Positions 1-64,000 of a stretch of DNA of 64,000 nt are shown one piece after another. The translations under genes and the position numbers were made by a program. Under the pieces are notes generated by a model, which was not told the origin of the DNA, searched no databases, and saw only the letters and a program-made list of their open reading frames with translations. Source of the DNA: Gammaproteobacteria bacterium (lineage in GTDB: Bacteria; Pseudomonadota; Gammaproteobacteria; Eutrophobiales; Eutrophobiaceae); NCBI GenBank assembly GCA_004297165.1, contig SCUJ01000011.1, positions 5,809 to 69,808 on the forward strand, read 5' to 3'. The first letter of the stretch is position 1. Each line of letters opens with the position of its first letter.

Positions 1-585
1 TGCCAGGTCGCTGGATTTCATATCCCCTTACAACTTGTGCATCGATCGCTGGCGCCCCGCTACAGGTATTGGATATCGCCCCAACGGCATTTACTGATGC
101 TGGTCGCGACCCGTGAGCAGGGATTGATGGTCAGACGCGGCAACCCGCGGAAGATCAAGCGGCTTGCCGATCTGACCAAACGCTCCGTCCGTTTTATCAA
201 CCGGCAACGCAATTCAGGCACCCGCACCATACTGGATCAGCTCCTGCTCCAGGATAAAGTGCCGGCTTCCCGCATCAACGGTTATAGCAATGAGGAGTTC
301 ACCCATCTTGCCGTGGCGGCGATGGTGGCCAGCGGCGCGGCCGACGCCGGTTTCGGCATTAGGGCGGCCGCGGCGCAGTTCGATCTGGATTTCATCCCAT
401 TCCTGCACGAGGCCTATATTCTCGCGATCGACAATGGTCTGGAACCGTTCATATTGAAAACCCTGGAACAGGCCCTCAGATCCAGATCCCTGCGCCGGAA
501 GATCAACCGGCTGCCCGGATATCACGCCATCAATGCGGGAAAATACTATACTTTCAATCAGTTATTCGAACAGGCAATGGAATGA
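1..585 (+). CDS. PBP-superfamily substrate-binding domain protein (molybdate-binding regulator type), 5' truncated by the window edge
   Basis: Frame is open from base 1 (CQVAGFH...). Motifs REQGLMV..GNP, FINRQRNSGTR, EEFTHLAVAAMVASGAADAGFGI and LDFIP are typical of the PBP_like domain. Confidence 0.8.
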   Translation, partial: CQVAGFHIPLQLVHRSLAPRYRYWISPQRHLLMLVATREQGLMVRRGNPRKIKRLADLTKRSVRFINRQRNSGTRTILDQLLLQDKVPASRINGYSNEEFTHLAVAAMVASGAADAGFGIRAAAAQFDLDFIPFLHEAYILAIDNGLEPFILKTLEQALRSRSLRRKINRLPGYHAINAGKYYTFNQLFEQAME

Positions 586-657
586 AGATCCCCCAAGCGG
601 CTGGAAATGACGCCTGGTACGGTATACTTTACCCCCCTTGTTTAGCGCCTTCAGCGT

Positions 658-2031
658 ATGGGTAAGAAACTTTACATTAAGACCTTCGGGTGTCAGATGA
701 ACGAATACGATTCCGCGAGAATCGGCGATCTGCTTGCCGATGCGGAAGGCATGGAACTGACCAGGGATCCGGATAGCGCCGACGTCGTCCTTTTCAACAC
801 CTGTTCCATCCGTGAAAAGGCGGAAGAAAAGCTCTTTTCAGAGTTGGGAAGATGGCGCGGCCGGAAACTGTCGAATCCGGAATTGATCCTGGGCGTAGGC
901 GGATGCGTCGCCAGCCTGGAAGGCGAGGCCATTCGCAGACGCGCACCGCACGTGGATATCGTTTTCGGCCCCCAGACCCTGCACCGGCTGCCGGAGTTGT
1001 TTGCCGCCGTCCGCGATTCGTGTACACCGGCCATCGATGTCTCATTCCCGGAGATAGAAAAATTCGATCATCTCCCGGAACCGCGCGCGGATGGCGTCAG
1101 AGCCTTCGTCTCGGTCATGGAAGGCTGTAGCAAGTATTGCAGTTACTGCGTCGTCCCCTACACCCGCGGCGAGGAGATCCACCGACCCTTCGACGACATC
1201 CTTGCCGAAGTGGACAGCCTGGCCGCTCAGGGCGTGTGCGAGATTACCTTGTTGGGCCAGAACGTCAACGCCTACCGGGGCACCACCCATGATGGCAGGG
1301 CCGCCGATCTGGCGCTTTTAATCGAATATGTGGCGCTGGTGGAGGGGATCGAACGGATCCGCTTTACGACCTCCCATCCGGCCGAACTCGGCGACAGCCT
1401 GATCGCGGCTTACGCGCGAGAGCCTAAACTCGCCAACCATCTGCACCTGCCCGTGCAAAGCGGCGCCGATCGCATCCTGCAACTGATGAAACGCGGACAC
1501 ACGATCGGCGAATACAGGGAAAAAATCCGGAAACTGAGGGAAGCGCGGCCCGATATCAGTCTGTCCTCCGACTTTATCGTCGGTTTCCCAGGCGAAACCG
1601 AAGAGGATTTCCAGCTCACGCTGGATCTGGTAGCGGAATTGAATTTCGATCAGTCCTTCAGTTTCATCTACAGCAAACGTCCCGGCACACCGGCGGCGAA
1701 TATGGAGGATGTCATTCCCCACGCGATCAAAAACCGGCGTTTGCAGATCCTGCAGGACCGTCTCAACGCCCAGGCACAGGCGCTTAGCCTGGGGATGGTA
1801 GGATCAATCCAACCTGTCCTGGTGGAAGGCGCCGCCCGCCGCAGCCTTGGGGAAATGTCCGGCCGCACGGGCAACAACCGCATGGTGAATTTCCCCGGGG
1901 ATCCCGGCTTGATTGGAACCTTCGCGCCGGTGCGGATCACCGCGGTCATGACCAACTCGCTGCGTGGCGAACTGGTCCAATGCCGGCTGTCCACAGACCG
2001 CCTTGCTGTGAACGGCGCAGGGATCGCCTGA
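658..2031 (+). CDS. miaB: tRNA-2-methylthio-N6-dimethylallyladenosine synthase
   Basis: [21 protein letters not shown], radical SAM motif CSKYCSYC, C-terminal TRAM domain; miaB-ybeZ-ybeY-corC-lnt synteny. Confidence 0.97.
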
Positions 2032-2035
2032 CGCC

Positions 2036-3043
2036 TTGAACACTCCTGTGGATATCATCCACCCTGTCGCCGAGGATATCGTCCTTTCGCCCCCGGACAA
2101 CGAACGCCTGGCGAACCTGTGCGGCCCCATGGACGAACACCTGCGCCAGATCGAACGACGGGTCGGGGTCGAGATCAACAACCGCAGCAACAGCTTCCGC
2201 ATCATCGGCACGAAGCAGGCGGTGGCGTCGGGCCACCGCCTGCTGGTCCAGCTCTATGAAGCCACGCGGCAGGAACGGCTCTCCCCGGAGCGCATCCATC
2301 TGTTTCTCCAGGACTCCAGGCTGGACGAGGAGCTCGAAGAGGACCTGACCGGCGAGATCGGCATCAAGACCAAACGCGGCGTCATCCGCGGTCGGAGTCC
2401 GAATCAGCGATTGTACCTCGCGAATATCCAGACCCATGACATCAGTTTCGGGATCGGACCGGCCGGCACGGGCAAGACCTATCTCGCCGTCGCCTCCGCC
2501 GTCGCGGCGCTGGAACAGGAACAGGCCCGCCGGCTGGTGCTGGTGCGTCCCGCGGTCGAGGCCGGTGAAAAATTGGGTTATCTGCCCGGCGACCTCATTC
2601 AGAAAATCGATCCCTACCTGCGTCCGTTGTACGACGCCCTGTATGAGATGCTCGGCTTCGAACGCGTTGCCCGGCTGGTTGAACGCAATGTCATCGAGAT
2701 TGCCCCATTGGCCTTCATGCGCGGGCGCACCCTGAACGAGGCCTGCATCATCCTGGATGAGGCCCAGAACACCACGGTGGAACAGATGAAGATGTTTCTC
2801 ACGCGGATCGGCTTCGGATCGACCGCCATTATCACCGGCGACATCACTCAGACCGATCTCCCGCCCGGCAAAAAATCCGGCCTGCGCCATGTGATCGACA
2901 TCCTCAGCAAGGAAGAGGGCATCAGTTTCACCTTCTTTAAATCCCGGGACGTGGTTCGGCACCCGCTGGTAAAGCGGATCCTCGACGCCTATGAACGCAG
3001 CGAAAAACTGGCCGAAGCAGCGCGGAACCGGCAGCGCGGATGA
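2036..3043 (+). CDS. ybeZ: PhoH-family ATPase (YbeZ)
   Basis: GPAGTGKTYLAV, RPAVEAGEKLGYLPGD, MRGRTLN, DEAQN, DVVRHPLV. Confidence 0.95.
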   Translation: MNTPVDIIHPVAEDIVLSPPDNERLANLCGPMDEHLRQIERRVGVEINNRSNSFRIIGTKQAVASGHRLLVQLYEATRQERLSPERIHLFLQDSRLDEELEEDLTGEIGIKTKRGVIRGRSPNQRLYLANIQTHDISFGIGPAGTGKTYLAVASAVAALEQEQARRLVLVRPAVEAGEKLGYLPGDLIQKIDPYLRPLYDALYEMLGFERVARLVERNVIEIAPLAFMRGRTLNEACIILDEAQNTTVEQMKMFLTRIGFGSTAIITGDITQTDLPPGKKSGLRHVIDILSKEEGISFTFFKSRDVVRHPLVKRILDAYERSEKLAEAARNRQRG

Positions 3044-3495
3044 CACGGATCGCCGTTCAGTCCGTCTCCCTTGAGGGAGATCTGCCTGACGGGAGGGAGA
3101 TCCGGCGCTGGGCGCGAGCCGCGCTCGCCGGCAGCGAGCAGGAAACAGCGCTTACGATCCGCATCGCCGATCTGGATGAAAGCCGGGAACTTAACCGGCG
3201 CTGGCGCGGGCGCAACAAGGCCACCAATGTGCTTGCGTTTCCCTCCGGCGAAGCGGATGCGGAAGGCCGTACGTATCTCGGCGATATCGTTATCTGCGCA
3301 CCCGTGGTCCGCACCGAGGCGCGGGAGCAGGGCAAGCAGCCGCGGGATCATTTTGCCCACCTCGTGATTCATGGCGTACTCCATCTGTTAGGGTATGATC
3401 ACCAGGAACCAGGGGCCGCCTCCGCGATGGAGGATCGGGAAACCAGGGCCCTGGCGAGGCTCGGGATAGCGAACCCATATATAATGGAACGATGA
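3040..3495 (+). CDS. ybeY: rRNA maturation endoribonuclease YbeY
   Basis: TNVLAF, LGDIVIC, zinc motif HLVIHGVLHLLGYDH. Confidence 0.96.
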   Translation: MTRIAVQSVSLEGDLPDGREIRRWARAALAGSEQETALTIRIADLDESRELNRRWRGRNKATNVLAFPSGEADAEGRTYLGDIVICAPVVRTEAREQGKQPRDHFAHLVIHGVLHLLGYDHQEPGAASAMEDRETRALARLGIANPYIMER

Positions 3496-4328
3496 AAAAT
3501 AATCGGAAACATTCAAAACTTCCCGCCTGGATCGCCTCCATCAACAAACTGTTCCGCAGCGCGCCGAAGGACCGGCAGACCCTCCTGGAATTGCTGCGAC
3601 AGTGCGAGACTACCAACCTGCTGGATCCCGATGTCCTGATCATGCTCGAGGGGGCATTGCATGTCTCCGACATGCGGGTCAACGACATCATGGTACCCAA
3701 GGTGCAGATGGACATCATCGCCTACGATACCGATCCCGGGGATCTCATCAAGGCCGTGGTCGCCTCCGGACACTCGCGCTTCCCGGTCATCGGCGAGGAT
3801 CCGAACGACGTCATGGGCATCCTGCTGGCCAAGGATCTCCTGGCGTATTTCGCACAGCCGCATACGGGGAGCTTCGATATCAAGGATGTGATGCGCCCGG
3901 CGATATTCATACCCGAGAGCAAACGCCTGAACGTCCTGTTGCGGGAATTCCGGTCCAGCCGCAATCACATGGCGATCGTCGTCGATGAGTATGGAGTGAC
4001 CGGACTGGTCACGATCGAGGACATCATCGAGGAGATCGTGGGCGAGATTGAGGACGAGCACGACTTCGAGGAGGAAGACAACATCCGCCAGCACGGGGTC
4101 AATCGGTATACGGTCCGGGCGATCACACCGATCGAAGAATTCAATGCGCGTTTCGGCGCCGCCCTGAGCGACGCGGAATACGACACCATCGGCGGGCTGG
4201 TCGTCAATGCCTTCGGACACCTGCCGAAACGGGGCGAGTCCATCGATCTGGCCGGTTTTCACATCAAGGTCCTGCGCGCGGATCGGCGCCGCGTCCAGCT
4301 ATTGAAGTTCACCAAAGGTGAAGGTTAA
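3492..4328 (+). CDS. corC: CBS/CorC-HlyC domain Mg/Co efflux protein
   Basis: SGHSRFPV, LLAKDLL, HMAIVVDEYG, TIEDIIEEIVGEIEDEHD. Confidence 0.93.
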   Translation: MKNNRKHSKLPAWIASINKLFRSAPKDRQTLLELLRQCETTNLLDPDVLIMLEGALHVSDMRVNDIMVPKVQMDIIAYDTDPGDLIKAVVASGHSRFPVIGEDPNDVMGILLAKDLLAYFAQPHTGSFDIKDVMRPAIFIPESKRLNVLLREFRSSRNHMAIVVDEYGVTGLVTIEDIIEEIVGEIEDEHDFEEEDNIRQHGVNRYTVRAITPIEEFNARFGAALSDAEYDTIGGLVVNAFGHLPKRGESIDLAGFHIKVLRADRRRVQLLKFTKGEG

Positions 4329-5832
4329 GCGCGGGGAAACCATTCTCCCCGGGCTCCCCTGCCTCATCGGCGGGGCCTTGCTGACGCTCGCCTTTGCCCC
4401 CTTCGATTATTGGGTCCTGGCGGTTGCGGCTATCGCCCTGCTTTTTTTCTGCTCATTGAATTGCGATCCGCGCCAGGGTTTTCTCCGCGGTTATCTTTTC
4501 GGTCTCGGGATGTTCGGCGCGGGGGTCAACTGGCTGCACATCAGCATCAACCAGTTCGGCGGAATGAATCTCATAGGTTCCCTCCTGGTTACGCTGGTGC
4601 TGGTGCTCTATCTGGCCCTGTATCCGGGCCTGGCGATCCTTATCGGCAATCGTTATTTCTCCAGCCACGGTCCGATCCCCCAACTGTGTGCATTCGCCCT
4701 CCTGTGGGTATTGTGCGAATGGCTGCGGGCCTGGGTCTTCACCGGCTTTCCCTGGCTGCAAGTCGGCTACTCCATGATCGATTCGCCGTTGACCGGCCTC
4801 GCGCCGCTCGCCGGGACCTACGGCATCGGGCTGGCCGTGACTTCGAGCGCGGCACTGCTGGTCGCCGCCCTGATGCCTGCGACCCTCTGGCGCAGGATCG
4901 GGGCGTCGATCCTGTTTGGCGGTCTCTGGTTTGGCGCCTGGACCCTGAAAGATATCGAATGGACGACGCCCGCAGGCGGGGAGATCTCGGTCGCCCTCGT
5001 TCAGGGAGGGATCCCGCAGGATATGAAATGGCAGCCGCAATTCCAGCGTCAGGGTTTCGATCTCTATCTCGAACTCACCGAACCCTACTGGCAACACGAC
5101 CTGATCATCTGGCCCGAGACCGCCCTGCCGGTGCTCCTCAGCCGTGCGGAGTCGTATCTGGACGAGATCGAACAACGCCGCAAAGAGGGCCGAGCCAACC
5201 TGCTGCTCGGGATGCCGGTGGATGACCCGGCCACCCGGGAATTCTTCAACAGCGCGTTGCTCCTTGCCGACGAGATTGCCGTATATCACAAACGCCACCT
5301 TGTTCCCTTCGGCGAGTATCTGCCCATGAAATCCATGCTGGGTGGGATCCTGGATTTTCTCAGGATCCCCATGTCCGATTTCTCGTCAGGGAACCCGGTG
5401 AGCCCGGTGTTCGCGAATGAAAGATTCAAGGCCGGGATCTCCATCTGCTACGAGGCGACCTTTGGCCGCGAGATCATTAAGGCACTGCCGGAGGCCGAAT
5501 TCCTCATCAACCTCAGCAACGACGCCTGGTTCGGCGATTCGCTGGCCCCGCATCAGCACTTGCAGATGGCGCGCATGCGCGCCCTGGAGACCGGCCGTTA
5601 CCTGCTGCGCGCCACCAATACCGGGGTCACCGCAATCATCGACAACGAAGGAAGGGTATTGCGGCAGGCGGAGCAATTCGTCCCCGCCGCCATCAGCGGC
5701 GCCGTGATGCCTTATGCGGGAATGACGCCTTATGCGCTCACCGGCGACCTGCCGGCAATCGGTTTATGTATCGCCGTCCTGCTGGCGCTCTATCTCGCAA
5801 GGTATTTCAGCCCTGATGATAGGGCGCGCTGA
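4318..5832 (+). CDS. lnt: Apolipoprotein N-acyltransferase
   Basis: Multi-TM N-terminus, [37 protein letters not shown]. Confidence 0.96.
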
Positions 5833-6880
5833 GATCGTGTACGGCGTCCACGAGGACCTTGAGCCTGTCGGGGTCGGCATGCTGGGAGATCCCGTGTCCT
5901 AAGTTGAAGACATGGCCAGGGCCCCGCCCGTAGGCCGCGAGGATGGCCGCGGCCTCTGACCTGATGGCAGCCTCCGAACCATGGAGTACGGCCGGGTCCA
6001 GGTTGCCCTGGAGCGCCACTTTACCCTCGGTGCGCCGGCGCACATCGCCCAGATCGACCGTCCAGTCGAGGCCCATGGCGTCGCAACCGCTCGCGGCAAT
6101 CGTCTCTGCCCAGGCCCCGCCCCCCTTGGTGAACAGGATGACCGGTACAATCTTCGTCCCCGATCTGCGCTTCAGCCGCTCCATGATCGCCTGCATATAG
6201 CGCAGGGAAAATTCCCGGTAAGCCGCGGGCGTCAGGATCCCTCCCCAGGTGTCGAAGATCTGCACCACATCCACGCCCGCGGCGATCTGGCCGTTGAGAT
6301 ATTCCGCGACCGCGCGGGCGAGGACCTCGAGCAGGGCATGCAGGGTGGCGGGTTCCTGGTACAGCATGGTCCTGGCCAGGCGGTGATCATCGCTCGATCC
6401 ACCCTCGATCATGTAGGTGGCGATCGTCCACGGGCTCCCGGCAAAACCGATCAGGGGCACGCGGTTACCCAGTTCCCGTTTGATGGTTCGCACGGCCTCC
6501 AGCACATACCCCAGATCGCGCTCAGGGTCCGGGACCCCGAGACGCGCCACGTCGCTGCGCGTCCTGATAGGCTTTGCAAACCTGGGACCCTCGTTTTCCA
6601 CGAAATCAAGTCCGAGACCCATCGCGGCCGGGATGGTCAGGATATCGGAAAAGAGTATCGCGGCGTCCAGATCGAATCGCCGCAGGGGTTGCAGGGTCAC
6701 CTCGCAGGCGAGATCGGGATGGCGGCAGAGGTCCATGAAGCTGCCCGCGCGGGCGCGCGTCTCGCGATATTCGGGCAGATAACGCCCGGCCTGACGCATG
6801 ATCCAGATCGGCGTGCGATCGACGGGCTGGCGCAAGAGGGCGCGGATGAGGCGATCGTTTTTCAGCACAGGGTCGGTCAT
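5807..6880 (-). CDS. hemE: Uroporphyrinogen decarboxylase
   Basis: [42 protein letters not shown]. Likely start is ATG at 6880. Confidence 0.97.
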
Positions 6881-6991
6881 GGCGCGGGGAAGGTCAGTCA
6901 AGGAAGGGGAAAATCATACCGGAAATCGTTAGAATGAACAGCCGGATCAACGCCCGCGCCGACCCTTGCCAACCGGGATTCAAGACCCGAA

Positions 6992-8410
6992 TTGAAAGCC
7001 GAAGAGATCCAGAAATACTACGCAGACAACGCCGCCGCGCGCTGGCTTGCGCTCGCCAGCATCTGTCTGGTAAGCCTGTCCAATTCGCTCACCATGTCGT
7101 CCACGAACGTGGCGATACCGAAGATCGCCGAGGATTTGGCCGCCGACGCCGTGCTCATCAGTTGGGTGCCCACCGCCTTCCTGCTCAGCAATGTCGTGGC
7201 GATCCTGCCGGCCGGCCGCCTGGCGGACATCCACGGTCGCAAGCGGATCTATCTCACGGGGACTGTGGTTTTTACGCTGGCGAGCCTCATCGCCTCGCAG
7301 GCGCCCTCGATCGAATGGCTGCTGTTCACGCGCGTGCTGCAAGGGCTGGGGTCGGCCATGTCCTTCGCCACGGGTCTCGCCATCGTGATGTCTGTATTCG
7401 GCGTCGCCAACCGCGGCATGGCGCTCGGTTTCGCCAATGCCGCCGTCTACGTCGGCATGTCCTGCGGGCCCTTGCTCGGCGGCTGGTTTACCCAAACCTT
7501 CGGCTGGCGCACCATCTTCATGTTCCCGGTCCCCCTCACCCTGCTGGCGATCATCCTGTTCCTGACGCGCATCAAGGGCGACTGGAAGAGCGAAACGCCG
7601 GACAAGGTCGACTGGCAGGGCAGCCTGATCCTGCTCTGTTCCGCCTCGGCCCTGTTTCTCGGCGTTTCCCTGCTGCCCTCCCTGGCCGGTTTGCTAAGCC
7701 TGTCCGCCGGGCTCTGCGGCATGGGCCTGTTCGTATTCCAGCAGCTCGCCTCCCCGCATCCCCTGATCCGCTTCCGGGCCATCCAGGAGAACCGGGTCTT
7801 TTCCCGCTCGCTGCTCGCCAGCACCTGTACCTACGCCAGCAACTTTCCCCTGGTCTTTCTGCTCAGCCTGTATTTGCAGTTCATCAAGGGACTATCTCCG
7901 GCCCAGGCAGGGCAACTGATGATGCTGCAAGCGGTCACCATGGCCGTCGTGGCGCCTTTCGCCGGCCGGTTGTCGGATCGTTTCGAACCCAGGGTCATCG
8001 CGACGACCGGCTGCCTGATCATGTCTGGCGCCCTGCTGGTCTTGCAGCATGTCGATCTGGACACCTCCCTGACGGTTATCGGCGCGGCCCTGATGACCAT
8101 GGGCCTGGGTTTCGGCCTGTTCACCTCGCCCAACAACAACGCCGCCCTGGGTTCGGTGGACAGGGCGCGGCTCAGCATCGCCTCCGCCTTGCTCAGCCTC
8201 TCCAGGCTGCTCGGCAACATGACGGGATCGGCCGGCATCCTGCTGCTGGTCTCGCTGGTCATAGGGAATGTGGAACTCGCGCCGAGTCAGTACCCGGCGC
8301 TGCTCACCGTAATCCGGTGGACGCTCAGTGCCTCCTGTATTTACTCGCTCGGCGGGGCCTGGTTTTCCTACACCCGCGGGAACGTGCGGTCTGGGTCTAC
8401 TACGGGTTAA
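6992..8410 (+). CDS. MFS transporter (DHA2-like, about 14 TM)
   Basis: Hydrophobic throughout; MFS motif A GRLADIHGRKR and GRLSDRF; GPLLGG; GFGLFTSPNNN. Confidence 0.9.
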   Translation: MKAEEIQKYYADNAAARWLALASICLVSLSNSLTMSSTNVAIPKIAEDLAADAVLISWVPTAFLLSNVVAILPAGRLADIHGRKRIYLTGTVVFTLASLIASQAPSIEWLLFTRVLQGLGSAMSFATGLAIVMSVFGVANRGMALGFANAAVYVGMSCGPLLGGWFTQTFGWRTIFMFPVPLTLLAIILFLTRIKGDWKSETPDKVDWQGSLILLCSASALFLGVSLLPSLAGLLSLSAGLCGMGLFVFQQLASPHPLIRFRAIQENRVFSRSLLASTCTYASNFPLVFLLSLYLQFIKGLSPAQAGQLMMLQAVTMAVVAPFAGRLSDRFEPRVIATTGCLIMSGALLVLQHVDLDTSLTVIGAALMTMGLGFGLFTSPNNNAALGSVDRARLSIASALLSLSRLLGNMTGSAGILLLVSLVIGNVELAPSQYPALLTVIRWTLSASCIYSLGGAWFSYTRGNVRSGSTTG

Positions 8411-9692
8411 GGTCCTGCAACTTTTTCCTGACCGAGGCAAGTTTCACACAGGTGACGAAGACCGCCATGGTCTGCTCCACCTCTGCCAGCACCGGCAGGG
8501 AAGGCGCCAGGCGGATATTCCGATCTTCCGGATCGCGGCCATAGGGGAAGGTCGCGCCGGCGGGCGTCAGCTTGACGCCGACCGCGGCCGCCAGCCGCAC
8601 AATCTCACTCGCCACGCCAGGGCGGGCATCGAAGGAAACGAAATAGCCCCCCTGCGGAACCTGCCAGCTTCCCAGATCGCTGTCCTTGAAATTCTCCTTG
8701 AGACTTCTGAGCACCGCCGCGAACTTCGGCCGCAACATTTCGGCATGTAGCCGCATCCGGTCCTTCAGCGCCCGCAAGTCCGGGAACATCCTGGCGTGGC
8801 GCAACTGATTTACCTTGTCGGGGCCGATGGTGGCGATCCCGAGGTGCTTCTTGAACTTGGCCAGATTGCCGGGCGAGGCCGCGAGGAAGGCCACGCCGGC
8901 CCCGGCAAAGCTGATCTTAGAGGTGGAGGTGAATTGCAGAACGCTGTCTAGCGTGCCGAGGCGTTCGCAATAATCCATGATGTTGGCGAGCACGGGGGGA
9001 TTGTCGTGCAGGTCGTGCACCGCGTAGGCGTTGTCCCAGAAGAGCCGGAAGTTCTTCGCCGCGATCCGGCCCAGGGCGGCCATGCGTTCGACCACCGCGT
9101 CGCTGAAGACCACTCCCGTGGGATTGGAATATTTCGGCACCACCCAGAGGCCACGGATAGCCGGGTCCTGCCGCAGCAGGGCCTCAATCGCGTCCATGTC
9201 AGGACCGTCGTCCCGCATGGCCACATTGATCATCTCGATGCCGAGTTCCTGGGTGATGGCGAAGTGGCGGTCATAACCGGGGACCGGGCAGATGAACTTG
9301 ATCCTGCCTTCGTCCTTCCACGGCGTGGCGCCTTCATGCGCGCCGAAGAGGTAGGCAAAATGGACACACCGGTGCATCAGCTCCAGGCTGCTGTTGCCGG
9401 CCGCGAGCACAATCTCCGGCTTGACCCCGAGGATATCCCCGCCGAGCTTGCGCAGTTCATGTATCCCTTCAAGCACGCCGTAGTTGCGCGTGTCGGTCCC
9501 GTCGGCGGCGGCGTATCCGCCGCCGAGAATGCCGTCCATGCCATTGCTTAGATCCAGTTGCCGTGAGGAGGGTTTGCCCCGGGTGAGATCGAGATTCAGC
9601 TTCTGCGACTTGAAGCCTTCATATTCGGCGGCGAGTTCCGCCTCCCGCCGCGACAATTCCGCCTTATCGGCCTTATCGATATACAAGGGCAC
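8400..9692 (-). CDS. PLP-dependent aminotransferase class I/II (aspartate aminotransferase-like, LDLTRGKP family)
   Basis: LDLTRGKP, PVPGYDRHF, VPKYSNPTG, WDNAY, PLP lysine in STSKIS, NIRLAPS. Confidence 0.88.
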   Translation of the reverse strand: MPLYIDKADKAELSRREAELAAEYEGFKSQKLNLDLTRGKPSSRQLDLSNGMDGILGGGYAAADGTDTRNYGVLEGIHELRKLGGDILGVKPEIVLAAGNSSLELMHRCVHFAYLFGAHEGATPWKDEGRIKFICPVPGYDRHFAITQELGIEMINVAMRDDGPDMDAIEALLRQDPAIRGLWVVPKYSNPTGVVFSDAVVERMAALGRIAAKNFRLFWDNAYAVHDLHDNPPVLANIMDYCERLGTLDSVLQFTSTSKISFAGAGVAFLAASPGNLAKFKKHLGIATIGPDKVNQLRHARMFPDLRALKDRMRLHAEMLRPKFAAVLRSLKENFKDSDLGSWQVPQGGYFVSFDARPGVASEIVRLAAAVGVKLTPAGATFPYGRDPEDRNIRLAPSLPVLAEVEQTMAVFVTCVKLASVRKKLQDLNP

Positions 9693-9824
9693 ACCTCTAG
9701 CATTGATTGAGAAGAATTCCGTCTGGCCGCGCGATTTTCGCTTGCATCATTCCGGCTGCCGGATCGGTCGCAGGATATGTAATCGCCTTGGCAATTGCAA
9801 TTGGGCTTGTTGTGAGGGCCGAAC

Positions 9825-11270
9825 TCAGAGTGGCGCCGGAAGGGATGACTCCCCCATGAGATATTGATCGATCGCCCACGCGGCCGAACGCCCCTCGGCG
9901 ATGGCCCAGACGATCAGGGATTGGCCGTGCTGCATGTCGCCGGCGGTGAATACGCCCTCGACGCTGGTCCGCCAGTTGCCGTCGTGCCAGACGTTATTTC
10001 GGTCCGTGCAGCGGACTCCCAGGTCCTCCAGCATGCCCTTCTTTTCCGCCCCGGTGAACCCCATGGCCAGCAGCGTCAGTTGACAGGGGATGACGGCATG
10101 ACTTTTGGGTATCTCGTTGAACGTGATCCGGCCATAATTGTGTACCGTCTCCACGCGGCAATACTCCAGTTGCTGGAGCCGGCCCTCGGCGTCGCCGATG
10201 AAGCGGGTGGTCGACACCGAATAAAGCCGCGTCCCGCCTTCCTCATGCGCGGAGGCCACCCTGTAGATATTCGGCCACTCGGGCCAGGGATTGCCCTGGG
10301 AGCGTTTTTCCGGCGGCCGGGGCATGATCTCGAACTGATGCACCGAGGCTGCCTGCTGCCGGTGCGCGGTGCCGAGACAATCCGCGCCCGTGTCGCCGCC
10401 GCCGATGATGACCACATGCTTGCCGGTGGCGGAGATGCGTTCCGCCTCGGGGATGACATCCCCCTGGCAGGCACGATTCGCCTGGGTCAGATAATCCATG
10501 GCGAAGTGCACGCCCTTCAACTCGCGGCCGGGCACCGGCAGATCCCGGGGCTGACAGGCGCCGCCGGCGAGCAGGAGGGCGTCGAACTTGCCGGTTAGGT
10601 CCGCGACCGGCACGTTCACGCCTACATGGGCGTTGGTTCGGAACTCCACGCCTTCTTCGCGCATCTGCGCAAGGCGCCGATCGAGCCGGTCTTTCTCCAT
10701 CTTGAATTCAGGGATGCCGTAACGCAACAGGCCGCCGATCCGATCGCTTCTCTCAAACACTGTGACGCTATGTCCGGCGCGGGCCAGTTGCTGCGCCGCG
10801 GCAAGCCCGGCGGGTCCCGATCCGACGATCGCGACCTTTTTGCCGGTCTTTTTCTCCGGCGGTCGCGGGTGAATCCATCCTTGTTCGAAGGCCTTGTCGA
10901 TGATGGCGAGTTCCACCGCCTTGATGGTGACCGGGTTGTCGTTAATGCCGAGCACACAGGCGCCTTCGCACGGTGCGGGACACAGCGTGCCGGTGAATTC
11001 GGGGAAATTGTTGGTGGCATGCAGGCGGTCGATCGCGCGTTGCCACTGTTCCCGGTAGACCAGGTCGTTCCAGTCAGGGATGAGATTCCCGAGCGGACAG
11101 CCGTTGTGACAGAACGGTATGCCGCAATCCATGCAACGGGAGGCCTGCGCGAGCAATCCGGACTCGGGCCAGGGGGCCATCACCTGTCGCCAGTCCCGCA
11201 GCCGTTCGGGCTTCGGCCTATAGGGTTGCTTGACCCGGCCGGTTTCCAGGAATCCCGTCGGCTTAGCCAT
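9825..11270 (-). CDS. gltD: Glutamate synthase small subunit
   Basis: [43 protein letters not shown]; directly downstream of gltB. Confidence 0.96.
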
Positions 11271-14200
11271 GCGCGGCCTCCATCACGGCTTCGTCCTCCG
11301 GGATGCCGGAAGCCTTCGCCCTCTTTATGGCCTCCAGCACCCGTTTGTAATCCTTTGGCATCACCTTGACGAACAGCCGCCTGTAGCGATCCCAGTCCGA
11401 CAGGATCCGATCCGCGACCGTACTCCGGGTGTATACCTGATGCCGGGCGATCAACTCATGCACCGTCTCGAGATCCTCGTCTTCCTCCAATGCCTCGAGT
11501 TCGACCATGGATCGATTGCAACGCCCCCGGAACTCCGCCTTGTCATCCAGGACATAGGCAACCCCGCCGGACATCCCGGCCGCGAAGTTCCGGCCGGTCT
11601 TGCCGATGACCACGATCCGTCCTCCGGTCATGTATTCGCAACCATGATCGCCGACCCCTTCAACGACGGCCCGGGCGCCGCTGTTCCTGACCGCGAAGCG
11701 CTCGCCCGCAATGCCGCGGATATAGGCCTCGCCACTGGTCGCGCCATAGAGCAATACATTGCCGGCGATAATGTTCTCTTCCGCCGGAAAGGTCGCGGCT
11801 GCCGGCGGAAAAACAATTATCTTGCCGCCGGAGAGGCCCTTGCCGAGATAGTCGTTGGCGTCGCCCTCGACGGTCAAGGTAATGCCTTTGGGCAGGAAGG
11901 CCCCGAAGCTCATCCCGGCCGACCCCTGAAAACGAACCCGGATGGTGTCCTCAGGCAGACCCTCACCGCCGTGTCGGCGCGTGATCTCGTATCCCAGTAT
12001 GGCGCCCACCGAGCGATTGGTGTTCCTGATTGGCAGGATGAGTTCGACCGGGTCCCGGTTCTCGATGGCGTTCTTGCAGAGCGGCACGAGGGTGGTAACG
12101 TCCAGGGATTTTTCGAGCCCGTGTTCCTGCGCGCGGGTGCAGTAGACGCCCACGCCTTCCGCAGCCTTGGGCTTGTGCAGGATCATGCTGAAATCGAGTC
12201 CGGTCGCCTTCCAGTGCGAGATGGCGCGGTTGACATCGAGGCGATCGACCTGGCCGATCATCTCCTCGATCTTCCGGTAACCCAATTGGGCCATATATTC
12301 CCTGACTTCCTCCGCGAGGAACCGGAAATAACTCACGACATGATCCGCCTTGCCGCCGAATTTTGCGCGCAACCGCGGGTCCTGGGTCGCGACGCCCACA
12401 GGGCAGGTGTTCAGGTGACAAACCCTCATCATGATGCAGCCGAGGACCACCAGCGGCGCGGTGGAGAACCCGAATTCCTCGGCCCCGAGCAGGGCCGCGA
12501 TGATCACATCCCGGCCGGTCTTGAGCTGACCGTCCGTCTGCACGACGATCCGATCCCGCAGGCGATTCATGACCAGGACCTGTTGCGTCTCGGCGAGCCC
12601 CAGCTCCCAGGGCAGTCCCGCGTGCTTCAGGGAACTGATGGGCGAGGCGCCGGTGCCGCCGTCGTAACCGGAGATCAGGACAACATCGGAATGCGCCTTG
12701 GCCACGCCCGCGGCGACGGTGCCGACCCCAATCTCGGAGACCAGCTTGACATGGACCCGCGCGCGTGGATTGGCGTTCTTCAGATCGTGGATGAGTTGCG
12801 CGAGGTCCTCGATCGAATAAATATCGTGGTGTGGCGGCGGCGAGATGAGGCCGACGCCGGCGGTGGAATAGCGGACCTTGGCAATCCATGGATAGACCTT
12901 CGTGCCCGGCAGTTGTCCGCCCTCGCCGGGCTTCGCACCCTGCGCCATTTTGATCTGGATGTCATCCGCATTCACCAGATATTCACTGGTGACGCCAAAG
13001 CGTCCTGAGGCGACCTGCTTGATCGCGCTGCGGCGCGAGTCGCCATTCGGATCGGGCGCATATCGAGCCGGGTCCTCGCCGCCCTCGCCGGTATTGGATT
13101 TACCGCCGATCCGGTTCATGGCGATAGCCAGCGTCTCGTGCGCCTCCTGACTGATCGAGCCGTAGGACATGGCGCCGGTGGCAAATCGCCGCATTATCGA
13201 CTCGATCGACTCCACCTCCTCCAACGGCGCGGGCGGGCGGTCGAACTTGAATTGGAATAATCCGCGCAATGTCGCCAGATGTTCGTTCTGTTCGTCCACC
13301 AGACGGCTGAATTCCTTGAACTGGCTGTAATCGTCGTTGCGGGTGGCGTGCTGAAGTTTCGCCACAGTGGCCGGGTTGAACAGGTGATATTCTCCGTCCC
13401 GACGCCACTGATACTCCCCGCCCCAGTCCAGATCCGGTTGCTTCACCTGGCGTTCAGGGAAGGCATTGCAATGCCGCAGCGCATTCTCGTGGGCGACGAT
13501 ATCCAGGCCGATGCCGCCGATCCGCGAGGTGGTCCAAGTGAAATAACGATCGACGAATTCCTTGTTTAGTCCGATTGCCTCGAAAACCTGCGCTCCGCGA
13601 TAGGATTGGATGGTCGAGATGCCCATCTTCGACATGGTCTTGACCAGACCCTTGTTGAGCGCCTTGATATAAAGCTTCACGGCATCCGCAGCGACCATCT
13701 CCGGCAGTTGACCCTTGCCGATCATGTCCTCCAGCGTCTCGAAGGCAAGATAGGGGTTAACGGCCCCGATACCGAAACCTACCAGCAGCGCGAAGTGATG
13801 CACCTCGCGCGGCTCACCCGATTCCAGCAGCAGTCCGGCCTTGACGCGGGAACCATTGCGCACCATGTGATGATGCACCCCGGCGGTTGCGAGCAACGAA
13901 GGGATCGCCGCAAGCTCCGGCGTGATGCCGCGATCGGAAAGAATGATGAATGTGTAACCCTCGGCAACCGCGGCATCCACCGCCTGGCAGACCAGATGCA
14001 GGGCTTGATCGAGGCCGGGACCGCCAGCGGCGACCGGATAGAGGATCGGCACGACCTTGGCCCGGTATCCGGGCAGATCGACCTGGCGTATCTTCGCCAG
14101 CTCTTCGTTGGTCAGGACCGGCGAGGAAATGCGGATCTGCCGGCAACTCTCCGGCACCGGTCGCAGCAGATTGCCTTCGGGACCGATGGTGCTCGACACC

Positions 14201-15831
14201 TGGGTGACCAGCTCCTCACGGATGCCGTCTAGCGGCGGATTGGTGACTTGGGCGAAGAGTTGCTTGAAATAATCGAACAGCAGCCGGGGGCGATTGGAGA
14301 GCACGGCCAGCGCCGCATCGGTGCCCATCGAACCGATGGGTTCTTCGCCGTTAAGCGCCATCGGGGCCATCACGATCCGCAGGTCTTCATGGGTATAACC
14401 GAAGGCCAACTGTTTCTTCAACAAGGTTTCAGGATCCGGCGTGGGGATCTTGACGGAGGGCGGCAGATTCTCCAGTGGCAGGAGATTCTCCGTTAACCAT
14501 TTCCGGTAGGGATGTTCCCTGGTAAAGGTTCGCTTGAGTTCCTCGTCATCGATGATCCGGCCCTGGCGCGTATCCACCAGGAAGATCCGGCCGGGATGCA
14601 GTCTTTCCTTGATCAGGATATTTTCCGGCGGGATGTTCAGGACGCCGACCTCGGAGGCCATGATCACCATATCGTCCTTGGTCACGTAATAGCGGGACGG
14701 CCGCAGACCGTTGCGATCCAACACCGCGCCGATGACTTCTCCGTCCATGAAGGCGATCGAGGCCGGTCCGTCCCACGGCTCCATCAGACAGGAGTGGTAT
14801 TCATAAAAGGCCCGGCGATCGTCATCCATGGCCTCATGTCCGCTCCAGGCCTCCGGAATCATCATCAGGACGGCGAGCGGCAGCGGCCTCCCCGTCATGT
14901 AGAGGAACTCCATGACATTATCGAACGTGGAGGAATCGCTGCCGCCTTCCATGATGACCGGGAAGAGCTTCTTCAGGTCCTCGCCGAAGAGTTCCGATTT
15001 GCACAACGCCTCGCGCGCCCGCATCCAGTTGATGTTGCCCCGCAAGGTGTTGATCTCGCCGTTGTGCGAGATATACCTGAAGGGATGCGCGAGCGGCCAG
15101 GATGGAAAGGTGTTGGTCGAGAAGCGTTGATGAACCAGCGCCATCGCCGATTCGACATCCGGGTCGGTGATGTCCGGAAACATCGTCTCGAGTTGGGTGC
15201 CGGTCAACATGCCCTTGTAGCCGAAGGTGCGACAGGACAAGGTCGGCACATAGAACAGGGCGCCTTCCGTCAGTCCCGCATCCCGGATGCCCTTTTCCAC
15301 GCGCTTGCGGATGATGTAGAGCTTGCGGTCGAAGGCGGCGACATCCTCAACATCATCGCCGCGGCGGATAAAAATCTGTGCGAAGGCTGGTTCGCCCGCC
15401 TTCGCCGTCGGCCCGATGGGCGAGTCGTCCACCGGCACATCCCGCCAACCCAGGACCGTCTGCCTCTCGTCGGCCACTATCTGTTCGAAGAGACGGCGAC
15501 ACTGCGACGCCTGCTCCGGATCCCGCGGCAGAAACACGAGCCCGGATCCGTATTGTTGCGGATCCTCCGGCAGGGGAATATCCAGTTCCGCGCAGACCCG
15601 GCGGAAGAACTTGTGCGGCTTTTGCAGCAGGATGCCCACGCCATCGCCGGTATTGACCTCCGCTCCGCAGGCACCGCGGTGCAGGAGATTCTTCAGCACG
15701 GTCATCGCGTTATCCACGATCTGATGCGATTTCCGCCCCTTCATGTCCACGACGAAACCCACCCCGCAGGCATCGTGCTCATGCGCGGGGTCGTAGAGTC
15801 CTTCAGCGGGGTGGCCGAGTAACATGTTCAT
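11263..15831 (-). CDS. gltB: Glutamate synthase large subunit
   Basis: EHDACGVGF (catalytic Cys), [24 protein letters not shown], 3Fe-4S motif [12 protein letters not shown]. Confidence 0.98.
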
Positions 15832-15973
15832 ATCGTGAAATCTTTCAAATTGGCTGCGCGGCGTGCGGCGCAGCGGATCGATGCAATTCAGGGCTTCAGA
15901 TGAGAGGCGGCGCGCATTTCGTCAGACGGGATGATTTAGCGTCGCGCCATTTCGCTCATGCAAAAGGAGCAGG

Positions 15974-16002
15974 ATTATAATAAAGCAACCCGGAGAAGTC
16001 AC
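15974..16002 (-). promoter_or_regulatory. Putative sigma70 promoter of gltBD
   Basis: Minus strand reads GTGACT-N17-TATAAT, about 140 bp upstream of gltB. Confidence 0.5.
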
Positions 16003-16038
16003 GAATGGCAAGACCCAATTTGGCACGCAATCGTGGGG

Positions 16039-17481
16039 TTATTCGTTCACTGCGGATATGGCATCGCTCTCTGCCAATACCGCTGCCACGCTCCTCGGCC
16101 AGGGACTGTTTTTCCTGGCATATTCTGGCAATTTCGCAATCCCAGCCATGGCCGCCTCGCGATTGGCAAAAGATCCGGTCAACAAGAGATACCAGGCGCG
16201 GTTGTCCCTCCTCGCCTTCACCAGGGACAGATTCCCGGTCAGGGCCGGTTCGAATTCCAGAAACCGCCTGATGGTATGCAATTCATGCGCGCCGATGAGC
16301 TGGATCACGTAGCTGTCCCCCGGCAGCGGCGCGAGCGATTCCTCGCCCAGCACGGCCGGAAATCCGGGTAATGCCTGCGTCTGTGTAACAGGCGTTCGCG
16401 GCGCCTCGGCGACTGCCGCGAACGTAGCTGTCTCTGGTGCTTGGGGCTGTACGGTTTGGGCAAGCGGGGCTTCAGTTGGCGCCCTCGCTGGAGGTGGAAT
16501 CGATGCCAGGGGGCGTGGCTGGATGTGGACCGGGGCTATCCGTACTGTTTGATCCACTTCGGTCTTGTCTTTCCTTAAGCTTATGATCAACAAAAGTGCG
16601 ATTACCATGATGGTAACAAACCCCGCTAGCACAAAGCGGCTGTGTAATCCTGGCAAAGTGATGCCGCGATCAACCATTGAAGTTCGAGTTTGCGGCGGCC
16701 GTACGGCCTGCCTTGTGAGTTTATTGATTCTGGCCGGCAAACCCCCTGAGACCACGGCAATATCGTCGCCCAGTTGCCGGTCGATCAAATCGCCAGGGAG
16801 ACTGCAGGCCGCAAGTCGATATGCAATGTAAGCGCTGACCTCGGCCGGGACAAGAGGCTTAATCTGGACGAGATGAGTGACGCCCTGCGACGCGCCCGGC
16901 GCGCCGACGCAAGCCACCCGCTGTTCTATATCGCCATGCCCTGCAAGGATGATCCGGTAGTAGCTTTCCCGGTAGCGAATCTGCGCGAGCCGGAGCAGGA
17001 CCTGCAACTGCGGCGCAAGCAACAGTTCGACATTATCCACGATAATCAGCGGTTGCAGGCCCTGTTCCTCCATTTGTTTCAGGTTCCTGACCAACCGATC
17101 GTCAAATTGCCCGTCGGACGGATGTTCGTTCAGGACCCCGGCGAGGATCGCATCGGGATCGGATGAAGGGGCGGCGGCGATCAGCCGTACGCTCCAGGGC
17201 CTGTCCGCGCGTGTGGCAAGGTAGCGGCACAAGGCGCTGACGCCGGAACCGCGCGGCCCCGTAATCAGTATCAGTTGCCGGCTGTTTTGCAACAGATGCC
17301 GGATAACCTGGAGATTTTGTTGCAAGACTGGGGAAAGAAAATAAATGTCATCCAAAAATTCCGGAAACGGCTCATGCGTTGCGGTGACGCGGCCAAGTTC
17401 TGTCTTCTTCACGGCGTCCCCTGCATCAGAGATGGTTGATCGTGGCGTCGAGGAACCGCGCATGTCCATCGTGCGCGCCAT
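16039..17481 (-). CDS. ExeA-like AAA domain + TM + SPOR domain protein (DamX-like)
   Basis: Degenerate P-loop [24 protein letters not shown], a TM segment, then SPOR ([19 protein letters not shown]). This is the usual position after aroB. The start is uncertain because the ORF overlaps dgt. Confidence 0.8.
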
Positions 17482-18604
17482 AAAGACGCTCGTATTCCGC
17501 GATGGCGAACCGATCGGTCATGCCTGCGATATAGTCGGCGATCCGGCGTTGCAGGACATCCCGCCCATACCCCTGATCTCGTTCCGCATCTTGTTCGCGA
17601 AACCCTTCCGGCATTTGTTCAGGCGCGCTGCAATAGGCCCCAAACAGAGACCTGATGATGACCGCAGCCTTGCGCGTCATGTTTATCACATACTCATGCC
17701 GATACAGATTTGCCCGTAAAAAACGTTTAAGCTCCAGTTGCATCTCACCCATATCGGGACTTAAAACCACCAGCGATTCCCCGGCGCCGCGCACATCGTC
17801 GATGGTCCGCGGAGTATGCGCAGCTATTTTTACCAGGGTCGCGGAGATTAAATCCATGACCTGTCGATTGATCATTCCCCTGATTACTTCGTGTGTCAGA
17901 CGCCGGGAAGTCAAACCTGGCCATTGCTTGACCGTCGCGTCGTGATGCGTCCGAAACAGCCGGCATTGCCGCAATTGCTCCACCGTAATCAAACCGGAGC
18001 GCAGACCATCATCGACATCGTGGTTGTTATAGGCAATCTCATCGGCGAAATTGGCGACTTGCGCCTCCAATCCCGGTTGTGTCCCGTTCAGAAATCGCGC
18101 GCCGAGATCGCCTAGGGAGGCGGCGTCCATCCTTGAACAATGCTTGAGAATGCCTTCTCTCGTTTCGAAACAAAGATTAAGTCCCGGGAAAGCCGCGTAT
18201 TTCTCTTCCAGCCGATCCACGACCCGCAAGGACTGCATGTTATGTTCAAACCCGCCATGATCCTTCATGCACTCGTTCAGGATATCCTGGCCCGCATGAC
18301 CGAAGGGGGTATGGCCGAGGTCGTGCGCAAGACAGATCGCCTCGGTCAGGTCCTCATCGAGTTCCAACGCCCTGGCGATGGTCCTGCCAATCTGCGAAAC
18401 CTCCAGCGAGTGCGTCAGACGCGTCCGGAACATGTCCCCTTCATGGTTTACGAACACCTGGGTCTTGTATTCCAGACGGCGGAATGCTGATGAATGAATA
18501 ACGCGATCGCGATCCCGCTGGAATTCGCTACGCAGGAAAGGTCTTGTTTCGGGATACCGGCGGCCCCGGGAATTCTCCGTACTGGCGGCATAGGCGGCCG
18601 GCAT
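17426..18604 (-). CDS. dgt: Deoxyguanosinetriphosphate triphosphohydrolase (HD family)
   Basis: [48 protein letters not shown]. Confidence 0.93.
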
Positions 18605-18609
18605 CTAAC

Positions 18610-19698
18610 TCAGCCTCCGGTGGCGCCGAATTCGCTCAAGGTCTCGGCCAGCAATTTTTCTTCGTACTGATCGGTAAGAAAAGCCGCGCCGATCTCATGC
18701 AATAACACGAGAAACAGCCGGGCGCTTCTGGCCTTCTTGTCGATGGCCATGGTCGATCTGAGTGTTTCTGCCGCCAAGCCGGCCGGCAATACCAATGGCA
18801 ATCCGGCCCGCTCCTGGATCCGTTTCAGGCGCCCCATCGATTCCCGCGTGAGCCAGCCATGACGGCACGAGACATCGGCGGCCATCAGCATGCCGATCGC
18901 TACTGCTTCACCGTGCAGAAATTTAGTATATGCGGTTGCGGTCTCGATGGCGTGCCCGAAGGTATGACCGAAATTCAAGAGCGCCCTGACGTTTTGTTCT
19001 GTCTCATCCAGGGAGACGATTTCGGCCTTGTTGCGGCAGGATTGTTCAATGGCATGGGCGAGACAACCTTGATCCCTTGCCAGAAGTCCATCCAGGTTCT
19101 CTTCCAGCCAGGCGAAAAATGCCTGGTCGCGAATGATTCCGTATTTTATGACTTCGGCAAGGCCCGCACGGAGTTCCCGATCCGGGAGCGTCGCCAGCGT
19201 ACGCGTATCCGCCAGCACGGCCACCGGTTGGTAGAATACGCCAATCATATTCTTACCCAAGGCATGGTTCACCGCCGTCTTGCCTCCCACCGAGGAATCC
19301 ACCTGGGCAAGAAGCGTGGTCGGGACCTGGATATAATCGACGCCGCGTTGATAGCAGGCGGCCGCAAATCCCGTAATGTCGCCGATCACGCCGCCACCCA
19401 GCGCCACCAGGAGGCAATCCCGACTGAATCCCAACTCCAGAAGTCGGGTTATGACCGCATTGAGGGCGTCGAGTGTCTTGTACTTCTCACCATCTTCGAG
19501 AGTCACACTCCCGATATTGCATCCGGACAGAGCTGTCATGACCTGGTCCAGGTACAAGGGGGCAACGGTCCTGTTGCTTACCACCATGACCTGTTTCCTG
19601 CGGCATATCCGCGCCCAAAGGTCTTTTACGCCAAGCAAGTCTTCGCCGATGAATAGGGGATAGCTGCGGTCCCCGAGACTGACCTGCATCTCTTTCAT
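18610..19698 (-). CDS. aroB: 3-dehydroquinate synthase
   Basis: DGEKYK, ALGGGVIGD, PTTLLAQVDSSVGGKT, LNFGHTFGHAIE. ATG at 19698 overlaps the aroK stop (ATGA). Confidence 0.97.
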   Translation of the reverse strand: MKEMQVSLGDRSYPLFIGEDLLGVKDLWARICRRKQVMVVSNRTVAPLYLDQVMTALSGCNIGSVTLEDGEKYKTLDALNAVITRLLELGFSRDCLLVALGGGVIGDITGFAAACYQRGVDYIQVPTTLLAQVDSSVGGKTAVNHALGKNMIGVFYQPVAVLADTRTLATLPDRELRAGLAEVIKYGIIRDQAFFAWLEENLDGLLARDQGCLAHAIEQSCRNKAEIVSLDETEQNVRALLNFGHTFGHAIETATAYTKFLHGEAVAIGMLMAADVSCRHGWLTRESMGRLKRIQERAGLPLVLPAGLAAETLRSTMAIDKKARSARLFLVLLHEIGAAFLTDQYEEKLLAETLSEFGATGG

Positions 19699-20213
19699 AG
19701 GGCGTTTAACTTTCTGCATATCTTGTTGACGATTTGTTTTGCCGTCTGCTTGTCGGTAGTGACGACCCAATCGGCCAGTTCTTCGTAGATCGGTTCGCGT
19801 TTCGCAAGAATCTCACGGATCCGGCCCAATCTGTCGGACGTTTGCAGCAGTGGCCGGCGATTATCTTTCGCGGTCCTGCGCAGCAACTGATCCGGATTGG
19901 CCTTCAGGTAGATAACGCAACCCCGTTCCGAAAGATATTTCCTGCTGGTCTTGTCAAGGATTGCTCCACCACCCGTCGCCAGCACAATACCTTGCTGTCT
20001 GGTCAATTCCTCGATCACCCTGGATTCGCGCCGGCGGAAACCGTCCTCACCCTCAATCTCGAAGATCAGGTCAATCGCCGCGCCGGTTCGTTGCACGATG
20101 ACGGTATCGGAATCTATAAACTTCCGGCCGGTACGTTCCGCGAGCAGTTTCCCGATTGTCGTCTTGCCGACCCCCATCGGGCCGGTCAGAAATATGTTAT
20201 CTGCCGTCTTCAT
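19695..20213 (-). CDS. aroK: Shikimate kinase
   Basis: GPMGVGKTTIG, EGEDGFR, ATGGG, RPLL. Confidence 0.96.
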   Translation of the reverse strand: MKTADNIFLTGPMGVGKTTIGKLLAERTGRKFIDSDTVIVQRTGAAIDLIFEIEGEDGFRRRESRVIEELTRQQGIVLATGGGAILDKTSRKYLSERGCVIYLKANPDQLLRRTAKDNRRPLLQTSDRLGRIREILAKREPIYEELADWVVTTDKQTAKQIVNKICRKLNAL

Positions 20214-20275
20214 CGCGATTACCGCACATCTTTATCGTTGAGCGAAATTATGCGGTTTAAATCCGAATCCTCATC

Positions 20276-20314
20276 AAAAAAAAAGATGCAGTCTGGTTAA
20301 GACTGCATCTTTTT
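20276..20314 (-). terminator. Rho-independent terminator after pilQ, potentially bidirectional
   Basis: A9-GATGCAGTC-tggttaa-GACTGCATC-T5 is a perfect stem flanked by A and T runs. Confidence 0.85.
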
Positions 20315-20333
20315 ACTCTTGCGCGTCTGCCGG

Positions 20334-22448
20334 TCAGATCTTCAAATCGTCGCTGAGGATCCGGGGCGTAACGAAGATCAGCAGTTCATTCCGCGTATTC
20401 CTGATGCGGCTGTTTTTGAAGAGAAATCCAACGTAGGGCAGGTCCCCGAAGAAGGGTACGCGATCAGAATCGTTTCTGTCGACCTGGGTATAGACACCGC
20501 CGAGCACGACGGTTTCCCCATCGTTGACCAAGACCTGTGTTGTGACGTTCTTGGTGTTGATGATCGGAATGCCTGACTGAGTCGAAGCGCCTTGGGAATC
20601 CTGATTCACGGTCAGGTCGAGGATAATCCGGTCGTCAGGGGTTATCTGTGGCGTGACCTTGAGCGAGAGCACCGCCTTCTGGAAGGAGGTAGATGTCGCT
20701 CCGCTCGAGGTTGCTTCTTGATAAGGAATCTGGACACCCGACTCGATAGTCGCAGTGGTCTTGTTAGCCGTAATGATCTTGGGGTTGGCGATATCCTCGC
20801 CTCGGCCTTCGGCCAGAAGCGCCGATAACTCGAGTTGCAGGAGGTATGAGCCTACCTTGCCCACCGCGAAACCTATGCCGCTGGTTCCAGCGACAGGGAG
20901 ATTGACCAGAAAATCGTCTGCGGTAGGCTCCAGATCGAATATGGCATCGCTACCCACAGTCGCCGTACCGTTATTAGTCATGGCATCGACGGAGCGCTTA
21001 CTGTAACCGAATTGCACGCCGAGATCCCTCGAGAAGGACTCGTCTGCATTGACGATACGCGATTCGATCATTACCTGCCGGACGGGTATATCTAGTTTGG
21101 CAATCATGTTCCGGATGGCCTCCAGGCTCGTGGCGACATCCTGGATAATCAGCGTATTCGTCCTGTCATCGATAGTGACATTACCCCGGCCGGACAACAA
21201 CTTACTTTCGCTACCCTGGATCAACGAGGCCAGATCGCTCGCCTTGGCATAGTTGATCTGGATGAAGTCGGTCCGTAGCGGCGATAATTCCGTGACCTGC
21301 TGTTGTGATTCCAGTTCCAGTTTTTCGCGCGCGGCGATTTCCTCTGTCGGAGCAACCAGCATGACATTCCCATCCTTGCGCACGGCCAATCCCTTGGCTT
21401 TCAGGATGATGTCCAGGACCTGATCCCAGGGTACATTCCGCAATCTCAAGGTAACGCTGCCGGACACGGTATCTGTAGCCACCAGATTGAATCCGGTAAA
21501 GTCCGCGATCAATTGCAGTACGGCGCGGACCTCAATATTCTGGAAATTGAGCGATAACCGTTCCCCTGTATAACCGAATTTTTCCTTTTCCTGCGCCTGT
21601 TTTTCTTCCTGTGTCAGGGGCCTGACTTCAATTGTAAAGAGGTTGCCGGACTGATAGGCCATATGATCATATTGATCTGTTACGGTCGAAATCAGCATCC
21701 GCGTTCCTCCGGCAACGCTGGAGGTATCGATCTCCTTCACCGGGGTCGCAAAATCGACAACATCAAGCCGTCGGTCAAGTTCTGCCGGCAAATTGGTTGA
21801 CATGAAATCCGCCACGATCTGGCCGGATTCCTGCCCCAGATTCACGCCCACAGATGGATCCGAAAGTGTGACGATAATTCGCCCTTCGCCGCCTTCGCCC
21901 CGGCGAAAATCGATTGCTTCGATCCTGCCGGCATCGCCGCCACTGGTTTCCCGCGCGCCAAGCGCAGGTTGCGCCGCGGCTGATGCGGCTGCGGGAGCCG
22001 CGCCCACGCCTGCCCCGAGAGTCATGAGTACCAGATTACCTTCGCTGGATATCTCATAAGAAACGGGGCGTACGAGGTTCACCACAACGCGTGTTCTTCC
22101 GCCGGCCTCGACCGCAGCTAGGCTGTGAGCCATGCCGATGCCTATACTTTGATTACGTTCCGCGAGATTCAACGATACACCAGGCAGATCCACGGCAATC
22201 CTGGCCGGATTGTCGATGGTGAAATTAACGGGTTCGGACGACAGCGCCTCCGAAAATTTCAGGCTGATTTGAACCTTGTCTCCTGGCATCGAGGAATAAC
22301 TGATATCGTCCAGGGTCACTGCTGCGTTCAGATTCGCACACGCCATCATACTGAAAGCAATCAGCGATAGTAGCCGACTATAGTTCATTACCGTTCTCCC
22401 GACGAATTGCTTGAACATTTCGGATCTCGTTAAAGTCATTTTACCCAC
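20334..22448 (-). CDS. pilQ: Type IVa pilus secretin PilQ
   Basis: Two AMIN domains, YTGERLSLNFQNIEVRAVLQ, VPWDQ, and a secretin C-terminus (GETVVLGGVY..ELLIFVTPRI). Start uncertain. Confidence 0.96.
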   Translation of the reverse strand: MGKMTLTRSEMFKQFVGRTVMNYSRLLSLIAFSMMACANLNAAVTLDDISYSSMPGDKVQISLKFSEALSSEPVNFTIDNPARIAVDLPGVSLNLAERNQSIGIGMAHSLAAVEAGGRTRVVVNLVRPVSYEISSEGNLVLMTLGAGVGAAPAAASAAAQPALGARETSGGDAGRIEAIDFRRGEGGEGRIIVTLSDPSVGVNLGQESGQIVADFMSTNLPAELDRRLDVVDFATPVKEIDTSSVAGGTRMLISTVTDQYDHMAYQSGNLFTIEVRPLTQEEKQAQEKEKFGYTGERLSLNFQNIEVRAVLQLIADFTGFNLVATDTVSGSVTLRLRNVPWDQVLDIILKAKGLAVRKDGNVMLVAPTEEIAAREKLELESQQQVTELSPLRTDFIQINYAKASDLASLIQGSESKLLSGRGNVTIDDRTNTLIIQDVATSLEAIRNMIAKLDIPVRQVMIESRIVNADESFSRDLGVQFGYSKRSVDAMTNNGTATVGSDAIFDLEPTADDFLVNLPVAGTSGIGFAVGKVGSYLLQLELSALLAEGRGEDIANPKIITANKTTATIESGVQIPYQEATSSGATSTSFQKAVLSLKVTPQITPDDRIILDLTVNQDSQGASTQSGIPIINTKNVTTQVLVNDGETVVLGGVYTQVDRNDSDRVPFFGDLPYVGFLFKNSRIRNTRNELLIFVTPRILSDDLKI

Positions 22449-22459
22449 CCCGTAGTGTT

Positions 22460-23038
22460 TTACTCTTCACCAGCCAGCGCAATGGCCGCCTCGCGTTCTT
22501 CCCAGCGTCCCTGACTATTTCTGACAATTTCACGCAGCTCTATCCTGTCCTCGAAAATGTTGACAATCTTGCCCACATTTCTGCCCATATAATTGCCGAC
22601 CTTTACCGGCGAGACATTGCCATCGGGATCCCTGACGATCCCCCATGTCACACCCTCGTTCTCCATGATGCCAACCATCTTGAGGCTGTCGAGTTCGTAT
22701 TTTTCCAGTTCCTCACGATTGCGATCTCGCAACTGCTTTTCCATCTCTTCGCTCAGACCAGCGTTCTCATCCACTTCCACCTCAGTCACCCGCACCTGAT
22801 AGAAAGACTCGAAAGGATCCGTCTTGCCTTCCTTGCCGGACATATAGGCATAGGCTTCGTAGGGTTTAATCTCGGGGAGTGGTTCGATGCGCCCGCCTGG
22901 CCGAGCCAGGACTTCGTCACGCCAACCATTCAGATCGGGATCCGAGGTAATATCCCTGCTGACACAGCCACCAGTCAGCAACACCACGGGCAACACTAAC
23001 CCCACTGATATCAACCTTGTGTTCGGTAGAATATACAT
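22460..23038 (-). CDS. pilP: Type IV pilus lipoprotein PilP
   Basis: Lipobox-like LTGGC, IEPLPE, DPF, REELEKYELDSLKMVG, VGNYMGRN. Confidence 0.93.
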   Translation of the reverse strand: MYILPNTRLISVGLVLPVVLLTGGCVSRDITSDPDLNGWRDEVLARPGGRIEPLPEIKPYEAYAYMSGKEGKTDPFESFYQVRVTEVEVDENAGLSEEMEKQLRDRNREELEKYELDSLKMVGIMENEGVTWGIVRDPDGNVSPVKVGNYMGRNVGKIVNIFEDRIELREIVRNSQGRWEEREAAIALAGEE

Positions 23039-23040
23039 GG

Positions 23041-23643
23041 CTAACCCTCTTCTTCTTCGAGGGCGCGATACGTCTTGGCGACCGCGGTCATGCTCAACAC
23101 ATTACCCCCCGTATTCGCATTTGCCAGAGCAATTTTGATATCGTGTGTGGTCACGATTCTGGGCAGGGCTGCGACGCCGCTGATGAATTCCCCCAGTTGA
23201 TGATAGGTCCCGCGCACCTGTATGTTAATAGGCGTTTCCGAATAAAACTCGCTCTGTTTTTCCGGTTGCGGCTGGAACAGATCGAATTCCAACCCGGCCG
23301 CGAGACCGGTCTGCGAGACATCCACAATAAGGCCCGCGATCTCGGTCTTGTTGGGCAATTGCCGGATCATGTCGCCAAAGGATTGCTCCATTTCCTTCAT
23401 CTGCTCCTTTAGCGCATCGAGATTCGCGGCCTTGCGTTGCTTGGTCTCGAAAGTGGTTTTCAATTCCTGCTCCTTGGTCTCCTCGCCGGCCAGGGTTTCG
23501 CGTTGCTTGCTGACATCGAAATGCCACCCGGCATAGAGAATCGCGGCAAAAACAATAACCGCCACCACTAGTTGATATAGAATCGGCCACAAGCCGGGAT
23601 TGTTCGGATCCAGATTCTTGATCTCGTTCAAGATGTTCTTCAT
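23041..23643 (-). CDS. pilO: Type IV pilus alignment protein PilO
   Basis: N-terminal WP + TM, coiled coil, QLPNKTE, FYSETPI, GTYHQLGEF..LPRIVT. Confidence 0.95.
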   Translation of the reverse strand: MKNILNEIKNLDPNNPGLWPILYQLVVAVIVFAAILYAGWHFDVSKQRETLAGEETKEQELKTTFETKQRKAANLDALKEQMKEMEQSFGDMIRQLPNKTEIAGLIVDVSQTGLAAGLEFDLFQPQPEKQSEFYSETPINIQVRGTYHQLGEFISGVAALPRIVTTHDIKIALANANTGGNVLSMTAVAKTYRALEEEEG

Positions 23644-24209
23644 GCGCCGTCCCCTTCCTCTTCAGCACTTGGTATCACCTGCTGGAAACGCAGGGTAAAA
23701 CCGCTAATCCGTGTACCATTGGCGTCTCGCGCCTGAATGATGTCTACGGCCGGATTGGCCAGCCATTCCGAAGCCTCCAGATTTCGCAGGAACGACGACA
23801 CCCTCGCATTGGACTGGGCTTCGCCGGTGATTGTGATATTGTTAGCCTGCTGAGTGACGGAGGTAACACTGACGCCTTCCGGTAAGCTGTCGACAAGTTC
23901 ATCGAAGAATCTCACGATCAAGGGCCGGTTGCCCTGCAACTGTTCAATCGCGCGCATACGGTCCAACAGACGCTGCTTCTCCATCTCCAGCTGCTCAATC
24001 TCTTTGATTTTGGCGTCCAACTTGGCCGTTTCATCGACGATAAACTGGTTTCGTCCCTGTTGACCCTCGATTAATTGACCATGGAACCAGTGAATCATGA
24101 ACCAGACGACCACGCCGACAACCGCCGCGACGCCCAGCAGTTGTACAAATTCCTTCTGTTTTTCCTTCCGTTTCGCTTCCCGCCAGGGAAGTAGATTAAT
24201 CTTGGCCAT
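23640..24209 (-). CDS. pilN: Type IV pilus alignment protein PilN
   Basis: N-terminal INLLPWRE motif, TM, AQSNARVSSFLRNL. Confidence 0.95.
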   Translation of the reverse strand: MAKINLLPWREAKRKEKQKEFVQLLGVAAVVGVVVWFMIHWFHGQLIEGQQGRNQFIVDETAKLDAKIKEIEQLEMEKQRLLDRMRAIEQLQGNRPLIVRFFDELVDSLPEGVSVTSVTQQANNITITGEAQSNARVSSFLRNLEASEWLANPAVDIIQARDANGTRISGFTLRFQQVIPSAEEEGDGA

Positions 24210-25270
24210 CAGTCGAAACTCCTCAATGCCAATCCACAGGAAACCATCAGCGCCGGCGCGTCATTGGCCAAGGACTGTGCCGAGACTCTAGATGACACCG
24301 ACATATCGGCGAATGGATTGGCCACTATTGTCGGTATGCCGATCTTTGCCTCCACCAACTCGGCGATCCCGCTTATCGAGGCGCACCCTCCAGCCAGAAT
24401 CAGATGATCGATGTTCGAAATCTGACTTGCGGAATAGAAAAACTGTTGGGCGCGACTGATTTGCTGGCTGATTGAATCCTTGAACGGCTCCAACACTTCG
24501 GGGATGTAGTTGTCCGGAAGGCCGCCCTGGCGTTTGGCGAGACCTGCCTCCTCATAGGACAGACCGTAGCGGCGCTGGATGTCCTCGGTGAGCTGCGCCC
24601 CGCCGAATTGTTGTTCCCGGGAATAGATAATCTTCATCTTATCCAGCACGCTGAAGGTGGTCACCGTCGAACCGATGTCCGCCACGGCGATAATCTCGTC
24701 GCTCGGATCAGTAAACTTGCTGTTGGCGATCATCGCCACTGTATTTTCCAGCGCGAACTGCTCGACATCGACAATCTTGGCGTTCAACCCGCCCAGCTGC
24801 ACGGCGCCAACCCTCAGATCGACATTGTCGCTACGTGACGCGGCGAGCAAGACGTCGATACGATCCGGGTTATCCGCGTTCGGGCCCTGCACATCAAAGT
24901 CCAGCGCGACTTCATTAAGCGGAAAGGGAATATATTGATCCGCTTCCACCTGGATCTGACTCTCGAGTTCGGCATCGGTCAGGTTGGCGGGCATGGTGAT
25001 AATCTTGGTTATCACGGATGATCCGGCGACAGCGACCGCAGCGTCCTTGGTCTTGGTGCCTGACTTTTTTACCGCCCGCGCGATTGCCTCGCCTACCGCA
25101 TCCATATCAGTTATATTCTTGTCGACGACGGAATTCGGCGGCAGAGGCTCAACAGAGTAGCTTTCAACACGATAACTACCGCCACTCCGGCTAAGTTCAA
25201 GCAACTTAATTGCTGTTGCGCTGATATCAATCCCGATAATCGGAGTTGATTTTTTCTTACGCAGTTGCAC
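24209..25270 (-). CDS. pilM: Type IV pilus actin-like protein PilM
   Basis: GIDISATAIKLLEL, EADQYIPF, ADIG, FGGAQLT, LAGG, CGLALRSFD. Confidence 0.96.
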   Translation of the reverse strand: MQLRKKKSTPIIGIDISATAIKLLELSRSGGSYRVESYSVEPLPPNSVVDKNITDMDAVGEAIARAVKKSGTKTKDAAVAVAGSSVITKIITMPANLTDAELESQIQVEADQYIPFPLNEVALDFDVQGPNADNPDRIDVLLAASRSDNVDLRVGAVQLGGLNAKIVDVEQFALENTVAMIANSKFTDPSDEIIAVADIGSTVTTFSVLDKMKIIYSREQQFGGAQLTEDIQRRYGLSYEEAGLAKRQGGLPDNYIPEVLEPFKDSISQQISRAQQFFYSASQISNIDHLILAGGCASISGIAELVEAKIGIPTIVANPFADMSVSSRVSAQSLANDAPALMVSCGLALRSFD

Positions 25271-25460
25271 AGTTTTTTCCTTTTATCGTGGTGGGTTATA
25301 TGCCTTTCATATAATACAACATTAACTTCTATCAGCAACTATAGTCAACTCTAATTTAAAAAACAAAGCCTTTGCAATCACCGCGAAAAAACAAGGTGAA
25401 AATCGAAATAATTCCACAAAAGCAATACATATTGGAGCTTGATCTTGTAATCTACACAAC
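25271..25460. promoter_or_regulatory. AT-rich divergent promoter region pilM / mrcA
   Basis: Strongly AT-rich intergenic stretch between divergent genes, with several TATAAT/TAATAC-like boxes. Exact elements not resolved. Confidence 0.55.
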
Positions 25461-27938
25461 ATGTTGAGGTTTACCGCTAAATTATTTGCTCTTCTGTGTC
25501 TGGCCGGGATCCTGTCGATCATCGGCCTGTGTCTTTACATCATCCCGAAGTTACCGGAAATCGAGACCCTGCGGGAAGTTAAGATGCAGGTGCCGTTGCG
25601 CGTATATTCGCAGGATGGATCGCTGATCGCCGAGTTCGGCGAGAAACGCCGGCAACCGATTCGCATCGAAGAAATTCCCCGCTCCATGATCGAGGCGGTA
25701 CTTGCCGCCGAGGATGATCGCTTCTACGAGCATCCCGGCGTGGACTGGCAGGGCATCACCCGCGCCGTAGTCAATCTCATCCTCACCGGGAAGAAATCCA
25801 TCGGCGGCAGCACCATCACCATGCAGGTCGCGCGTAACTTCTTTCTGAGTTTCGAGAAATCCTATATCCGCAAGATTAACGAAATCTTTCTGGCACTAAA
25901 GATCGAACGTGAATTGAGCAAGGATGAAATCCTCGAACTCTACATGAACAAAGTCTTTTTCGGCCATCGCGCCTATGGCGTCGGTGCGGCTGCCCTGGTT
26001 TACTACGGGCAGGAACTTAATAATCTCACACTGCCGCAGATCGCCATGATCGCCGGGTCGGCACAAAGCCCATCGCGGACGAATCCGGTGAGTAATCCCG
26101 ACAGGGCGCTAATCCGTAGAAAATACGTTCTCGGTCGGATGTTGGAACAGGGCTATATCACCGAAGAAGAATATGACGGCGCGGTGAATGCCCCGGAGAC
26201 GGCGTCGCTCCACGGACCTATTGTCGATCTGGAAGCGCCTGACGTTGCGGAGATGGTGCGCAGTCAGATGGTCAGCCGGTTCGGCGAAGCCGCCTACGAC
26301 GACGGCTACAAGGTCTACACCACGATCCGGGATCGTAATCAATCTGCCGCCACCCGAGCGTTACACTCCACCCTGAACGATTACGACAGACGTCATGGCT
26401 TCAGGGGGGTAGAGGCGCATACCGACCTCGCCGATGGCGGAAACGACCAGGATTGGATAGAGATACTTCGGTCGTACTCTAACCTGGGTGAACTGAAACC
26501 CGCACTGGTGACCTCGGTGTCGGACAAGGATGCGGGGATCTTTGTAAAGGATGTGGGACCGGCCGTCATCGAATGGCAACACCTCGAATGGGCGCGAAGA
26601 TATATTTCTGAGAACCGCCGTGGCCCCACTCCAAAAACAGCCGAAGAGATTTTGCAGCGGGGCGACATAATCCGCGTGAGTCCTAATGCTGAAAACCAGT
26701 GGCAACTCATGCAGGCGCCTGAAGTCGAAGGCGCACTGGTATCCGCCGATCCGGCCACCGGCGCCGTGCTGGCGCTGGTCGGCGGTTATGATTTCAGACG
26801 CAGCCAATTCAATCGCATCATCCAGGCCCATCGGCAACCCGGCTCCAGTTTCAAACCGTTCATTTATTCCGCGGCGCTGGAAGCCGGCTTCACGGCCGCG
26901 AGTCTCGTCAACGACGCACCGGTAATTTTTGACGATCCGGGGATCGGAGGAACCTGGAGACCCGAAAATTACACGGGGAAATACTATGGACCTACGCGGC
27001 TGCGGGATGCCCTCATCCATTCGCGGAATCTCGTGTCCATCCGCGTCCTCAATGAAATTGGCGTGGAACCTGCCCTCGAGCACATCGCCAACTTCGGTTA
27101 TGACATGAACGAGCTGCCCCACAGTCTCTCGCTTGCCCTCGGCAGCGGGGCCGTCACCCCCTGGCAACACCTCGCCGGCTACATTGTCCTCGCAAACGGC
27201 GGTTATCGTGTGGCGCCCTATTTCATTGATCGAATCGAGCAATCCGGCGGCAAGGTCGTGGAGAAAATCATCCCGCCGCGGATATGCACGGAACCGCCGC
27301 CTGCGGCGCCCGGTGAACCTCTGTTCTCGGACGCGACCGCAACGGGTGGGACTGCGCCGCCCAACCCATCGGGCGGTGTCGCCATTACTCCTGTCATGCC
27401 GTCGGAAAATCCAGAGCCTGCGACCTGCGTGGAGCGCACGCTGGATCCCAGAAACCTCTGGATCCTGACCGACATGATGCGGGATGTCATCCAGAATACC
27501 GAAGGGACTGGCAGGCGCGCCATGGCGCTCGGCCGCAAGGACCTCTCCGGCAAAACCGGCACTACCAACGATCAGAGCGACGCCTGGTTCGCAGGTTTCA
27601 ATGCGCGGGTGGTCACGATCGCCTGGGTCGGTTTCGATGATTTTCAGCGCAAGCTAGGCAACAACGAGACGGGAGGCGTCGCGGCCCTGCCCATGTGGAT
27701 CGAATATATGCGCACGGCGCTTGAAGGGGTCCCGGAAAGCATCCTGGAGCGGCCGGCCGGTCTCGTAAATGTACTTATCGATCCGATCAGCGGCAGCCCC
27801 ACAAACGCCGGCGACCCCCGCGCCATCTTCGAGGTGTTCCGCGTCGACAATGCCCCAGGCGTGGGGCAAGACGGGGGCCTGCCCGAGGTCTTCGAGAGGC
27901 AGGATACCCCCCGGGGCGCCCCCGAGGAGTTGTTCTAA
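25461..27938 (+). CDS. mrcA: Penicillin-binding protein 1A
   Basis: AAEDDRFYEH, GGSTITMQVARN, RKINE, RQPGSSFKPF, SRN, GKTGTTN; divergent from pilM as usual. Confidence 0.96.
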   Translation: MLRFTAKLFALLCLAGILSIIGLCLYIIPKLPEIETLREVKMQVPLRVYSQDGSLIAEFGEKRRQPIRIEEIPRSMIEAVLAAEDDRFYEHPGVDWQGITRAVVNLILTGKKSIGGSTITMQVARNFFLSFEKSYIRKINEIFLALKIERELSKDEILELYMNKVFFGHRAYGVGAAALVYYGQELNNLTLPQIAMIAGSAQSPSRTNPVSNPDRALIRRKYVLGRMLEQGYITEEEYDGAVNAPETASLHGPIVDLEAPDVAEMVRSQMVSRFGEAAYDDGYKVYTTIRDRNQSAATRALHSTLNDYDRRHGFRGVEAHTDLADGGNDQDWIEILRSYSNLGELKPALVTSVSDKDAGIFVKDVGPAVIEWQHLEWARRYISENRRGPTPKTAEEILQRGDIIRVSPNAENQWQLMQAPEVEGALVSADPATGAVLALVGGYDFRRSQFNRIIQAHRQPGSSFKPFIYSAALEAGFTAASLVNDAPVIFDDPGIGGTWRPENYTGKYYGPTRLRDALIHSRNLVSIRVLNEIGVEPALEHIANFGYDMNELPHSLSLALGSGAVTPWQHLAGYIVLANGGYRVAPYFIDRIEQSGGKVVEKIIPPRICTEPPPAAPGEPLFSDATATGGTAPPNPSGGVAITPVMPSENPEPATCVERTLDPRNLWILTDMMRDVIQNTEGTGRRAMALGRKDLSGKTGTTNDQSDAWFAGFNARVVTIAWVGFDDFQRKLGNNETGGVAALPMWIEYMRTALEGVPESILERPAGLVNVLIDPISGSPTNAGDPRAIFEVFRVDNAPGVGQDGGLPEVFERQDTPRGAPEELF

Positions 27939-27952
27939 TCCCGGACACGGTC

Positions 27953-28573
27953 ATGAACGAATCCAGTTCCCGCGCCTCGGCCAGGATCCGTCTCGCCATC
28001 GCCAGCGCCGCGGCAAAATACATCGCCGTGGATGGCATGAACGATTTTTTGGCGGCAAAACGCAAGGCGGCAGTGCAACTCGGTCTCAATCCCGGCCGTA
28101 ACATGCCCTCGAATATCGAGGTGGAAGAGGCGCTCGTCGAATACCAGGGCCTGTTTCATGGCGAACGGCAATCCCGAGCACTGCGGGAGATGCGCTTCGC
28201 CGCCGTCCGGGCCATGAAGTTTCTCCATCCGTTCGATCCCCATCTGGTCGGCCCCGTGTTGCGGGGCACGGCCACGCCTCACACCGAGATCACCTTGCAC
28301 CTCTTCTGCGAGGAGCCGGAACAACCGGGTTTCCTGCTGCGTGAACATGGCATCCCTTTCCAGGTAACGAGTAAAAGTATCCGTCTCAATGGCCGTGAAC
28401 TGATCGAACTGCCCGCCTACCGCTTCGACGCACAGGACTATTCCTTCATCCTGATAGTGTTCGCCGGCAAACACAAAAACCTCGCGCCCTTGAGCGGCAT
28501 CGACGGCAGACCGGAACCGCGCGCAGATTCCGGCCAGGTCTCGGCGCTGCTTGACTCGGCAGGCGCCGATTGA
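27953..28573 (+). CDS. Conserved hypothetical protein with a nucleotidyltransferase-like fold
   Basis: AAA..IA.DG..D...AKRKAA..LG, PSN.EVE.AL, F.P.LVGPVL.GTA...EI.LHLF. This resembles a widespread proteobacterial NTase-like family. Confidence 0.6.
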   Translation: MNESSSRASARIRLAIASAAAKYIAVDGMNDFLAAKRKAAVQLGLNPGRNMPSNIEVEEALVEYQGLFHGERQSRALREMRFAAVRAMKFLHPFDPHLVGPVLRGTATPHTEITLHLFCEEPEQPGFLLREHGIPFQVTSKSIRLNGRELIELPAYRFDAQDYSFILIVFAGKHKNLAPLSGIDGRPEPRADSGQVSALLDSAGAD

Positions 28574-30804
28574 AGCCCGCAGTGGAGTCGTCCAGGCCAT
28601 CTGGCCGCAGGGTCGTTTTGCGCGTGACCCTGCCGGCGCCTGTACGGCGGCTGTTCGACTACCTCCTGCCGCAGGATCTGGCTGACCGGACCATCAGACC
28701 AGGCATGCGGGTGCGAGTCCCTTTCGGCAAATCCAGCATCAGGACCGGCCTCGTCCTCGGGATCGCGGATGCCAGCGAACTCGAACCCGGGCGCCTGAAA
28801 TGCATCATCGGCATACTGGATGATTCCCCGGCGCTCTCCAAGTCCCAAATGAAACTCCTTGCGTGGGCCAGCGATTATTATCAGCACCCCGTGGGCGAGG
28901 TATATTTCAACGGACTGCCGGTCCTGTTGCGCCAGGGAAAACCCGCAAGCGTCAAGCGACGCCATTTTTGGACGCTTACCGCGGCGGGTCTGTCGTTCGA
29001 TTCCGCATCGCTCGCCCGTGCTCCCCGGCAACGTCTGATGCTCGAACAACTCCGGCAGCGCGAGCACGGGCTGGATCCCGAGAGCGAAGGGTTCGACAAT
29101 CTCGATCACCGCTGCCTGCGGATACTTGAACAGAAGGGCCTCGTTCACCGCTTGGAAGTGGAGGACCGGACCGAGGCGAGTCCGGCGCCAGTCACGCCAT
29201 TATGTCTGAATCCGGAGCAGGCAGAGGCCGCCGACCGGATAGAAAAACTGTCCGGCGTATTTCATTGCATTCTGCTCAACGGCGTCACCGGCAGCGGCAA
29301 GACCGAGGTATATCTCAGCCTGATCCGCCGGAATATCGCAGCCGGCAGACAATCCCTCATCCTGGTCCCGGAGATTGGCCTGACGCCGCAGTTGATGGAA
29401 CGCATCCGCGAACGCCTCGGGGCCCGGATCGCAATACTTCATTCGGGACTTACCGACACGGAACGCCTGAATGCCTGGCTTGAGGCGCGCGACGGCCGCA
29501 TCCCGGTGATCCTGGGCACCCGTTCCGCAGTATGGACGCCGCTGAAAAATCCGGGGTTGATCATCGTCGATGAGGAGCACGACGATTCCTACAAACAACA
29601 GGAAGGCTTTCGTTATTCCGCGCGGGATGTCGCCATCATGCGAGCCAAGCTCTTGGGGATACCAGTCGTGCTCGGCAGCGCGACGCCTTCAATGGAAAGC
29701 CTCTGCAATGCAGGCAATGACAAATACATCGAGTTGCGCCTGCGCGAGCGGGTGGCGCAGGTCCCGCACCCGGAATTTAGGATCGTGGATATGCGCTCCC
29801 GGCCAATGCAGGGCGCACTTTCCGATGTGTTGCTGCGGGCCATCGGCGAGGACCTTGCGGTCAGGAAACAAGTGCTGCTGTTCCTCAACAAGCGCGGTTA
29901 TTCCCCGGTATTGATGTGCCATGGCTGCGGTTGGTCGGCGCGCTGCAACCGCTGCGAACTGCCAATGACCTATTACAAAAAGGAGGGAAGGATCGCCTGC
30001 CATCATTGCGGCAGCGGAAAACCGGCCCCAGGGATGTGCCCGGACTGCGGCGCGAACCAGCTTTTCCAGATCGGTCACGGCACCGAGCGTCTGACGGAAA
30101 CGCTCGCGGAGGCATTTCCCGGCGCCCGGATCCTGCGGATCGATCGTGACTCGACCCGCCGGCGCGGCGCGCTTAACGACATGATTGAGGCCATTCACTC
30201 AGGGACGGTGGACATCCTCGTGGGCACGCAAATGCTCGCGAAGGGACACCACTTCCCGAACCTGGATCTCGTGGGGATCATCGATGCCGATCGCGGCCTC
30301 TTCAGCGCCGATTTCCGCGCGAGCGAACGGATGGCGCAACTGGTATTGCAGGTCAGCGGCCGGGCCGGTCGGGTTTCCGGCGGCGGCCGGGTGTTGTTGC
30401 AGACGCACCATCCGGATCACCCGCTGCTGCACGAACTGGTCGGGCAGGGTTATGAAAAATTCGCCCACTCCCTGCTGGAAGAGCGGCGGGCGGCGCGACT
30501 GCCGCCCTACGCTCATATCGCGCTCCTTCAGGCGGAGGATTATGACCCGGCGCGGTTGCGGCAGTTTCTCGCGCAGGCGCGCGCAAGCCTCGTGGATATC
30601 GAGACCGGCATTGAGGTGTACGGTCCCTATCCGGCCCCGCTGGAAAAACGGGCGGGTCGGTCTCGCTGTCAGATATTGATTCAGTCGTCCGGGCGCAAGC
30701 GTTTGCAGGCCGCCTTGTCCGTCTGGGCGCCGCGCCTCGAATCGATTGCCTCCGGCAAAAAGGTCCGCTGGTTCCTGGACGTGGATCCGCGCGAGATGAT
30801 CTGA
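28570..30804 (+). CDS. priA: Primosomal protein N'
   Basis: GVTGSGKTEVY, DEEHD, GSATPS, CxxC zinc modules, GTQMLAKGH, DVDP. Confidence 0.97.
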   Translation: MKPAVESSRPSGRRVVLRVTLPAPVRRLFDYLLPQDLADRTIRPGMRVRVPFGKSSIRTGLVLGIADASELEPGRLKCIIGILDDSPALSKSQMKLLAWASDYYQHPVGEVYFNGLPVLLRQGKPASVKRRHFWTLTAAGLSFDSASLARAPRQRLMLEQLRQREHGLDPESEGFDNLDHRCLRILEQKGLVHRLEVEDRTEASPAPVTPLCLNPEQAEAADRIEKLSGVFHCILLNGVTGSGKTEVYLSLIRRNIAAGRQSLILVPEIGLTPQLMERIRERLGARIAILHSGLTDTERLNAWLEARDGRIPVILGTRSAVWTPLKNPGLIIVDEEHDDSYKQQEGFRYSARDVAIMRAKLLGIPVVLGSATPSMESLCNAGNDKYIELRLRERVAQVPHPEFRIVDMRSRPMQGALSDVLLRAIGEDLAVRKQVLLFLNKRGYSPVLMCHGCGWSARCNRCELPMTYYKKEGRIACHHCGSGKPAPGMCPDCGANQLFQIGHGTERLTETLAEAFPGARILRIDRDSTRRRGALNDMIEAIHSGTVDILVGTQMLAKGHHFPNLDLVGIIDADRGLFSADFRASERMAQLVLQVSGRAGRVSGGGRVLLQTHHPDHPLLHELVGQGYEKFAHSLLEERRAARLPPYAHIALLQAEDYDPARLRQFLAQARASLVDIETGIEVYGPYPAPLEKRAGRSRCQILIQSSGRKRLQAALSVWAPRLESIASGKKVRWFLDVDPREMI

Positions 30805-30889
30805 ACGTCACGCCAGTCCCGCCGCCCTTCATGAATAACGCCGGACAAGATAGAATGCCCGGTCTTTTAACCCGGTAACCAGTCATTCG

Positions 30890-32638
30890 ATGCGGTCACA
30901 CCTCACACAACTCTTGGAACAATCCCTGCAAAGGCTGAGTGATGCCGGGGCATTACGGCTCCCTGAAGACCTCGCCATCAACGTGGAGCGAACCAGGGAC
31001 AGCGCGCATGGCGATCTGGCGAGCAACATCGCCCTGCTGCTGGCAAAAACAGCCGGGATGAAACCGCGGGATCTCGCGCAGCGGATCGCCGACCATCTCC
31101 CCGCCTCGGCGCAGGTACGCAAGGTGGAGATCGCGGGTCCGGGGTTCATCAATTTCTTCCTAACCGAACGTTCGGGACAGGCGGTGATCGAGACGATCCA
31201 CGCCGCGGGCGAGCGCTTCGGCTGCAGCGATCTTGGCAAAGGGAAAAAAATCCTGATCGAGTTCGTTTCCGTCAACCCGACCGGTCCGCTGCATGTGGGA
31301 CATGGCCGCGGGGCTGCCTACGGCGCCGCGGTTGCGAACCTTTTGGATGCTTGCGGTTATACGGTGACGCGGGAATATTATGTCAACGACGCGGGCCGGC
31401 AGATGGACATCCTGGCGCTCAGCGTCTGGCTCCGCTATCTGGAACTGAACGGAACTCCAGTGAGTTTCCCTGGGAATGCCTATCAGGGGGATTACATCCG
31501 GGAGATCGCCGCCGGGCTTCGAGCGCGTGTTGGTGCGGATTTGCTGCCTGACGCCCCGGATTTACCCGCGGAAGTAACTGCGATCGCCGATCCCGAGGAA
31601 CGGCTCGACGCGCTGATCGAATTCGCGAAACAGAGCCTGGGCGCCTCCGCGTATCGGACGATCCATGCCACCGCCCTCGCCGAGATTTTGCGCGACATCC
31701 GCACGGAACTGGAATCCATGAATATCCGGTTCGATAACTGGTATTCCGAGCAATCGCTGTTCGACAGCGGCAAGGTGGATGACTGCATCGAAAGGCTGAG
31801 GCAAGGCGGCGAGTTATATCTCGAAAACGGCGCAGACTGGTTCCGCGCCACCAAATACGGTGACGAAAAGGATCGCGTCGTGGTCCGCGAGAATGGCCAG
31901 AAGACATATTTCGCCTCCGACATCGCCTACCATCACGACAAGCTCGCGCGCGGCTTCGATCGCGCGATCAATGTGTGGGGCGCGGATCACCACGGCTATA
32001 TCCCGCGGGTGAAGGGCGCGCTTCAGGCGCTCGGCGAGGACCCGGAGCGGCTGGAGATCCTGCTGGTGCAGTTCGCGGTGCTCTATCGCGGCAGCGAGAA
32101 GGTGCAGATGTCCACGCGTTCGGGCAACTATGTGACCTTGCGGGATCTGTGCGCCGAGGTCGGCAAGGATGCGGCGCGCTTCTTCTACGTGACCCGCCGG
32201 TCCGAGCAGCATCTGGATTTCGATCTGGAACTCGCTAAATCGCAATCGAACGACAACCCGGTCTATTACATTCAATACGCCCACGCCCGCATTTGCAGCG
32301 TGCTGGAACAACTGCGGGCGAGAAATCTCGAATACCGGCCTGAACGCGCCTTGACCAATCTTTCTCTGCTGTCGGCGGCGCCTGAACTCGCCCTCCTGCG
32401 GACGCTGCCCAAATATCCCGAAGTTGTGTCTGCCGCCGCCGCGTCACGCGAGCCGCATCAACTCGCCTTTTATCTGCGCGACCTGGCGACGGAATTCCAC
32501 GGGTATTACAATTCGCACCAGTTTCTCATCGAGGATGTCAGCCTCAGGGAGGCGCGGCTCGCCCTGATCGTCGCCATCCGGCAGGTCATCCGCAACGGCC
32601 TCGCCATACTGGGGGTATCGGCCCCGGAGCAGATGTGA
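30890..32638 (+). CDS. argS: Arginine--tRNA ligase
   Basis: EFVSVNPTGPLHVGHGR, EYYVNDAGRQ, GADHHGY, MSTRSG, YIQYAHAR, APEQM. Confidence 0.97.
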   Translation: MRSHLTQLLEQSLQRLSDAGALRLPEDLAINVERTRDSAHGDLASNIALLLAKTAGMKPRDLAQRIADHLPASAQVRKVEIAGPGFINFFLTERSGQAVIETIHAAGERFGCSDLGKGKKILIEFVSVNPTGPLHVGHGRGAAYGAAVANLLDACGYTVTREYYVNDAGRQMDILALSVWLRYLELNGTPVSFPGNAYQGDYIREIAAGLRARVGADLLPDAPDLPAEVTAIADPEERLDALIEFAKQSLGASAYRTIHATALAEILRDIRTELESMNIRFDNWYSEQSLFDSGKVDDCIERLRQGGELYLENGADWFRATKYGDEKDRVVVRENGQKTYFASDIAYHHDKLARGFDRAINVWGADHHGYIPRVKGALQALGEDPERLEILLVQFAVLYRGSEKVQMSTRSGNYVTLRDLCAEVGKDAARFFYVTRRSEQHLDFDLELAKSQSNDNPVYYIQYAHARICSVLEQLRARNLEYRPERALTNLSLLSAAPELALLRTLPKYPEVVSAAAASREPHQLAFYLRDLATEFHGYYNSHQFLIEDVSLREARLALIVAIRQVIRNGLAILGVSAPEQM

Positions 32639-33222
32639 TGTCGAGAGATTTTAAAAATATCGGCAAACCAGACGCAGCGCCCAGCCCGCTGATGGGCTAT
32701 CTCTTTTCCACTGTGGCGGGCCTGGCCGTGGGTCTGCTTGCGGCATTTCTGGTTTACGTCTATAAAATCCAGCCCGCGGCGGAGGCACCGCAACCGGTCA
32801 CCCTGCCCGCACCCGAGGTTGCCGCGCCGCAAGCGGAAGCCCAGGCCAAACCCGAGGTCCCTGAGCCCACCTTCGATTTCTATACGATCCTCCCGGAACG
32901 TGACGTCAACATTTCCGAGTGGATCGAGGAAACCCCCGCGGCGAATGCCCCCGTAACCGAGACTGCCGCCGAAGCGGACGGAAACTTGTATATCTTTCAA
33001 GTGGGTTCGTTCGAGGAATTCGAGGCGGCCGACCAGCTCAAGGCGCGCCTCGCGCTGATCGGCATCAAGGCGGATATTCAACGCGTGGTCATCAACGGTC
33101 AGGAAACCACGCACCGGGTGCGCGTCGGGCCCTACCAGGAACAGAGCCGGATCCAGGAAATCAGGGAACGCCTGCTGGATAACAACATCGAATTCATGTT
33201 GCTCAGGCTGAACGCCGACTGA
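32635..33222 (+). CDS. SPOR-domain cell division protein (FtsN-like)
   Basis: N-terminal TM, FDFYTILPE, QVGSF..A..L.A.LAL.G, HRVRVGPY; follows argS. Confidence 0.85.
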   Translation: MMSRDFKNIGKPDAAPSPLMGYLFSTVAGLAVGLLAAFLVYVYKIQPAAEAPQPVTLPAPEVAAPQAEAQAKPEVPEPTFDFYTILPERDVNISEWIEETPAANAPVTETAAEADGNLYIFQVGSFEEFEAADQLKARLALIGIKADIQRVVINGQETTHRVRVGPYQEQSRIQEIRERLLDNNIEFMLLRLNAD

Positions 33223-33291
33223 AAAACCACTGCGCGCCGCATGGCGACATCGCGCGCGTCCACCCTAGAATGGACAAGGCTCTAATTGGAT

Positions 33292-33365
33292 TGGAGCGGG
33301 TGATGGGAATCGAACCCACGCTCTCAGCTTGGGAAGCTGATGTTCTACCATTGAACTACACCCGC
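33292..33365 (-). tRNA. tRNA-Gly (CCC)
   Basis: Reverse complement is GCGGGTGTAGTTCAATGGTAGAACATCAGCTTCCCAAGCTGAGAGCGTGGGTTCGATTCCCATCACCCGCTCCA, 74 nt with encoded CCA. Confidence 0.97.
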
Positions 33366-33624
33366 CTGGAATGGCGGACATTACAGCCCGGACCCGGGTA
33401 CTTCTTTTTGCCCGATCAGCCGCGAACAAATGACGGTTGGAAAAGGCGCGGACGGAAACTGTATCGGTCTGTATCAGGGGCTGGAAAGTAGTGTAATATG
33501 AATCCGTTGATCAGGGAAGGAGCGGGGTTTTTAATATCCGTAAGCTTGGATCCCGAATGAGGTATTTGGCTTGATGGAACTTGTTTACCAGATGATGACG
33601 GGATTCGCCGCGACATACTGAACC

Positions 33625-34005
33625 ATGGTCATTAACGCCACGCCCACCGTCGTCGTCGTCGATGACAGCCCCTCCATCAAGACCATTTTCGAAAGAGGCA
33701 TGGAAGGTCTCAACGTCAAGCTCAGGATCTTCGATTCCGCCCAGAGTTCCTGGGAATATCTCGCCATCAACAAACCCGACCTGCTGTTCCTGAACATCAA
33801 GATGCCCGGCAAGGACGGACTCACCTACCTCAAGGAACTTCGCCAACTGCCGCTGCACCGGGACACGGCGGTTGTCATGATCAGTTCCAAGGATTATGCT
33901 CAGGACCGTACGATCGCCAACGAACTCGGGGCGCGGGATTTCCTGACCAAGCCGATGCCCATCAGGGCAATCACCGATATCGTGGTGAAATATATCGGCA
34001 ACTGA
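33625..34005 (+). CDS. Single-domain response regulator receiver; the phospho-acceptor Asp is replaced by Asn
   Basis: VVVDDS, PDLLFLNIKMPGKDG, MISS, GARDFLTKP. Confidence 0.88.
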   Translation: MVINATPTVVVVDDSPSIKTIFERGMEGLNVKLRIFDSAQSSWEYLAINKPDLLFLNIKMPGKDGLTYLKELRQLPLHRDTAVVMISSKDYAQDRTIANELGARDFLTKPMPIRAITDIVVKYIGN

Positions 34006-34035
34006 ACGCTTCCGCCCAAACAATACATTCATGCT

Positions 34036-34947
34036 ATGAGCAAGGCTTATCTCCGCTTCTGGGGGGTGCGCGGATCGTATACGGCGCCCTTCGCCTCGCA
34101 CCTCGGCGTCGGCGGCAACACCTCCTGCGTGGAGATCCGGGTCGACGATCATGTCCTGCTGTGCGACGCGGGGACCGGGATCATCAATTTCGGCAACCAC
34201 ATGCTGCGGCAGAAGGACATCCGGGATCTACTCATCATCCTGACCCATTATCATTGGGACCATATCTGCGGCCTGCCCTTTTTCGTGCCTGCCTTCGTGC
34301 CCGACTGGAACATCAGCATCTTCGGGCCTGGACAGAAGGCCGCCGACATCGAAGAATATGTCTCGGCGCAGATGAAGGCGCCCTTTTTCCCTGTGGGAAC
34401 GGAGACCTGGCTGGCGAAAGTCAGATATATCACGCCGCCGCCGGACCATCGTTTTGCGCACGGACCGATCCAGATCGCCTACGATAATGTGCACCATCCG
34501 GGCAGCACTTATGGCTACCGAATCCGGGCGAACGGTAAAAACATCCTCTACGTTTCTGACAATGAATGCCTGTACCTGGATAAATCCATCAAGCTGAAAT
34601 ACGGGGAATTGAGCGCGGAGGAACAGTCGCTTTATGACCGCATGCAACGGGAGGAATACGAGGCGGAGATAAAACTCCTGCAGGGCGCGGATATCGTCAT
34701 CCATGACGCCCAATACACCCCCGAGGATTACCTGAAAAAGCGCGGCTGGGGGCATTCCTGTTTCATTGACACCGTCAACACCGCCATCGAGGCGGGGGTA
34801 AAGGAATTGTATCTCTATCACCACGATCCGAACTATGACGACCAGGAGATGGAAAAGATTCAGCGCCGCGCCTTGGAGGTCATAAGAGAGCGCAAATCTG
34901 ATCTCGTCTGCCATCTGGCGAAAGAAGGGATGATCATTGAGCTGTAA
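34036..34947 (+). CDS. MBL-fold metallo-hydrolase (RNase Z/PhnP-like phosphodiesterase family)
   Basis: WGVRGS, GGNTSC, DAGTG, THYHWDH, HPG, HDAQY, GWGHS, HHDP. Confidence 0.88.
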   Translation: MSKAYLRFWGVRGSYTAPFASHLGVGGNTSCVEIRVDDHVLLCDAGTGIINFGNHMLRQKDIRDLLIILTHYHWDHICGLPFFVPAFVPDWNISIFGPGQKAADIEEYVSAQMKAPFFPVGTETWLAKVRYITPPPDHRFAHGPIQIAYDNVHHPGSTYGYRIRANGKNILYVSDNECLYLDKSIKLKYGELSAEEQSLYDRMQREEYEAEIKLLQGADIVIHDAQYTPEDYLKKRGWGHSCFIDTVNTAIEAGVKELYLYHHDPNYDDQEMEKIQRRALEVIRERKSDLVCHLAKEGMIIEL

Positions 34948-35629
34948 TCCCGCGGCTGCAAACCGGCGAATCAAGAGTTACGTACTGCGCCAAGGCCGCA
35001 TCACCCCTGCCCAGAAAAAGGCCCTCACGGAATATCTTCAGCGCTACGCCATCCGGGCCGGCGCATCCCCCCTCGATTTGAACGAGATCTTCGGCCGGTC
35101 AGCGCCCAGGGTTCTCGAGATCGGCGCCGGCAGCGGCGAGTTCACTTTGTGCGAGGCCGCGCTGCATCCGGAAAACGATTACCTAGCCGCCGAGGTGCAC
35201 GCGCCGGGGATCGGCAGGCTGCTGCAAGGGATCGCAGCCGGAGGCCTAACGAACATCCGGGTGATCGATCAGGACGTAGTGGTGGCCTTGCAAGGACTGA
35301 TCCCCGAGGACGCCCTCGATCAAGCGATGATCTTCTTCCCCGACCCCTGGCCGAAGCAGCGGCACCACAAGCGCCGGCTCATCAACCGTGAATTCCTCGA
35401 TCTCCTCGTCACGCGCATGCGGGCTCATGGTCGTTTGTACCTGGCGACGGATTGGCAGGAACTGGCAGAAGAGATCCGGACGCTCGGCGATGCGCACCCC
35501 CGGCTGTGGAACCTCGCGGGTCCTGGATACTTCGCACCCCGTCCGGCCTGGCGGCCCGAAACGCGCTTCGAACGACGCGGCAAACGACTCGGCCACGAGG
35601 TCTACGACCTGGTCTATTGTTTACGGTAG
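34937..35629 (+). CDS. trmB: tRNA (guanine-N7)-methyltransferase
   Basis: RIKSYVLRQGRIT, LEIGAGSG, FFPDPWPKQRHHKRR, LATDW, TRFERRG. Confidence 0.95.
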   Translation: MSCNPAAANRRIKSYVLRQGRITPAQKKALTEYLQRYAIRAGASPLDLNEIFGRSAPRVLEIGAGSGEFTLCEAALHPENDYLAAEVHAPGIGRLLQGIAAGGLTNIRVIDQDVVVALQGLIPEDALDQAMIFFPDPWPKQRHHKRRLINREFLDLLVTRMRAHGRLYLATDWQELAEEIRTLGDAHPRLWNLAGPGYFAPRPAWRPETRFERRGKRLGHEVYDLVYCLR

Positions 35630-36271
35630 TATGTGCATGAATGAATCGATCGCGGCGAATTCCGCGGTATCCCGCCCCACCACCCCGCTGTCCGGCTCGG
35701 CGATCGTCAGCAGGTGACCAATCCCGTAATCCCGCGCCATGCGCAGGACCGTCAGGTTGTCGTCGATGAGCAGAGTATTCGCTCGCTCGAAACGAAACTC
35801 CGCCTCGAGCCGCTCCCAGAACGCCGCGATCTCCTTGGGCGCCCCGTAATCGTGGGATGAGACGATGTGGTGGAAATACCGGTCGATCCCGGTCCGTTCG
35901 ATCTTAAGCGTGAGCAGCTTGCGGTGGGCATTCGTCACCATGACCACCTGACGACCGCTGGCGAAGAGGCGGTGTAAAAACTCCTCCGCGTGCGGGCGGT
36001 AGACGATCATGTGATCGATATCGGCCTTCAGCGCCATGACATCAACCCCAAGCTCCCGCGACCAGAAATCGATGCAATACCAGTCGAGGGTCCCGACGCG
36101 CCGGGCGATGCGGGCCATGAGTTCTGTCCGGGCCGCGCCGGGATCGAGACCCAGGCTCGAACCCCACCGATCCGGGAGGTATTCGTTCCAGAAATAATTA
36201 TCGAAACGCAGGTCCAGCAGGGTGCCGTCCATGTCCAGCAGGACTGTGCGGATCCGTTCCCAGGCGATCAT
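35621..36271 (-). CDS. yrfG: HAD-family GMP/IMP nucleotidase
   Basis: TVLLDMDGTLLDLRFDNYFW, GTLDWYCIDFWS, VTNAH, IDDN. Confidence 0.9.
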   Translation of the reverse strand: MIAWERIRTVLLDMDGTLLDLRFDNYFWNEYLPDRWGSSLGLDPGAARTELMARIARRVGTLDWYCIDFWSRELGVDVMALKADIDHMIVYRPHAEEFLHRLFASGRQVVMVTNAHRKLLTLKIERTGIDRYFHHIVSSHDYGAPKEIAAFWERLEAEFRFERANTLLIDDNLTVLRMARDYGIGHLLTIAEPDSGVVGRDTAEFAAIDSFMHILP

Positions 36272-36384
36272 GTCAGCTTGCGTCCCGATTCAGGCGGGCG
36301 CGGCCATGCCGCGATTTGTTGTAGGCATTCCCCCCATGGGTCTGTAAGATGCCGCCGAAAAAATTCATATGATGATCATCCGCC

Positions 36385-37206
36385 ATGACTGACCGCAATT
36401 CTAACACGACATCGCTGCTCCCGGCCGTCGCCAACCTGGCGCGAGAGGCCGGGGAAAAAATCCTTGCGATTTATGACACGGACTTCGCGGTGGATCACAA
36501 GGGCGACGACTCGCCGCTCACGGCCGCGGACCTGGCTGCTCACGAGACGCTCTGCGCCGGCTTGGCAAGGCTCACCCCGGATCTCCCCATCTATTCGGAG
36601 GAGGCGGCGGATATCCCCTTCGCGGTCCGCTCCGGTTGGCGGAGGTACTGGCTGGTCGATCCGCTCGACGGGACCCGCGAGTTCGTCAAGCGTAATGGCG
36701 AATTCACCGTGAATATCGCGCTGATCGACGATCACCGGCCGATCCTCGGCGTGGTGCATATCCCGGTCAAGGGCATTACCTATTTCGCCGCGCGCGGGCA
36801 GGGCGCCTTCCGACAGGATACCGGGAAGGCGGCCGAGGCCATCCGGACCAGAAAGACCCGGACCGGCGCGCTCACGCTGGCCGGCAGCCGCTCCCATGCC
36901 ACGGAACGGCAGAACCGGTTCTTCGAGTCCCTGGGCGGCAAGGCCGAGCTGCATTCCATCGGCAGTTCGCTCAAGTTCTGTCTGGTCGCCGAAGGCGCGG
37001 TGGATCTGTACCCGCGTTTCGGCCCGACCTCCGAATGGGACACCGCGGCGGCGCATTGCCTTGTCGTGGAGGCGGGCGGGATCGTCACGGACCTCGACCT
37101 TCGCCCGCTGGAATACAATCGGAAGGAATCCGTGATCAACCCCGATTTTCTCGCCATCGGCGACCCCGGTTTCGACTGGAAGCCTTACCTCGATCAGATT
37201 CGGTAA
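36385..37206 (+). CDS. cysQ: 3'(2'),5'-bisphosphate nucleotidase
   Basis: SPLTAADL, WLVDPLDGTREF, GSRSH, GSSLKFC, EWDTAA. Confidence 0.95.
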   Translation: MTDRNSNTTSLLPAVANLAREAGEKILAIYDTDFAVDHKGDDSPLTAADLAAHETLCAGLARLTPDLPIYSEEAADIPFAVRSGWRRYWLVDPLDGTREFVKRNGEFTVNIALIDDHRPILGVVHIPVKGITYFAARGQGAFRQDTGKAAEAIRTRKTRTGALTLAGSRSHATERQNRFFESLGGKAELHSIGSSLKFCLVAEGAVDLYPRFGPTSEWDTAAAHCLVVEAGGIVTDLDLRPLEYNRKESVINPDFLAIGDPGFDWKPYLDQIR

Positions 37207-37209
37207 CTG

Positions 37210-38814
37210 CTACGCCAGCTCCCGGTATTCCCACAGCTTCGCCGTGAGATAGGCGGCGAAATCCTGCGCATCCTCCGCCTCTATGCGGACCTGCTCCTCC
37301 CGCGATCTGCGGCTCAATTCCCGGAAGGCATCAAGCCGCTCCGCGGGCAACGGCCGGGACAGGAAATAACGCCGGTGCGCCGCCGCCTGGCTGAGGCCGA
37401 ATTCGATGAAGGACTGCCGGGCCGCGCGCAGGTCCGCGAGCAGGCGGGCGGACAATGTCGCCTCCGGGTCCGCCATCCGCGCCTGTTGCAGAATGAGACT
37501 TTCGACATGGGCGGGCTTCCCGATCGCCCGATCCAGGAGTTCCGCCGCGGGCTGCAGAGCGCGCAGCAGCTCGCCGCCCCAATCGCGGATCGTCCGCCAG
37601 TCCCCGCGGTCATTCAGCAGGAGCGCGGGATCGCGCCCCCCGCAGACCACGGCGAGCACGTTCTCCCGCACGGAGTAACACAGTTCGTCGCCATGCTCGG
37701 GGCTGTCTTGCAGCAGACAATACAGCAGCAGCGTATCCAGGAAGCGGACCTCGGGCTCGTCGATCCCGAGCGGCAGATAGGGATTGAGATCCAGGAGGCG
37801 CACTTCAAGATAAGCCACGCCGCCGCTTTTCAATTCCTTCAGATAATTCCGGCCTGGCGGGGGAACGCACTTCGCCCGGATGGTCGTATAGAACTCCGCC
37901 TCGCCCTGCAGCAGGGCGGTGCTCACCTGAAGATATTCCCCATCCCGTTGCGCGCCAATCTTTTCGTACGGCGGATACGGCGTAAGGATAGCCTCTGCGA
38001 GGGTATCGACATAGTTGTCCAGTCCGTTGTAACAGATGGCGATCGCCTCGGACTGCACATCACTCTGATAGCCCAGGTTGCCGTTGCGCAAGGACGTCGC
38101 GAGCGCGCCATAGAAGCTCTCGCCGTCCAGGCGTTGCAGCGTGTGCGCGCGTCCGCGGACGAAGGAGTCATGCACCGCCGGGGAGGCGCCGAAGAGATAA
38201 ACCGGCAGCCAGGAGAAGCGCCGGAAATTGCGCATCAGATCGAAATAGCGCCGGGAGCGGAAATCCCGGAGGTCCTCCCGTCCGTCTTGTTCGCGCCACA
38301 ACAGGGTCCAGAGGGCGTCCGGCAGGGAGAAATTATAATGTACGGCGCAGATCGTCTGCATGGTGCGGCCGTAGCGCCAGGCCAGACCCTTGCGATAGAG
38401 GTGCTTCAGACGGCCCGGATTGGATTCCCCGTAATAGGCGAGCGGGATCGCCGCGTCCTCCGGCAACCGGCAGGGCATGCTGGCCGGCCAGAGCAGTTCC
38501 CCATTGAGACCCGTATAGACGAAGCGGTGGATCTCGTCCAGCCGATCGAGCATCTCGCCCACGTCCTGCGCGACGGGGGTGATCAGTTCCAGTTGCGATT
38601 CGCTGTAGTCGGTCGTGATGCTGGGGTGGCACAGTTTGGCGCCAAGGTGCTCCGGATGCGGGGACTGCGCGAGACCGCCCTCCGGCGTGACCCGCAGGGT
38701 CTCCCGTTCCACCCCCCGGTTGATCGCGGCGAGCAACGGCAGGGCGTCCGCGGCGGACAGCCGCGCCAGGCGTTCGTTGTACGGATCCTTGCTGCCGGGG
38801 TCAGGGGCCTTCAT
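37210..38814 (-). CDS. gshA: Glutamate--cysteine ligase
   Basis: RGVERETLRV, ITTDYSESQLELIT, WPASMP, MQTICAVHYNFS, YLEVRLLD. Likely start is ATG at 38814. Confidence 0.95.
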   Translation of the reverse strand: MKAPDPGSKDPYNERLARLSAADALPLLAAINRGVERETLRVTPEGGLAQSPHPEHLGAKLCHPSITTDYSESQLELITPVAQDVGEMLDRLDEIHRFVYTGLNGELLWPASMPCRLPEDAAIPLAYYGESNPGRLKHLYRKGLAWRYGRTMQTICAVHYNFSLPDALWTLLWREQDGREDLRDFRSRRYFDLMRNFRRFSWLPVYLFGASPAVHDSFVRGRAHTLQRLDGESFYGALATSLRNGNLGYQSDVQSEAIAICYNGLDNYVDTLAEAILTPYPPYEKIGAQRDGEYLQVSTALLQGEAEFYTTIRAKCVPPPGRNYLKELKSGGVAYLEVRLLDLNPYLPLGIDEPEVRFLDTLLLYCLLQDSPEHGDELCYSVRENVLAVVCGGRDPALLLNDRGDWRTIRDWGGELLRALQPAAELLDRAIGKPAHVESLILQQARMADPEATLSARLLADLRAARQSFIEFGLSQAAAHRRYFLSRPLPAERLDAFRELSRRSREEQVRIEAEDAQDFAAYLTAKLWEYRELA

Positions 38815-38937
38815 GCGGGAGTGTCGGATGGGGAAGATGTTTTCGGGCAACCTCGAAACGCAATGTAACACACAACCGATCTGATATCATTCCGGGTACA
38901 ATATTTTCACGATTTGCATCCCGGCGGGAGATAAGAC

Positions 38938-39084
38938 ATGCCAAGGAAACGCGCCGCGCCGGCCAAACGCAACCCGGTCGCCAAATTCGCGGCGCGCTTC
39001 CAACGGGCGGTGAGCTTTCGCGACCGCACTGTTTATCGACGCCGCGCCAAGCACAAGCGGCGGGGCGACGCTGGCGGGGAGTGA
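38938..39084 (+). CDS. Small basic protein (48 aa), ArfA-like candidate; not in the ORF track
   Basis: Manual translation: MPRKRAAPAKRNPVAKFAARFQRAVSFRDRTVYRRRAKHKRRGDAGGE*. GGGAG Shine-Dalgarno about 7 nt upstream and a TACAAT -10-like box near 38897. Confidence 0.7.
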   Translation: MPRKRAAPAKRNPVAKFAARFQRAVSFRDRTVYRRRAKHKRRGDAGGE

Positions 39085-39147
39085 GGGGGCGGGTCCCCGG
39101 TTCAATCACGTTATCGATTTATTTACAAGAACCACGAGGAGCACACC

Positions 39148-39435
39148 ATGGCACACGAAGGTTACCACGAGTCCGTCAACGAACTCAGCGCCGAGACCCG
39201 CGACATGCATCGCGCCATTGTCTCGCTCACGGAGGAACTCGAGGCCGTCGACTGGTACAACCAGCGCGCCGATGCCTGCGCGAACGAGGAACTCAAGGCC
39301 ATCCTCAAGCACAATCGCGACGAGGAAAAGGAACATGCCGCGATGCTGCTGGAATGGATTCGCCGCCAGGACCCCGCCTTTAACCACGAACTGCAGGACT
39401 GGTTGTTCAAGGACAGCAAGAAACTGGATCATTAA
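39148..39435 (+). CDS. Ferritin-like protein of the encapsulated-ferritin (EncFtn/Flp) family
   Basis: GYHE...LS..TRDMHRAIVSLTEELEAVDWYNQR..AC....LKAIL.HNRDEEKEHAAMLLEWIRR.D; GAGGAG Shine-Dalgarno. Confidence 0.92.
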   Translation: MAHEGYHESVNELSAETRDMHRAIVSLTEELEAVDWYNQRADACANEELKAILKHNRDEEKEHAAMLLEWIRRQDPAFNHELQDWLFKDSKKLDH

Positions 39436-40961
39436 CGTACCAAGTGCGCCAGATTCACGGCGCCGAGCCAGCAGGTGGCCAACTCGTGTGCGCGCCGGGT
39501 TTGCTCGGGCGCTCTGGAGACATCTCCATTGACCCAGATGGCATACTCCACTTCAGGCGGCGGAGCCCCGAACCTGGCATACACACCCGGCATGATCGGC
39601 ACATGGTCACCGAACCAGCATAACCCCGCCGGCCGATGGTGGCGATCGAGCCGCTGCCGTAGCGCGCCAATCATCCGGTCGGCATTGCGCAGATGACGCA
39701 GATAGATCGTGAGGTCATCGCATCCAGACGGAGGGGGCGTTGTGAAGAGGTCGGCCAAATCCGCCCCGCGCACTTTCTCCAGATGCAAAGGACCATGATT
39801 CTCCATGGTGATGACAAAGACGAACAACGGGCCGCCGGCCCGATCGAGGAGTCCCTCCAGTTTCGCCATAACCGCGGCGTCGCTCACGTAAGGCCCGCGG
39901 CGCTCTGCCCCGGCAAAGGCCCGGATATCCAGAAACTCATCGAAACCCAGGAGGGGATAGACGCGGTTGCGCCGGTAAAAACCGGAATGGTAGGGATGGA
40001 TGCACACGGTGCGATATCCCAGGTCCTTCAGCAAGAGCGGCAAGGCGCGCGGACGCCACCCCGCCAGGATCGGCAGATAGGGATTGAAACGGTGAATTCC
40101 CAAATCGTCCTCATTCAGACCGGATAGGAACGCGAATTCGGTGCGCACGGTGTTCGCCCCCCAGGCCGGGACCTTGAGCCGCCCATGCGCCATGGAGGCA
40201 TCCTTGAGCCGATCGAACTCGGCCAGCGCGTCCCCGCGGATCCCGGCGAACAGGGGTCTGGGGTCGAAGAACGATTCGCTCTGCACGGCGATCAGATCGG
40301 GCAGAGAAGCATCTGTCTCACTCCGTATCGACGCCGCGAATGGCCCTGTCACCCGCGGCGGCTTGCGCCCGGCAATGGCGTAGCGCCACAGACAGGCGAG
40401 GAGACCATGATTTACCAGATCGCGATCCGCCTCCAGGGTAAGCGGGGACGATCGCCGTTCGCCCACGCTGAGCAGCAGCAGGCCTGCCGCGATCAGTATA
40501 AGCACCCCGCCCGTTTGTCCCGTCGGCGAGAAACGTCCCGTGGGGGCATGCTCCAGAACCAACCCGGAGAGCACCGCGAGGAGCAAGCCCAGCGCCGCAG
40601 CCATCCCCCTGCCCCAGCCGAGGAATGGCAGGTACAGGCGCGGATAACGGAGGGCATGGCTGAAATACCAGTAGTCCTGCCAAACGAACGGTTCGCGCAG
40701 GGACTTGAACTTGGCGTTGCTCACCAGAACAAGCAGGAGCAGGATTGCGCTCACGCCAGCCGCGGCGAACCACGGCCGACCGGTCGCCAGGACCAGCACG
40801 CAGAAGGCAAGCGTCCATAATCCGCCGTGCAGGCGCCAGGCGCTGAAGGGCCGCGCGGCAAGGACTGGCGAGGGCCGCAACAATCGCTCGATGCAGAACG
40901 AGAGGATCAGTCCGGCGAAGGCCACATAAAACACTGCGAGGAAAGCCGCTTTATCCGCCAT
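39432..40961 (-). CDS. LTA synthase/sulfatase family protein (WcbQ-like capsule protein)
   Basis: TM N-terminus, QSESFFDPR, VPAWGANTVRTEFAFLSG, ITMENHGP, FGDHVP. Confidence 0.85.
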   Translation of the reverse strand: MADKAAFLAVFYVAFAGLILSFCIERLLRPSPVLAARPFSAWRLHGGLWTLAFCVLVLATGRPWFAAAGVSAILLLLVLVSNAKFKSLREPFVWQDYWYFSHALRYPRLYLPFLGWGRGMAAALGLLLAVLSGLVLEHAPTGRFSPTGQTGGVLILIAAGLLLLSVGERRSSPLTLEADRDLVNHGLLACLWRYAIAGRKPPRVTGPFAASIRSETDASLPDLIAVQSESFFDPRPLFAGIRGDALAEFDRLKDASMAHGRLKVPAWGANTVRTEFAFLSGLNEDDLGIHRFNPYLPILAGWRPRALPLLLKDLGYRTVCIHPYHSGFYRRNRVYPLLGFDEFLDIRAFAGAERRGPYVSDAAVMAKLEGLLDRAGGPLFVFVITMENHGPLHLEKVRGADLADLFTTPPPSGCDDLTIYLRHLRNADRMIGALRQRLDRHHRPAGLCWFGDHVPIMPGVYARFGAPPPEVEYAIWVNGDVSRAPEQTRRAHELATCWLGAVNLAHLVR

Positions 40962-40988
40962 GTATAAGGGGAACGCACGGCGGGGCAG

Positions 40989-42212
40989 TCATAACAACGA
41001 CTCCAGCGGCGAGCGTTCGGCCGTCAGTACGCGCGCGCCGTTCTCCACGGCCAGCGCGATCCCGCGTGCGCAGTAAAAACCACCGTTGATCTGGGCCGTT
41101 CGCAACACCACGCGACGGAAGCAGCCGAACAGGTTCATGTCCGGGGGTTCGGGCTGCGTCCAGAAATTGTCGACATTGCCCTGAAAGGTCAACCCAGGCA
41201 GGTTGTAGATGGGATCGCTCAGCGTATGCGTGGGCCGCCCCAACCCGAGCGCGACCATGCCGACGGTGCTGTTCACCGTCACCACGCCCACGGCGCGCGC
41301 CACCAACGAATTCAAATCGCCGTCTTCGAGATACACGACGCGGCGGGAAAGATCGAGGCGCCGGCTGCAGGCGCGGATGATGCGGCGGAAATTCATCAGG
41401 CCCATATCGAGCGGATGATTCTTGATGACCAACCGGCAAGCCGTGGGCGCGTGACGGGCGAAGGATTCCAGAAGGTATTCGATGACCTCGCCCATGTGCG
41501 CGAAGCGGGAATGATCGCGGATCTGGGCGTCGCTGTTGAGCTGCAACGGAAGAAAGAAAAAAGGTTTGCCGGAGTCGATTAATTCCGCCGCCGTCGCGGC
41601 ATCCGCGTCCCGGATCTGTCTGAGTCTGGCGAAACGCCTGAGGTAACCGGCGTAGCCTAGCGGGGCGATTACCTGCGCATGATTGTGATAACCGCGGAAC
41701 AATACCGGATTGACCAGCCCAGCCACATGATAGACCACGTCATGAAAGGCCCGCACGCGCAATGACGAGCGGAAGGTAATCGGCGCCTCCGGCTCGCCGA
41801 GTTTTCGTCCGGCCTCGGCGAACCAGTCCGGATTGCGCGGCAACAGCGAATGACCGTTGACGCCTTCGCGCTCCAGCGTCACCCAGTGCGGCCGGAAATA
41901 ACCTTCCTCGAAGACATGGGTGCGCAGTCCGCAGACCTCGCCATGATCCGCCGCCGGTTTGTGCACCGGCCGTTGGTCGCCGAACAGGACCTGATCGGTG
42001 ATGCCGTGCCGGCGGTACGTCTCATCCAGAAAATCGCGGAGCCCGGCGACATCCCCGCGAAAATTCCAGGCCGGCCGCAAGCCCCAGTAGAAGGCGTCGC
42101 CGCCGCAGAAATTTACCCGATGCACCGCATGGCCGTCCGCGGCCAGCCGATCCGCCAAGCGTCCGAAAAAGGGCGTGCATGGACCTTGCAGAAAGAGAAA
42201 ACTCCGTTTCAT
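40989..42212 (-). CDS. kpsS: Capsule Kdo-transferase KpsS/WcbO family
   Basis: FLFLQGP..PFF, FEEGYFRP.WVTLE..GVN..S, PLQLNSDAQI, KNHPLD, TVNSTVG, TAQINGGFY. Start ATG at 42212 overlaps the upstream stop. Confidence 0.88.
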   Translation of the reverse strand: MKRSFLFLQGPCTPFFGRLADRLAADGHAVHRVNFCGGDAFYWGLRPAWNFRGDVAGLRDFLDETYRRHGITDQVLFGDQRPVHKPAADHGEVCGLRTHVFEEGYFRPHWVTLEREGVNGHSLLPRNPDWFAEAGRKLGEPEAPITFRSSLRVRAFHDVVYHVAGLVNPVLFRGYHNHAQVIAPLGYAGYLRRFARLRQIRDADAATAAELIDSGKPFFFLPLQLNSDAQIRDHSRFAHMGEVIEYLLESFARHAPTACRLVIKNHPLDMGLMNFRRIIRACSRRLDLSRRVVYLEDGDLNSLVARAVGVVTVNSTVGMVALGLGRPTHTLSDPIYNLPGLTFQGNVDNFWTQPEPPDMNLFGCFRRVVLRTAQINGGFYCARGIALAVENGARVLTAERSPLESLL

Positions 42213-43240
42213 CGCACGCCCACCACCCGGCGCAGGACCACCCGGAAGAGCTTGCGCCACCAGGGGGCTTCCCTGCCGGCGCGTTCGCGCCATGCCAGTA
42301 ATTCTTCCAGGGCCTCCTCGGGCGTAACCTGCCGCGCCCGCGACCGGCTCAGATAACATGGATACAGAATCAGTGCACCGGCCGCAAGTTCATCGAGAGT
42401 AAGCCGGCGTGTGCGCCGGGGGATGGGCAGGATATCGGTCGTCAGTCCCCAGCCGGCATAAAACGGCTGGCCGTAACAGGTCACCCGCCGGCCGCGCAAG
42501 AGGGCCTCGAATCCGGCAAGCGAGGTCAGGACATGGACCTCCTCCACCTGGAGAAACATCTCATCCATTGAGACATCCACAACGATCTCGTCACACCACT
42601 GGCCGGCGGCATCTTCGGCGGCGCCGCGCGCGCGCAACCCGGCCACGACATCCGGATGAGGTTTGTACACCACATACGCATCCGGATGGGCCTTGCGCAC
42701 GGCCTGCAACAGACCCAGATTGGTACGGATGCCGGGGGCGCCACAGTCCAGCGCCGCATCGCTCTCCACCTGCCCTGGAACCAGGATCGCCCGCGCCACG
42801 CCCGCGGGCCGGCGCCAGACCGCGGCGCCGACATTGTATTTCGTCAGGCCGGCGTCAACGATGCGTCCACGCAGCGCTGCGGCGCGCGCAAGCATGGCGT
42901 CGGTGAATTCGGTTTGGGACAACAGGACTTCCAGATCGGAGGGGCGGGTCGCGTCGTAGTACATTCCGCGCCGGTCCACGACCCAGGAGAGCGGGCGGAT
43001 CAGATCGGCCCCGAGACCCACGGAGCGCAGGAAACCGTCTTCGAGCCGGACGATGCCGATCCCGCGGGCAGCGATATTATCCGGTATGGCGCGCATGCCC
43101 CAGACTGCAAGGGTCGCCTTATCCGGGACAGCGCGGAGATCCCGGACGAAACGCACCTCTTGTTCCGGGAAGCACAGACTCACGGAACGGCGCTTCCAGC
43201 GCGAAAAATCGAGGGCATATACCGGCGCAGTCTGCGACAC
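42209..43240 (-). CDS. kpsC: KpsC/WcbA-family beta-Kdo transferase, single domain resembling the C-terminal half
   Basis: RLEDGFLRSVGLGADL, YYDATRPSDLE, TKYN, PGQVESDA, YKPHPDV, TSLAGFEALLRG, PFYAGWGLT. About 343 aa from GTG at 43240; the longer ORF-track call runs into the tRNA. Confidence 0.82.
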   Translation of the reverse strand: MSQTAPVYALDFSRWKRRSVSLCFPEQEVRFVRDLRAVPDKATLAVWGMRAIPDNIAARGIGIVRLEDGFLRSVGLGADLIRPLSWVVDRRGMYYDATRPSDLEVLLSQTEFTDAMLARAAALRGRIVDAGLTKYNVGAAVWRRPAGVARAILVPGQVESDAALDCGAPGIRTNLGLLQAVRKAHPDAYVVYKPHPDVVAGLRARGAAEDAAGQWCDEIVVDVSMDEMFLQVEEVHVLTSLAGFEALLRGRRVTCYGQPFYAGWGLTTDILPIPRRTRRLTLDELAAGALILYPCYLSRSRARQVTPEEALEELLAWRERAGREAPWWRKLFRVVLRRVVGVR

Positions 43241-43324
43241 CGTTAAACAACCACAAAGCGCCGCGCCATCAGATCCTCCCTCTGCTCGCACTACCATCCG
43301 CGCCGGCCGATGACATTGAAAGGT

Positions 43325-43400
43325 TGGTGGCCAGGGACAGAATTGAACTGCCGACACAGGGATTTTCAGTCCCCTGCTCTACCAACTGAGCTACCTGGCC
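43325..43400 (-). tRNA. tRNA-Phe (GAA)
   Basis: Reverse complement is GGCCAGGTAGCTCAGTTGGTAGAGCAGGGGACTGAAAATCCCTGTGTCGGCAGTTCAATTCTGTCCCTGGCCACCA, 76 nt. Confidence 0.97.
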
Positions 43401-43456
43401 TTGATTTCAGGAGGGCGTATTAAATCGTCCGGACCGTCCCGCGTCAAGCTGAGTCT

Positions 43457-43726
43457 TCAGCGCGGCGGCGTGTACTGGTCGGGCGGTGCGGAACCTTCGC
43501 CGAAGAAATATTTCTCCATCTCCTCTTCCAGAAATTTCCGGGCCTTGGGTTCGATGGGCGAAAGCCGGTATTCGTTGATGAGCATGGTCTGACGCCCCAG
43601 CCACTGCCGCCAGCCTTCCTGCGAGACATTTTCGAAGATCCGTTTACCGAGCGCGCCGGGATAAGGCGGGGCATTGAGACCGGGGGCCTCCTTATGGAGC
43701 TTCACGCACTGCACCATTCTTGTCAT
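43457..43726 (-). CDS. yggX: Oxidative damage protection / Fe(II)-trafficking protein
   Basis: [37 protein letters not shown]; follows mutY. Confidence 0.93.
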
Positions 43727-44784
43727 TCATGATCCTCGGAGTATGGAAACCGGTTTTCGATCAGGTCCCGCACCGGGCCCGGCAAACCGATGCGTCTATT
43801 ATCCCCGTTCGGCCGGTACCAGTACAGATTGACGGCATCCCGGATCCGATCAGGCGCGGGCTGCACAACGGCATGCACAGGTTCGATCTCCAGGCGGAAA
43901 TGGCTGAACCCATGGTGGAAAGAACGCCCGAATTCGTATCCCCGGGAGACGAGAGCGAAGCGTTCGGCGATCCAGGCGTTCAACTCCGCGCCGGGATCGC
44001 ATTCCGGGAGGCTCCACAGGCCGCCCCAGACGCCCGTGGGTGGACGTTGCTCCAGCAGGATCCTCCCACTCGCATCTTGCAGCAGAAGCATGCGGGTATG
44101 CCGGAGGGGCAGGGGGCGTCGTGGCCGCGGCGCCGGCAGGTCAGCCTGGATCCCGGCCTGCAACGCCTGACAGTCGCCGGCAACCGGACAAATCCCGCAT
44201 TGTGGTCGCCGCCGGGTACAGACCAGCGCCCCGAGGTCCATGATCGCCTGGGTGTAAGCGGCGATCTCCTGTTCCGGCAACAGTTCTTCAGCGAGCCGCC
44301 ATAACCTTTTTTCCACGGCGCCTCCGGGCCAATCCTGGATGGCGAAATAACGGGAGAGGACGCGTTTGACGTTGCCGTCGAGTATGGCCGCTCGTTGATC
44401 GTAGGCCAGCGCCAGGATGGCCGCCGCCGTGGAGCGACCAATACCGGGCAATTCACGCAGTTCAGCGATGCTGGCCGGCAGATGTCCACGATGCCGGTCG
44501 CGGATCAGACACGCGGCGGCGTGGAGATTCCGCGCCCGCGAGTAGTAACCGAGGCCGGTCCAATAATGCAGGACCTCATCGAGCGGCGTGGCGGCGAGTG
44601 CATGTATATCAGGGAACCGCGCCATAAAGCGCTCGAAAAAGGGGATGACAGTAACGACCTGTGTCTGTTGCAACATCACCTCGGATATCCAGACGCGGTA
44701 GGGTGTCCGGGGCCGCTGCCAGGGCAGGTCATGCCGGCCGGAATGCCGGAACCAGCCAAGCAGGTTCGCGGCGAAATCACTCAT
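43723..44784 (-). CDS. mutY: A/G-specific adenine glycosylase
   Basis: [59 protein letters not shown]. Confidence 0.97.
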
Positions 44785-45319
44785 GCGCGGCCAATGCCTC
44801 GATCCTGTCGATGACCGCGCCGGCCTCCCGGACGAGTTTGCGTTGCAGGATATACGGGCCGATTACCGGAGGTATCCAGAACGCGGGCACGACCGTGCCG
44901 GAGAGATGCACGCGGCTCGCCCCGGCCCGGGCCTCCTGCACCTCGCAGGCGAGCGCACCCTGGCGGAAATCGCTCTCGCCGGGGATGAGCGTTGCAGCGA
45001 TGAACCCCGGCCCGCGTTCCACGATCTCGCCAACCGCCTTGACGTGAAAACAGTAGAACAGGATGCAGGTATGCGCCCTGAGCCGCAGACGCAACGGTTG
45101 TGTGGAGATCAGGGTCGCTTCATCCAGCACCGGGCTGATCCGTTCCAGGCGCTCATAATCCGTGAGGATGGCATGCACCGTGTCGCTGTTCGCGTCCATA
45201 TCGGCATCGACGTGGACAATATACTCACCACCCCGGTGCAGCAGTCCGGCGTGGCGCAATTCTCCGGGCTGCGCCGCGAGCGGGATCAGCGCGGCAAGAT
45301 ACAGAAACCGCAGATTCAA
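44777..45319 (-). CDS. Exported SRPBCC/START-fold (polyketide cyclase-like) protein
   Basis: Signal-peptide-like N-terminus, V.AILTDYERL..ISP, CILFYC, P.FWIPPVIGP followed by a C-terminal helix. Confidence 0.7.
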   Translation of the reverse strand: MNLRFLYLAALIPLAAQPGELRHAGLLHRGGEYIVHVDADMDANSDTVHAILTDYERLERISPVLDEATLISTQPLRLRLRAHTCILFYCFHVKAVGEIVERGPGFIAATLIPGESDFRQGALACEVQEARAGASRVHLSGTVVPAFWIPPVIGPYILQRKLVREAGAVIDRIEALAAHE

Positions 45320-48300
45320 TCAGAGCCCCAGACCTCGCAAGGCATCCCGCATCTTCTTCACCGGATCGGTTGCCGGGGCCTGCTGTTCCGTGGGGTCTCC
45401 GGTGGTCCCCTGCTCTCCCGCGGCGCCATCCACCGGTTGTTGTTGCGCGCCCGGTAACGGCAAGACCCTGGTGGGGAGGGTGAGCACTCGCTCGATGGCC
45501 TTCAAGCCCAGGGCCGCGATCAGTTTGGCGGCGTCACACTCGCGCCTGGGTTCGTCCACGGGACCATGGATCCGGCAATCCAGCGGCACGCCTTCGAGTT
45601 TGCCTTGCTGGAGTTCCCTCCCACCCTGTCCGGTGGAGGTGGCGACGAGCCGCGCGGTGATGGTGTAATCCATGACCTGATTCCGCAGATCAGTAATCAC
45701 CCCCGCGCCGCCCAACCGCACCGCCGGGGATTTGCCCGTGAGATCGTCCAACCGGATCACGCCATTTTCAGCCACGGGATTGCCGGTGATCTCGGTGAAG
45801 TCCGTTTCCTCCCGGTCGGAGACCTTGAGCGAAAAATTGGTCTGCAACTGGTTGGCCATGCGCAGGATCTTGCCCAGGTTATAACCCTTGATGGCGCCAT
45901 CCTTGAATCTGAAGCTCATCTTGCCGTTCAGCGTCTGTTTCATGGCGAAGGTGTCCGCCCCCGCCGCGGACAACGCGGCGCTGAAGTCCCCGGTCCCGCG
46001 GACCCTGGCCTTGCCCTTGACGTCGGCCATCAGCGGTTCCACCTGGATGCCGGAGAGCGCCGCATTCAGGGTCATGCGCGGGAGATCGTCTTTGACATTG
46101 AGGGCGAGATCCCCTGTGAAGCCCCCCTGATAAAGGCTCGCGGTCGAGGGATCGAGCTTGATCTCGCCGTTGCCGGCGGTGAGTTTCAGGCGGAGATCGG
46201 CGAGCCTCGCCTTGGACAGGATCATCTGCCCGATGCGCAGTTCCCCCTCCGCGTTCAGATTCCTGAGGGTCTCCACCGGCAGCGGTGTGGTTGTCGCGTC
46301 TTGCGGTTCGCCCTTCCTGGTCTTTGCCTCCTTCACCGGGAGGTAGCGATCGAGATCGATGCTGTCGACATCCAGATTGAAACGGTAGGCGGGACTGCCG
46401 AAGTCATGCACCGAGAGCCGCCCATCCATGCGGGTGTCATCGAGGACGAGACCCAGGCTGTTCACATCGAGATCGCTCCGCGTGCCCTGGAAGGCCGAGT
46501 TGAGCGCCACCTTGCGCAGGGTCGCGGCATCCGCGGTGTCCGGGACCTTCAGGTTCATCTGCCTCAGCAGCTCCCGCAGGTTGAATTCCTCCACGCGCAA
46601 TTCACCCTGGTAATCGGGGTCCGAAACGAACCGGGTCGCGGACAGGTGTCCGTTGACATCGAGCCCGAGCCCCCGGATCCGCAATCCTTCTACTGCCAGG
46701 TTTTGCTGTTCGAGATCCATCGTAGCCTTCGCGTTCATGGCCAGATTGACCGGGGACCCAGGGATCTGATCGCCGGCAAACAGGGCCTTCAGGGAAAACG
46801 GCTCAAGCACGACGTTGCGCCGCCCGCCGTCGATGCCGAGGTCGAGGATGAAGGATTGCAGCGAACCCGCCAGGTCCTTGTGGCCGATAGCCCGCAACAC
46901 CGCCGGCAACTCCTGGCCAATGACCGCGAAATTCCCCTTTACGGCGCCGGAATCGCCCTTCATGTCCGTGGCGTTCAGGATCCCGGTGATGTTGATCCCG
47001 AGTCCGGAGAGGGACAGGGCCGGCAGGTCGATATCCCCGGATTCGAGGTTCGCGACAAAACGCGCGATCGCCGCGAATGCCTTCTTATCCGCCGGGACCG
47101 CGCTCAGGTCCTTGCCGTAGACCGCCAGCGGTGAATCCTCTCCGCCCGTGACCACGCCGGCCACCTGCATGAGGGTCGGGAGATCCGGCCCCGCGGCCTC
47201 GATGGTTCCCGTCAGCGCGCCCTTGCCCGCGCCCGCATTGTCAGAGGCTATCTCGCCCTTGATATTCGCGCCCAGCATCGCCAGGGTGAAATCGGGCAAG
47301 GCGATCTTGCCCTCTTCCAGATCCGCATCGAGTTTCAGGACCATGCTGTAGCCGCGATCGCGCAGTCTCGCGAGCTGCGTGGCCAGGGGCTCGACCTCCA
47401 TGACCTTGAATGGCAGGGCGATATCGGCCCCGGTCACATTGACGTCCGCCGTTACTCCAGGCAAGCGCGCCGCGAGATCCGCCACCGTTACCGTGCCATT
47501 GAGTTTGGCGCCGAGGGCATCCAGATCGAGATCGGCGAGGGTGACGGTTTGGGATTCCGTGTCGATATCGACATTGCCGGTAAAGGTCATGCGGGACTGG
47601 CCCTCAGGCAGGGCCGCGCTACGCACGAGCGAGGCAATCGTAACCGGCCGGATCCGGATCATGTCATCGCCACTGGCATACGAGACCACGCCTTTCAGTT
47701 CCGTCTCCGCCGACACCTCCGGCCGGTCGGAGGCGGCGGTAAAGTGCATGGTCAGATCGACGGGCTCGCCGGAGACGAGCTCGCCGCTCTCGAGGTTGAG
47801 ATCCAGGATCGCATAACGTCTGTCCTGCATGCGGTCATCGTAAGTGACGCGCGCGTCGCTGAGGTTGACCCCGCCGACCACGAAGGCGGCCAGCGGCATA
47901 TCAACACCCGCCCCGGCGGCATGGCCGAGGAGATCGCTCCAGTTACGCTCCCCGGTGGCATCGACTTCCAGATTGATCTCCGCTCCCTGGATTCGAATGG
48001 TATCCACCTCGTAACTCCCCCACAGCAGGGGCAGGAGTTTGAGGCGCACGGCCAGGTTATCGGCGCGCAGGAAGGATGCGGAGGGAAATCCCGGCCGGTT
48101 GCTGAAGGTCACATCGGCGGCAGTGACCCCGAGCCAGGGGAAGATATCCACCTCCAGATCGCCGTTAACTTGCAGTTCGCGTCCGGTGGCCTCCCGGATC
48201 TTGCCGCTGATCCAGTTTTTGTAATCGTCCTGCCCCAGGGTCGCCACCGCGATGGCAACCGCAAGCACCACTACCAGCACGAGGCCGGCCATGCCGGCGA

Positions 48301-48322
48301 TGAGTTTCACTACGATCTTCAT
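45320..48322 (-). CDS. AsmA family protein (1000 aa)
   Basis: N-terminal TM, EATGREL.VNGDL...IFPWLG, L.LKLLPLL, DLDRYLP, LYQG, DGAIKG.NL, TDF; asmA-mutY-yggX synteny. Confidence 0.88.
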   Translation of the reverse strand: MKIVVKLIAGMAGLVLVVVLAVAIAVATLGQDDYKNWISGKIREATGRELQVNGDLEVDIFPWLGVTAADVTFSNRPGFPSASFLRADNLAVRLKLLPLLWGSYEVDTIRIQGAEINLEVDATGERNWSDLLGHAAGAGVDMPLAAFVVGGVNLSDARVTYDDRMQDRRYAILDLNLESGELVSGEPVDLTMHFTAASDRPEVSAETELKGVVSYASGDDMIRIRPVTIASLVRSAALPEGQSRMTFTGNVDIDTESQTVTLADLDLDALGAKLNGTVTVADLAARLPGVTADVNVTGADIALPFKVMEVEPLATQLARLRDRGYSMVLKLDADLEEGKIALPDFTLAMLGANIKGEIASDNAGAGKGALTGTIEAAGPDLPTLMQVAGVVTGGEDSPLAVYGKDLSAVPADKKAFAAIARFVANLESGDIDLPALSLSGLGINITGILNATDMKGDSGAVKGNFAVIGQELPAVLRAIGHKDLAGSLQSFILDLGIDGGRRNVVLEPFSLKALFAGDQIPGSPVNLAMNAKATMDLEQQNLAVEGLRIRGLGLDVNGHLSATRFVSDPDYQGELRVEEFNLRELLRQMNLKVPDTADAATLRKVALNSAFQGTRSDLDVNSLGLVLDDTRMDGRLSVHDFGSPAYRFNLDVDSIDLDRYLPVKEAKTRKGEPQDATTTPLPVETLRNLNAEGELRIGQMILSKARLADLRLKLTAGNGEIKLDPSTASLYQGGFTGDLALNVKDDLPRMTLNAALSGIQVEPLMADVKGKARVRGTGDFSAALSAAGADTFAMKQTLNGKMSFRFKDGAIKGYNLGKILRMANQLQTNFSLKVSDREETDFTEITGNPVAENGVIRLDDLTGKSPAVRLGGAGVITDLRNQVMDYTITARLVATSTGQGGRELQQGKLEGVPLDCRIHGPVDEPRRECDAAKLIAALGLKAIERVLTLPTRVLPLPGAQQQPVDGAAGEQGTTGDPTEQQAPATDPVKKMRDALRGLGL

Positions 48323-48335
48323 GTGGACCTCCCGC

Positions 48336-49739
48336 TTACACGCAGAGTCTGGAAAGTTCCTCCCGCGCCTGTTTTACCGCCTGTCTGACCCGCGCGGGCG
48401 CCGTCCCGCCGACATGATCCCTGGCCTTTACCGAACCCGCCGGCTCCAGGCAGGGAAAGACATCGGCGTCGATCCGGTCGCTGAAGCGGCGCAGTTCTTC
48501 GAGTTCGAGCCCGGCGAGGTCCTTGCCATGCCGGATGGCGTACTGTACCGCGGCCCCGACAACGGCGTGGGCATCCCTGAAGGCGAGACCCTTTTTCGCC
48601 AGGTAATCGGCAAGATCGGTCGCCGTGGTATAGCCCTGCAATGTTGCCTGACGCATCGCCTCCGGCTTAACGGCGATCGCGGGGATCAGTCCGGCATAAG
48701 CCATGAGCGCCGCCTTCACGGTATCCAGGGCATCGAAAAGGATCTCCTTGTCCTCCTGATTATCCCGATTATAGGCCAGCGGCTGGGCCTTCATAAGGGT
48801 AAGGCCCGCCAGCAGGTCGCCAAAGACCCGCGCGCTCTTGCCCCGCACCAGCTCAGGGACATCCGGATTCTTCTTTTGCGGCATGATCGAGGAGCCGGTG
48901 CAAAAGGCGTCGTCGATATCGATGAAGCCGAAACGCGGCGAGATCCACAGGATTAATTCCTCGGAAAAACGGGACAGATGCATCATGATGAGGGCGGCGA
49001 CCGCGCAGAACTCGATGACGAAGTCCCGATCGCTCACGGCGTCCAGCGAATTGCGGCTGATCTCGGCGAAACCCAGGAGCCCGGCGGCATACTCCCGATC
49101 GATGGGATAAACCGTCCCGGCGAGCGCCGCGGAACCGAGCGGCATGACATCGATCCGGCGGCGGCATTCGTTCAAGCGATCGAAATCTCGCCGGAGCATC
49201 TCGTACCAGGCCAGCATGTGGTGCCCGAAGGTCACGGGCTGCGCGGCCTGCATGTGGGTGAAGCCCGGCATGATGGTAGCGGCCTCCTGGTCTGCGAGGT
49301 TCACCAGGGCCTGCATGACCTCGATTACGCGGGCGCGGAGCGTTGCGGTCTCGTCCCGCAGATACAGGCGCAGATCGGTCGCCACCTGATCGTTGCGCGA
49401 CCTCCCCGTGTGCAGCTTCTTGCCCACCTCGCCGATGCGCTCGACCAGGGCTGTTTCGATGTTCATGTGCACATCTTCCAGGGCCGTCTTCCATTCGAAC
49501 TTCCCGGCCTCGATATCCCCTTCGATCCCTTCCAGCCCCGCGACGATCTGATCGCATTCCGCCGCGGCGATGACGCCGACCTTCGCCAGCATGCGGACGT
49601 GGGCGATCGACCCCATGATGTCGTGGCGGTAGAGGCGGCGATCGAAAGACACGGATTCCGTGAAGGTTTCCACAAAACTGTCGGTGGCTGCTGAGAATCG
49701 CCCGCCCCAGGGCTTTACTGTCGGCTGTCGGGATGTCAT
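48336..49739 (-). CDS. argH: Argininosuccinate lyase
   Basis: [35 protein letters not shown]. Confidence 0.97.
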
Positions 49740-49790
49740 CTTTGTCTGCCAGTTGCGCGGTCTGAACTCTGGTAGGAGACAGTATACCCC

Positions 49791-50867
49791 ATGCCCAACG
49801 GAAACCCGCCCTCATCGCCGTTAACGGATTCCTTTCTGCCGGATTTCTGCGGCACCCGCATGGTGTTCGTGGTGGTCATCGCCGCCGAATTGCTCGCCGT
49901 CACCCTGTGCCTCGCCCGTCTGCCCGCGGCGGAGAATCCCTGGCTCGGGCTGGCCCTTTATTCATTATTCATTCAATGGTGCGCCCTGGGTTGCACCGCG
50001 GTGCTTTGTCTCAGCCGCGCCCGGCTCAATCGCTTGAACGACAAATCGGCGGCGGGCCTAGCCTATCTGCTCTGTCTCCTGACCTGTTATCTGATCAGCG
50101 AGATCACCTGGCTCATCTTCCAGCGCTGGTTGGGTTTTACCGGCATATTTTCCAGCACGCACGGGATGTTCCTCGCGCAGAGCATGGGCATCAGCGCCAT
50201 CACGACCGCGCTGGGACTGCGTTATTTCTATGTCCAGCATCAACTCCGGCTGCGGATCCGCTCGGAGGGCGAGGCCCGCTATCAGGCCCTGCAGTCCCGG
50301 ATCCGGCCGCATTTCCTGTTCAATTGCATGAATACCATTGCGAGCCTCATCCGCCGCGATCCCCGCAAGGCCGAACAGGCGGTAGAGGACCTCGCCGATC
50401 TGTTTCGCGCGGCGCTCGAAGACGGCCGGCAATACTGCACCCTGCGGGAAGAGGTCGATCTGTGCAAACGCTACCTGAACATCGAACAACAACGCCTTGG
50501 CAACCGTCTCGCAGTGAGTTGGGACATCGCCGCGCTGCCCGATGACCTTACGTTGCCGGCGCTCTGCCTGCAGCCGCTGGTCGAGAACGCCATTCATCAT
50601 GGCATAGAAAACCTGCCCACTGGCGGGACGATCACGATACGCGGGGAACGCCGGACCCTGTACGCCAGCATCATCGTGGAAAATCCTTTGCCGGCGAACG
50701 GATCGGCGCCCGCGTCCGGACATCGCCTGGCGCAGGACAACATCCGCCAGCGGCTCGCAAGCCTGCACGATCTCAGCGATCCGCTCAAGGTCAGCGCCGA
50801 ACACGGCCGCTACCGGGTAACACTGACCATTCCCTACGATCATGAAGATACTGATAGTCGACGATGA
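49791..50867 (+). CDS. algZ: LytS-type sensor kinase AlgZ/FimS
   Basis: FLPDFC, TM helices, [26 protein letters not shown]; argH-algZ-algR synteny. Confidence 0.88.
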
Positions 50868-51585
50868 GGAACCCGCGCGCGCGCGGCTTCACGATCTCCT
50901 GCGGGAGATCGACCCGGAGATCGAGATTGCCGAGGCGGAGAACGGCAAGGCCGCGCTGCAAACGGCCGGACGGGATGACTTCGACCTGGTGCTGATGGAT
51001 ATCCGGATGCCGGTCATGAACGGACTGGAGGCGGCCTATCACCTCAGCCGGATGCAGCCCGCCCCGGCGGTGGTCTTCGCCACGGCCTATCAGGATCACG
51101 CCCTCGCGGCCTTCGAGGCCAATGCCGTGGATTACCTTCTCAAACCCATCCGGCGCGATCGCCTGCAGCAGGCCATGGAGCGCGCCCGCATCGTCTCGCG
51201 GGCCCGGATGGAGAATGTCCTGGCGCGCGAGCCCGGACGTCCCGCCCGCGGTTTTCTGGTGGCGACCAACGCCCGGCGCACGGAGCTCGTCCCGGTGGAG
51301 GAAATCTTTTATTTCAAGGCCGAGGAAAAATATGTCATGGCCGGTTGCGGCGATCGGGAGATCGTGATCGAGGAACCGCTCAAATCCCTGGAAGAGGAGT
51401 TTGGCGACCGGTTTCTACGCATCCATCGCAACGCCCTGGTCGCCGTGGCCCACATTGGATCCCTGCAACGCGAACCCGATGGCGGCGTGAGCCTGAGTCT
51501 GCGCGATAGCGGCATGAAATTGGCGGTGAGCCGGCGGCATTTGCCGGATGTGCGCAAGGCGATCCGGAGGATGGTAAAAAATTAA
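50842..51585 (+). CDS. algR: LytTR response regulator AlgR
   Basis: IVDDE.PAR.RL, DIRMP, AVDYLLKP, FKAEEKYV, FLRIHRNALV, VSRRH. Confidence 0.9.
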   Translation: MKILIVDDEEPARARLHDLLREIDPEIEIAEAENGKAALQTAGRDDFDLVLMDIRMPVMNGLEAAYHLSRMQPAPAVVFATAYQDHALAAFEANAVDYLLKPIRRDRLQQAMERARIVSRARMENVLAREPGRPARGFLVATNARRTELVPVEEIFYFKAEEKYVMAGCGDREIVIEEPLKSLEEEFGDRFLRIHRNALVAVAHIGSLQREPDGGVSLSLRDSGMKLAVSRRHLPDVRKAIRRMVKN

Positions 51586-51599
51586 AAACAGCGAGCTAA

Positions 51600-51732
51600 G
51601 GAAGCTCTGAACAATTGCCAATTTCCATTGGTCGTCTATCCGGCGAAGGCCGGAATCCAGTCAAAACAATTATGTCTACTGGATGCCGGGGCAAGCCCGG
51701 CAAGACGGGGTAGGTGTTCGTGAAGTAGTTCC
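51600..51732. mobile_element. MITE-like repeat, copy 1 (133 bp)
   Basis: CTAA|GGAAGCTCTGAACAA...GTTCC|TTAA. Internal hairpins TCCGGC-GAAG-GCCGGA, ATCCAGT..ACTGGAT and TGCCGGG-GCAAG-CCCGGCA. Closely similar copy at 57379-57510. Confidence 0.8.
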
Positions 51733-52467
51733 TTAACCTCCGAGATCGCCCCAAAGAATCTGACATGCACTCAAGGCCGCGACCGCCGCAGTCTCGGTGC
51801 GTAACACCCTAGGACCGAGCCGTACCCCGGTATAACCCTCCCGCAACGCAATCTGCACTTCGTCCCTGCTGAATCCCCCCTCGGGCCCGCACAACAGGCT
51901 GAGGGCGCCGCCGGGTTCCGGGATATCACCCAGCGAATGGTCGCTCTCGGGATCCAGGATCAGGCGCAGGGAGTTCGTATCCTGCGCCAACCATTCGTTG
52001 AAGCTTATGGGCGGGCTGAGCGTGGGGAGCTGGTTGCGTCCGCATTGCTCGCAGGCATGGATGACGATCCCTTCCCAGTGTCGCAAACGCGATTCGATCC
52101 GTTCATCCTTCAGACTGACATTGCCATGCCCGGTCAGGATCGGGACGATGCGCTTCACTCCCAGCTCCACGGCCTTCTGAATGGCATAATCCATGCGCTG
52201 ACCGCGCGAAATGCCCTGGGCGAGGAGGATGTCGAGATTCGATTCCCGTTCCTCTTCCTTGAAGACGAGCAGTTCAACCTCCACCTGCCGTTTACCGATC
52301 GAAACGATCCGCGCCTCATGACGGCCGCCCCGGCCATTAAAAACGTGCAACGCCTCGCCGATGCGCAGCCGTAACACCCTGCTGAGGTGATGGGAGACCG
52401 CCTCGGGGAGATTGATATTGGAGTGTGGCGGAAGCGGTTGATCCGTGTAGACTCGAACGATGCGCAT
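51733..52467 (-). CDS. rsmE: 16S rRNA (uracil-1498-N3)-methyltransferase
   Basis: HHLSRVLRL, QKAVELGV, ACEQCGR, GPEGGFS, LGPRVLRTETA. Confidence 0.96.
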   Translation of the reverse strand: MRIVRVYTDQPLPPHSNINLPEAVSHHLSRVLRLRIGEALHVFNGRGGRHEARIVSIGKRQVEVELLVFKEEERESNLDILLAQGISRGQRMDYAIQKAVELGVKRIVPILTGHGNVSLKDERIESRLRHWEGIVIHACEQCGRNQLPTLSPPISFNEWLAQDTNSLRLILDPESDHSLGDIPEPGGALSLLCGPEGGFSRDEVQIALREGYTGVRLGPRVLRTETAAVAALSACQILWGDLGG

Positions 52468-52550
52468 CTGACATCCGGGTGTTTTGATTAGCCTTGTGCG
52501 GGTAGTTTATAGTAACCGCCTTCACTAAACCTACCGCCGGATCCTGACCC

Positions 52551-53012
52551 ATGCTGAAATCCCTGAAGGAATTGTTCATCGCCCGTATCGAACCGGCGCC
52601 GGGACGCCACAAGGTTGCCGATCTTAGGCTCGCAGCCGCCGTGCTGATGGTCGAGGTGGGGCTTGCCGATTCCGCGATCGGCGGGGCGGAACGCATAGTC
52701 ATGGAACACACCCTCAAGGAAGCTTTCAAGTTATCCCCGGAAGAGGCCGGCGCCATCATCCGCCTGGCCGAACAGGAGGCGGATCACGCCGTTTCGTTGC
52801 AGGAATTCACCAGACTCCTCAACCAATCACTCGATACAGGGGAAAAACGCCGGCTGGTGGAGATCCTCTGGCGGGTGGCCTTCGCGGACCAGGTGGTCGA
52901 TAAATACGAGGAATATCATATCCGCAAGATCGCGGACCTGTTGTATGTGACGCACCGGGATTATATCCGCGCCAAACATAAGGCCGCGGAACGAACCGAA
53001 ACTCCTTCTTAA
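52551..53012 (+). CDS. TerB family protein
   Basis: LAAAVLMVEV..AD, L.EFT..LN, LWRVAFAD....KYEE..IRKIADLL.V.H...IRAK. Confidence 0.85.
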   Translation: MLKSLKELFIARIEPAPGRHKVADLRLAAAVLMVEVGLADSAIGGAERIVMEHTLKEAFKLSPEEAGAIIRLAEQEADHAVSLQEFTRLLNQSLDTGEKRRLVEILWRVAFADQVVDKYEEYHIRKIADLLYVTHRDYIRAKHKAAERTETPS

Positions 53013-53449
53013 CCCTCGATGAGCGTCCGGATCAACTGATCCTCGAACTCGATTCGGGCGGTCAGGATTTCGCCGAGACTGGAGAGATCGGCATAGAAGA
53101 TATCCGCGGATGGCCGCCGCTTCCCCGATTCATATTTCTCGTTGAAATCCAGGGCGGAGCGTGTGGTCTCCCCGATCCTGGAATAGACATCTACGGCAAG
53201 GTCCTGCACCTTGCGCCGGCGCTCCTTCCCCTCGACGATACGCTGATAGAGGCCGAAGTGGCCGGCGGCGATATAGTCCACCAACATCTGGGAGAACTCA
53301 TCCAGCAGGTCCGGATCCGGCGGATTGGGCTTGCGGGACGACACCTCCAGCATCAACCCCAGCAGTTGCCGCCGCTCGTCCAGCATGTGTTGTATCAATT
53401 TTCTGGCCTGACCACGCCGTTCGGTGGTTGACCCCGCTCCCCCTGCCAT
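53009..53449 (-). CDS. rsd: Rsd/AlgQ anti-sigma70 factor
   Basis: L.ERRQLL, F.Q.LVDYIAAGHF..Y, T..ALDFNEKY, DLS.LGE.L..R.E.EDQLI. Confidence 0.9.
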   Translation of the reverse strand: MAGGAGSTTERRGQARKLIQHMLDERRQLLGLMLEVSSRKPNPPDPDLLDEFSQMLVDYIAAGHFGLYQRIVEGKERRRKVQDLAVDVYSRIGETTRSALDFNEKYESGKRRPSADIFYADLSSLGEILTARIEFEDQLIRTLIEG

Positions 53450-53616
53450 GGCGCACCTTCTTGAACGATATTTAGTTGTCCGCCATCATACTATAAGTCC
53501 CCGAATTCCCTTTCAGCTTCCCGGCGAGTTACCTGCCGCCGCGGTTGCAACATTCGCTTTGCCGGACGCCGATCTGACGCCATAATGTATCGCGATAAAT
53601 CAGGATAATCCGCACG

Positions 53617-55110
53617 ATGGAAGTCCCCGGCTATAAAATCCAGCGCGAGATCGGCAGAGGCGGGATGGCGACGGTCTACCTCGCCATCCAGGAATCCTTG
53701 GGACGGCCGGTCGTCCTCAAGATGCTGAATTCGGGGAATCTTGGCAAATCCGAAGAACTCGTGGATCGATTTCTCGCGGAGGGCCGCATCCTCGCCTCGC
53801 TCAATCACCCAAACATCATCACGATCTACGATATCGGCCTGGCCGGCGGCAGCATGTACATCTCCATGGAATATGTGCATGGCGGCGATCTCAAGCAGCG
53901 GCTGGAGTTGTCCATCTCCCCGGCGGAGGCGCTGGATTATCTGGCGCAGGTGACAAGGGCGCTCGGCGAGGCCCATAAGCATGGCATCGTGCACAGGGAC
54001 GTCAAACCGGCGAACATCCTCTTCAAGGACAACACCCCGATCCTGACCGACTTCGGCATAGCCAAGTACGTGGATACCGACAGCGACCTCACATCCACCG
54101 GCGTGTTTCTGGGCAGCCCGAATTATGTGAGCCCGGAACAGGCGAGCGGGACCAAGCTGGACGGACGGGCCGACATCTACAGCCTCGGCTGCATCTTTTT
54201 TGAAATGCTGGCCGGTAAAAAGCCTTATACCTCCGATTCCGTCATCGACATCATTATCAAGCATCGCCAGGCCCCCATCCCCAAACTGCCGAAGGAACTG
54301 GCCGAATATCAGCCGCTGCTCAACCGCATGATGGCGAAAAAACGGGATGAGCGCTTCCCGGACGCGGAAAGCCTGTTGACCGAGATTGAGAAACTCCGGA
54401 AGCAGCATCTTAAAAACGCCACCGGAGAGATTGAGATCACCGGCGAGCAGGCACACCAGTTGTTACTGACCCAGGAAAGGCGCAAGCGGCGTATCCTGAT
54501 CGGACTGATCCTGATCTCGCTCGTGGTGTTCTCGACGCTCAAGTACGTGGAGATCAGGATCAAGACCCCCAGCGTGGTGAACACGCGCAATATCTCTACA
54601 GAGACTATCCTCGATAATTCGACCGGAACGGTCGTCACCGCGATGACGCAGTCTTCGCCAACCCCTAACAGCGCAGCCCCCGCGCCAGTCGTGACGCAGG
54701 CCCCCCTGATCGCGGACCCTGCCACGGAACCCGTCACGACGCCCGCGCCCGCCCCACCGGTCAATGCGGAGATCGTAAAGGCCCTCAAATTCCTCGGCCA
54801 GCAGAGTCTGGATGCCTATAAGCTGACTTATCCGCCAGGCGACAATGCCTATTATTATTTCTCCCGTTTGCTGGAGATTGAGCCCGGCAATCCGGAGGCG
54901 GTGAACGGGATCCTGCAAATTGCCGATCGTTACGCCTTTCTCGCCGAACAGGCGGTGCTGAACAACGAGAACGAAAAGGCCTCCGCTTACGCGGACATTG
55001 GACTGCGGATCAATCCCCGGAACGAGGCCCTGCTCGCGCTCAAGAACTTTTCGCAATCGCAGGACGGGTCGCTGTGGACGACGGTCAGGAAGTTGTTTTC
55101 GGGGAAGTGA
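53617..55110 (+). CDS. Hanks-type Ser/Thr protein kinase with TM, Pro/Ala linker and periplasmic TPR-like domain
   Basis: IGRGGMATVY, HRDVKPANIL, DFG, GSPNYVSPE, DIYSLG; TM near residue 295; LTYPPGDNAYYYF. Confidence 0.92.
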   Translation: MEVPGYKIQREIGRGGMATVYLAIQESLGRPVVLKMLNSGNLGKSEELVDRFLAEGRILASLNHPNIITIYDIGLAGGSMYISMEYVHGGDLKQRLELSISPAEALDYLAQVTRALGEAHKHGIVHRDVKPANILFKDNTPILTDFGIAKYVDTDSDLTSTGVFLGSPNYVSPEQASGTKLDGRADIYSLGCIFFEMLAGKKPYTSDSVIDIIIKHRQAPIPKLPKELAEYQPLLNRMMAKKRDERFPDAESLLTEIEKLRKQHLKNATGEIEITGEQAHQLLLTQERRKRRILIGLILISLVVFSTLKYVEIRIKTPSVVNTRNISTETILDNSTGTVVTAMTQSSPTPNSAAPAPVVTQAPLIADPATEPVTTPAPAPPVNAEIVKALKFLGQQSLDAYKLTYPPGDNAYYYFSRLLEIEPGNPEAVNGILQIADRYAFLAEQAVLNNENEKASAYADIGLRINPRNEALLALKNFSQSQDGSLWTTVRKLFSGK

Positions 55111-55122
55111 CCCTCTAACAAA

Positions 55123-55686
55123 CTATTTGTTAATCTGCTGACCGCCGACAGTTTCTTTTGCCTGCTGGGTCTGCTGCTGCTCCCAGGCCGAGATCAGGGC
55201 CCGCATATCCTCGACAGACATCTCCTCCGCCGCAGCCGGGACCTCCGGCGATAACGGCGCTGCGGGTTCCGCGGTTTCGGGTTCCGCCTCCGCTGCTGCT
55301 GCCTCGGCGATCCCGGCCTCCGTTTCGGCAACGGCCTGTTGTTGATGCTCCATGGCCGCCTTGAGCCGTTTCGCCTGCAAAAGTTTTTCCCTGGCCGCGT
55401 CGCGTTGCGCCTCGGCGTCGATCAGGGCCTCCTGCCGCAGCCGATCGCGCTCCGTTTCGGAGAGCTTGATGCCGGTGTCATCCACGACCCGGTCCTTATC
55501 GAAGACGAATACCCTGGGTCCTGCCTCCGCGCTTCTATACCAGACCGGCGGTTTGCCGGACAGTTGTGTGGTCCCGGTGTCGGGGTCCACCCACTGGTAC
55601 ATGCGTTCGGCGGACGCCGACGTCGCTCCGAGCGCCGACAGTACGATAACGAGGTATCTGATCAGATGCATCGATGCAGTAACCAT
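55123..55686 (-). CDS. DUF4124-like exported protein
   Basis: Signal peptide, then MYQWVDPDTGTTQLSGKPP, then a coiled coil. Confidence 0.7.
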   Translation of the reverse strand: MVTASMHLIRYLVIVLSALGATSASAERMYQWVDPDTGTTQLSGKPPVWYRSAEAGPRVFVFDKDRVVDDTGIKLSETERDRLRQEALIDAEAQRDAAREKLLQAKRLKAAMEHQQQAVAETEAGIAEAAAAEAEPETAEPAAPLSPEVPAAAEEMSVEDMRALISAWEQQQTQQAKETVGGQQINK

Positions 55687-55719
55687 GAAGGGATGTGAAG
55701 GAAGTATAGCAATACTTTA

Positions 55720-56481
55720 TTACGCCTCGATACACCGCAGATAGGCCTGCTCGAAATCGGCGCTGCCGAAGTTGCCGCAACATTCCTGCGGCGTGCCCAC
55801 AAAACGGATCCGCCCCTCGTGCAGGATGGCGACCCGATCGCAAAGCTGCTCCACATCGCTCAACTGATGGGTGCTGAACAGCAGGGTGCGGCCCGCCGCG
55901 TGCGCATCCATGAGATGCCGCTTCAACAGGGCGCGGGCCTTGGGGTCCAGTCCGCTCATGGGTTCGTCGAGGATCAAGAGTTCGCGCCCGCTCAAGAGGC
56001 AGGCGGCTAGCCCGAGTTTCTGCGACATCCCCTTGGAGAACTGCCGCACGGGTTTGCGCAGGGATTCCGGATCGAGATCCAGCGCGCTAAGGATCGTCGT
56101 CAAGCGCTCCTCCTCCAGGGGCTGCCGATAGAGGCTTGCCATGTAGGCGAGAAAGTCGCGGCCGGTCAGGTAATAGGGTGGCGTGAAACGCTCAGGCAGG
56201 TATGCCAGACGCTCCCGCGCCTCTATCCGCCCGCTGTCATGCCCGTAGATCTTAATCGTACCGCCGCTCGCGGTAGTGAAATCCAGGAGGCATTTGAGCA
56301 GGGTGGTCTTGCCGGCCCCGTTGCTGCCCACCAGGCCGAGTGATTCTCCTGCATGCACCGTGAGACTCACCTTGGCGATCACCTCCTGCCGCCCGTAGGT
56401 CTTGCTTACATCGCTGAAGACGACGGCGGGGTCAACGGAAAAAAAAGGCCCGCGAACGGGCCTTTCGGGTACTGCTAGCAC
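55720..56481 (-). CDS. ABC transporter ATP-binding protein (PilH/XapD-like)
   Basis: GSNGAGKTT, YLPE, FSKGMSQK signature, LILDEPMSGLDP, STH. Confidence 0.92.
   Translation of the reverse strand: MLAVPERPVRGPFFSVDPAVVFSDVSKTYGRQEVIAKVSLTVHAGESLGLVGSNGAGKTTLLKCLLDFTTASGGTIKIYGHDSGRIEARERLAYLPERFTPPYYLTGRDFLAYMASLYRQPLEEERLTTILSALDLDPESLRKPVRQFSKGMSQKLGLAACLLSGRELLILDEPMSGLDPKARALLKRHLMDAHAAGRTLLFSTHQLSDVEQLCDRVAILHEGRIRFVGTPQECCGNFGSADFEQAYLRCIEA
56439..56465 (-). terminator. Intrinsic terminator downstream of the pilin gene
   Basis: Minus strand reads AAAGGCCCG-TTCG-CGGGCCTTTTTTTT (GC stem, UUCG loop, U8), about 25 nt after the pilin stop. Confidence 0.85.
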
Positions 56482-56489
56482 TGCAATGC

Positions 56490-57296
56490 CTAGTACAGAT
56501 AAACCGCGTTACAACGGGTGTTGTCGCTGTCGACGTTGTAAGTCGCCGTGGCGGTGTCCGGATTAGTCACACAGGCGGGACCGAAGGTGCTGTTCCAGAG
56601 CAGGACCTCCCGTCCGGCTGTACCGCCAGCGCCGAAGTTCGTTCCGCCGACCGCCGTTTCGCCGTTCTTGACCGCGCTGACGGTGGATCGCACCACGCCC
56701 GTGCCCGGAGCGCCGTCATCCAACTTGACATCGAGTTCCCGCAGGAGGGATGCCGTAACGCCTGCGCCGTAGGCGTAGGCGAGCCGCACCGTGGAGGTCG
56801 AGCCGCCCCCGTCATAATCATCGGTATAACCGAGGAAGATTGGTTGCTGGAAGGCGTTGCCAGGTACATTACCGCTCAATACGCCGCCCTCGTAGGCCGC
56901 AACGTTCCCAGTCACTCCAGGGTAGGTTCCGTTGATGAATCCCGCAGCGGATAGATGGGCCCAAATCGCGCCCGCCTCTACCCAGGAATCGATTCGACCA
57001 TTCTGATTACCGCCCACAGTCGCTGCACCAAACGGAGAGGCGCCACAAGCGGTGATGGTCGAGGTGATCGCCGAGCAGGCCAGGGCCGGAGGCATATCGC
57101 CGGGGATTTGGCGATAACGGTCGATGAAGCCGAAGTAAGCCGCCTGGATGCCGGTATTCTGATCCGCCATGTTGCGCACCCGGGCGCTGCTGATCAGTTG
57201 CTGGCCCTTCAGGATGCCGCCGAGCAGCAGTCCGATGATGACGAGCACGATGGCGATTTCCACCAGGGTGAATCCGCGTTGTCTTGATTTGTACAT
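56490..57296 (-). CDS. Type IV prepilin-like protein, 268 aa, probable major pilin
   Basis: MYKSRQRG|FTLVEIAIVLVIIGLLLGGILKGQQLI class III signal peptide; C-terminal Cys pair; has its own promoter and terminator. Confidence 0.9.
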   Translation of the reverse strand: MYKSRQRGFTLVEIAIVLVIIGLLLGGILKGQQLISSARVRNMADQNTGIQAAYFGFIDRYRQIPGDMPPALACSAITSTITACGASPFGAATVGGNQNGRIDSWVEAGAIWAHLSAAGFINGTYPGVTGNVAAYEGGVLSGNVPGNAFQQPIFLGYTDDYDGGGSTSTVRLAYAYGAGVTASLLRELDVKLDDGAPGTGVVRSTVSAVKNGETAVGGTNFGAGGTAGREVLLWNSTFGPACVTNPDTATATYNVDSDNTRCNAVYLY

Positions 57297-57341
57297 ATCA
57301 TTTCTCGCTTTGTGTGGTTTGGTGTTGCGTGCCGGATTAAA

Positions 57342-57357
57342 TGCACTATTCATGCCA
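57342..57357 (-). promoter_or_regulatory. sigma54 (-24/-12) promoter of the pilin gene
   Basis: Minus strand TGGCATGAATAGTGCA has exact GG-N10-GC spacing, 45 nt upstream of the ATG at 57296. Confidence 0.75.
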
Positions 57358-57378
57358 TTTCTATAACTTTATGATTAA

Positions 57379-57510
57379 GGAAGCTCTGAACAAGTGCCAA
57401 TTCCCATTGGTCGTCATTCCGGCGAAGGCCGGAATCCAGTCAAAAACAACTGCTTACTGGATGCCGGGTCAAGCCCGGCAAGACGGGATAGACACTTTTG
57501 CTAAGGTTCC
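57379..57510. mobile_element. MITE-like repeat, copy 2 (132 bp)
   Basis: TTAA|GGAAGCTCTGAACAAGTG...CACTTTTGCTAAGGTTCC|TTAA: imperfect terminal inverted repeats with a TTAA duplication and the same hairpin core as copy 1. Confidence 0.82.
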
Positions 57511-57703
57511 TTAATTGGGTTTTATATAGACATCACCAGTAATTACCCCCATGACCTCTGTTGAAATCCCGGCAAAACTGTCGATTTTTCATCATGTAAA
57601 CAATCAATTGCTGACATGGATTCCGGGTTCATCTCGTAATTACATAATTTTTTACCCGGAATTTTATGCAGGGTACACTACGCCATTTCCGCCAGCCTTT
57701 GCC

Positions 57704-58984
57704 ATGACAGCAGACACAACAATAACGACCAGGATGACCCGGCTGCTCACGATTGCCGACAGGGACACGCTCCACAGGCGCTTCATCCCCTCCGCCATCC
57801 TGCTGTTCATCCTGCTGATCTTCACCGCCAATGCCCTGGGGATCAGCTATCTCAGTTCGAGCGCCGCCCTAGGCATCTCGTTCAACTTCACCCCGTTGCA
57901 GCTCTCGCCCATCGTCGGCTCGCTGGAATTCAACGTCATGATGACCGCCGGGTTGTTGTTGTCATTGCTCTTGCCCTGGCTCAGCCCGATTCAGGGGTCG
58001 TTGCTCACGCTGTGCTGCGCGATCGTACCGGTCTATGTGAATTACACCCATCCCGGCCGGCAGACGCTGTTGCCGATGGAATATGTCCTGCTGACCATGC
58101 TCGTCATATTCGCCATCGACATCCTCATCGCCTGGTTCGATGAAACGCGGCAGAAACAGCGGATCGTGCAATTGTTCGGCCAATACATCCCGCCGCAACT
58201 GGCGCAGACCCTCACCCGGCGGCCGGACCTTGTGGATCTCGAGGGCGAGTCGAAGATCATGACGGTCCTGTTCAGCGACCTCCAGAACTTCACCGGTATG
58301 TCAGAGCAACTGAATACCAAACAATTGGTGAAGTTGCTGAACGACTATCTGACGGCAATGTCCGGGGTCCTTTACGAATACCAGTCGACCATCGACAAAT
58401 ATATCGGCGACGCCATCATGAGTTTCTGGGGCGCCCCGCTGCCCCAACCCGATCACGCTGCGCTGGCGGTGCGCGCCGCATTGAAGATGCAGGAGGCGAT
58501 GGCGGCATTCTCGGCCGAATACTGCAAACGCGGCTGGCCGCAGATGAAAATGGGGATCGGGATCAACACCGGCCGGATGAGCGTCGGCAATATGGGATCG
58601 AAATACCGGCTGGCGTATACGGTGATGGGCGATGCGGTCAATCTCGCCTCCCGCCTGGAGGGATTGACCAGGGTTTACCGGGTGCCCGTGATCGTGGGCG
58701 AGGCGACCATGAAGGAGGCCGGCGGCATTGTTTACCGGGAACTGGATACAGTGCAGGTGCGCGGCAAACACAAGGCCTGCCGCATCTTTCAGCCGCTTTG
58801 CGCGGAAGCGGATCAGAGCGGGGATCTCAAGGAGCGCCTGGAGCTTCATCAACGCGCGATCGACGCCTGGTACAAAGGCGATCTTCTCGAAGCCCAGGCG
58901 ATTTTCGGGAGATTGGCCAAACTCGATCCCGACGATGGTTATTATCCGGTCATGCTGGGCCGCATCGCCGAGAAAATGAATTGA
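57704..58984 (+). CDS. Membrane-anchored class III adenylate cyclase
   Basis: Several TMs, FGQYIPP, TVLFSDLQNFT, DKYIGDAIM, GIGINTG, YTVMGDAVNLASRLE. The Lys/Thr pair suggests ATP specificity. Start uncertain (57551, 57704 or later). Confidence 0.9.
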   Translation: MTADTTITTRMTRLLTIADRDTLHRRFIPSAILLFILLIFTANALGISYLSSSAALGISFNFTPLQLSPIVGSLEFNVMMTAGLLLSLLLPWLSPIQGSLLTLCCAIVPVYVNYTHPGRQTLLPMEYVLLTMLVIFAIDILIAWFDETRQKQRIVQLFGQYIPPQLAQTLTRRPDLVDLEGESKIMTVLFSDLQNFTGMSEQLNTKQLVKLLNDYLTAMSGVLYEYQSTIDKYIGDAIMSFWGAPLPQPDHAALAVRAALKMQEAMAAFSAEYCKRGWPQMKMGIGINTGRMSVGNMGSKYRLAYTVMGDAVNLASRLEGLTRVYRVPVIVGEATMKEAGGIVYRELDTVQVRGKHKACRIFQPLCAEADQSGDLKERLELHQRAIDAWYKGDLLEAQAIFGRLAKLDPDDGYYPVMLGRIAEKMN

Positions 58985-59018
58985 AAAACTGTCGCTCGCG
59001 ACTTTTTTCGGCAGATTA

Positions 59019-59744
59019 TTACGGTGCTTCTTCTAATTTGAGAAGCCGATCTTGCAGGAAACGGATCTCGGCCGGGTCATCAATCGCTTCGTGTTCCAGC
59101 AGACCGCCGATGAGGACCTTCGCCGCCTCGATCTCCCCCGTGTCCTCCAGCACATACACCTCCATATCCCTGGCCCAGAAGGGCACGGCCGGCGACCTGG
59201 CGTTCTGCCGCAGCGTGCGTGCATAATCGAGCGCGAGTTCAAGGTCCTTGATTTGATACTTCGCGACAAAAATGCAATGCGCGAGCCAACGCCAGCGCCG
59301 GTCCGGAGCGAGGAGAAATTTTTCCCGCACAAATTCCAGCATGCGCCTTTTCTTTGCGTCGTCGGGGACCTGCGAATACAGGCGGCTTGCGGCCAGCAGT
59401 GGATAATCGGCGCGATCGTCCAGCGCCAGAATCCTGTCGAGCCATTCGATCAATCGCGTGTAATCCAGTTGTTTGAAAGGAATGCTGATACCAGGCTGAT
59501 TGTCGAAAGCTTGCAGCCAGAGCATCAGCACCTTCGCGAGGGCGATTGGATCATCGAGGCCCGCGAGCCGCAGTTGCGGGCCTTGCGGCGGGGCAGGCAG
59601 ATCCTCAGCCTGCGCCTCGGCAGAGGGGCGCAAGAAACCCCAGGTTATTTGCAGCAGGACGGCCAGCGCGAAGGCCCACATGCACTTTACCGGGGTGGCG
59701 CGCCACGGCCGCTCGTCGCGCCAATATTTGAAATGCCGATTCAA
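59019..59744 (-). CDS. Membrane-anchored helical/TPR-like protein (PilG/XapA-like)
   Basis: TM, then LMLWLQAFD, LDY..L..WL..IL.LD....YPL.AA.RLY, P..RWRWL; directly after the ABC permease. Confidence 0.6.
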   Translation of the reverse strand: MNRHFKYWRDERPWRATPVKCMWAFALAVLLQITWGFLRPSAEAQAEDLPAPPQGPQLRLAGLDDPIALAKVLMLWLQAFDNQPGISIPFKQLDYTRLIEWLDRILALDDRADYPLLAASRLYSQVPDDAKKRRMLEFVREKFLLAPDRRWRWLAHCIFVAKYQIKDLELALDYARTLRQNARSPAVPFWARDMEVYVLEDTGEIEAAKVLIGGLLEHEAIDDPAEIRFLQDRLLKLEEAP

Positions 59745-59769
59745 TGACCGATGACCAGTGACAAATGAC

Positions 59770-60540
59770 TTACAGGTTTTTTCTGTACAGATCGATCAGC
59801 GCCGCGGCGGCCAGCAACACCATATAGATCAGCGTCTGCCCCAATACCGGCAACAAATCGGCGATCCCGGACCCGCCATAAACCAGCCATTCAGTCCGGG
59901 AAAACCCATCCAGGTCCGGCAGCAACACGGCGAGACAGCGGATCAGGAGGCCGATAAACGCCTGGGCCGCCGAGCCTGTCTCGAGGATCGGGCTTTGACT
60001 GATGAGGACGATCGCGGTCATGGTCCGTGACAGCAGATAAAAGGCCATGACCGCCGTAAAGGCGATGGTGACATTGCCGAAGGTAAACAAACAAAGCAGC
60101 GCCGCCGCGGTCATCAACAGGAGTTCACAAAACAACGACAGCGTCCAGATCGTGAGTTGATCGGGTTGCGTGTATATAACCAGCGGCAGGCTGACCAGCA
60201 CTGCGACCGCCGCGGCCAGCAGGGCAAAACCCAGCAGTTTGCCAAAATAATACGAGCTTCTGCGCAGCGGCAGGGACAACACGAGTTCGAAACCCTTGTC
60301 GTTGAACTCCCGCACCATGCTGGTGATCACGAAAAGACTTGTAAGAAAGACCGCTGTCAGCCTGAGCATGGCGCCGGCTATCGCCGCCTGAATCCGGATG
60401 CTTTCGGTGATGGCGAGTTCCCCGATGAATCCCGCGAGCCCGAAGAGGCCGAGGACCAACAGGATCGCAAACAGGAACAGGTGATTGTTCACCGCCTCCT
60501 TGAAGGTGTAACGCGCGATGGTCCGGATGGAATCATTCAT
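59770..60540 (-). CDS. ABC transporter permease (PilI-like)
   Basis: IARYTFKEA, 6 TMs, RE...K....VLSLPL.R..Y..GK..G, LLPDL..F. Confidence 0.85.
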   Translation of the reverse strand: MNDSIRTIARYTFKEAVNNHLFLFAILLVLGLFGLAGFIGELAITESIRIQAAIAGAMLRLTAVFLTSLFVITSMVREFNDKGFELVLSLPLRRSSYYFGKLLGFALLAAAVAVLVSLPLVIYTQPDQLTIWTLSLFCELLLMTAAALLCLFTFGNVTIAFTAVMAFYLLSRTMTAIVLISQSPILETGSAAQAFIGLLIRCLAVLLPDLDGFSRTEWLVYGGSGIADLLPVLGQTLIYMVLLAAAALIDLYRKNL

Positions 60541-60629
60541 GCTACTGTATGTCCTGTGCGCAGAAGAGGGAATATTCGCATCCCGGAACGCCGTTTGGCA
60601 AATCCGAATCTCGCAACAATAACAGCATC

Positions 60630-62315
60630 ATGCCGAATACACTGCAATTACTGAAACGGCGCCAGGAGCCGTTGAACCTGGTGTTGATGCTGGAATTCCT
60701 GCATTTTTCCATCTGGCTCGATTTTGGCAGCCCGCTGTCCCGTTCCTGCATGTTGATTCATCTCGGGCTCTTCCTCATCTGGCAGCCGGTCTGGAAACAT
60801 GACGAACAGATCTCCTGGTTCAACAGCCTGGTATTCATTTTATTGACGCTCACCTTCGTGACGTTCATGAACTGGACCCTGCTGTTCGGCTGGCTCATCC
60901 TGCTCAGCGGTTTTGCCGGCGGGCGGATCATCGTCAACCGGAACGAACGCGCCACCTATATGAACGTGCTGACGTTCCTGATAACGGAGCTCATCATTCA
61001 ATGCACTCCTGGCCTCTTTGCCATCGAGATCCAGGCCAATGTGAGCGGGCTCTTCGAGATCCTGCTGCCGCTCTTGCCGCTGTTGATCATATTCCTGCCG
61101 GTGCGCAAGCCGGACACCCGCATCCAGTCCGTCGATCTCCAGCATGCTCTCGCCACTTCGACGATGATTACCCTGTTGATCTTCGGCAGTTTGCTGAACA
61201 TGTACATCGGCAAGACCGATTACATGCTGGCCCTGATCCAGGCCCTGCTGGCCATCGCCGCTTTTCTGTTCGCCATCAGTTGGCTGGTTTCTCCCAGGGT
61301 CGGATTCAGCGCCCTCTCGCAACTCTGGTCGCGCGCGCTGCTCAATATCGGCACGCCATTCGAACGCTGGCTGGAAGAACTGGCCCGGATCTCCCAGCAA
61401 CAGCAGACGCCGGAGGCCTTTCTCGAGATGGCCATGGAAGAGCTGGTAAGCCTGCCCTGGGTCAACGGGGTAGGCTGGAGCGCCGGCAAGCACAGTGGCG
61501 CGAATGGAACGCTGGCGAAACACATGATCGAGTTCCGCACCGGGAATCTGGAGATCGACATCTATACCTACAATCCCGTTGGCGCCGCGCTTTATCATCA
61601 CTGCAATCTGCTGGTCCAGGTCATCGAACATTTTTACATGGCCAAGATCCGCGAACGCAAACTCACCCATCAGGCCCACTTGCAGGCGATCCACGAAACC
61701 GGCGCGCGGGTGACGCATGACATCAAGAATCTGCTCCAGTCGCTGCAGGCGATCACGACCGTCCTTGGCGAGGAAAGCGAGGGGCTGCAAAACCCGCGGA
61801 CCAGAAAACTTGTGCGTGAACAGATGCCGCACCTTGGTCGGCGCCTGCAACTGGCCCTGGATAAATTAATCAAACCCGCCGAGAAACCCGAGGAATTCGG
61901 CGATCTCACCGCATGGTGGGAGAATCTGCGCCGACTGCACACGGAAGCGGGAGTGGCGTTTCATGCGGCCATCGATGCCAGTGCCGAGATCCCCGTGGAG
62001 TTGTTCGACAGCGTCACGGAAAATCTGCTCGAAAACATCCGTGACAAGACGCATGCTGAAGGCCCGCTCCGGATACAAATCGATCTGAACGCGAACGACG
62101 CTGGCGTGCGTCTCGAAATCCGCGATAACGGCAGGGCCATCGCACCGGAAAAGGCGGAGCTGATCCTGCGCGAACCCACGGATTCCGAAAGCGGCCTCGG
62201 CATCGGGCTTTACCAGGCGGCCCGGTTGGCGGAATCCTTGGGATACGTGCTGGAACTCGACAGCAACCGGGATGGGGCGGTGAGTTTTGTCCTGCGCAAC
62301 TCCTTGTTTGATTAA
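60630..62315 (+). CDS. Multi-TM sensor histidine kinase
   Basis: About 7-8 TMs, H-box THDIKNLLQSL, N-box ENLLEN, DNG, SGLGIGLYQ. Confidence 0.88.
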   Translation: MPNTLQLLKRRQEPLNLVLMLEFLHFSIWLDFGSPLSRSCMLIHLGLFLIWQPVWKHDEQISWFNSLVFILLTLTFVTFMNWTLLFGWLILLSGFAGGRIIVNRNERATYMNVLTFLITELIIQCTPGLFAIEIQANVSGLFEILLPLLPLLIIFLPVRKPDTRIQSVDLQHALATSTMITLLIFGSLLNMYIGKTDYMLALIQALLAIAAFLFAISWLVSPRVGFSALSQLWSRALLNIGTPFERWLEELARISQQQQTPEAFLEMAMEELVSLPWVNGVGWSAGKHSGANGTLAKHMIEFRTGNLEIDIYTYNPVGAALYHHCNLLVQVIEHFYMAKIRERKLTHQAHLQAIHETGARVTHDIKNLLQSLQAITTVLGEESEGLQNPRTRKLVREQMPHLGRRLQLALDKLIKPAEKPEEFGDLTAWWENLRRLHTEAGVAFHAAIDASAEIPVELFDSVTENLLENIRDKTHAEGPLRIQIDLNANDAGVRLEIRDNGRAIAPEKAELILREPTDSESGLGIGLYQAARLAESLGYVLELDSNRDGAVSFVLRNSLFD

Positions 62316-63118
62316 GGCAGGCGTTCAGCCGTGACCATCCGGTACATCAACATCGAAGGCGGTATCCAGATAAGAATATCGTCATACTCTGAACCGGCCG
62401 CCTGCACGTAGGTATCCGAGGTGAATTTCTTGTCCCCGGCAGTGGTCCACCAATTCCGCAATTCGGCCGTTGAGCCTGGCGCCGTTCCCCCAAAGTTCTG
62501 GCCGTTCTTGCCGAGTGAGTAAACGAGAGCTGGCACCTCCGTTGCGACGTTATTATTGCTCACATCGACAACGGTGATATCCCCTTTTGCGCAAATTTCA
62601 AATGAAATACCCAATGTCGCCGACACACTGCAATCGACGGTATCAGTTGTTCCATCATCATCGTCCGCAAATTCTTGATCCACGCTGTAGATGATTCGAT
62701 GATCCCATGCATCATCGCCAGGGACGCCGAGGGTGGCGAAAGGAAGATAACCAACCTCAACGGCACAGGTGGCAACAGTAAGAGGGTCGTTACGGTTAGC
62801 ATAACTATGGCTGACATCGTCGACGACGACGTCCTCATGTCCGTCGGCGATATCCGCCGGGTCATTCGTGTCGATCGCCCCACAATAACCAACACTCCCA
62901 TCCGGGCAATCCGGACAGGGGAGATGTCCGTTCACCAGTGTATAACCGACGAGGCTCTCCTTAATCTGGTTGAGCAACTCCTTAGTCTCTTCTCTGTCAG
63001 CCTGTTCCAGTCTGGACGACAGGGGAGACATCAAGCCCCCCAGGACAAGGGCCAGGATGAACAGGACCATCGCCAGTTCGATCAGGGTGAAGCCTTTGTG
63101 TATCGCAGGTATACGCAT
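62312..63118 (-). CDS. Prepilin-like (minor pilin/pseudopilin) protein
   Basis: KG|FTLIELAMVLFILALVLGG, LVGYTLVNGHLPCPD, GYLPFATLG...DAW, YDDILIW. Confidence 0.88.
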   Translation of the reverse strand: MRIPAIHKGFTLIELAMVLFILALVLGGLMSPLSSRLEQADREETKELLNQIKESLVGYTLVNGHLPCPDCPDGSVGYCGAIDTNDPADIADGHEDVVVDDVSHSYANRNDPLTVATCAVEVGYLPFATLGVPGDDAWDHRIIYSVDQEFADDDDGTTDTVDCSVSATLGISFEICAKGDITVVDVSNNNVATEVPALVYSLGKNGQNFGGTAPGSTAELRNWWTTAGDKKFTSDTYVQAAGSEYDDILIWIPPSMLMYRMVTAERLP

Positions 63119-63122
63119 AAAC

Positions 63123-64000
63123 CTATTGCAAAACCCTTACTTGATCGTTGGATGTGATCTCGCCTTTGATAAATTCATCATCGCCTGGATCATCGGAATT
63201 TTCTAACTCGAAATAATCTTCATAAGCGGCGCTAGGCCGGTTCCCCAACAGATCAATACCAGCGCTGATTACCAGAGCATGCTTGTTGTTCGTTGGTGTA
63301 GCTGCGCCAACAAGGGTGATGCATGCAGGAATACCTGCCGGAATACAAGGGCCGGCATTGTCCGGCGCGTCGCCAGCGGAGTAAGCGATCAATATGAGTT
63401 TGTGCCAATTGTTTTCGGTTAACCACGAGGGAATTTCATCTCCCACACCCAGATCGAAGGCAGTTTCGTAGACATCCATATCGCCATCCGTCGCCGTCGT
63501 GATGACGTTGGTGGCGGATCCTCCCTTAACAACCACCAACGGGTAACAGATGCCTGACACGGTAAGACATGCCTCAGCGGGCACAGTGCCATCATCAAGA
63601 AACACGATAGGGTTCAATGGAAGACACCACCACCAAAATGGCAGACAACTATTTATTGTGCCCGAATCCGTGATAGTAACTTCCCCCTTGGTCCCGGATG
63701 GAAATCCATCTGTCGGATCCGCTGCGAGATTCACATCTCTGTTGCGCAACGTTCCAGGGCAAGCGGTATATACACAAATGGATGGCGTCCCGCCAGATGG
63801 AATGGAGATATCGAAATCATAATGGCGCGTGCCTGTAACTGAAGTGATGGGGATACCGAGTACTATGATCCGCAACGTGACCGGATCCGGGTCTTGTGCC
63901 CGTCCTGCGCAACGGATGGCATCACGCGCGATCCACTTGCATTCCGGCCCCACAATCGACGCATCCAGATCATACAACACGGAATCCATGTCAACGGCTA
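63123..64000 (-). CDS. Hypothetical Cys-rich pilus-associated protein, N-terminus beyond the window
   Basis: Frame is open to the window edge. C-terminal IPSWLTENNWHKLILIAYS..C...C...ALVISAG..L...RPS....DYFE..N..D....F......NDQV; stop lies 4 nt before the prepilin-like gene. Confidence 0.65.
   Translation of the reverse strand, partial: AVDMDSVLYDLDASIVGPECKWIARDAIRCAGRAQDPDPVTLRIIVLGIPITSVTGTRHYDFDISIPSGGTPSICVYTACPGTLRNRDVNLAADPTDGFPSGTKGEVTITDSGTINSCLPFWWWCLPLNPIVFLDDGTVPAEACLTVSGICYPLVVVKGGSATNVITTATDGDMDVYETAFDLGVGDEIPSWLTENNWHKLILIAYSAGDAPDNAGPCIPAGIPACITLVGAATPTNNKHALVISAGIDLLGNRPSAAYEDYFELENSDDPGDDEFIKGEITSNDQVRVLQ

Follow-up and report, generated by a model that had tools for sequence, protein, structure and literature searches.

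A conserved MSHA-like pilus locus with an ABC module in a gammaproteobacterium

The window, meaning the whole 64,000-nucleotide stretch of DNA analyzed here, ends in a cluster of pilus genes at positions 55123 to 64000. All seven minus-strand genes that an earlier note had listed for this span are present, encoding a DUF4124-like exported protein, an ABC ATPase, a presumed major pilin (pilinA), a 241-aa helical protein (H241), an ABC-2 family permease, a second prepilin (pilinB), and the end of a Cys-rich protein (P599). While that list holds for the minus strand, it omitted two plus-strand genes, for a cyclase (57551-58984) and a histidine kinase (60549-62315). Because these two lie inside the span, the minus-strand genes must form at least three transcription units rather than one operon. 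The canonical pilMNOPQ cluster is separate, as the note had it, at 20334-25270. The locus is indeed distinct, but calling it a "second" filament system was an understatement, as the genome has four PilB/GspE-type ATPases. In the source genome (G000), the pilus locus is single and contiguous. A complete MSHA-kind type IV filament machine occupies ~22 kb there, and the span makes up the end that holds its pilin and accessory genes. In some other genomes, the module of pilin and ABC genes is detached from the machinery. RNA-library contigs of a 95-99% identical relative touch the span; these carry neither strand nor transcript ends and could include DNA carry-over, and the gaps between them, including 59165-59706 and 62417-63200, have no evidential weight.

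PilinA (56490-57296, minus strand; N_methyl E 3.6e-8) sits in a frame extending to 57353, its true start being M20 at 57296. This gives a 268-aa precursor with an 8-residue leader (MYKSRQRG/FTLVE, cleavage motif G/FTLVE) and two Cys pairs. Mature residues 1-60 are nearly invariant in an alignment across 11 genera, and PDB sequence searches with pilinA and pilinB matched only the pilin N-terminal helix. The claim that this prepilin has its own sigma-54 promoter and terminator proved sound on both counts, the terminator being a strong one. A strict sigma-54 consensus (TGGCAC-N5-TTGC, at most 1 mismatch) gave 2 window matches against 4.71 expected, none of them 5' of a pilin gene. The relaxed pattern adopted after the strict scan, with its background taken genome-wide (57 matches, or 0.0018 per 220 nt), finds the -24/-12 element TGGCATGAATAGTGCA at 57357-57342 on the minus strand. 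Among 64 distinct related loci, 28 have this pattern 5' of pilinA, in most cases 75-125 nt from the G(-1) codon and in one case at 206 nt. Two palindromes in the spacer between pilinA and the cyclase gene were weighed as activator sites, but with 11 and 4 occurrences in the genome they were discarded. On the 3' side of pilinA, an intrinsic-terminator-like hairpin (56466-56443, minus strand; a 10-pair stem with 6 GC pairs, then the T run TTTTTTTT) overlaps the first codons of the ABC ATPase frame, and we read it as a putative leaky attenuator.

The ABC ATPase gene (55720-56481, minus strand; 253 aa, PF00005 E 1e-25) starts 8 nt beyond the pilinA stop at 56490, with GTG 56481 as its sole canonical in-frame start. 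Walker A, the signature SKGM(A/S)QK, Walker B, and the H-loop are conserved, and the best NCBIfam matches are DrrA, GldA, and NodI-type exporters, all far under their cut-offs. The protein is the motor cognate to the permease encoded at 59770-60540. Because the 8 nt leave no promoter space, the ATPase gene would seem to be tied to the pilinA promoter and could only be transcribed by read-through from it; since this read-through must pass the pilin terminator, ABC dosage would be coupled to pilin dosage. By the same sequence geometry, the ATPase and DUF4124-like genes trail pilinA without promoter room, the latter as the last gene of the unit, and the permease and H241 genes form a separate upstream unit. 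The DUF4124-like protein (55123-55686, minus strand; 187 aa) has a signal peptide, and the orthologue alignment shows that its RMYQWVDPDTGT..SGKPP.WYR core is conserved and its tail acidic. Its name is justified by five of nine orthologues that match DUF4124 (best E 8.7e-5), but not by the window copy, which has no match.

The permease (59770-60540, minus strand) has 256 aa and six to seven hydrophobic segments in a TM scan. At 27.3 bits, the window copy stays under the gathering cut-off of 31.6, and the protein is placed in the ABC-2 clan through the Pfam matches of its orthologues, 13/13 of which match ABC2_membrane_3 (best E 4.9e-10) and 10/13 ABC2_membrane_2; its ATPase partner is DrrA/NatA-like. 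The adjoining gene encodes H241 (59019-59744, minus strand), the accessory partner of the permease. This bitopic protein has a hydrophobic helix at its N-terminus, and its helical-repeat domain is TPR-like and presumed to be periplasmic. Its AF2 model is all-helical (pLDDT 85.2). H241 had no match in Pfam and NCBIfam searches, its fold searches yielded nothing more specific than TPR repeats of a generic kind (best Foldseek E 5.9e-3), and the structure scores (VIA best Z 10.8, YfgM 9.9, PilF 9.1) were all under the bar of ~13 for helical repeats. At least 4058 protein clusters carry H241, and among 120 listed, every named one is called hypothetical. Fold and atlas searches with H241 and the permease likewise gave generic TPR and ABC-2 matches only; the nearest non-self atlas clusters are from Bdellovibrionota and Elusimicrobiota, which is a lead only. 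ABC-2 transporters usually carry glycans, lipids, or drugs, and the label "exporter" for the present module is an assumption.

PilinB, the second prepilin and a presumed minor pilin (62312-63118, minus strand; 268 aa, N_methyl E 2.8e-5), has a GspG-like N-terminus and a conserved LPCPD motif, matches TIGR01710 at 34 bits (under the cut-off), and is present in 41 of the 50 loci having at least 9 kb upstream. The Cys-rich protein of the earlier note is P599, whose C-terminal 292 codons of 599 lie in the window (63123-64000, minus strand) and whose ORF (L001:8932-10731) runs on to window-equivalent 64922. The full protein contains 12 Cys, and residues 12-30 form a TM helix. The N-terminal helix is pilin-like but without E5, and in our reading it resembles that of GspK.

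The filament ATPase, platform, and secretin had been predicted to lie beyond 64000, and T2SSE, T2SSF, and Secretin matches place them there. Past that position, the minus strand continues from P599 to a PilP-like exported protein (P188), a bitopic protein (P221), and a PilM/GspL-like protein (P535), then to the platform, an MshE-type ATPase, a TPR protein, and an MshL-type secretin, and finally to an ExeA/MshM-like AAA ATPase and a sigma-54 response regulator that is NtrC/PrsR-like. The MshE-type ATPase matches T2SSE PF00437 (1e-127), MshEN PF05157 (1.6e-18, 66.9 bits versus a cut-off of 23.1), and the c-di-GMP motif NF053729 (50.7 versus 38). The platform matches T2SSF (8.5e-49; best NCBIfam match GspF, 291 versus a cut-off of 424), the secretin matches Secretin (2.1e-37) and barely passes MshL TIGR02519 (250.4 versus 250.2), and the AAA ATPase matches AAA_22 (best NCBIfam match TIGR03015, 210 versus 324.5). 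None of P535, P221, P188, and P599 falls into a Pfam or NCBIfam family, searching the PDB by sequence with P535, P188, and P599 gave no match, and hhalign gave no signal for P535 against the PilM and PilN of the window or for P188 against PilP (probabilities 0.1-0.7%). The model of P535 (pLDDT 74.3) has as its best PDB folds PilM 5eoy (1.2e-8), EpsL 1yf5 (8e-8), and GspL 4pht (7e-7), and with this PilM/GspL-like fold, that alignment role is filled. The genome's lone Peptidase_A24 lies at C2:336279 and none within the pilus locus, which must borrow the single PilD of the genome.

The multi-pass membrane histidine kinase (60549-62315, plus strand; 588-aa frame, HATPase_c E 1.5e-10) likely starts at M28 (60630) and is PilS-like in architecture, its C-terminus giving a weak PrsK-like match (52.7 bits versus a cut-off of 300). 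This kinase and the sigma-54 response regulator would most likely act in a PilS/PilR-like manner on the sigma-54 promoter of pilinA. The membrane-bound class III adenylate/guanylate cyclase (57551-58984, plus strand; 477 aa, Guanylate_cyc E 2.1e-23) is divergent from pilinA and is an optional insert, lying between H241 and pilinA in 16/50 loci. A Ser/Thr protein kinase gene (STK; 53617-55110, plus strand; 497 aa, one TM helix, Pkinase E 1.3e-51) converges on the end of the locus, and its convergent pairing with the DUF4124-like gene recurs in 8/12 loci of other genera and 13/80 loci of further species. It is a conserved neighbor in some related loci and at most a candidate member of the system.

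The homologues of the window genes were mapped in 12 loci of other genera and in 80 further species loci. The order of machinery, pilinB, permease, H241, pilinA, and ATPase is kept in 10/12 loci of other genera, the permease adjoins H241 in 71/73 loci, pilinA and the ATPase lie downstream of H241 in 50/56, and the machinery lies upstream in 40/50. Phylogenetic profiles came from an even draw of the class Gammaproteobacteria (in the GTDB sense, which includes Betaproteobacteria) with 300 scored genomes; the co-occurrence counts take in related genomes and three unpublished ones (G295, G141, and G063). H241 was found in 42/300 genomes and P535 in 60/300; of the 42 genomes with H241, 41 also carry P535. 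Counted from the profile tables, all 27 families with H241 fall among the 40 with P535, out of ~204. The ATPase orthogroup (E <= 1e-50) occurs in 40/301 genomes, every one of them H241-positive, and in 0/259 H241-negative genomes, and the two still co-occur in genomes whose ATPase gene sits on a different contig or at a distance of 30-80 kb. The ABC trio is therefore co-conserved with these pilins by gene order and, even when unlinked, at the genome level, so that the first refuting condition set by the earlier note does not apply. Linkage and phylogenetic profile show that the ATPase, permease, and H241 make up a single dedicated ABC machine of three parts. The filament machine also has a sister form without this module, with 19 of the 60 P535-positive genomes lacking H241 (four such loci were inspected), so the ABC module is not a core assembly part. 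The system is widespread: it is common in uncultured groundwater bacteria, and members of the H241 family are found in Betaproteobacteria too, Sulfuricella among them.

Overall, the best explanation, which we consider probable, is an MSHA-kind machine with a dedicated ABC trio acting on pilin or its assembly. By analogy with the reported action of PilGHI on PilA in Myxococcus, the ABC machine may work in the inner membrane and periplasm on pilin or pilin assembly, and such a pilin-directed role seems more likely than export of an unrelated solute. As a tentative elaboration, the trio could be a pilin-handling ABC machine and no solute exporter. The ABC-2 motor would spend ATP, acting through an anchored TPR partner in the periplasm, on holding, releasing, or clearing the unusually large pilin, with its almost invariant 60-residue stem, between the inner membrane and the platform. 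The dosage of the trio would be set by terminator read-through, and its activity perhaps read by the PilS-like kinase. If true, this would account for what PilGHI-type modules do and establish a new class of accessory machinery for type IV filaments.

It seems rather unlikely that the trio instead exports a surface glycan, lipid, or envelope component for filament anchoring or adhesion and leaves the pilin untouched, which is the Geobacter "Xap" reading. The ABC-2 clan membership of the permease and the exporter-type NCBIfam matches of the ATPase, far under cut-offs as they are, would suit such a role, and the product of Geobacter GSU1501/xapD, a gene located near pil genes, has been called a sugar ABC transporter (PMC5585712). 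However, no glycosyltransferase or polysaccharide-synthesis gene was seen among the recurrent window-gene homologues in the mapped loci or among nine Pfam-scanned ORFs flanking the module of genome G104, the ATPase appears transcriptionally tied to pilin, and the trio is found only in genomes with this machine.

Bce-type transporters signal to their own kinases, and the ABC machine might similarly serve mainly as a co-sensor for the PilS-like kinase, reporting pilin load or envelope state and setting pilin transcription. In line with this, the kinase gene lies upstream of the permease gene and divergent from it in 32/50 loci, stays with permease, H241, and pilinA in six machinery-detached modules (L061, L068, L071, L073, L082, and L108), and has no match within 20 kb in the four ABC-less loci inspected; moreover, a domain search of the kinase, with its multi-pass membrane N-terminus, detected no sensor domain. 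Yet 18/50 ABC-positive loci (e.g., L016 and L030) have no upstream kinase, and this Bce-like role seems quite improbable. Least credible, and disfavored to the point of near-dismissal, is the idea that the ABC genes are unrelated neighbors (e.g., a detoxification pump) kept by inherited synteny alone: most compared loci are from related uncultured Gammaproteobacteria, so that shared gene order could be inherited, but co-occurrence spans 27 families and survives physical separation, H241-negative genomes lack the ATPase orthogroup, and the ATPase start lies immediately after the pilin stop.

Few bacterial machines have been studied as thoroughly as type IV filaments. To our knowledge, PilGHI of Myxococcus (1998) is the sole ABC transporter that a pilus is known to require, and its mechanism is still lacking. 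The ABC-bearing MSHA-like pilus locus is real and conserved, and our literature search found no paper on it. With H241 in 42 of the 300 genomes and in 27 families, the locus offers a second and very widespread setting for the PilGHI question, one with natural controls in the ABC-less sister machines, clear regulatory wiring, and cultured carriers such as Sulfuricella. Pfam and NCBIfam have no family for several core parts (P535, P221, P188, P599, and H241), so the system escapes current annotation pipelines.

Rearranged MSH-like clusters of unassigned function have been described in the freshwater Betaproteobacteria Sideroxydans ES-1 and Gallionella ES-2 (PMC3770913); for these clusters, that paper does not list the genes ("data not shown") and says nothing of an ABC module. 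In the TFFscan model, the MSH class has the MshG platform and the MshM AAA ATPase as mandatory components (Denise et al. 2019, PMC6668835). The present locus is MSH-like but does not classify cleanly, since its gene order differs and its alignment proteins have no Pfam or NCBIfam family; the second refuting condition of the earlier note, a clean match to a described system, thus does not apply either. With the Vibrio cholerae MSHA system (PMC6668835), the common parts are the MshE-type ATPase with MshEN, the MshL-type secretin, the platform, the ExeA-like AAA ATPase, and the TPR protein, together with a locus that has no prepilin peptidase and is single in the source genome. In contrast to MSHA, the order here is regulator, AAA ATPase, secretin, TPR protein, ATPase, platform, alignment proteins, and pilins, so that the canonical order is not found; only two prepilins and one giant GspK-like protein were found against the mshBACDOPQ pilin set; and the equivalents of MshI, MshJ, and MshK match no Pfam or NCBIfam family. 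Beyond MSHA, the locus adds the ABC trio, a sigma-54 two-component pair, and the cyclase.

Geobacter sulfurreducens xap (GSU1501 xapD) resembles the locus in having an ABC ATPase close to pilA and pil genes (PMC5585712). However, xap is described as a sugar/polysaccharide exporter amid polysaccharide genes, none of which were seen in the loci mapped here. The other ABC comparison is with PilG-PilH-PilI of Myxococcus xanthus (MXAN_5782-5780, TCDB 3.A.1.144.5), the ABC module of the pilA-pilG-pilH-pilI operon. These four genes are described as sharing a single promoter in one operon (PMC3546991), PilGHI appears among the factors required for pilus assembly and PilA export (PMC3924187), and pilGHI deletion is reported to abolish S motility and EPS (PMC5544727). 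The two systems differ in that the Myxococcus machine is a T4aP and the present one MSHA-like, with an ABC-less sister form; in that the order here is permease, accessory protein, (cyclase), pilin, and ATPase in two units, the permease and H241 forming the upstream one outside the pilin promoter; and in that H241 is purely helical. By gene content and architecture alone, they are alike in encoding an ABC ATPase, a ~250-aa permease, and an accessory factor with the major pilin, in a promoter of the sigma-54/PilSR type, and in their tie to a type IV filament.

The end of the window belongs to an MSHA-like system for a type IV filament, conserved and unannotated, with probable PilS/PilR-style sigma-54 control and a dedicated three-part ABC-2 machine, the motor gene of which is probably transcribed together with the pilin gene. 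ORF listing combined with Pfam and NCBIfam scans showed that all seven minus-strand items listed in the earlier note are real: an exported, DUF4124-like protein of 187 aa (55123-55686), an ABC ATPase (55720-56481), the prepilin pilinA (frame 56490-57353), the 241-aa protein H241 (59019-59744), an ABC-2 permease (59770-60540), the prepilin pilinB (62312-63118), and a Cys-rich frame that is open-ended at the window edge (63123-64000). The inventory had overlooked two plus-strand genes, encoding a class III cyclase with membrane segments (57551-58984) and a multi-pass histidine kinase (60549-62315), and these split the span into separate units. A Ser/Thr kinase gene (53617-55110, plus strand) precedes the span, and the canonical pilMNOPQ is indeed present apart from the locus, at 20334-25270.

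The ATPase, platform, and secretin that had been predicted to lie past 64000 were all found there, in the contig continuation, for which window-equivalent coordinates are used here. The Cys-rich frame is the C-terminal part of P599, a 599-aa protein with a pilin-like N-terminal helix and 12 Cys (63123-64922), which is followed by P188, with a signal peptide and a small beta domain (64923-65489), P221, with one transmembrane helix (65432-66097), P535 (66048-67655), a T2SSF platform protein (up to 69192), a T2SSE ATPase carrying an MshEN domain plus a c-di-GMP motif (68844-70556), a TPR protein (70553-72250), and a secretin scoring 250.4 with the MshL model against a cut-off of 250.2 (72247-73893). 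An AAA_22 ATPase, matched best but below cut-off by a PEP-CTERM-associated ATPase model (73969-75348), and an NtrC/PrsR-like sigma-54 response regulator (75426-76868) complete the series, after which housekeeping genes begin. No Pfam or NCBIfam family matched P535, P221, P188, P599, or H241. The AlphaFold model of P535 (pLDDT 74.3) has an alpha/beta domain at each terminus, with a single long membrane helix between them, and its best PDB matches were PilM (5eoy, E 1.2e-8), EpsL (1yf5, 8e-8), GspL (4pht, 7e-7), and PilM-PilN (2ych). On this predicted resemblance, the alignment subcomplex is present, in a very diverged form.

In the genome as a whole, the single prepilin peptidase gene adjoins pilB/pilC on another contig, and four PilB/GspE-type and three PilT-like ATPases are encoded. 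The best genomic match to PilC, the T4aP platform (G000:C2:334569-335798), contains one TAG inside the match. XrtA/PEP-CTERM models (TIGR03015, PrsR, PrsK, and PrsT), all below their cut-offs, were among the top NCBIfam matches for the AAA ATPase and sigma-54 regulator (L107:778-3677), the window's histidine kinase (60549-62315), and the TPR protein (L001:16362-18059); such a model was the best match for the first three and the second for the TPR protein, after a PA2778 peptidase model. These below-cut-off matches hint at a shared regulatory ancestry.

Within the ABC trio, the permease is a member of the ABC-2 clan, and the Walker A, signature, Walker B, and H-loop motifs of the ATPase are conserved. 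The AF2 model of H241 (pLDDT 85.2) consists of a single N-terminal hydrophobic helix, which carries an invariant Gln, followed by a TPR-like repeat, and fold searches with it returned nothing beyond generic TPR proteins. The H241 family comprises at least 4058 protein clusters; among the 120 listed, none has a Pfam domain and every named one is "hypothetical."

H241 was used as the marker for the trio in linkage comparisons. Of 24 further genera in this family, 22 had it, and in loci from other genera the permease adjoined it in 12/12 cases, with the full order machinery, pilinB, (kinase), permease, H241, (cyclase), pilinA, ATPase in 10/12. A pattern scan with one genome per species gave 326 stretches encoding a relative, and the best 80 of these were kept, mostly from uncultured Gammaproteobacteria but including Sulfuricella. 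Among these 80, the permease was the immediate upstream neighbour of H241 in 71 of the 73 loci with enough sequence, pilinA and the ATPase lay downstream in 50/56, machinery genes and the kinase were upstream in 40/50 and 32/50, respectively, and the cyclase stood between H241 and pilinA in 16/50. In one genome (G104), a block of kinase, permease, H241, and pilinA is 183 kb away from the machinery; this detached block (L108:11384-19359) sits beside kdsD-kdsC-lptC-lptA-lptB-rpoN, that is, adjoining the gene of sigma-54 itself.

Co-occurrence was scored in an even sampling of the class restricted to genomes at least 90% complete (H241 in 42/300, P535 in 60/300); related genomes in the sample do not count as independent. 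P535 was present in 41 of the 42 H241-positive genomes, the exception being a genome in 1400 contigs. The ATPase orthogroup (E <= 1e-50) occurred in 40/301 genomes, all of which were H241-positive, and in 0/259 H241-negative ones, and the association persisted where the ATPase was on a different contig from H241 or 30-80 kb distant from it. These tallies include three unpublished genomes (G295, G141, and G063); without them, the values are 39/39 for P535 and 38/39 for the ATPase. A count from the same data puts H241 in 27 of about 204 families, each of the 27 being among the 40 that have P535. The trio is co-conserved with the pilins, contrary to a refuting condition that the earlier note had set, and the note's interpretation, a distinct MSH/T2SS-like filament with its own ABC module, is supported.

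A sister form of the machine was also found, as 19 of the 60 P535-positive genomes were without H241. The four such loci inspected run in the order secretin, TPR protein, ATPase, platform, P535, P221, P599, pilinB, and a pilinA of 195 to 211 aa (two genes read through) with the same N-terminal helix; the permease, H241, the ABC ATPase orthologue, and the kinase are absent from all four. Therefore, the ABC module is an add-on in one branch of the machine family and not a core part. In one sister locus (G160), a second secretin-like gene (L110:16570-17964), sharing 29% identity with the MshL-type secretin, lies downstream of the pilins at a distance of about 2 kb.

Reading of the DNA placed the true start of pilinA at M20 (57296), giving 268 aa with an 8-residue leader ahead of G|FTLVE; the first 60 mature residues are almost invariant across 11 genera, and the protein has two Cys pairs. 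Upstream of pilinA there was no match to the strict sigma-54 consensus, and a relaxed pattern identified the -24/-12 element TGGCATGAATAGTGCA at 57357-57342. Among 64 distinct sequences upstream of pilinA in related loci, 28 contained this pattern, in most cases 75-125 nt ahead of the G(-1) codon, against a genome-wide background of 57 matches (0.0018 per 220 nt). Because of this recurring element, its low genomic rate, and a hairpin that resembles a terminator and is followed by a T run at 56466-56443, the attribution to this pilin of its own sigma-54 promoter and terminator was right. A second sigma-54-like motif, TGGCTCGCGCATTGCA (59273-59288, minus strand), lies within the H241 coding region and may well be chance. 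The pilinA-cyclase spacer (57296-57551) holds two perfect palindromes, GCCGGGCTTGACCCGGC and TTCCGGCCTTCGCCGGAA, whose 11 and 4 genome copies, respectively, mark them as REP-like elements, and loose-ended RNA-library 31-mers pile up at 57411-57442.

The sole canonical in-frame start upstream of the conserved core of the ATPase is GTG 56481, 8 nt past the pilinA stop and ahead of the hairpin, which implies that the ATPase and the DUF4124-like gene behind it could be expressed only via read-through from the pilinA promoter. Four metatranscriptome libraries yielded contigs, at 95-99% identity to the window, in which the DUF4124-like gene, ATPase, pilinA, cyclase, permease, and kinase are partly represented, and one runs from the ATPase over the hairpin to the pilinA 3' end; as such contigs carry no strand or transcript-end information and may reflect DNA carry-over, they lend the expression of the locus weak support. 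In one RNA-library contig, from a relative with 95-99% identity, 135 nt in the 3' part of pilinA (56546-56682) are swapped for 144 other letters, which suggests a strain-variable cassette in the pilin head.

Literature searches, whose reach ended short of subscription journals and bioRxiv supplements, found no published account of such a locus or of its ABC module. PMC6668835 defines the MSH class by mshA/E/G/L/M, no peptidase, and a single locus, and PMC3770913 mentions, with data not shown, rearranged MSH-like clusters of unknown function in Gallionellaceae. For the Myxococcus xanthus transporter PilGHI (TCDB 3.A.1.144.5), published sources describe pilA-pilG-pilH-pilI as a single operon under the pilA promoter (PMC3546991), list PilGHI as necessary to assemble pili and export PilA (PMC3924187), and report loss of S motility and EPS upon pilGHI deletion (PMC5544727); on how these proteins act, PMC6060248 notes a lack of supporting experimental data. 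Architecture, wiring, and co-occurrence are the grounds for proposing that the ABC trio may work in a PilGHI-like manner.
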